Positions 1 to 28,423 of a stretch of 28,423 nt of DNA are shown piece after piece (positions within the stretch are counted from its first letter, which is position 1; the number at the start of each line of letters is the position of its first letter). The stretch is from a virus. Lineage: Duplodnaviria; Caudoviricetes. A program made the position numbers and the translations under genes. The stretch is taken from IMG/VR virus record IMGVR_UViG_3300030372_001082, positions 1-28,423 of that record; one strand, 5' to 3'. The notes beneath the pieces were generated by a model that was given only the letters and a program-made list of their open reading frames with translations, was not told the origin of the DNA and searched no databases.

Positions 1-99
1 TCTAATGTTTAATTCTCTTTCTTCTTCTTTGCTTAAATCTAATACTACACAATCTATTTCTGTATGCTTTAATGCTTTGCATATTTTATAACGCTGATG
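1..99. repeat. Terminal direct repeat, copy 1 (circular assembly overlap)
   Basis: Identical to 28325-28423; the ParB-like ORF reads in frame across the join. Confidence 0.95.
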
Positions 100-258
100 T
101 CCACCAATTATAGTCATATCTTTATTAACAATAATAGGATCAACTAATCCAAATCGTTCTATAGACTTTTTTAAGTCATTATATTGTTTCGTACTAATCT
201 GTCTAGGATTATACGTTGCAGGTTTTAATTTATTTATTTTTATTGATTCTATTTTCAT
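1..258 (-). CDS. ParB/Srx-like N-terminal domain protein, 5' part (continues across the circular junction to 27995; 195 aa in total)
   Basis: Manual translation from ATG 258: MKIESIKINKLKPATYNPRQISTKQYNDLKKSIERFGLVDPIIVNKDMTIIGGHQRYKICKAL...; YNPR, FG.VDPIIV and GGHQR are ParB-N motifs. Missed by the ORF track. Confidence 0.9.
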   Translation of the reverse strand, partial: MKIESIKINKLKPATYNPRQISTKQYNDLKKSIERFGLVDPIIVNKDMTIIGGHQRYKICKALKHTEIDCVVLDLSKEEERELNIR

Positions 259-517
259 ATCTTTTATTCATTACTGATTTAAAAGAATCTAACATTTGTT
301 GTCTTGTTCTTTTTATTTTTTTATTTCTTTCAACATATAAATATGTATGTATTGGTTCACCTGTTTTTTTGTCTGCAAAGAATATATTTTTATTTCCTTC
401 ACAATATAATAACATTACATCTTTTTTAAAATGTTCAGAACCTTTAAACTCTATAAATTCCCAATCATTTAAAAGCCACCATTTAGCTTCATTGTATGTC
501 ATTTCTTCTATTTTCAT
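230..517 (-). CDS. Hypothetical protein (95 aa)
   Basis: ORF track; overlaps both neighbours on the coding strand. Confidence 0.7.
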   Translation of the reverse strand: MKIEEMTYNEAKWWLLNDWEFIEFKGSEHFKKDVMLLYCEGNKNIFFADKKTGEPIHTYLYVERNKKIKRTRQQMLDSFKSVMNKRYENRINKNK

Positions 518-803
518 ATTTTTTCAAGTATTCTATGTTGTAATATATTTGCTGACAGACTAATTCCAAATGCTTTATTTTGCAAAACATATTAAATGCA
601 GAATCACTTTCAGCTTTATTGTGACAGTCTCTACACAAACCCATAAGGTTCTCTATATAGTCTTTATTATTAGAACCACCCATGCCACGCCTTTCTAAAT
701 GGTGTATGTCAACTGCTCTGTCCTGCTGACACATTTCGCACATTATGAAGTCTGTTTCTCCATAATCAAAAAATGTCATATATACTTTAGTATGCTTTTT
801 CAA
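489..803 (-). CDS. HNH endonuclease (about 104 aa, probable TTG start at 803)
   Basis: CEMC...DIHH...GMGG...IENLMGLCRDCH zinc/HNH motif; the track's start at 860 overlaps another ORF. Confidence 0.85.
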   Translation of the reverse strand: MKKHTKVYMTFFDYGETDFIMCEMCQQDRAVDIHHLERRGMGGSNNKDYIENLMGLCRDCHNKAESDSAFNMFCKIKHLELVCQQIYYNIEYLKKYENRRNDIQ

Positions 804-963
804 CTCTCTTTGGCATTTTATGTAAATCATCACTAGGTAAAGACAATATAAAATCACCATTACAGAAGCAGCACTTACCTTTCTTAATTAAACTAACCCT
901 TGTACAACTAATGCAGAATCTAAATATTTGTTTTACCTTATTCATTTTTGCAACTATTTTCAT
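787..963 (-). CDS. Small Cys-rich putative zinc-ribbon protein (58 aa from 963, or 52 aa from 945)
   Basis: Manual translation MKIVAKMNKVKQIFRFCISCTRVSLIKKGKCCFCNGDFILSLPSDDLHKMPKRVEKAY; CxxC...CxxC; fills the gap between ORFs. Confidence 0.6.
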   Translation of the reverse strand: MKIVAKMNKVKQIFRFCISCTRVSLIKKGKCCFCNGDFILSLPSDDLHKMPKRVEKAY

Positions 964-1297
964 ATACCTTTTTAAGTTTGCTTAATGTTTGCTGAACACA
1001 ACTTCCACAACTTGATGCCTTTTTATTAGCGTTAAAAACCTTATTATATAGCTTAACCATAATAGCTTGATCTTGTGCAGTTATCCTATCGTGTATTCTA
1101 GGTAATACTTCTTCGTATATTTTCATTTCATCTTCTGTAAATTGTCTAACAGAATTATATGGAAACGCTTTATTTAATAACTCTTTTCTCTTTTCGCAAC
1201 CACAGTCATCACCTAATACTTTTTTAGCCACCTTGTCAATTCCTGTAGCTTTAAATACTTTTTCTACTGAATCACCAAGACCTTTACTTTTTGTCAT
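938..1297 (-). CDS. Conserved-looking phage hypothetical protein
   Basis: ORF track; SKGLGD...TGI...DCGCEKRKE and CxxC motifs that I associate with aquatic Bacteroidetes phages. Confidence 0.75.
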   Translation of the reverse strand: MTKSKGLGDSVEKVFKATGIDKVAKKVLGDDCGCEKRKELLNKAFPYNSVRQFTEDEMKIYEEVLPRIHDRITAQDQAIMVKLYNKVFNANKKASSCGSCVQQTLSKLKKVYENSCKNE

Positions 1298-1523
1298 TTT
1301 GTAACTTTTTTAAAATTTTATCTTTTACTTTTTCATCATCTATAATATCCAGAAGTTTGTGCAAGGCATAAGAAGCAGCTTCATTTATCTGCATATCAAA
1401 ACCTTCCTTAGTTCCTAATACATAAGTCTGTCCTTTTTCATCACCAAAAGAAACCATATTATACTTCTTAATTAATGTAGTATCTGCTTTTTTTATTGCT
1501 CTAAGTATTCTGCTTTTCTTCAT
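1284..1523 (-). CDS. Hypothetical protein (79 aa)
   Basis: ORF track; overlaps its neighbours. Confidence 0.65.
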   Translation of the reverse strand: MKKSRILRAIKKADTTLIKKYNMVSFGDEKGQTYVLGTKEGFDMQINEAASYALHKLLDIIDDEKVKDKILKKLQNDKK

Positions 1524-1609
1524 AATATAGCTGCTAATAAAAAAACAAACACTACAAGTGTAACTATGCCAACAAATAAGTCAGCAATAATATCTTCTTT
1601 ATCTTTCAT
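1520..1609 (-). CDS. Small single-TM peptide (29 aa)
   Basis: MKDKEDIIADLFVGIVTLVVFVFLLAAIL; ATGA overlap with the next gene; fills the gap. Confidence 0.55.
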   Translation of the reverse strand: MKDKEDIIADLFVGIVTLVVFVFLLAAIL

Positions 1610-2105
1610 TTTTTAAATAGTTTTTTACGTTCTTAATTGCTTTGTAAATAGTTGCCCTAGATATTCTAGTAGCTTTAGCTAATGAATTTAAACTATGCGA
1701 ATCTCTATAGTATATTCTAAATAATTCTGCATCAAACCAATATAAATCTTGTAGCTTTTTTTCAATCCATTCTAAGCGTTCTTCTACTTCTTTTTTATCT
1801 TTTATAGTGTATGTAGTATTATCAGCAGTAATGCTTTCTATTGTAGTTGTAGTATGGTATTCGTAATACTTATTGTATTTATAATAGTACCTGCTTGTTT
1901 TAGAATGATATTGGTTTAGCATTACTCTGGCTATGTAGAATGTTAATTGTTTTTTTTCTATTATTTCATTTATTCTGTCCTGATCGCATTTATAAAGTTC
2001 TTCAATCACAAAACTTAATAAATCATCTTTGCCCTTTTCACCTGCTATATTGTAAGCCATATCTTTCAGCTTATCATAGTTCTCTATCAGGTATTTATTT
2101 AGCAT
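1599..2105 (-). CDS. Phage sigma-70/ECF-like RNA polymerase sigma factor
   Basis: 168 aa; region-2-like LKDMAYNI...DDLLSFVIEELY...FYIARVMLN and region-4 HTH SLNSLAKATRISRATIYKAIKNVKNYL. Confidence 0.75.
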   Translation of the reverse strand: MLNKYLIENYDKLKDMAYNIAGEKGKDDLLSFVIEELYKCDQDRINEIIEKKQLTFYIARVMLNQYHSKTSRYYYKYNKYYEYHTTTTIESITADNTTYTIKDKKEVEERLEWIEKKLQDLYWFDAELFRIYYRDSHSLNSLAKATRISRATIYKAIKNVKNYLKNER

Positions 2106-2380
2106 ATTTTAATTATAGAAGGTATATTTAATTGCTTTAGTAAGTTGTATTCTACATTAGATATTTTACCTATTTCTACTTCTGCTATATTGTCAAATCT
2201 CTTTTGTAGTTTCTTATAAATATAATTTTCTATATTATCATTTTTTTTCAAATCTCGTAAAACAAACGACATCTCTGCACCAGAATCAAACAAAATTGTA
2301 AACAATAGACTGTTAGTATCTACATAATTCCAATATAGTCTATCTTTTCTTGTGTTAAAAAATGTCGGCTTTCTTTTCAT
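2099..2380 (-). CDS. Hypothetical protein (93 aa)
   Basis: ORF track; overlaps its neighbours. Confidence 0.7.
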   Translation of the reverse strand: MKRKPTFFNTRKDRLYWNYVDTNSLLFTILFDSGAEMSFVLRDLKKNDNIENYIYKKLQKRFDNIAEVEIGKISNVEYNLLKQLNIPSIIKIC

Positions 2381-2724
2381 TTTATTTTATTATTTAAATA
2401 TCTATCTATAACTTCTACTGCTTCATCATAGCCATATACAATTTCAGATACAAAATTTCTTTCATTAAGTTTTTCTCGCCACCATAACTGTTCTTTTGTT
2501 GCTCTGCCTTTTTTTGTTTTTACTTCTAAAAATAAAGAGTGGAATTTGCCAACAGGTTCTAGTATAGATAAATCTGGATAACCCTTTATATAGCCAGATG
2601 CCTTCATCTTCACCGCTTGAGTCATTGATGTTCTCAAACCACCTGCACTAGCACAATACAATACATTAGGATATTGTAATTTAATATATGTAACTATTGC
2701 TTTTTGTAATTGGTATTCTTTCAT
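2377..2724 (-). CDS. VRR-NUC domain nuclease (putative junction resolvase)
   Basis: E..LQ..I, G...GYPDL, FLEVKTKKGRATKEQ: PD-(D/E)xK VRR-NUC signature. Confidence 0.85.
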   Translation of the reverse strand: MKEYQLQKAIVTYIKLQYPNVLYCASAGGLRTSMTQAVKMKASGYIKGYPDLSILEPVGKFHSLFLEVKTKKGRATKEQLWWREKLNERNFVSEIVYGYDEAVEVIDRYLNNKIK

Positions 2725-2837
2725 CTATAAAATTTATAAATTATATAACTAATAAATGGTGAAGAAAATAATAGTGTTATAATACTAATATGCGGTTCAC
2801 CGCAGATACCTAATATGTGTTTTATTATTTCCATCAT
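2721..2837 (-). CDS. Small hydrophobic protein (38 aa)
   Basis: MMEIIKHILGICGEPHISIITLLFSSPFISYIIYKFYR; ATGA overlaps at both ends. Confidence 0.55.
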   Translation of the reverse strand: MMEIIKHILGICGEPHISIITLLFSSPFISYIIYKFYR

Positions 2838-3466
2838 ATACAACTTTCTAAAATTTCTTTACATAATTCATAAGGAACTATGCTTCTTAAATAGTTTCCT
2901 TTTAAACCTTGTGTGCCTGTTTGTGAACCTCTTGGTGCTGGTTGATGATGACAATTTGTGTTACCATTAAAACACATTTCTCTTGGTTTCCAACCTTTTT
3001 GATTAAACCAATCCGCCAAATGATTTGTCCATATATCGGTAGGTTTCATTTTACTATCTTGATACTGACAATAGCAAACAGTTGTTCTTTGTATTCCTTT
3101 TACTACATCTAATTTTCTTAATTTACCTCTTGGGTTTTCTATAAAATAAAAATCAGGTTTAAAATAATTAATTATATCTAATGTCTTTTGTACAATCTTA
3201 ACACCTAGTATAGCTTCTGGTGTTTTTGGTGTATGGTCTTTGTTCCAATGATGACCAATACTAGCAACACTAAAATATGTGCAAGGCGGTGAAGCCCAAA
3301 TAATATCAGGTTTAAATGGAACTTTTGAAACATCAAAATCTAATATATCACAAACATAATCTATTTTGTCAAAATCTTTATAATCTGTTGTAAATGTTTC
3401 CATTCCCATTTCTTCAGCCACCTTGCTAAAACTTCTTGATCCTGCAAATAATTCTAATACTTTCAT
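2834..3466 (-). CDS. DNA cytosine-C5 methyltransferase (short, orphan)
   Basis: Motif I LELFAG, motif IV WASPPC, motif VI IENP. Confidence 0.85.
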   Translation of the reverse strand: MKVLELFAGSRSFSKVAEEMGMETFTTDYKDFDKIDYVCDILDFDVSKVPFKPDIIWASPPCTYFSVASIGHHWNKDHTPKTPEAILGVKIVQKTLDIINYFKPDFYFIENPRGKLRKLDVVKGIQRTTVCYCQYQDSKMKPTDIWTNHLADWFNQKGWKPREMCFNGNTNCHHQPAPRGSQTGTQGLKGNYLRSIVPYELCKEILESCI

Positions 3467-4215
3467 TTTTTAACCCATTTAGCACCTGCGTTTGGATTGT
3501 ATTCTGTTACATATCCAATAGCTTTTAAGTGTTGTTCATATTCTTTCTGTGCAGAAGCATCAAGTCTTTTCATCAGTAAACTATCGTAATGATCTGGAAA
3601 CCTATTCTTTTGCTTATTAAAGCCATTACTTGCCCATCTCTTTAATCTTCTGCCTATATCAAATGTCTTTTCCATTTCTGCCCTAAACTTACTTCCTGAT
3701 TTATTCTTTTCAGTCCAATATAAAAAGAAGTCTTTTTTATCACTATCACTAATATCTTCTATTGCGTGTATGGAATTTTTAAATTCCACTATTCTTTTTT
3801 CTATACTTTTATGTACTTTATTAATACTCTTGTTTACTTTACTAGTAGAACTATCGTAATTCTTTTGTAATACGTTCGTATTATTCCATCTTTTGCTAAC
3901 GCTTTCTTTTGCTTTTTTTGACTTTAAATTTATTTGCTCTATGTGATTATTTAAACGCCTAGAATAAAAACAACCATCTTCTATGACAAATAAATCAAAA
4001 TCTTCTATTACTGCTCTTAATTTATCAGGTTCACATTGCAAACCATAAGCTAATATATCATATTGATTTGTGCAGATTTTATTTTCTTCTGAGAATAGTA
4101 ATTCTAATACTGACCAGAAGATACCATATCCTTCATAACCAAGACTTGCCCTTAGTTTAATTATTCTAATATCATTTCTTGCAGATGAATCGTGATTAAA
4201 GTATGTTTTTTTCAT
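3463..4215 (-). CDS. DUF4373-like phage replication initiator / replisome organiser
   Basis: N-terminal YFNHDSSARND.RI.KLR...G.EGYGIFW.VLE.L; low-complexity linker; C-terminal FFLYW...RL.RW. Confidence 0.75.
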   Translation of the reverse strand: MKKTYFNHDSSARNDIRIIKLRASLGYEGYGIFWSVLELLFSEENKICTNQYDILAYGLQCEPDKLRAVIEDFDLFVIEDGCFYSRRLNNHIEQINLKSKKAKESVSKRWNNTNVLQKNYDSSTSKVNKSINKVHKSIEKRIVEFKNSIHAIEDISDSDKKDFFLYWTEKNKSGSKFRAEMEKTFDIGRRLKRWASNGFNKQKNRFPDHYDSLLMKRLDASAQKEYEQHLKAIGYVTEYNPNAGAKWVKK

Positions 4216-4229
4216 AGTAATTTATTTAT

Positions 4230-4295
4230 GATAATGCCTGTGCTATAGAGAAAAAAAAGTAAAAACATATAAACAAGAATAACACAGGCACTATC
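4230..4295 (-). promoter_or_regulatory. 17-bp RNA hairpin with a 32-nt U-rich loop upstream of the initiator gene
   Basis: Minus strand GATAGTGCCTGTGTTAT / ATAGCACAGGCATTATC: 15 Watson-Crick plus 2 G-U pairs. Confidence 0.65.
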
Positions 4296-4303
4296 GGAGT
4301 TAA

Positions 4304-4609
4304 CTAAAATGGGGGATTACTCATATTAAGATCGTCCTCAACAATAATATCTTTTATTGCTAAAGTAGTAAAAAATTTGTCTTTCCATTGATTACATTTA
4401 ATGTAAAATTCAATTCTAGCAAATTTGTCTACCTTAATACTTTTTCTTCTAACATCAATAGATGCTTTTCCAAATATCTCAAATTGATACTTGTTTTCAA
4501 AATCTGTATCATCTTCTATTGTGATGTACATTTTTTCAGCTTGATCACCATTTTTTAATGTTATCATTTCAGACTTAATGTCTATTATTTTACCTCGTAT
4601 ATTATACAT
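4304..4609 (-). CDS. DUF3127-like putative single-stranded DNA-binding protein
   Basis: I.GKII...FEIFG...IEFYIKCNQWKDKFFTTL OB-fold-like pattern; acidic tail ending in PF. Confidence 0.7.
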   Translation of the reverse strand: MYNIRGKIIDIKSEMITLKNGDQAEKMYITIEDDTDFENKYQFEIFGKASIDVRRKSIKVDKFARIEFYIKCNQWKDKFFTTLAIKDIIVEDDLNMSNPPF

Positions 4610-4620
4610 ATCTATTTATT

Positions 4621-5022
4621 TTATTTATTATTATCTTGTTTGAATTGGTCTGATTCTACTTCTGAGTAAACACCCAAGGAATAAAATTCAGTAATTTGCA
4701 AAATGCTTCTTGCTTTACTACGCTTTTCGGCCATTTCTAAAAAATAAGATGATTTGCAATTTTTAGGCTGTGCAGTTGCATAAGTTTCTATTGTTACATC
4801 ACCTTTAGTAGCTATACATTTAACCGCACAAAAATCACGTTCACAAACTACTACTTCATATTTTAAAGTAATTTTATCAATAGACATAATCTTTTCTACG
4901 CCTGTTCTTGTTACTATAGGAATAGATTTACCACCTAAAGTCATAGTAAAAATATCTTCTTTATCTAAACCATACTTAAAATATAATTCTTTTAAGCGTT
5001 CTCTTTTTGTATTATTTTCCAT
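4621..5022 (-). CDS. Putative single-strand annealing / recombination protein
   Basis: IVTRTGVEKI...MAEKRSKARSIL...GVYSEVE; lies next to the SSB-like gene. Function is inferred. Confidence 0.5.
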   Translation of the reverse strand: MENNTKRERLKELYFKYGLDKEDIFTMTLGGKSIPIVTRTGVEKIMSIDKITLKYEVVVCERDFCAVKCIATKGDVTIETYATAQPKNCKSSYFLEMAEKRSKARSILQITEFYSLGVYSEVESDQFKQDNNK

Positions 5023-5023
5023 A

Positions 5024-5233
5024 TTAAAATGGTTTTATAAATTTAATAATATCCAAGTCTATTAAGTCACATAATCGTTCTGCATCTGTGACAGTTAATT
5101 TACAAGGATCTTCTAGTTTTTTCAAAGTTGTAGGATAAGACCAATCTAATGCCTTAGCCACCTGCATCTTATTCATTTCTTTTACAGACATAGCAATTCT
5201 AATTACTTGTCTACGCATCATTCGTGAGTTCAT
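5024..5233 (-). CDS. Cro/XRE-like helix-turn-helix regulator
   Basis: 69 aa; MNKMQVAKALDWSYPTTLKKL...LTVTDAERLCDLI; first gene of the leftward operon. Confidence 0.7.
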   Translation of the reverse strand: MNSRMMRRQVIRIAMSVKEMNKMQVAKALDWSYPTTLKKLEDPCKLTVTDAERLCDLIDLDIIKFIKPF

Positions 5234-5273
5234 ATATATTTATTTTAAATTAAAAGACAATTATAATAATTAT

Positions 5274-5301
5274 ATTTAACATTATATAAACTATATGCCA
5301 A
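5274..5301 (-). other. dif-like XerC/XerD recombination site
   Basis: Minus strand TTGGCATATAG-TTTATA-TAATGTTAAAT versus E. coli dif GGTGCGCATAA-TGTATA-TTATGTTAAAT (XerD arm 10/11, spacer 5/6). Confidence 0.7.
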
Positions 5302-5304
5302 TAG

Positions 5305-5329
5305 TTATTAACAATTCTAATGTTAATAA
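5305..5329. promoter_or_regulatory. Perfect inverted repeat TTATTAACA-N7-TGTTAATAA (operator or DnaA-box-like pair)
   Basis: Read directly; lies between divergent operons. Confidence 0.5.
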
Positions 5330-5369
5330 ATAAAAACAAAGGTTTATAAAAAGTAAAGATTATTTAATA

Positions 5370-5377
5370 TATATTTG
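5370..5377 (+). promoter_or_regulatory. Bacteroidetes-type -7 promoter element (TAnnTTTG)
   Basis: TATATTTG, 26 nt upstream of ATG 5404; no clear -33 element. Confidence 0.5.
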
Positions 5378-5403
5378 TTGTATTAATTTTAAAACATATA
5401 ACA

Positions 5404-5565
5404 ATGACTGAATTTAAACCAATATATAATAAAGAAGAATTATTATTATTAGACAAAGACTTTTTAATTAAAGTAATTTTAAGACAAGAAAGAGACATAC
5501 ACAATTTAAACGAAGAAGTTAAATCAACTATTAGAGAATGGAAAGAATCATTAAAATCAAGATAA
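5404..5565 (+). CDS. Hypothetical protein (53 aa)
   Basis: MTEFKPIYNKEELLLLDKDFLIKVILRQERDIHNLNEEVKSTIREWKESLKSR; A-rich leader. Confidence 0.65.
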   Translation: MTEFKPIYNKEELLLLDKDFLIKVILRQERDIHNLNEEVKSTIREWKESLKSR

Positions 5566-5567
5566 TT

Positions 5568-5648
5568 ATGAAAGCAAGAATACTATTAATAATATGTGCA
5601 ACCTATATAATAGGTAGATTTTTAACTACAATAATTTTTGGAATATGA
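5568..5648 (+). CDS. Small membrane peptide (26 aa)
   Basis: MKARILLIICATYIIGRFLTTIIFGI; ATGA overlap with the ORF at 5645. Confidence 0.55.
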   Translation: MKARILLIICATYIIGRFLTTIIFGI

Positions 5649-6097
5649 AAGACTTTAATTTTAAAACAGGTACTCATAAACAGATTCTATATGATTACCT
5701 ATTATTAGGCAAATCAATTACAACCAGAGATGCTATTATTGATTTAGGAATTGCAGACCTTCAAGGTGTAATTAGAGATTTAAAAAAAGCAGGTGTATGT
5801 ATTGAAACTAGAGACCAGAAAGTAAGTACTAGATACTATAAGGCAGATGGTTCACCTAAATACGCTTATGTGCGTTCTTATAAACTTGAAACGATATTTG
5901 ACAGAAACATACACACAAGCGTTTACAGAACCGCAGAAGAACAAGCAGAATGGGATATTAGTTCTGACGTGCCAGATGAAGTTATTGAAGATATGGAAAA
6001 AAGACACCAGGAACATCATAGTGGCAATTGTTCTTATTTAGGAATAGACAAAGGAATGGTGTCTGTCCTGCAAGACAGGTTAGACAGAAACAAGTAA
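5645..6097 (+). CDS. Winged helix-turn-helix DNA-binding protein
   Basis: HKQILYDYLLLGKSITTRDAIIDLGIADLQGVIRDLKKAG..IET...Y.L wHTH pattern. Confidence 0.7.
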   Translation: MKDFNFKTGTHKQILYDYLLLGKSITTRDAIIDLGIADLQGVIRDLKKAGVCIETRDQKVSTRYYKADGSPKYAYVRSYKLETIFDRNIHTSVYRTAEEQAEWDISSDVPDEVIEDMEKRHQEHHSGNCSYLGIDKGMVSVLQDRLDRNK

Positions 6098-6109
6098 ATT
6101 ATACTTATT

Positions 6110-6247
6110 CTATTTAAGGTTTTTAATCAATTCTCTAAAACGCTTACTCATACCTTTAGTGTCATAAACTTTGTTATAGTTTTTGTCATAGGTATAGTAG
6201 GCGTTTAGCTTGATTTCCTCGCTATATATGTTACTATTTTTGCTCAT
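6110..6247 (-). CDS. Hypothetical protein (45 aa)
   Basis: MSKNSNIYSEEIKLNAYYTYDKNYNKVYDTKGMSKRFRELIKNLK; last gene of the late block. Confidence 0.55.
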   Translation of the reverse strand: MSKNSNIYSEEIKLNAYYTYDKNYNKVYDTKGMSKRFRELIKNLK

Positions 6248-6251
6248 ATTA

Positions 6252-6992
6252 TTATAATTCCATTAACAAATTTATAGGTAATTTCCCATTTTTCAAAACT
6301 ACTGCACAACCAATAGCGGGTTTCTTACCATGCTTAGCGTATGCCATAGCATAACTTTCGTGGTCAATTCCGCAACCAACTTGCATTCCAAATACTCTAA
6401 AATTTTGCCCTACATAATGTTCGCAATATGCTTGTGTATGCAAATGTCCTTGTACAGTATTCATCATATCTGCCCTGCATTTAGTTCTTGCAGTACCACC
6501 TTCGCCGTGAATATATTGTACACCATCTTTTACATATCTTTCTACGAAATTCCATTTTGGCACTTCTAAAACTTCTTTATATGACTTAATCCATTTGCTA
6601 GGAATAGCAGATGTTTGTGCTTTACGCATTATTATCCTATCGTGATTGCCAATGATTACAGTAGCTACAGGAAACGCTTTATACCATCTTGAAAGTTTTT
6701 TAATAGCAATTTCTAATTCTTCTTTTCCTGTATAGTCTGCATCTATATTTACTTCGTGAAATGAGCTAAAATGGTTATCGAGACAATCTCCAATTATCAC
6801 GACCTCTGTAATGTCGTATTCATCGTATTTAGATATGCAAAATTCTAGGTATTTGTTTAGGCAAAATGGTTCGTGAAGGTCGCCAATTACAAGGACATTA
6901 TTATATCCTTCACCATTATTTTTTCTATTGGCTTTTATTAAGTCATATTCCGACTCTGTAAGTCTAGGTCTATATGGTCGTAAATTATCTAT
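6252..6992 (-). CDS. Calcineurin-like metallophosphoesterase (about 246 aa, probable ATA start)
   Basis: Motifs VLVIGDLHEP (upstream of the track's start at 6800), GDCLD, GNHD, IHG, GHLH. Confidence 0.85.
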   Translation of the reverse strand: MDNLRPYRPRLTESEYDLIKANRKNNGEGYNNVLVIGDLHEPFCLNKYLEFCISKYDEYDITEVVIIGDCLDNHFSSFHEVNIDADYTGKEELEIAIKKLSRWYKAFPVATVIIGNHDRIIMRKAQTSAIPSKWIKSYKEVLEVPKWNFVERYVKDGVQYIHGEGGTARTKCRADMMNTVQGHLHTQAYCEHYVGQNFRVFGMQVGCGIDHESYAMAYAKHGKKPAIGCAVVLKNGKLPINLLMEL

Positions 6993-7369
6993 TTGTTTCT
7001 AACTTTTTCAATACTTCGCCCACCAAAGTAAGCACCAATCACCGTTATAAGTGTTAATTGTAACAAGTCTATCCAATTACTTTTAACTTCAAAATTAATT
7101 GCACCTGCTTCAATAAAAATTAGTAGCACAGTAGATACTACTAAAAAAGCTAATGTCAAAGGTCTTATGTTTGCAGGTAACCAACCTGCTTTAGCATCTG
7201 CTTCCCATCTTCTTGTAATTTGTTCTTCTGCATTTGCTTTAGCTTGTAAAAATACCTGTTCAAATTTAATCTTTAATTCTTCTCGTTCTTCCTTAGTAGT
7301 CACAACATTATCAACAAGTTTATTAACATCAAGTGACATATTCCCAAATAGTTTAGCTAAAAATTTCAT
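6989..7369 (-). CDS. Holin (3TM/GTA-holin-like)
   Basis: RW.AD...WL..NIRPL.L, hydrophobic helices, YFGGRSIEK end; follows the endolysin. Confidence 0.75.
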   Translation of the reverse strand: MKFLAKLFGNMSLDVNKLVDNVVTTKEEREELKIKFEQVFLQAKANAEEQITRRWEADAKAGWLPANIRPLTLAFLVVSTVLLIFIEAGAINFEVKSNWIDLLQLTLITVIGAYFGGRSIEKVRNK

Positions 7370-7872
7370 AATGAATTGTATTTAATTAGTGGTCTGTATT
7401 TTGTTTTATTATCTTCGTCTTTATAAGCTATAAGCACTTCACGTCTATTATCAGTAACTTTCCAACTTAAATGCACCCAATCAGGATATGTAGGATCTAT
7501 GTATTCTGTAGCATTTCCAAACTCTAATATACATTGGTCAAAGTCTAAATCTAAATCTACAAGCGTTTCATAGATTTTTATATTATCCATTTTGCCACGC
7601 TTAAAGTATTGCAGGTCTACTGCTTCATATCTACAATGTTGTGAATTGCTACTAGAACCAATAGCTTTAGATAAATTAGGACTTCTGTAGCCGCTTGTAA
7701 TTCTCAAAGCACCTAATCTATCACGAATGGTCTGGAGAAAAGCGGCCAGAAGTCTTAACTTGATAATGCCTTCTTTTGTAGGCGAATTATTTATATTTAA
7801 GCGTAATGCAGTTGCACTTCTAGTAAACTCATTAAGCGTAAAATTTTTTGTTAAAAACATTATATCATTCAA
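7366..7872 (-). CDS. Endolysin, peptidase M15A family
   Basis: NFTLNEF..S.TA, ITSGYRS, SQH...AVD, WVHLS zinc-ligand motifs. Confidence 0.85.
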   Translation of the reverse strand: MNDIMFLTKNFTLNEFTRSATALRLNINNSPTKEGIIKLRLLAAFLQTIRDRLGALRITSGYRSPNLSKAIGSSSNSQHCRYEAVDLQYFKRGKMDNIKIYETLVDLDLDFDQCILEFGNATEYIDPTYPDWVHLSWKVTDNRREVLIAYKDEDNKTKYRPLIKYNSL

Positions 7873-8200
7873 ATTTAGTTAAATAAATAGAATCTATTTC
7901 TTTTTGTATGTCTTTTTTTGTAATATCTAACTGCATTAATATATTTCCCTCAAATCTTATTACTTCCTGCTGTTCATCAAATACAATAATAGTAGGCACA
8001 GATTTTATTTTGTGTTTGTCTTTCATATCAAGATCGTGGCATATTACAACATCTGTTTTTTTACAATCTTTTAAAACTGATATATCAAAACTATTATTAC
8101 CATTCCAATCACTATTAAAATGTATTACAGATACTTGCCCAAAACAACTGCCAATACAAAAGAAAAAGAAACCTAAAAATATATATGGAAAATAATTCAT
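7865..8200 (-). CDS. Exported thioredoxin-like-fold protein lacking CxxC
   Basis: Signal peptide, then VIHFNSDWN...IKSVPTIIVF..EVIRFEG. Confidence 0.6.
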   Translation of the reverse strand: MNYFPYIFLGFFFFCIGSCFGQVSVIHFNSDWNGNNSFDISVLKDCKKTDVVICHDLDMKDKHKIKSVPTIIVFDEQQEVIRFEGNILMQLDITKKDIQKEIDSIYLTKFE

Positions 8201-8202
8201 AT

Positions 8203-8481
8203 CTATTTGTTTAAGTTATATAATCTATTATCAATAGTGTTTAATTTGTTTTCTATTGCATCTAGCTTTTTGCTATTGCCCATAATTGTCGTACGAATTA
8301 GTTCATCTTTTAATTCGTATTCCGTAGCACTAACCCAATTGCCTTTGTCTAATGCTTTTTTATTTTCTTCAATATCAGCTTTTAAAGTAAAGTATGTACT
8401 TGATACTGATACTGCCATAGCAATTACAATGCCAATAGTTTTAAAATCTAAAGTCATTTCTGTTTTTTCTGTTATCTTCAT
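8203..8481 (-). CDS. Single-TM plus coiled-coil membrane protein (possible lysis accessory)
   Basis: TM segment TIGIVIAMAVSVSSTYFTL, then heptad-like LDAIENKLNTIDNRLYNL. Confidence 0.6.
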   Translation of the reverse strand: MKITEKTEMTLDFKTIGIVIAMAVSVSSTYFTLKADIEENKKALDKGNWVSATEYELKDELIRTTIMGNSKKLDAIENKLNTIDNRLYNLNK

Positions 8482-8561
8482 TTGTCACATTTATTGCAGC
8501 AATTGATACAGTAATTGCCAAAGGTTAAAAATTTAATAATTTTGCATAGTAATTTTTTCAT
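8478..8561 (-). CDS. Cys-rich mini-protein (27 aa)
   Basis: MKKLLCKIIKFLTFGNYCINCCNKCDK; ATGA overlaps at both ends. Confidence 0.55.
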   Translation of the reverse strand: MKKLLCKIIKFLTFGNYCINCCNKCDK

Positions 8562-9580
8562 AATATAATATAATTTATTCCTAAGTTAATTGTGTGATTT
8601 TCTCTACCAAAATAGCTAAGGTATTCCACCTGCGAATATAATGATAGTGTTTTTGTTATTTTTAAATTTCCTATAATGCCATAGTCATAATCATTTGTAT
8701 CTGATCCATATTCTGTTAGCTTGTGATTTATAAAGAAATAATTACCATAAGCCAGAATAAAGAAGTTGTCTAAATGTAGGTAATAAGATAAACCTACAAC
8801 ACCAGACAATGTGTTTTGGTTTCCAAGTTCAGACAAGATTCTTCTATTATAATCAACAGGTATTGTGCCATAGTGTTGTAAAAATTGTGCAGTATTTTGT
8901 GCTATTACTTGACCATCTAAAATCCATCTATAGAATGATTGTTCTAGCCTGTCTAAATAGCCATTTCCATTAGCATCTATAAAATAAAATTCTTTTACAT
9001 ATCCCAATTCTGCAGCTACTGCTTCAAAGTCATCTGCATTTGGAAAATCATTTTTAAAAGGGTTTAAGCTATATATAGGGTGATTCCTAACTACACCACC
9101 TAAAGATGCTCTAAAACGCTTAAAATCACGCTTAAAACGAAACTCTATTGCGTTAAAACTTAAATCAATGTAACCATTGTTAGAAAATTGTATTTTAGAA
9201 ATTGTATGGTTGCCTACATATCTTAGCCAAATGTCGTGTGATTTATATTCACGCCCTCTATTTTTTATTTGCTCATATTGTAATAGATATTCAAATTTAT
9301 CTACAGGTGAACGATGTATTGATGCGTTCTTTTCGTTGCCATCATAATAGAATTTAGGTTTACGTTCAAATTTAAATCTTGATAATTTTTTAACACCAAC
9401 AAAATATCTATAATTAGCACCTTCATCAATAGTAGTTTCTATTAATTGATTGTCTATATACTGATATGATTCTTGTGCAGTCATCATAGCACTAGAATTT
9501 CCACCTGCATAGATAGTGGCATATTTATAAAATTGACCACTACAGAAAAATGGTAATAATAGAAATATATATTTTATCAT
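8558..9580 (-). CDS. Exported protein, putative outer-membrane beta-barrel
   Basis: Signal peptide; Tyr/Gly-rich alternating strands; C-terminal TINLGINYIIL; DANGNGYLD Ca-binding-like loop. Confidence 0.55.
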   Translation of the reverse strand: MIKYIFLLLPFFCSGQFYKYATIYAGGNSSAMMTAQESYQYIDNQLIETTIDEGANYRYFVGVKKLSRFKFERKPKFYYDGNEKNASIHRSPVDKFEYLLQYEQIKNRGREYKSHDIWLRYVGNHTISKIQFSNNGYIDLSFNAIEFRFKRDFKRFRASLGGVVRNHPIYSLNPFKNDFPNADDFEAVAAELGYVKEFYFIDANGNGYLDRLEQSFYRWILDGQVIAQNTAQFLQHYGTIPVDYNRRILSELGNQNTLSGVVGLSYYLHLDNFFILAYGNYFFINHKLTEYGSDTNDYDYGIIGNLKITKTLSLYSQVEYLSYFGRENHTINLGINYIIL

Positions 9581-10113
9581 AAAAGTTTAGTGTAAGCGTA
9601 TGTAACATAGATATCACAAGACCAACCACCTAAAAAACCAGTGCCACTAGCCCAGCAAATAAAAGGTGTGTTAATTATAGAAGTATTTTTAACAGGTGTT
9701 CGTGGCGCACCTTGAGCATGAACTACATAAGAACAATTAGTTGATTCGCTACTCATAATTCTGTCTACTTTTCCCCAATAGTCAGTATCTACTGTGCCAT
9801 CAAAACCAAATAATAAGCCATTGTTAGATGCTTCTGCTGCTGCTGCATAAGTGCATAAAACAGTTACATTATATATTGTAGGCATATAACCACTCAACGC
9901 ACCTATTAATGTTTTTGGTGTTGTATTTAAAGCTTGAACTTCTGTATTATTTAAAGAGAATTTATCTGTTTGAATAACGTATTTTGAATCAATAGATTTT
10001 GATGTACCCTGTGCTGATCCTGTACTGTCGTTTACATCGACAACCATATATAAGTCGCCGCTACCTGTCTGTTCTGCTAGTGCTGTTTTGTCTGTTAGTC
10101 TTTGTCCTGCCAT
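9577..10113 (-). CDS. Putative virion protein
   Basis: 178 aa, rich in Ser/Thr/Gly, lies in the structural operon. Confidence 0.55.
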   Translation of the reverse strand: MAGQRLTDKTALAEQTGSGDLYMVVDVNDSTGSAQGTSKSIDSKYVIQTDKFSLNNTEVQALNTTPKTLIGALSGYMPTIYNVTVLCTYAAAAEASNNGLLFGFDGTVDTDYWGKVDRIMSSESTNCSYVVHAQGAPRTPVKNTSIINTPFICWASGTGFLGGWSCDIYVTYAYTKLL

Positions 10114-10195
10114 TGTTTAATTTTTTAATATAATTTTTTAGCTTTTTAAAGTTTTCCAAACTGCTTGGATATTTTCTGTGTTCCTTAGCAGCCAT
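10061..10195 (-). CDS. Small basic hypothetical protein (44 aa)
   Basis: MAAKEHRKYPSSLENFKKLKNYIKKLNNGR...; fills the gap between ORFs and overlaps both. Confidence 0.4.
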   Translation of the reverse strand: MAAKEHRKYPSSLENFKKLKNYIKKLNNGRTKTNRQNSTSRTDR

Positions 10196-10772
10196 ATATA
10201 GTAATATCTGCACCTTGCAAGAAACTCTTTAATCTATTGCTTCTTGGCGTTGTAGGTTCTAAATTAATACCTGCAAAATAATTGTTTGTACTTGCATCTA
10301 ATTCTCCTGCATCATTATTGCTACCATATTCAGGAAACGCTGCAGTTCCTTTGTCAGTTAAATAGTCTATTGTTCTTTGTCTGTAAAATTCTGCTGCATC
10401 TTTTGCTCTGTGCATTAAAGGTTCAATATCTTCATAACTTGCACTTGATGATTGGTCTGTAGCACCCATAACCACAATAGCGTTGTTTACAAAACGTAAA
10501 CGCATAAATGGTGCTAATTCTGCAAAGGCAAATTGTACTAATGCTTTTTGTATGTAATCTTCTACAAGCGTTTTATAATCACCTGATAATGTACCACCTT
10601 GTATGTCTGATTTTAATTTAGCATCTAAATCAGTTCCTAGTATTGGCAGAATGTACATATCCTGTGCCAATAATATATAAGGCATAATAAGGTTGTCATC
10701 TACTGATCCACCTAATGCGGTATCTTTTTTTAATCTTGTACTACTAATGTAGAGTGTGTGTTGTATCGCCAT
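10185..10772 (-). CDS. Putative head-tail adaptor
   Basis: Directly after the portal; helical protein with AQD.YI.PILG..L pattern. Confidence 0.55.
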   Translation of the reverse strand: MAIQHTLYISSTRLKKDTALGGSVDDNLIMPYILLAQDMYILPILGTDLDAKLKSDIQGGTLSGDYKTLVEDYIQKALVQFAFAELAPFMRLRFVNNAIVVMGATDQSSSASYEDIEPLMHRAKDAAEFYRQRTIDYLTDKGTAAFPEYGSNNDAGELDASTNNYFAGINLEPTTPRSNRLKSFLQGADITIYGC

Positions 10773-10783
10773 AGTTTATTAAT

Positions 10784-13018
10784 TTATACAGGTGTTGATC
10801 TACTTCTTTCTTTTTCTTTTCTTGGTCTTAAAAATCCGTGATTAGGCATTTTCCAAGTTGTTTTTCTCATTTCAGCATCATCAGGCATTGGCATTTTTCC
10901 ATTTGCAAATTGTTGTGATACTAACCTAAAATTATTTAGTGTTCCATTAGGTAAGTATTCGCCTTCTGTATATTCTTTTCCATCAACATCTACAAATGTT
11001 TGTCCTTTAGGAACTTGCCTTCTAAAATAGAATACACGTTCCCATTTATGTTTACAGTTAGCACCGCCCTTGTATAATGCGATATTATATGTGTTTGAAC
11101 CATTTGGTCCAAAACCTTTATTTACTGCTTTTTGAGACGCTTTCTTTAAATCTTCCATTCTATACAATGTGCCTTGTTTAGATTTAGCAACCATTTTTTC
11201 ACAGAATTTTCTACTTGTTACTTTGCCTGTTTCTTTGCTTATAGATAATGTTTGTGAATACCTATATAAAACTCTAAACATTCCAATATCACTTGAACTA
11301 TCAGCTACATTTGGTGTTCCTGCAGGTGCATAAGCAAATTCGTGGTATCTACTATCTATGTTGTGTTCATCTAATTCAACAACGTGTGCTTCAAACCATT
11401 CATCTTCATTTAACTTAATGCCTACTTCATCAAAGTAATCTAAACAAACATCATCATCTTCTACATTAATGCACATTTCATCTCTTACACCTTCTATTTC
11501 TTTAACTTTTTTTTTTGCCCAAGATTGTCCTGCATCACCACCCCATAATGCCCAAGCTATTCTACCTGCACTTGGGAAACCATCTTCGCCTATTTCAAAA
11601 CCTTCTGCTTTTTTATCAACTTCGTGTCTTGCAAAAAAGCTATTCATTCTTTTAATTGTGTCAAAAGAAAGATTGTCACCATTCTTAATGTTCGTGGCTC
11701 TAGCAACTGCAACCTGTGTTCCACCTCTACCATATTCTTTACGCCATTCTAAACCTTTTTTAGCTTCTTCAATCATTCCTTTTGTAGGTTTAGTATCTAT
11801 GTCTTGTAAGTCTTTAAATTCTTGCTTTAAATTATCAGTATCAATATCTTCTTTTGTAACACCTTCTTTTTCTTGGTCTTCTTCTGATTGTGTTTTAGTA
11901 ACTTCTAAATCAATAAAATCAGCAGGTTTAAGCGACTTAAAGTATAAATCAAGGTTTATATTATTAACTCTAAATATCTTGTTTAAACCTTTTAAAAGTG
12001 TGTTTTGGAACGGGACTAATACTGTATTTGAAAAAAGTGAAAATGCGTCCCTCAGTTCGTCTGCATTATTGCCTAATCCGCCACCTTCTGCTCGTATTCC
12101 AAATAGTATTGGTGATGTGACTCTATGCCCTGCAAGTATTTGATTTACTGCTTGTTTACTCATACCTTCCCAAGCTGATTGTGCATCATTCATTTGGATA
12201 GGTTCAATAACAGGTGCAGTTTCTTTGCCATCATTAAATGTAATAAGTATTTTTCCTGCATTACCACTACCTGCAAATTTTTGATTTAGTTGTCTTTCTA
12301 TTGTTCTTCTTTCTTCATCTGAAGGTACGCCATTAGAGAAACCAACGTGCATACTTGGTGTCATTCCTGATGTGATATTAGATAAATGAAATTGTGCAAT
12401 TTCTAATTCCATTTGAATCCAATCTGTAGCTGCAACATAATCAGGTGCAAATCCATAGAATAAAGCAGGGTTCTTATCTCGAATCATTAAGATTTGACTT
12501 GCGTTGCTTCTGTCTTCTGTGGAAAATGCACTATAAGGTCTTGGCTTATATTCATTTTTTTTTGCTTTTGACCAATCTGCACTATAATAATAAGTTCTTA
12601 TTTCGCCATCTATCATTTTACCTGATCTTATGTATTGTGCAGGTATATGTAATATCTTTGCAATCTTGCTTCTATCTCTTGACCATATTACATTAACATA
12701 ACACCCACCAAATAGCTTTAAGTCCATAGCTAGGTCTTTTAATACATCATCATCAGAATTATGTAATAGTTCTGTTAAACGCAAATAAGATTCTTTAGTG
12801 TCTGTATTTTCATCAGCATTTGTAGCTGCTAACCCTTCACCATAAATCATAGCACCAATAGACTTAATTAATGCACCATTTATTGCACTACCTAAAAATA
12901 ATTCTAATAAATAATTAGGGTACAAATTATCTTCACCAAAACTTATCCATTCGTTTCTAGGATCTTCTACTAAATGAGGTATATTATAATGTGATAATTT
13001 TATTAAGTCTAAATTCAT
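10784..13018 (-). CDS. Portal protein with long C-terminal extension
   Basis: FGEDNLYP, NI..G..PS, KFAGSGNAGK, ILAGHRVTSPILFGI portal-like motifs in the first ~370 aa. Confidence 0.8.
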   Translation of the reverse strand: MNLDLIKLSHYNIPHLVEDPRNEWISFGEDNLYPNYLLELFLGSAINGALIKSIGAMIYGEGLAATNADENTDTKESYLRLTELLHNSDDDVLKDLAMDLKLFGGCYVNVIWSRDRSKIAKILHIPAQYIRSGKMIDGEIRTYYYSADWSKAKKNEYKPRPYSAFSTEDRSNASQILMIRDKNPALFYGFAPDYVAATDWIQMELEIAQFHLSNITSGMTPSMHVGFSNGVPSDEERRTIERQLNQKFAGSGNAGKILITFNDGKETAPVIEPIQMNDAQSAWEGMSKQAVNQILAGHRVTSPILFGIRAEGGGLGNNADELRDAFSLFSNTVLVPFQNTLLKGLNKIFRVNNINLDLYFKSLKPADFIDLEVTKTQSEEDQEKEGVTKEDIDTDNLKQEFKDLQDIDTKPTKGMIEEAKKGLEWRKEYGRGGTQVAVARATNIKNGDNLSFDTIKRMNSFFARHEVDKKAEGFEIGEDGFPSAGRIAWALWGGDAGQSWAKKKVKEIEGVRDEMCINVEDDDVCLDYFDEVGIKLNEDEWFEAHVVELDEHNIDSRYHEFAYAPAGTPNVADSSSDIGMFRVLYRYSQTLSISKETGKVTSRKFCEKMVAKSKQGTLYRMEDLKKASQKAVNKGFGPNGSNTYNIALYKGGANCKHKWERVFYFRRQVPKGQTFVDVDGKEYTEGEYLPNGTLNNFRLVSQQFANGKMPMPDDAEMRKTTWKMPNHGFLRPRKEKERSRSTPV

Positions 13019-13020
13019 AA

Positions 13021-13575
13021 TTAATTTGTTAGATAACTAACTTCATTTTCTGTATCGTTAGTTGTATATTCTTTATATTGAACTTCTTGAAAATTAGCAC
13101 TTCCTGTGCTAGTGCTAGGTCTCATATGTAATAAGCCATTATATAATGTAGCTTTTGAATTATCAGGGTCTAAATCATCGCTTGTTTCCATTTCGTATAT
13201 GGTTAAATTGTAAAAACCTAAAGGAAATTCTTCACTACCAACAATTACTCTACCTATTGTTAAATCCTCGACCGCTTCACCAGGTGTTTCATATAACCAA
13301 GTTGTTTGTACCCATCTATCAAAAGAATTTACATTGATACCACAACTAGGTGCAGCTAATTTTCTACTAAATATTTTTGTTTTTTTAGTATATTGACTTT
13401 CTAATTTGTATAAAAGATATGGAAAAGTCATAAAAAAATAAGTAGTTCCTGCTATTTCTAAACTTGTTATAATAGGTGTCTGTGTTATTTTATCACTTAT
13501 ATCTATATACCCACCCATAGACTTATTCCATTGTGGCGGACTATTATATGTTTTATTTACAACACTATTAAACAT
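13021..13575 (-). CDS. Hypothetical structural protein
   Basis: ORF track; lies between tail tube and portal. Confidence 0.6.
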   Translation of the reverse strand: MFNSVVNKTYNSPPQWNKSMGGYIDISDKITQTPIITSLEIAGTTYFFMTFPYLLYKLESQYTKKTKIFSRKLAAPSCGINVNSFDRWVQTTWLYETPGEAVEDLTIGRVIVGSEEFPLGFYNLTIYEMETSDDLDPDNSKATLYNGLLHMRPSTSTGSANFQEVQYKEYTTNDTENEVSYLTN

Positions 13576-13672
13576 CTTTTGTCATTATTGTTTTTATCAA
13601 AGTTTTTGTTTTTGTGTTATATTCAAAAACTACTTCTTCTATTTCTTGTAATTCTGTTTTATCGCTACTCAT
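13568..13672 (-). CDS. Hypothetical protein (34 aa)
   Basis: MSSDKTELQEIEEVVFEYNTKTKTLIKTIMTKDV; overlaps both neighbours. Confidence 0.4.
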   Translation of the reverse strand: MSSDKTELQEIEEVVFEYNTKTKTLIKTIMTKDV

Positions 13673-13826
13673 CTTTCTTTTTCTTCTTTGGTTTATCTTC
13701 TACAAATAAAGCACTTCTAACAGAATCGTTTAATCCTGCTATTTGCTTTTGTGTTAAATCATCTAATGGTACATTTAAAGAATCAATAGATTTTCCTTCC
13801 CATTCTTTTTTAAGTTTCCAAGCCAT
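13665..13826 (-). CDS. Hypothetical protein (53 aa)
   Basis: MAWKLKKEWEGKSIDSLNVPLDDLTQKQIAGLNDSVRSALFVEDKPKKKKKDE; follows a late-promoter motif. Confidence 0.65.
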   Translation of the reverse strand: MAWKLKKEWEGKSIDSLNVPLDDLTQKQIAGLNDSVRSALFVEDKPKKKKKDE

Positions 13827-13837
13827 AGTGTTTTATT

Positions 13838-13864
13838 ATAAATATAAATAATTATTATTTGTTT
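13838..13864 (-). promoter_or_regulatory. Putative late promoter AAACAA-N10-TTTATATTTAT
   Basis: One of four copies with exact spacing; immediately downstream of a terminator. Confidence 0.7.
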
Positions 13865-13874
13865 TTTAGTGTAC

Positions 13875-13900
13875 AAAAAAAGGGGTAATAAAACCCCTTT
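13875..13900 (-). terminator. Rho-independent terminator after the tail tube gene
   Basis: AAAGGGGT-TTTATT-ACCCCTTT followed by a T run. Confidence 0.8.
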
Positions 13901-13922
13901 CTTCTTTTAAATTGAGTAGCAA

Positions 13923-14522
13923 TTAAGTTCCTGGTGTAATGGTTAATGCTGCATCTGCATCACCTAATCCGTCAAATGGATAATCAGTTTGTGCTGCACC
14001 ACCTGATGCAGGAATCTGTATTAAAGCATTTCTTTCTTCTGCACCCCACTCTATAGTGTAACCATTCATATCACCTTTTGCAGTTCCCGTAACTACTGTA
14101 CCGCCTGTCACATAGCAACCACCATCAATACCTAACAAGAATACATTGTCGTTTGCATCTTGTACAAATATCTGTGAACGTGAATATGCCATAAGTCTTA
14201 ACTCATTAGTCATATCGTGGTCAATCTTTTGAAGCGTTACACTAAGTGTTTGCTCAAAAAATGTAGTACCATTAGCATTATCAGAATTAATGTTTACTGT
14301 CAAACTTGACAAGTTCTGCACTAAATCATATTTGAATACTGTAGTTGCACTTCCTGAAGCACCTGACCAAGTAGCAAAACCTGCAGTAGTCATTTCAGTA
14401 GCATTTATAGTAGCAACAGCAGAGATGTTATTATTGTAATTTTTACAAATATAAATTGCTTTTAAGCCACCTATGGTGTCCTTGCAGTCTATTAATCGCC
14501 CTCTTGTAATATCACAAGCCAT
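13923..14522 (-). CDS. Putative major tail (tube) protein
   Basis: MAC.IT.GR...CKD.IGG, NGTTFFEQTL, TGTAKGDMNGYT; about 200 aa, directly after the capsid gene. Confidence 0.65.
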   Translation of the reverse strand: MACDITRGRLIDCKDTIGGLKAIYICKNYNNNISAVATINATEMTTAGFATWSGASGSATTVFKYDLVQNLSSLTVNINSDNANGTTFFEQTLSVTLQKIDHDMTNELRLMAYSRSQIFVQDANDNVFLLGIDGGCYVTGGTVVTGTAKGDMNGYTIEWGAEERNALIQIPASGGAAQTDYPFDGLGDADAALTITPGT

Positions 14523-14544
14523 ATCTTTTTATTTATTAAAGGTT

Positions 14545-14573
14545 AATAAAAGGGCAGTATATTTCAACTGCCC
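14545..14573 (-). terminator. Hairpin / probable leaky terminator after the capsid gene
   Basis: GGGCAGT-TGAAATAT-ACTGCCC-TTTTATT. Confidence 0.65.
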
Positions 14574-14587
14574 ATTTAAAGTATCTA

Positions 14588-15571
14588 TTAAGTCCAAACA
14601 GTTGAACCGTATACACCATCAGCAGCAACCGCACATTGTACGCCTAATGCAAAGTTCATAACAATTCTAACATTGTCTGAACCATCAAACTGATATGTAG
14701 GTATAACTCTTGCTTCTGTCCAATCAGTAGCTAGGTTAGTTCCAAATACAAGGTTTTCTCTATAAGTTGCTACAATAACATCATCAAACATTCCTGGACA
14801 AACGTAAATTGGGAATCCGAAATAAGTAATGCCTTCAAATGATTGTGCTACACCTAGACTATTGATACCTTGATTAGAACCTGCATTTGCTAACGCTTGA
14901 ATTAAGAAAGCATAAGTTTTAGAGTTTACATAGAAACCAAATCCTTCCTTAGAAGTTAGTCCTGCAATACCAACTGCTGCATCATATACTGAAGCCATGT
15001 CAGTTAGAATGTCAGATGCTGCTAAAGCATTTGCAAAATCAACTTCTGTAAAATCTTTTAATGCACTTGCATCTGCACCTGCTTCATCTTGTGTTCCATC
15101 GTTAGATAAGAAACCTACACCAAATGGTGAAGATCCTTTCCATATCATATTCTCAATATGTGCACCCGCTTTTGCTGCAACTGCTGATAATAAAAAGTCT
15201 TCAAATGTGCCAGGCAAATTTCCATTTCTGTCCATATTTTCGCCAATCCAAGTAGGGAATATAGTCCCTCTACAAATTTCTTCATTAACTTTCATATCAG
15301 TTAGTGTTAAAACTTGCTCTGTTAATGATGTATCATTTCCACTAGAGAAAGAACACGCAGCAGCAACTACAGGATCACTAACACCAAGATTAGATATAAC
15401 TGCTTTTGAATTTAAACCGTCTATTGTTCTTACATATCCTTTTGCTATAGTGTCAGGTGACTTTACAGCAGCAGTCACATAAGGCAACGCTAATTTACCT
15501 GCATAGGTGTTATCAGTCACGGTAATATCAAACTGATAATCTTTACTTAAATTATATTGATTTTTTGCCAT
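14588..15571 (-). CDS. Major capsid protein
   Basis: 327 aa after protease and scaffold; TYAGK, ENMIWKG, NLVFGTNL, DGSDNVR.VM.F..GVQ. Confidence 0.8.
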   Translation of the reverse strand: MAKNQYNLSKDYQFDITVTDNTYAGKLALPYVTAAVKSPDTIAKGYVRTIDGLNSKAVISNLGVSDPVVAAACSFSSGNDTSLTEQVLTLTDMKVNEEICRGTIFPTWIGENMDRNGNLPGTFEDFLLSAVAAKAGAHIENMIWKGSSPFGVGFLSNDGTQDEAGADASALKDFTEVDFANALAASDILTDMASVYDAAVGIAGLTSKEGFGFYVNSKTYAFLIQALANAGSNQGINSLGVAQSFEGITYFGFPIYVCPGMFDDVIVATYRENLVFGTNLATDWTEARVIPTYQFDGSDNVRIVMNFALGVQCAVAADGVYGSTVWT

Positions 15572-15579
15572 TTTTAAAA

Positions 15580-16287
15580 TTATTTATTGTTAATGTAATA
15601 TGCTGCCCTCTCTTTAGTAGACAGTTTTTTTAAGTCAACAGTTGAACTAAAATGCTCACCTTCTGGATTGTAATTAATACCTTCCGTAGCAGGTTCATTA
15701 CTTAATTCTACTATTTTACTTTTTAATTCTTCAATTTGTGTCATAAGTTCACCAATCACTTCATTAGACATTTCTGTCTTTTCTTCTTCAACTTCTTCTA
15801 TCTTAGCAGTTTCTTCTTCTTTAGATAGTTCTTCGGTTTCTTCTTCTGCTTTTTCGCCAAATATCGCTTTTTCTAATTCTGCTACTCTATCTTTTAGTTT
15901 TTCGTAAGTTTCTGCCCAATCAGCTTTTTCAGCAGGTGTATCTCCTGGTTCATCAAATTCTTCTTTTGTTTCTTCTGACATTTCTTCTGTTTCTTCTGAT
16001 GCTTCAACATCTTCTGCTTCTTTTTCTTCGCCTAAATCTAAAATTTCAGATGAATCACCTATTGTCATTTCATTGCCATTTTCCATTTTATAGTTTCCTG
16101 CGGATAATGCTTCTGCTTCGCCATCATCACCAACAGCAAATACTTTAGACCCAATCATAAATTGCTCATCTTCTGTAGCAATAGTACGACCATCATCTAA
16201 TTTCATTTCAGCGTACATTTTTACGCTATAAGATTTAGCTTCGTTTTTCATTTTTATAAGATTTAAAATTTTTTCTAGTGTTCCCAT
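15580..16287 (-). CDS. Capsid scaffolding protein
   Basis: Very Glu-rich with coiled-coil; between protease and capsid genes. Confidence 0.7.
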   Translation of the reverse strand: MGTLEKILNLIKMKNEAKSYSVKMYAEMKLDDGRTIATEDEQFMIGSKVFAVGDDGEAEALSAGNYKMENGNEMTIGDSSEILDLGEEKEAEDVEASEETEEMSEETKEEFDEPGDTPAEKADWAETYEKLKDRVAELEKAIFGEKAEEETEELSKEEETAKIEEVEEEKTEMSNEVIGELMTQIEELKSKIVELSNEPATEGINYNPEGEHFSSTVDLKKLSTKERAAYYINNK

Positions 16288-16294
16288 AACATTA

Positions 16295-16321
16295 ATAAAT
16301 ATAAAGGTGTTTAAATTGTTT
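16295..16321 (-). promoter_or_regulatory. Putative late promoter AAACAA-N10-TTTATATTTAT
   Basis: 7 nt upstream of the scaffold ATG. Confidence 0.7.
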
Positions 16322-16328
16322 ACTTCTT

Positions 16329-17327
16329 TTAGCGTTTTACTGTTCTATTTTTGATAGCTGCACAGACTTTTGCAGCAGTTTCTTTGTTGCCATATTCTTT
16401 TATTTGGTCTCTCATACATTCGTCCCAAGAATACTTTAACATAGCTTTACGCTTTGCATAAGCAACATATTCTAACATTTTGTATTTTCTCTTTCTTTTC
16501 TTTTTGCCTGACTTTGTGTATAATTCTTCTTTCATTGTAGCAGAACTATGGTCAGCACAAGGCATATATAATTTTGTGCCATCTACTGTATGAGGGTGTG
16601 AACCTGTGCAACCTTTAAACATTTCAGCATATATTTCAGCTTCTTCTTTAGTTCTAAATAATGGTTCACCATCTAAAGCACCTACAGGTTGTAATTCGTT
16701 TTGTAAGATAACATCTTTTATTTTACCCATTAATACTTCATCAGGACATTCTTCGCAAACCTCATCTAATATATCTACTTCTTTTGACGCTTCTATTAGC
16801 TTGTCTGTGAAATATCCTTCAATACTAAATCCTCTAACTTCTTTATTCTTAATAGCCTCCCATATTTCAGGATTGTTTTCAGCACTTACTTGTACAAACC
16901 ACGTTCCAATAGGTAAATTCTTAAAACCATACATATTAGATTTATCGTGCTTTTTATCTTCTTTAATCCAAGACTCTACAACAGTCAAACCTTGTATTGG
17001 CTCTTTATGTTCAAACGTGTGATTATTGTTGTTTAAATTAGACATAAACAGCTTCTGTGCTTGTTTAATAGTTTCTTTAGTAAAGAATACATCATATTCT
17101 TCATTTGTTTCTTTGTCTAATCTTGGTATCTTTTTATCAGGAATAAGTATTGCACCAATTAATTGTTTCTTTTCTTCATCTACTTTTGCAAGAGATAAAA
17201 AGTCATTATTAAAGAATACAAAATTTTCTTCAATTGCAGGAAATTTAACTACGCTGATTGCATCAACTCCAAAGTGGTCTGCAGTTTCATCTATAATTAA
17301 TTCTATAAGTTTTTTCTTTTTTGCCAT
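16329..17327 (-). CDS. Prohead serine protease (XkdF-like)
   Basis: AISVV..PAIE..F, LIPDK.I.R, H..EH, ESWI, GTWF, GFSIEG. Confidence 0.8.
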   Translation of the reverse strand: MAKKKKLIELIIDETADHFGVDAISVVKFPAIEENFVFFNNDFLSLAKVDEEKKQLIGAILIPDKKIPRLDKETNEEYDVFFTKETIKQAQKLFMSNLNNNNHTFEHKEPIQGLTVVESWIKEDKKHDKSNMYGFKNLPIGTWFVQVSAENNPEIWEAIKNKEVRGFSIEGYFTDKLIEASKEVDILDEVCEECPDEVLMGKIKDVILQNELQPVGALDGEPLFRTKEEAEIYAEMFKGCTGSHPHTVDGTKLYMPCADHSSATMKEELYTKSGKKKRKRKYKMLEYVAYAKRKAMLKYSWDECMRDQIKEYGNKETAAKVCAAIKNRTVKR

Positions 17328-17334
17328 AACACTA

Positions 17335-17361
17335 ATAAATATAAAAGTTTGATTTTTGTTT
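17335..17361 (-). promoter_or_regulatory. Putative late promoter AAACAA-N10-TTTATATTTAT
   Basis: 7 nt upstream of the protease ATG. Confidence 0.7.
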
Positions 17362-18880
17362 ACAATGTTGCTTGTATTTCTAATTCATCTTGCAATGCTT
17401 GTGCAGAACTAATAGCATTTTCAACTACAAATGCTTGTACAGGCGGTGTTTCAGGAGTATCAAAACCTTGTATAGATTCCATATTAGGTATTGTACCGCC
17501 AATTCCACCAACTCCACTAGGTACTGATGGTTCACCACCAGTTGGTGCAGGATCATCAGAAACACCTGGTAATTTAGTTGATATTATTTTATGCACATTT
17601 GCTAAACCTGCTAAAACCGCACCTGCGGCAACAGGAATACCCCAAACAGGACCTGCCCCTACAGGCGGTGGTGAAAGTGCTGCAGTAGCTGCAGAATAAG
17701 TATTAATTAATGCTTGTCCTATTGCTAATGCTTTTCCTGCGGCAGTTTGTCTACCTACCAAATCTGCTACCTGACCAAGAGAATTAGCAATAATTTGTCT
17801 TTTATTTTCAGCAGTAAGTTCAGTAATTGCAACTTCTACTTCTCCTGTTTCTCTTGAAACTTCTGCAGTTTCTTCTATACTATCATTATATTCATTTTGT
17901 AATGCAGTAAGATTTTGTAATTGTTCTGATCTTTGACTAACAATTCTTTCTTGAATTTCTACTAATGCTGTTTCGGCATCTTGTAATGCTACTTTTAAAT
18001 CTACGTTTTTTTGGTTTTGGTCTGATTCTAATTGTGCTAATGCTATACGCTTTTGTGCTAATTCTTCTTCTTTAATACTTTGTTCAGTTAAAATTTCTCC
18101 AAGTCTGTTATTAGCGGCTATCCTTTCTTCTAAAGTTAAATTAACATTATCTCTTACTTGTCTTTGTATTTCTGCTTCTTTTTGCGAGGTTACAATTAAC
18201 CTTCTTTGCTCTGCTTCTGCTAATTTTACTTCATTTCTTAACCTTGTAATTGCAGCACCATAATCTCCTGCAGCTTTTATATTTTTAATTAATTGATCAG
18301 TTTGTTCTTGTAAATTTTTAGAAAAATTAGATTGTTCAACCGCAGTCATTCCCGTAGCCATTTGAACAAAACCCGTTTTGGCATCAGATAAACCCTGCTT
18401 TAAACCAGCCAAATCTCTACTAAATGCAGACCTTATGACATTTCCTAATGCACCAAAAGTGTCTATAAGTCCATTTATTCTATCTGCTATATTTTGCTTA
18501 ATAGTATTCCATAAATTAATTACTGCTTGTTGTGGGTCTTGAAATGCTTTTATAATTGTTGATCCCAAATCTATAGCACTATCAATAAGTTTTTGAAATA
18601 TAAAATTTACCGCTTCTGTAGCAGTTGTAACTGTGTCCATCACAACTTGGTTTCTACCTAATATCTCTTTTAACTGAACAAATGCAGCAACAATAAGTCC
18701 TATTCCTATAGCTTTTAAAGATGTTCCTACTGCGGTTACAGAAGTATTTAATGTTCCAAATGATGCACTTGCTGCATCTGCTGCCTGGTCTGTTGCTTGT
18801 ACTTCATTTTTTAACTCATCTACACTACTAATAGCTTCGCCGACATCTGCTTTAATTTTAATTGTTTTTTCTGTAGCCAT
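17360..18880 (-). CDS. Tail tape measure protein (short, 506 aa)
   Basis: Ala/Gln-rich helical protein; LKAIGIGLIVAA hydrophobic patch; long coiled-coil; KALAIGQALINTY. Confidence 0.75.
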   Translation of the reverse strand: MATEKTIKIKADVGEAISSVDELKNEVQATDQAADAASASFGTLNTSVTAVGTSLKAIGIGLIVAAFVQLKEILGRNQVVMDTVTTATEAVNFIFQKLIDSAIDLGSTIIKAFQDPQQAVINLWNTIKQNIADRINGLIDTFGALGNVIRSAFSRDLAGLKQGLSDAKTGFVQMATGMTAVEQSNFSKNLQEQTDQLIKNIKAAGDYGAAITRLRNEVKLAEAEQRRLIVTSQKEAEIQRQVRDNVNLTLEERIAANNRLGEILTEQSIKEEELAQKRIALAQLESDQNQKNVDLKVALQDAETALVEIQERIVSQRSEQLQNLTALQNEYNDSIEETAEVSRETGEVEVAITELTAENKRQIIANSLGQVADLVGRQTAAGKALAIGQALINTYSAATAALSPPPVGAGPVWGIPVAAGAVLAGLANVHKIISTKLPGVSDDPAPTGGEPSVPSGVGGIGGTIPNMESIQGFDTPETPPVQAFVVENAISSAQALQDELEIQATL

Positions 18881-18885
18881 ATTTA

Positions 18886-19059
18886 TTATCTAAAAAGTAT
18901 TCTTATTATTTGTTTGAACATTCTTCTAAAACTTGTATGATATTCTTCAATACCATAAGCAAAGTCTAATTCTTTGTTTTTATACTCTACTAATTGTAAG
19001 TGGTCAATAGAAGGTATTACAACCTTCGCCACGCTTTCTATGTATTTTTTTAATTCCAT
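18886..19059 (-). CDS. Hypothetical protein (57 aa)
   Basis: MELKKYIESVAKVVIPSIDHLQLVEYKNKELDFAYGIEEYHTSFRRMFKQIIRILFR; fills the gap. Confidence 0.65.
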   Translation of the reverse strand: MELKKYIESVAKVVIPSIDHLQLVEYKNKELDFAYGIEEYHTSFRRMFKQIIRILFR

Positions 19060-22000
19060 ATTAAATAGTCTCCATTTTGTAATTGTATTATTCTACCATT
19101 TTGATACAACGCCCAATTCTCATCAAATGCAAATCGCATATTATTTACTACATTAACATCAAAGTCTACAGTCAATGACCATATTCTTTTAGTATCTGTT
19201 TGACTATCATCTAAGCCAAATCTTAATATCTCATTATTAACATCAATATGCAATGTACAGGTTGTAGGATTTGCACCTTCCCTAATACTAAAATCTTCAC
19301 GCCCACCTGCAACGCCTAATTGCGTAGCAGTTCCATCTACAACTTTAAATGCAGTATAGTATGCAAATGCTTCTGTAGTTCCTAGTGTGTATGTAGCACT
19401 TGTGCCACCAACTACAGTAGCTATTCCTTTTAGCCTTATAACGATATTAACATCACTAGGCAGTCTTAATGGTTGTCCATATTGGTCACCTTGTGCGAAC
19501 GCATAGCTTCGTGTATTTCCTGTTGTGCTACCTGTTAGAATTAACCTATGTGATTCACCAAGTAGTTGCGGTGTGTCTAAGGGTTTGGTTTTATATTTTA
19601 TTACAATATCATCACCATAAGTAGGCATTAGCAACTTACTATATTTGTTAGTGTCTGCACCTCTAACTAAAGGCATATTACGACCACCTAAAATACCACT
19701 AATTAATGATTTAGTTTGACCTGATGATAGTATTGTACTAGCAGTATAAATACTTTTTAGTAACAATGGTAAACTTCCTGCATTAGCTTCGCAAGGATAT
19801 TTATTACTAGAAGCAAAAGCAGCATATTCATATTTTACTTGACCGCCATTACAAATGCAACATTCAGGTTCAGCAAAAGCACCTTCATTATTAGCTATTA
19901 ATAAAGGGTCACAATCAGGGTCATCTTCTGGACACCATAAATAATACTGATTTGATAATAGATTACTGCCAGAACCATCTGTACCAATAACATAATTACA
20001 ACCTGTGCAATTCTCTCTAGTATCTAAAGATTTAATCAGCGTTACTTTTGTAGAAGCATTAGCACCAACTTGATAATTCTTAATATCTAAAATTCGCCAA
20101 TAAGTATCTTTAATAAAAATTTCATCAGCAAAACTAAAATTAAATATATCTACTTCATCTAAATTTAGATAACATTCCATTATTCTTGCATTACTGCTAT
20201 ATATATTATCTAAATAAGGTTTCCAATAATAACCATATAGTGTATTGTTAAACCAATTACCTAAATCATTAGTATAATTAAAGATAGTTAAATTTCCAAC
20301 TAAAGGCGGTGTAGCGTTCCAATATAAAGACTTATTAGCACTTGTTAATGTATATGATCCATTTGCAGTAGGTGTTATGTCAAAAGGTGTGCAAACAGGA
20401 TATTGCGTAAAGCTATATGCAGTAACATTTGGTGCTGCATTATGCAGATAATATGTAACTGTATTACCTGTTGTGTCTATAACATTAGTAGGCGAACCAT
20501 TATAATAAAACAATTTAGGTTTAGTAACTTTTTTTAAATTTTCAAATACACCATCTTTTTCTTCATAGCTGAACTCGTATTGTACTGCCATATTGGATAA
20601 AAACGTACCATTTTGCTCGTTATCATCTTGATAAACTTGGCTATTAATAAATGGTGAAAATATACTTTCATTTTTAAATTCACCTGTAGCAAAATCATTA
20701 CCAATATCATCTATTTTAAGATGACCAAATACATTAACTTCTGGATATCTTTCTTTTATAGATTTGTTATATAAATCAACATCTTCTTGGTCTGAAAGTT
20801 TTACAATCTTTTTTTGTAATGATGTTGTATCTTTAACTACTATTTCTTTTGATAAATCTAATTTATCTGTCCAATACTTTATGCCACCGCTTCCTATAAA
20901 ATCATTATAAGGTTCTATTATTAAATTTCCTTCATCATTTGAATCAGAAGATATTATTAAATTAAACCTTTGTATTATGTCTTTTAAAAAGTCTTTTTGT
21001 TTTATTGAAGAATCAATACAAGCAGGTACATCTATTTCGCTACCATAAGTTGTAGGTGAAAAATTTATTATAATGTTATTATATATATCGCCACACCCAA
21101 CATTATATAAAGTAACACCACCAGTAGAATAAGATGCTAAATTTCCTAAATCCATTTTAGCAGTACCACCTGATTTTAGAAAATTAAATGCTTTCATTGT
21201 TATACAAGCTGTACTACCTAATGGCATATTCTCTAAACTTAAAAAGTGTGTAGGCATATCAAATTGATTGCCACCTGTTGTTCCTATTAAGTTCATAACA
21301 TAATAAATGGTCTCGTATGCGTTACCATATTCAGGTGTATTAGTAGATGTATTAAATGGCATTAATTGAACTTTTAAAAAAATGTTTCCAGACTGACCCG
21401 CACCCACAACATTGTCAGCATCAATAATATGCTTAACGCTTATTTCTTCCATACTAGTTGAAGATTTTGTAAAATAGTTATAAGTGCTATTCCAAGTATT
21501 ATCAGGATCATAAGGTTCACTACAATTAGTTAAAGCAGTAGTTTGGTTAGCAGGTACTATTATAGTTCCTGTATCTAAAGGTCCTGTGTCATCACTACTA
21601 AAAGTATGCCAAGAACTTGTGTTTGCTACATTCATAGTTCCTGAAAATGATGCGACATTATCACTGACAGGTGCTACAGAACCCTCTAAATGGTTACAAG
21701 TTGTCATAAATAGCTTTCCAAAATACTGACTATTTAAAAAAGTAGAAGTATATGTAAAACCTGCCTTTGCAATTAATGTATCAAAAAGTGTTTTTATTTG
21801 TATTGATGGTCTAAATTGACTTATAGGCACAGAGTATTCCCAAGATGCTTTAGTTCCTATAGCATTTATTTCAGTCTGGTCTAATCTTAAATATCTTTTA
21901 ACCGCATTTCCATCTTCATCAACTTCATTTGGGTTATAGTAAAATTTATCTTCTGTAACAGAAATAGGATATACTATTTTAGATACACCTGCAGTAGCAT

Positions 22001-22526
22001 CATATAAAGAAACACCTGCGGTATTTTGTAAACTATTAGACCAAGAAGCAGCTAAATTTGTTTCATTAAAAACGTGATTATATTGGTTGTCATACTCACC
22101 ACTATCTTTTTTAAAAATGTCTTTCAGCATTTTATCACCAATTATACTAAACAGAGTAGAAGTAGAGGACATTAACACCACTTCATATATTTGTGCTTTT
22201 TGATATACTGCCTTTAATTGTAATGATCCTTCAAATTGTGGTACAGTACCTACATAAATTATAGCATCAAATTTTGTGGTGGTGTTAAAAACTAAAGTGT
22301 CTAAATTTACTTCATACCAATTTTGAAAGAAAGAATTATTATTGTCAGTAAATGGCAACTTAAATGTTTGACTGTAGCTACCTTTTCTTGTTTCAGGTTC
22401 TTTAATATCAGAGAATTGAAAATTTAAAGAAACATTAGGTGCTTCTTGCAAGTCTAATTCAAATTGCGTTTCTGTAGCTGAACTACTTGTAGCTTTTCTA
22501 TATGCAACTAATCTTATATTTGACAT
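19050..22526 (-). CDS. Large tail tip / hub protein
   Basis: 1158 aa; LDL...V.LNFQFSDI...RKGSYSQTFKLP.T.NN and DFLKDII.RFNL...IEPY tail motifs. Confidence 0.7.
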   Translation of the reverse strand: MSNIRLVAYRKATSSSATETQFELDLQEAPNVSLNFQFSDIKEPETRKGSYSQTFKLPFTDNNNSFFQNWYEVNLDTLVFNTTTKFDAIIYVGTVPQFEGSLQLKAVYQKAQIYEVVLMSSTSTLFSIIGDKMLKDIFKKDSGEYDNQYNHVFNETNLAASWSNSLQNTAGVSLYDATAGVSKIVYPISVTEDKFYYNPNEVDEDGNAVKRYLRLDQTEINAIGTKASWEYSVPISQFRPSIQIKTLFDTLIAKAGFTYTSTFLNSQYFGKLFMTTCNHLEGSVAPVSDNVASFSGTMNVANTSSWHTFSSDDTGPLDTGTIIVPANQTTALTNCSEPYDPDNTWNSTYNYFTKSSTSMEEISVKHIIDADNVVGAGQSGNIFLKVQLMPFNTSTNTPEYGNAYETIYYVMNLIGTTGGNQFDMPTHFLSLENMPLGSTACITMKAFNFLKSGGTAKMDLGNLASYSTGGVTLYNVGCGDIYNNIIINFSPTTYGSEIDVPACIDSSIKQKDFLKDIIQRFNLIISSDSNDEGNLIIEPYNDFIGSGGIKYWTDKLDLSKEIVVKDTTSLQKKIVKLSDQEDVDLYNKSIKERYPEVNVFGHLKIDDIGNDFATGEFKNESIFSPFINSQVYQDDNEQNGTFLSNMAVQYEFSYEEKDGVFENLKKVTKPKLFYYNGSPTNVIDTTGNTVTYYLHNAAPNVTAYSFTQYPVCTPFDITPTANGSYTLTSANKSLYWNATPPLVGNLTIFNYTNDLGNWFNNTLYGYYWKPYLDNIYSSNARIMECYLNLDEVDIFNFSFADEIFIKDTYWRILDIKNYQVGANASTKVTLIKSLDTRENCTGCNYVIGTDGSGSNLLSNQYYLWCPEDDPDCDPLLIANNEGAFAEPECCICNGGQVKYEYAAFASSNKYPCEANAGSLPLLLKSIYTASTILSSGQTKSLISGILGGRNMPLVRGADTNKYSKLLMPTYGDDIVIKYKTKPLDTPQLLGESHRLILTGSTTGNTRSYAFAQGDQYGQPLRLPSDVNIVIRLKGIATVVGGTSATYTLGTTEAFAYYTAFKVVDGTATQLGVAGGREDFSIREGANPTTCTLHIDVNNEILRFGLDDSQTDTKRIWSLTVDFDVNVVNNMRFAFDENWALYQNGRIIQLQNGDYLIWN

Positions 22527-23989
22527 TATGAATTGGTATTAAGTGGATTAGCATATTCTATGTTAAATGTATATTTTATTTTTATACCATCATTAGCAGT
22601 TGTTTTTCTAACAAAACTTTTATCTGTAATTAATACAGGTTCAGTAAAATCTGTGTCTGCATTTTCTATTATTTCAACATTCGTAGATTTAATTAATCCT
22701 TCTAATAAGTTTGCATCTTGTTCGCTAATCCATTCAGTATTAATTGTTTCTTTAAGTATTGCAGTAGTACTTCTAACTTTTTTACCACGTTGTGTATTGT
22801 CATAAGAATACATATCACTATTAAAATTACCTATCATAGATTCATAAGTATTTTTATCTACTTCTACTGTTTGTGATGACTTCATCTTAAAATTAAAATA
22901 GTCATAAGCACCTAAGCTATTACGCCATGCTAATCTTCGCATTTTATATCCTTTACAACTAGCAGACTGCTTAAAAAAATAATAAGAATCAGATACTATG
23001 ACATTTGATCCTGTTGTATTGTCTGCTGCAAATATAACATAGTATACATATGAAGAAAACAAGGAAGGTCTTGCACTTGTGTTGATACTTTGTGCCTGTA
23101 AATTAGCAGGACCACAACCAAAATAAATTAATCTTTCTGCATCAGTATTTACCTCTGTTGTTCCTGTTAATGGAATTGCACCGCCATTAGCATTAGTATT
23201 GTCAAACAAAAATGTTCCTAATAAACTATTTGTGTTGTCATAGTATTTAAGACCTATTCTTGCTGCTTTGCTTGAAAAATCTACTTGACCATTTACAAAT
23301 GCAATAGTGTGATAGTCAGAAGATTGAACATAATTAATTTTTATTTGTGCTGATCCTAAACCTGTAACAAGTGATGTTCTTGTAAAATCAACATTACTAT
23401 CTTCTACATCACTTAAAAACTTACTAGTGCTTGAATTTATAGAATAACTTGCAAATGCAGTAGATGTTTGAAAATCAGCAGTACCTCTTGGAGTTTGTAG
23501 TGGTAATGATGCAGCTATATATCTTTTGGTGTCATTAACAGTAGTTGTAGTAATTTCTGTAGGTATTTCTGTAGCTGAATTGCTAAATTGCTGATATGCT
23601 TTTACATATATAGTTTTTAATTGATTATAATTTTGGCTAAATAGTTTAGCTGCAACATTTGCACCAAGTGTATGTATTGATTTAGTAGTATCGTTTTGAT
23701 CTTGTCTTGTATCTTCTAATTGAGAATTAACAATAGACCTAACATCAAATATACCAATTACATTTGTTGTTCCTGTAGCGTGTCCGTTTGGTCGTTGTTT
23801 TATCTTGCCTAATAATGTGCCAGAAGCATCATCTATTCTAATTTCTAAAATAAATTTAAAATAAAATAAATCAGTTATATTAGTCTGTTGTGTTGTGTAT
23901 GGTATAATTGGTGTCCAATTAGTAATAACAGGTACTGTAGCAGTATCTGATATTGGTTCTTGTTCAAATGATATTATTCCTAATGCCAT
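22526..23989 (-). CDS. Tail protein (distal-tail-like)
   Basis: 487 aa; L.WRNSLGAYDYF.F ... NTEWISE ... L..S..V C-terminal motifs; position in the tail cluster. Confidence 0.6.
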   Translation of the reverse strand: MALGIISFEQEPISDTATVPVITNWTPIIPYTTQQTNITDLFYFKFILEIRIDDASGTLLGKIKQRPNGHATGTTNVIGIFDVRSIVNSQLEDTRQDQNDTTKSIHTLGANVAAKLFSQNYNQLKTIYVKAYQQFSNSATEIPTEITTTTVNDTKRYIAASLPLQTPRGTADFQTSTAFASYSINSSTSKFLSDVEDSNVDFTRTSLVTGLGSAQIKINYVQSSDYHTIAFVNGQVDFSSKAARIGLKYYDNTNSLLGTFLFDNTNANGGAIPLTGTTEVNTDAERLIYFGCGPANLQAQSINTSARPSLFSSYVYYVIFAADNTTGSNVIVSDSYYFFKQSASCKGYKMRRLAWRNSLGAYDYFNFKMKSSQTVEVDKNTYESMIGNFNSDMYSYDNTQRGKKVRSTTAILKETINTEWISEQDANLLEGLIKSTNVEIIENADTDFTEPVLITDKSFVRKTTANDGIKIKYTFNIEYANPLNTNS

Positions 23990-23996
23990 AATTTAT

Positions 23997-24548
23997 TTAT
24001 GTTAATGATTGTTTTAAATTTAATTCTATATCATCTGCTAAAGCTTCTACAATAGCATCTGCTTGTCTTGTAAATTGTTGTGTAAATGGTTTGCTAAAAA
24101 ATTGTGTTCTTTCTAATCCCCTTTGTGCTATTGCTCTACCTATTAAAAAAGCTGCACTCTTTATATTGTTTTTAGTTTTAGCCATAAACTTGCCATCAGT
24201 ACCTCTTAACCTTAATGGCTTGTTTGCTATCCATTTTTCTACTACACCTTTTGCTATGTTTTTTTTTCTAAACCTAAATGGACTTCCTTGTCCTCGCATT
24301 CTGCCTGAACCTTTAAATCCACCTGATCCTTTTACACCTTCATCTACGAACTGCCAATAATCTTCTGCTCTACCAAATTCAAATTCTAAAGTAACAGTAT
24401 TTTGTTTAGCGGTAACTAAATAATCTAACCCTCTATATAAAGCATTAGATTTAGTTTGTTTTTTCTTTTTTTTAAGTATTGACCTACTTTCCTTGACAAC
24501 ATTATTGCCAAGAAATTGCATTGCTTGTATGGTTTTATCAAATTGCAT
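23997..24548 (-). CDS. Putative tail completion / neck protein (HK97 gp10-like)
   Basis: Basic protein; YWQFVDEGVKG, AFLIGRAIAQRG...FF..PF. Confidence 0.55.
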   Translation of the reverse strand: MQFDKTIQAMQFLGNNVVKESRSILKKKKKQTKSNALYRGLDYLVTAKQNTVTLEFEFGRAEDYWQFVDEGVKGSGGFKGSGRMRGQGSPFRFRKKNIAKGVVEKWIANKPLRLRGTDGKFMAKTKNNIKSAAFLIGRAIAQRGLERTQFFSKPFTQQFTRQADAIVEALADDIELNLKQSLT

Positions 24549-25039
24549 TAACTATTAGGTGTTATTGGTACAATACAAAGATTGTTCTTATTATTAACTT
24601 GCATACTTATTGTAGAGGACCAACCTGTTAAAAGATTGTCAAAACGTGCAGTAAATGGTTCTGCATTAATTGGTAAGTTTAAAAGCACTTCACCATCTAC
24701 CCAAGATGTAGAATACAAACTATGCTGAAATTCATTTATAACATCTTGCATAATTTGTAGATTCTCGCTTAATGTATCTAACCTACCTAATCTTTCTTTA
24801 TTTGGTTCATCGCCTAATTCTTCATTTATCATATCTAATACATAAATTGTGAAGTTATATGTCAATACACCTTTGTCAATTACTGCGGTTCCTGGTTCTG
24901 CATAAAGTATAACATAATCTCTAGCACCTAATTTATTAATATCTACTTCATCTAAAAAGCCACTATGAAAAGAATTAATCATATAATGCTTTTCTGCTAT
25001 TGTTTCTAAATATCCTACTACGTTTCTAAAAGTTATCAT
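24548..25039 (-). CDS. Putative tail terminator protein
   Basis: Acidic 163 aa; EPF..RFDN.L.GW; position. Confidence 0.5.
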   Translation of the reverse strand: MITFRNVVGYLETIAEKHYMINSFHSGFLDEVDINKLGARDYVILYAEPGTAVIDKGVLTYNFTIYVLDMINEELGDEPNKERLGRLDTLSENLQIMQDVINEFQHSLYSTSWVDGEVLLNLPINAEPFTARFDNLLTGWSSTISMQVNNKNNLCIVPITPNS

Positions 25040-25277
25040 AGTTGCTACGTTGTTTATTATTATAATCTTGAGAAAATGACAAATACGTTAGCACCTCTAA
25101 GATTGGTATTCTTGTTATCTTTTCTATGTTTAATATATTGTTATTAGCTAAGGAATATAATACATTGTACCAACCCCATTTAGACTGCATTGTTACCCCC
25201 TTTGCAGTTTCTTCTCCTGTGCTACTAAATAATTGTGCGAAATCCTCGCCAAGTCGCTTCCTAAAGTCAAAAAAAAA
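25026..25277 (-). CDS. Tail assembly chaperone -1 frameshift extension (gpGT-like)
   Basis: -1 frame open from the T9 run (25269-25277) to TAG at 25026: FFDFRKRLGEDFAQLF...KWGWYNVLYSLA...ILEVLTYLSF... Confidence 0.7.
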   Translation of the reverse strand, partial: FFFDFRKRLGEDFAQLFSSTGEETAKGVTMQSKWGWYNVLYSLANNNILNIEKITRIPILEVLTYLSFSQDYNNKQRSNYDNF

Positions 25278-25774
25278 CCTAGCGAACTTAACGCTATATC
25301 CATTGGACAGTCTTTAAATAGTTCTTCTTTAAACTGTTCAGGATTGTAAGCTTCTATGGCATATCTTTCATTCCTTTTAAATGTAATTTTTCTGTATAGT
25401 ATTGACATTATAATATGTAAATTTTCTACAGGTTCTTTACAATAGCTTTCTAAATCAATATATTCACCTGTCGTAATGTTACTTAAATTAGGACAGAATC
25501 CATATTCTTCATCGTTAAATGTAAACACCTTTCTAAACTTTTCTTTTTTAGGTTCTGTATCAATCATTTTTTTGATAATAGCCATTATCTCTAATAAATC
25601 TTTATAAGGCATTTTCTTTACTATAAACGGTGTAGTGTTGCATAATAAAGACAAACTTTTTATTATCTTGTTTTTCTCACTTCCTTTTCCTTCTTGTATC
25701 TTAACATATTTTTGATAGGTTCCTATTGTTATATCAGACCAATTATCAGGTATTATTAATTTAACTTCCTTCAT
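25193..25774 (-). CDS. Tail assembly chaperone (gpG-like; start revised to ATG 25774)
   Basis: IP..WSDITIG.YQ, YGF.PNL..IT.GEYIDLE; slippery GGT TTT TTT TTG near the end; promoter motif just upstream of 25774. Confidence 0.7.
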   Translation of the reverse strand: MKEVKLIIPDNWSDITIGTYQKYVKIQEGKGSEKNKIIKSLSLLCNTTPFIVKKMPYKDLLEIMAIIKKMIDTEPKKEKFRKVFTFNDEEYGFCPNLSNITTGEYIDLESYCKEPVENLHIIMSILYRKITFKRNERYAIEAYNPEQFKEELFKDCPMDIALSSLGFFLTLGSDLARISHNYLVAQEKKLQRG

Positions 25775-25779
25775 TACTA

Positions 25780-25806
25780 ATAAATATAAATTATGATTAT
25801 TTGTTT
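25780..25806 (-). promoter_or_regulatory. Putative late promoter AAACAA-N10-TTTATATTTAT
   Basis: Between the terL stop and the chaperone ATG (5 nt upstream of it). Confidence 0.7.
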
Positions 25807-25808
25807 TT

Positions 25809-26966
25809 TTACAATATATAATACTTGCCACTATGATTTATAGATAGCTTATTTAAGCATAGATAACGTACTGCATCTACCAAGTGGTCATTTACTTTTA
25901 CAGGTACATTTAAAACATCACCATTTTTATCTGTGGCCCATTTGTAGCTTCTAAATTCTTTAATAGCATTAAGACTATCCTTTGTAATGTTTAGCTTATA
26001 TCTACGCATTATATCTATGCCTAAATGTATTCCTGCACCCTTTTTAGCAGGTTTTATATTAAACCCTTGTCTGTATATTTCTTCAATAGATTTAGGTTCT
26101 GCTGAATCGCCTATTATTTCTGTAGTTCTATCTATGCCAAGTTCTTTCATTTTGTTAGCCAGGTCAGTATTAGTTAATCTTTTTTCATATAGCAATTCTC
26201 TAATATATAGACTATCATCTAATTGCCTTACTTCTACTAATGCAGTTGGACTATTAGTAAATCCAAAGTCTAAGCCATAGCCAATCAATCTACCTTGCAC
26301 ATCATCTACCAAATTCCATTGTCTAAAAATCTGTGTACTAACACTACCGATTTCTCCCAATCCATAAACACGCCAATACTCAGGATCAAGGTCTTTTAAT
26401 CTTTCAATCTCTGCTATTGTATCTTTATCTAAAAATGGATTAGCTAAATATGTTGACTTTAAAAATGTGCAATCATCTCTAGTTATTACCTTTTCATATA
26501 TCCAAGAATAAGGATCAGATGGATTATAGTCTAAATATATTTTTCCTGAACATCTTAACGTAAGCTGCACCCAGGATTCAAAATCAAATTCATTTGCCTC
26601 GTTAAGCCATAAATAATCACGTTTACGCCCTCTAATCTTCTGCGGTTGGTCTACACTAATGAACTCTAATAAATTGCCATTAAGCATATAAGACAGTTCA
26701 GACTTATTATGATTAGCTTCATTATATAATTCTAATTCTTTAAGGATAGAAATTACATCACGATATGCAGTACCCTTTAATGCAGGTAATGTCTTTCTGC
26801 ATATTGTAAATACCTTTCCTGTTTCTTCTAAACACTTTACAATAAATAACTGACAAAGCGAATAGGTCTTAGAACTTCGTGTACCCCCTTGTAAACACGT
26901 TATTCGACTATCCGACCTATACGCTTTGTGAAATACATTTGTTGTTTTAATCTTTCCCTGTATCAA
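25809..26966 (-). CDS. terL: Terminase large subunit (PBSX/SPP1-like)
   Basis: Walker A QGGTRSSKT, Walker B WLNEANE, DYNPS, nuclease motifs GLDFGF, DSAEP, DHLVDAVRY. Confidence 0.95.
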   Translation of the reverse strand: MIQGKIKTTNVFHKAYRSDSRITCLQGGTRSSKTYSLCQLFIVKCLEETGKVFTICRKTLPALKGTAYRDVISILKELELYNEANHNKSELSYMLNGNLLEFISVDQPQKIRGRKRDYLWLNEANEFDFESWVQLTLRCSGKIYLDYNPSDPYSWIYEKVITRDDCTFLKSTYLANPFLDKDTIAEIERLKDLDPEYWRVYGLGEIGSVSTQIFRQWNLVDDVQGRLIGYGLDFGFTNSPTALVEVRQLDDSLYIRELLYEKRLTNTDLANKMKELGIDRTTEIIGDSAEPKSIEEIYRQGFNIKPAKKGAGIHLGIDIMRRYKLNITKDSLNAIKEFRSYKWATDKNGDVLNVPVKVNDHLVDAVRYLCLNKLSINHSGKYYIL

Positions 26967-27294
26967 TAACTTCTATTTTAAGTTCAGTTAATGGTTTACC
27001 ACCACTTGTAATATCTAGCTTTTCAGCATATCCTCTATCTTTAGCTTTTGACTTTAGATAGAATATAATACTTGTTTCTTTTCCAGAAGATATGTTTTTT
27101 ATTAATTGTCCTTCTACATAGTCTATCTGTGCTTCTTTAATATCTTCAACTGCTTTTGCAAATTCAGCATCTTCTTTTAAGTATCTATAGTATGTGCTTC
27201 TGCTTATATTACCTGCCTTTTTACAAGCGTGATATATTAGTCCTTGCGTTTCTTGTAACGCTTTTAATAATTTCTCTTTTTTATTCTGTGCCAT
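26947..27294 (-). CDS. terS: Terminase small subunit
   Basis: HTH ACKKAGNISRSTYYRY, IIFYLK.K.K.RGY; directly upstream of terL. Confidence 0.8.
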   Translation of the reverse strand: MAQNKKEKLLKALQETQGLIYHACKKAGNISRSTYYRYLKEDAEFAKAVEDIKEAQIDYVEGQLIKNISSGKETSIIFYLKSKAKDRGYAEKLDITSGGKPLTELKIEVIDTGKD

Positions 27295-27321
27295 TTGTAT
27301 TATTTAATCTATTATAATTAG

Positions 27322-27393
27322 AGCGAGTAAGTGGATTCGAACCCTATCTTTATGCTGGATGCATAACGCTTTAACCAATTAAGCTATACTCGC
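27322..27393 (-). tRNA. Atypical tRNA-Gly(TCC)-like element
   Basis: GCGAGTA-TA-GCTT AATTGGTTA AAGC-G-TTATG CA TCC AG CATAA-AGAT-AGGG TTCGAAT CCACT-TACTCGC-T; perfect acceptor, D and anticodon stems; A33; T-stem one base short; no encoded CCA. Confidence 0.8.
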
Positions 27394-28016
27394 ATTTTTC
27401 CCTTATACATTCCTGCTCCCATTTCTTTAATTTTAGAAAAAGGCATTACAGGAACAGTTAAATTTTTTTCTTTTGTTTTGTCTATAAAATATATATACTT
27501 TAATTGATAACCTTCTAGTCTTTCAGAATTTGTAAAATCTCTTTTACTTGTTCCATGCTTTGCTATTGTTTCACCACTTTGCAGTTTATATATTTTTGTA
27601 TTTTTTTTTATTCCAATTAATTTAAATCCACTAGCCCTATATATTGTTCCGTCTCCACATTGTGTTCCGTCTGCAAAACTTAAAACCCATTTAATGTGAG
27701 GGGCGTTCTTTTTTAATAATTTCATACTAATTGCTATACATCTGCTTTCTGAATACTTGGGCAATAAGTCACTAAAAGCCATTCTGTTTAATTCTAAAAA
27801 TTCATTCCACTTTGTTCCCTTTACAATTCCTATTACCTTTCTTTTATCAATTGGACAACCGTATGACATTACCCCACCTAATTTTTTGTCTAGAAAACAC
27901 CCAAAATGCAACTGACTATTCATGCAAAACTTTCCTGAATAATGATGTTTTTTAACAAAGTTATTGGCGAACTCTGTTGGTATAACTTTTAGTATTATTT
28001 CTTTTGCTCTGCCCAT
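27384..28016 (-). CDS. mom: Mom-family (GNAT-fold) DNA adenine modification enzyme
   Basis: HHYSGK, ELNRM, SESRCIA, LSFADGTQCGDGTIYRASGF motifs characteristic of Mu Mom homologues. Confidence 0.8.
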   Translation of the reverse strand: MGRAKEIILKVIPTEFANNFVKKHHYSGKFCMNSQLHFGCFLDKKLGGVMSYGCPIDKRKVIGIVKGTKWNEFLELNRMAFSDLLPKYSESRCIAISMKLLKKNAPHIKWVLSFADGTQCGDGTIYRASGFKLIGIKKNTKIYKLQSGETIAKHGTSKRDFTNSERLEGYQLKYIYFIDKTKEKNLTVPVMPFSKIKEMGAGMYKGKMRV

Positions 28017-28423
28017 TGTGATACTAATAAATATAAAGCATTTCCGTTACTATTTTTGTTTCCAAATGTTTCAATATAATTAAATTCTTCTATTTTTTTA
28101 ATGTCATTTAATTTATTTTTGATATAATCTACTTGCCTATCTGCTAAGACAAAAGTTATATTTTGAATAGGTTTCTTTTCACTATCATCTAAACTAAAGA
28201 CATCGTCTAACTTATCTATATTTAAATCTAAATCAATATGCTTAAAACCCCAATCAGTAAGTTCATCAATATCGAATTCATTAGCTAGAATATCCATATC
28301 AAAATCACCTGTGTTCTTGTTTAGTCTAATGTTTAATTCTCTTTCTTCTTCTTTGCTTAAATCTAATACTACACAATCTATTTCTGTATGCTTTAATGCT
28401 TTGCATATTTTATAACGCTGATG
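27995..28423 (-). CDS. ParB-like protein, 3' part (begins at 258)
   Basis: In frame with 1-258: ...ERELNIRLNKNTGDFDMDILANEFDIDELTDWGF... Confidence 0.85.
   Translation of the reverse strand, partial: HQRYKICKALKHTEIDCVVLDLSKEEERELNIRLNKNTGDFDMDILANEFDIDELTDWGFKHIDLDLNIDKLDDVFSLDDSEKKPIQNITFVLADRQVDYIKNKLNDIKKIEEFNYIETFGNKNSNGNALYLLVSQWAEQKK
28325..28423. repeat. Terminal direct repeat, copy 2
   Basis: Identical to 1-99. Confidence 0.95.

Follow-up and report, generated by a model that had tools for sequence, protein, structure and literature searches.

The window analysed here, the whole stretch of 28,423 bp, is a complete phage genome (100% complete, with direct terminal repeats) that carries a single tRNA gene. 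On its minus strand lie, in this order, a ParB-like gene, mom (27384-28016), a tRNA-Gly(UCC), terS and terL (Table 1). A second DNA-modification enzyme is encoded elsewhere in the genome by a separate C5-type DNA methyltransferase gene (window 2834-3466, minus strand).

Table 1. Features in and around the mom locus, in positions of the window
Feature	Position	Strand	Basis
Direct terminal repeat, 99-bp; splits the ParB-like gene over both record ends	1-99 + 28325-28423		
Terminase large subunit (terL), query for the close-relative controls	25809..26966	(-)	Pfam Terminase_3
Terminase small subunit (terS), downstream border of the variable slot	26947..27294	(-)	PHROG 4044
Non-canonical tRNA-Gly(UCC)-like RNA, predicted glycyl carrier	27321..27393	(-)	ARAGORN, Rfam, pair counts, model R1
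T-arm, four pairs and unpaired A63 (base 27332), no 51-63 pair; family hallmark	27330..27345	(-)	Alignment
Anticodon loop C32 A33 U34 C35 C36 A37 G38; anticodon 27357-27359	27355..27361	(-)	Sequence
mom, Mom-family DNA adenine aminoacyltransferase (GNAT fold; predicted), 210 aa	27384..28016	(-)	Pfam PF25680, PHROG 1384
ParB-like gene, 196 aa once joined over the 99-bp repeat with window 1-258	27995..28423	(-)	PHROG 620

The 210-aa product of mom, taken as Mom-like in the initial annotation, is assigned to this family by an HMM, by sequence and by its predicted fold, all of which agree. Pfam PF25680 (Mom) matches it with an E-value of 2.7e-48 (164.8 bits, against a curated cut-off of 27.1), phmmer aligns it with the Mom protein of phage Mu (8BV8) at E 1e-22, and the top PDB match of its AF2 model (pLDDT 88.6) in Foldseek is again 8BV8 (TM 0.76-0.80; E 1.6e-19, the runner-up having an E-value of 7e-7). 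In addition to family and fold, the two proteins share six active-site residues: H25, Y26, R78, S91, D116 and Y126 of the window Mom correspond to H58, Y59, R111, S124, D149 and Y159 of Mu, and each of them is invariant, together with Q119, in 120 of 120 Mom homologues. The window Mom nevertheless differs from that of Mu: (i) Q119 occupies the place of the essential R151, an equivalence that is approximate across a one-residue alignment gap; (ii) W48, at the dimer interface, is not kept, E15 standing there at a position that varies among homologues; (iii) it has a shorter insertion; and (iv) its gene lies between a ParB-like gene and terS.

The RNA that follows mom is called tRNA-Gly(tcc) by ARAGORN (27321-27393) and is matched by Rfam RF00005 with 47.5 bits (E 1.6e-8) and a gap in the 5' strand of the T-stem, so that both tools support the tRNA reading made from the letters alone. 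It is indeed the genome's only tRNA, and the end of mom (ATG CGA GTA TAG), whose frame runs to 27384, does overlap the first 10 nt of the RNA, which starts at 27393. We considered this 10-nt overlap as a conserved feature and rejected it, because among relatives the RNA starts anywhere from ~100 nt inside the read-through frame up to 27 nt beyond the stop codon, on either strand. Its bases include G1-C72, C2-G71, G3-C70, C35/C36, U73 and C74, with CCA only partly encoded, and therefore contain the set that the glycyl-tRNA synthetase GlyRS reads according to the available part of PMC9976931 (G1-C72, C2-G71, C35, C36 and U73). The D-loop GG and the T-loop UUCGA are intact. The departures from a canonical tRNA that had been pointed out in the initial annotation can all be read from the sequence as well: the anticodon loop has A33 instead of U33 and a possible C32-G38 pair, and the T-arm (AG-GG/UUCGAAU/CC-A-CU) has one pair less than an unbroken five-pair stem. 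Folding of the single sequence (z -2.45) recovers the acceptor and anticodon stems and misses the D- and T-arms. The short T-stem is not an assembly error, since 61 of the 62 distinct relatives have the unpaired A as well. Compensation of codon bias was considered for this gene and rejected: GGA accounts for 151 of the 511 glycine codons of the genome, with no excess.

The window RNA belongs to a family with covarying stems. In an alignment of 45 copies, which are related to one another and from which the structure itself was derived, 99.3% of the cells are paired and double changes occur in 18 of the 21 pairs, above all shuffles and slid controls; many stem pairs are G-U. Eleven positions are invariant: G1, C2, G3, C35, C36, the T-stem A, C70, G71, C72, U73 and C74. 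The T-stem A is present in 45 of 45 rows amid compensatory changes in its flanking pairs, the 32-38 pair is C-G in 35 rows and U-A in 9, and position 34, U33, the D-arm and the T-loop drift across the family. A set of 62 distinct RNAs, picked by the Mom gene alone and parsed geometrically, gave the same picture: all except one have the unpaired A (46 with four pairs and A63, 15 with five pairs and an extra A), and among 57 parsed anticodon loops only 10 are 7-nt loops with U33, 18 have eight bases, closure is C-G in 46 and U-A in 10, and the anticodon is UCC in 50 and ACC in 7. As a baseline, 531 viral tRNAs other than glycine tRNAs, taken without any pattern and called by ARAGORN, which itself favours canonical forms, have U33 in 523 cases (8 without), a five-pair T-stem in 480, and C32-G38 and the bulge in 2 each; neither was found in 130 viral glycine tRNAs, some of which had been selected with a canonical pattern. 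The combination of a covarying acceptor stem with a degenerate U33 and T-stem, put forward for this RNA from a single genome, thus holds for its relatives.

The family also contains reduced and deviant members. Among the 71 distinct copies recovered with a pattern restricted to the T-arm, acceptor and CCA, 31 are 69 nt or shorter and have a reduced D-arm; 69 have CC in the hairpin loop, which the pattern did not require, against 9-15 for GG, AA, UU and GA. Some copies lack the CC anticodon and have an intact acceptor and a bulged T-arm (L010:2683-2748, L011, L016, L523), a lineage with U73 and a UCC anticodon carries G3-U70, the alanine identity pair (L031:3411-3481, L045, L053, L054, L067, L071, L078), and the L028 RNA has C3-G70. 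The missing CC anticodon or the G3-U70 pair makes glycine charging questionable in the first two groups. The covariance model R1, built from the 45 aligned copies, is weak on D-armless forms and does not discriminate below about 60 bits, since canonical tRNA-Gly also scores 30-59 bits with it.

Linkage between Mom and this RNA, as predicted from the window, was found in both directions. Starting from the protein, we took, out of 597 viral loci that encode Mom, the best 80 (59-75% identity). ARAGORN in its default mode reports a tRNA directly behind mom in 34 of them; R1 finds the RNA in 74 at E<=1 and in 72 at E<0.01, 44 of these being in its training set, and the geometric parser added L061 and L074, for a total of 76/80. 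The RNA was not found in the whole records, 92-100% complete, of the other four loci (L015, L024, L025 and L080); these have Mom identities of 59-63% and keep the C-terminal part of the ParB-like protein. Starting from the RNA, a first DNA pattern gave at least 119 viral matches: Mom is encoded in 79 of the 80 loci with full flanks (68 distinct RNAs), the one miss lying at a contig end, and in 35 of the 39 with 300-nt flanks. The T-arm, acceptor and CCA pattern gave at least 120 matches, and Mom lies within 1.5 kb of 75 of the 80 examined; of the misses, three lie no more than 90 nt from a contig end, in one Mom is ~1.3 kb away and one is a Mom-less 19% fragment (L521). By contrast, 80 matches to a control pattern for canonical tRNA-Gly(UCC) were examined, and none of them lay within 2.5 kb of Mom. 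The loci are related, so that all these counts overstate independence.

The same association extends to cellular genomes and to more distant Mom proteins. The first pattern matched 26 sites in cellular genomes, of which 11 are chance matches that have no acceptor stem and 14 of the 15 tRNA-like ones adjoin Mom. Since all 14 bear Bacteroidota labels, the host of the window's phage is likely a Bacteroidota species. The fifteenth, a bulged gene that resembles tRNA-Gly(CCC), comes from an alphaproteobacterial MAG (L280:1467-1538), in whose genome we found no Mom. In L154, a near-identical RNA lies beside a Mom of 31% identity, and in a further Mom subfamily (PF25680 confirmed for L475) the RNA is upstream of the gene (L463, L470, L475, L478, L479, L481, L483, L485, L488, L492, L504, L508, L509). 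Among cultured phages, 16 of the 17 Mom loci examined (of 146 records), Mu included, have no such RNA in a 0.7-2 kb flank, and a blastn search of cultured phages with the RNA yielded 20-nt matches only, the Croceibacter region among them holding no family member. The Psychrobacter phage vB_PmaS_Y8A (OQ059336) has two tandem D-armless copies between mom and terS (L426:3162-3302; about 7786-7926 of OQ059336), both unannotated and both with the bulged A and an encoded CCA.

Close relatives of the window reveal how the pair is gained and lost. Among 80 terminase relatives (81-98% identity), 51 show both the ParB-like and the terS gene, and in this slot the RNA is present in 4 of 4 relatives with Mom and in 0 of 47 without it. 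A fifth RNA match, in L132, is upstream of the ParB-like gene and has Mom adjoining; the five RNA-bearing relatives amount to at most four independent cases, as L004 and L108 have the same RNA sequence. A search over the full length of five Mom-less records, of which three are complete, found no copy of the RNA. In Mom-less relatives homology ends near 28205 and resumes at 27310-27319, just beyond the RNA, and a contig of run X1 skips 27310-28206: Mom and the RNA are lost as one block. Two runs examined for expression cover the flanks of this block but neither mom nor the RNA. The last ~70 codons of the ParB-like gene (27995-28204) are possibly a third part of this module. They are present in 79 of the 80 Mom loci and are swapped together with this Mom subfamily; in the terminase-relative set they occur in 3 of 80 loci, all three with a Mom of the window type, and they are absent from the Mom-less relatives and from the locus with the divergent Mom of L154. 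Other genes, apparently also for DNA modification, fill the slot in L081, L089, L090, L113-L115, L127, L128 and L143, including an ATPase-GNAT pair (L127) and a five-gene cluster (L143). Some Mom-less relatives have in this slot what we take, by eye from the N-termini, to be glycosyltransferase-like and C5-methyltransferase-like ORFs.

The chemistry that had been anticipated for this system, glycine transfer from Gly-tRNA, is published for Mu. As described in the available part of Silva et al. 2026 (PMC13219725), the Mu enzyme takes glycine from Gly-tRNA(Gly) and attaches it to the adenine N6 of double-stranded DNA, the product rearranges to 6-NcmdA and blocks restriction, and the enzyme accepts all three E. 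coli tRNA-Gly isoacceptors. Mu draws on host tRNA-Gly and encodes no such RNA, whereas in the window phage Mom is paired with an RNA of the phage itself. The available parts of PMC13219725 and of the preprint 10.1101/2023.03.24.534169 do not mention a phage-encoded tRNA partner for Mom, the literature searched, with most subscription papers outside its scope, yielded no phage tRNA tied to Mom, and no link appears in the portion of the jumbo-phage review PMC7824862 that was accessible. The use of Gly-tRNA by Mom is therefore already known; the partner RNA encoded by the phage appears to be the new part.

The nearest parallel is found in Staphylococcus aureus where, according to the accessible part of PMC7826273, EF-Tu withholds Gly-tRNA from FmhB by sequestration, which additional tRNA-Gly species with a weak T-stem escape; the same part of that source reports non-proteogenic tRNA-Gly only from staphylococci. 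The staphylococcal NP1-NP3 tRNAs, donors for FmhB, FemA and FemB, resemble the Mom-linked RNAs in serving, as predicted for the latter, a GNAT-fold glycyl transferase, in having an altered T-stem and, with regard to 20 of the 129 Mom-linked copies, in a T-loop TGC. However, they also show differences: (i) NP1-NP3 have an unbroken T-stem in which A-U pairs at 49-65, 50-64 and 51-63 weaken EF-Tu binding, whereas in the Mom-linked RNAs the helix is lost or is interrupted by an unpaired A, and the window RNA, with A49-U65, G50-C64 and no 51-63 pair, does not have the NP-type stem (A49-U65, U50-A64, A51-U63); and (ii) the Mom-linked RNAs are phage-borne, tied to a DNA-modifying enzyme and include D-armless and anticodon-less forms. 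The window RNA is thus a different solution and not a member of the staphylococcal NP lineage. The pairs 49-65, 50-64 and 51-63 set the affinity for EF-Tu, as measured by base-pair swaps and not with a bulge at 63 (PMC3239215, available in part).

Taken together, Mom and the RNA form a genuine pair of enzyme and RNA with strong linkage, in which two known kinds of molecule meet, Mom and non-proteogenic tRNA-Gly. The RNA keeps the bases that GlyRS reads and drifts in those needed for decoding, and the one invariant oddity falls at the T-stem site of EF-Tu. The family co-occurs with Mom in many phages and ordinary tRNA-Gly does not, so the RNA is likely the phage's glycine carrier, and we consider it probable that the window RNA is a dedicated glycyl donor for Mom, kept from EF-Tu. 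The word dedicated is our inference from genomics, as Mu Mom works with any host tRNA-Gly isoacceptor. In the pathway we propose, the RNA would be transcribed with the late ParB-mom-terS unit, or in many relatives from its own promoter, matured by host RNase P, 3' trimming and the CCA-adding enzyme, and charged by host GlyRS; the bulge would weaken binding of the charged RNA by EF-Tu, so that it would be neither sequestered nor spent on the ribosome, and Mom would take its glycine and modify the progeny DNA before packaging. U73 shields Gly-tRNA from the deacylase DTD (PMC9976931, available part), and this protection would matter for an RNA outside EF-Tu. Several observations speak against such a donor: Mu Mom needs no phage RNA, and 4 of the 80 close Mom loci are without it, as are the flanks of the 16 cultured loci mentioned above; a Q stands at the essential R151 of Mu, the activity of the Q119 clade being predicted; and L280 and the fragment L521 carry the RNA with no Mom match.

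The orientation of the RNA bears on a different role. In 52 of the 129 distinct copies (about 40%) it faces mom, and the motif TAnnTTTG, the Bacteroidota -7 element (PMC6847099, accessible part), occurs within 45 nt upstream of 41 of these 52, against 21 of the 77 others and 219 of 8250 random windows. No TAnnTTTG lies within 45 nt of the window RNA; over the whole genome the motif is no more frequent than expected by chance, and a sigma-70 promoter scan was likewise at chance level. Opposed copies, most of them with a promoter motif of their own, would suit a tRNA mimic that binds Mom and restrains it, as a decoy or in the manner of an antitoxin, or else an RNA that regulates mom mRNA by antisense pairing; the tight linkage is explained equally well by such a brake, and some copies have no anticodon. 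Yet a tree of 145 Mom proteins (a quick IQ-TREE with long branches, used for the flips only) shows at least 13 changes of orientation, and the same fold is kept in both orientations, so that antisense pairing is not what is conserved; and a decoy would leave unaccounted for why the identity elements of GlyRS (C35/C36, U73 and G1-C72/C2-G71; PMC9976931, in part) are kept in nearly all copies. We regard this restraining or antisense role as unlikely.

Still less likely is that the RNA is a donor whose oddities evolved against anticodon nucleases or tRNA-modifying toxins, and which still binds EF-Tu and may decode. The anticodon loop is indeed strongly reshaped (the 32-38 pair, A33, eight-base loops, ACC), and TacT, a toxin of Salmonella, acetylates Gly-tRNA(Gly) by way of U73 and G71, as the available part of PMC9976931 describes. 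The sole invariant oddity, however, lies not in the loop but in the T-stem at the EF-Tu site, both U73 and G71 are kept, and the reduced D-arm of 31 of the 71 copies recovered with the T-arm, acceptor and CCA pattern speaks against such an escape.

An ordinary decoding tRNA, topping up glycine for instance while Mom drains the host pool, and placed by synteny, is very improbable, even though ARAGORN and Rfam accept the window copy, its D-loop GG and T-loop UUCGA are intact and tRNA-Gly(UCC) is frequent in phages. Canonical phage tRNA-Gly(UCC) shares with the window RNA the GCG/CGC acceptor end, U73 and the UCC anticodon, but it has a five-pair T-stem and U33, often lies in tRNA clusters and does not adjoin Mom (0/80); the bulge of 61 of 62 family members is found in 2 and a non-U33 base in 8 of the 531 unselected viral tRNAs, few family loops (10/57) are of the 7-nt U33 type, GGA codons are not in excess, and D-armless and anticodon-less copies exist. 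We give equally little credence to a cis-acting or DNA-level element, either a processing signal of the mom-terS mRNA or an integration or recombination site, although the RNA sits on a gene boundary by terS, where a swappable block ends, because it is absent from the 47 relatives whose slot has either other genes or none, occurs on either strand with many G-U pairs and upstream of Mom in a third subfamily, keeps its amino-acid identity bases, and no integrase was matched among the 30 window proteins scanned.

Returning to the glycyl donor, a broader version of it is possible, and we put it forward tentatively, as less likely to be true than false. Such phage tRNA look-alikes could form a widespread private cofactor family for DNA hypermodification, in which the unpaired A blocks EF-Tu and may be the handle for Mom, a Mom of the Q119 type prefers or requires the RNA, and certain lineages are reducing the RNA to a glycyl-carrier minihelix that has no D-arm; the two partners would then be an orthogonal aminoacyl-transfer pair, and the G3-U70 lineage would be a candidate for another amino acid.

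That Mom uses charged tRNA was established only recently, and this tRNA was assumed to come from the host pool, in which Gly-tRNA is tightly bound by EF-Tu. A carrier made by the phage would explain how DNA can be glycylated on a large scale without competing with late protein synthesis. Current tRNA finders overlook many copies of this family, as illustrated by the 34 of 80 loci reported by ARAGORN and by the unannotated copies of vB_PmaS_Y8A, a phage that provides a cultured test system, while L015, L024, L025 and L080 are natural controls for the preference of the enzyme. The bulge is a natural test of the EF-Tu rules, and the RNA a possible orthogonal amino-acid carrier for DNA labelling. 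If the carrier reading is true, a class of phage tRNA genes gains a job outside translation, and non-proteogenic tRNA-Gly is extended beyond the staphylococci.
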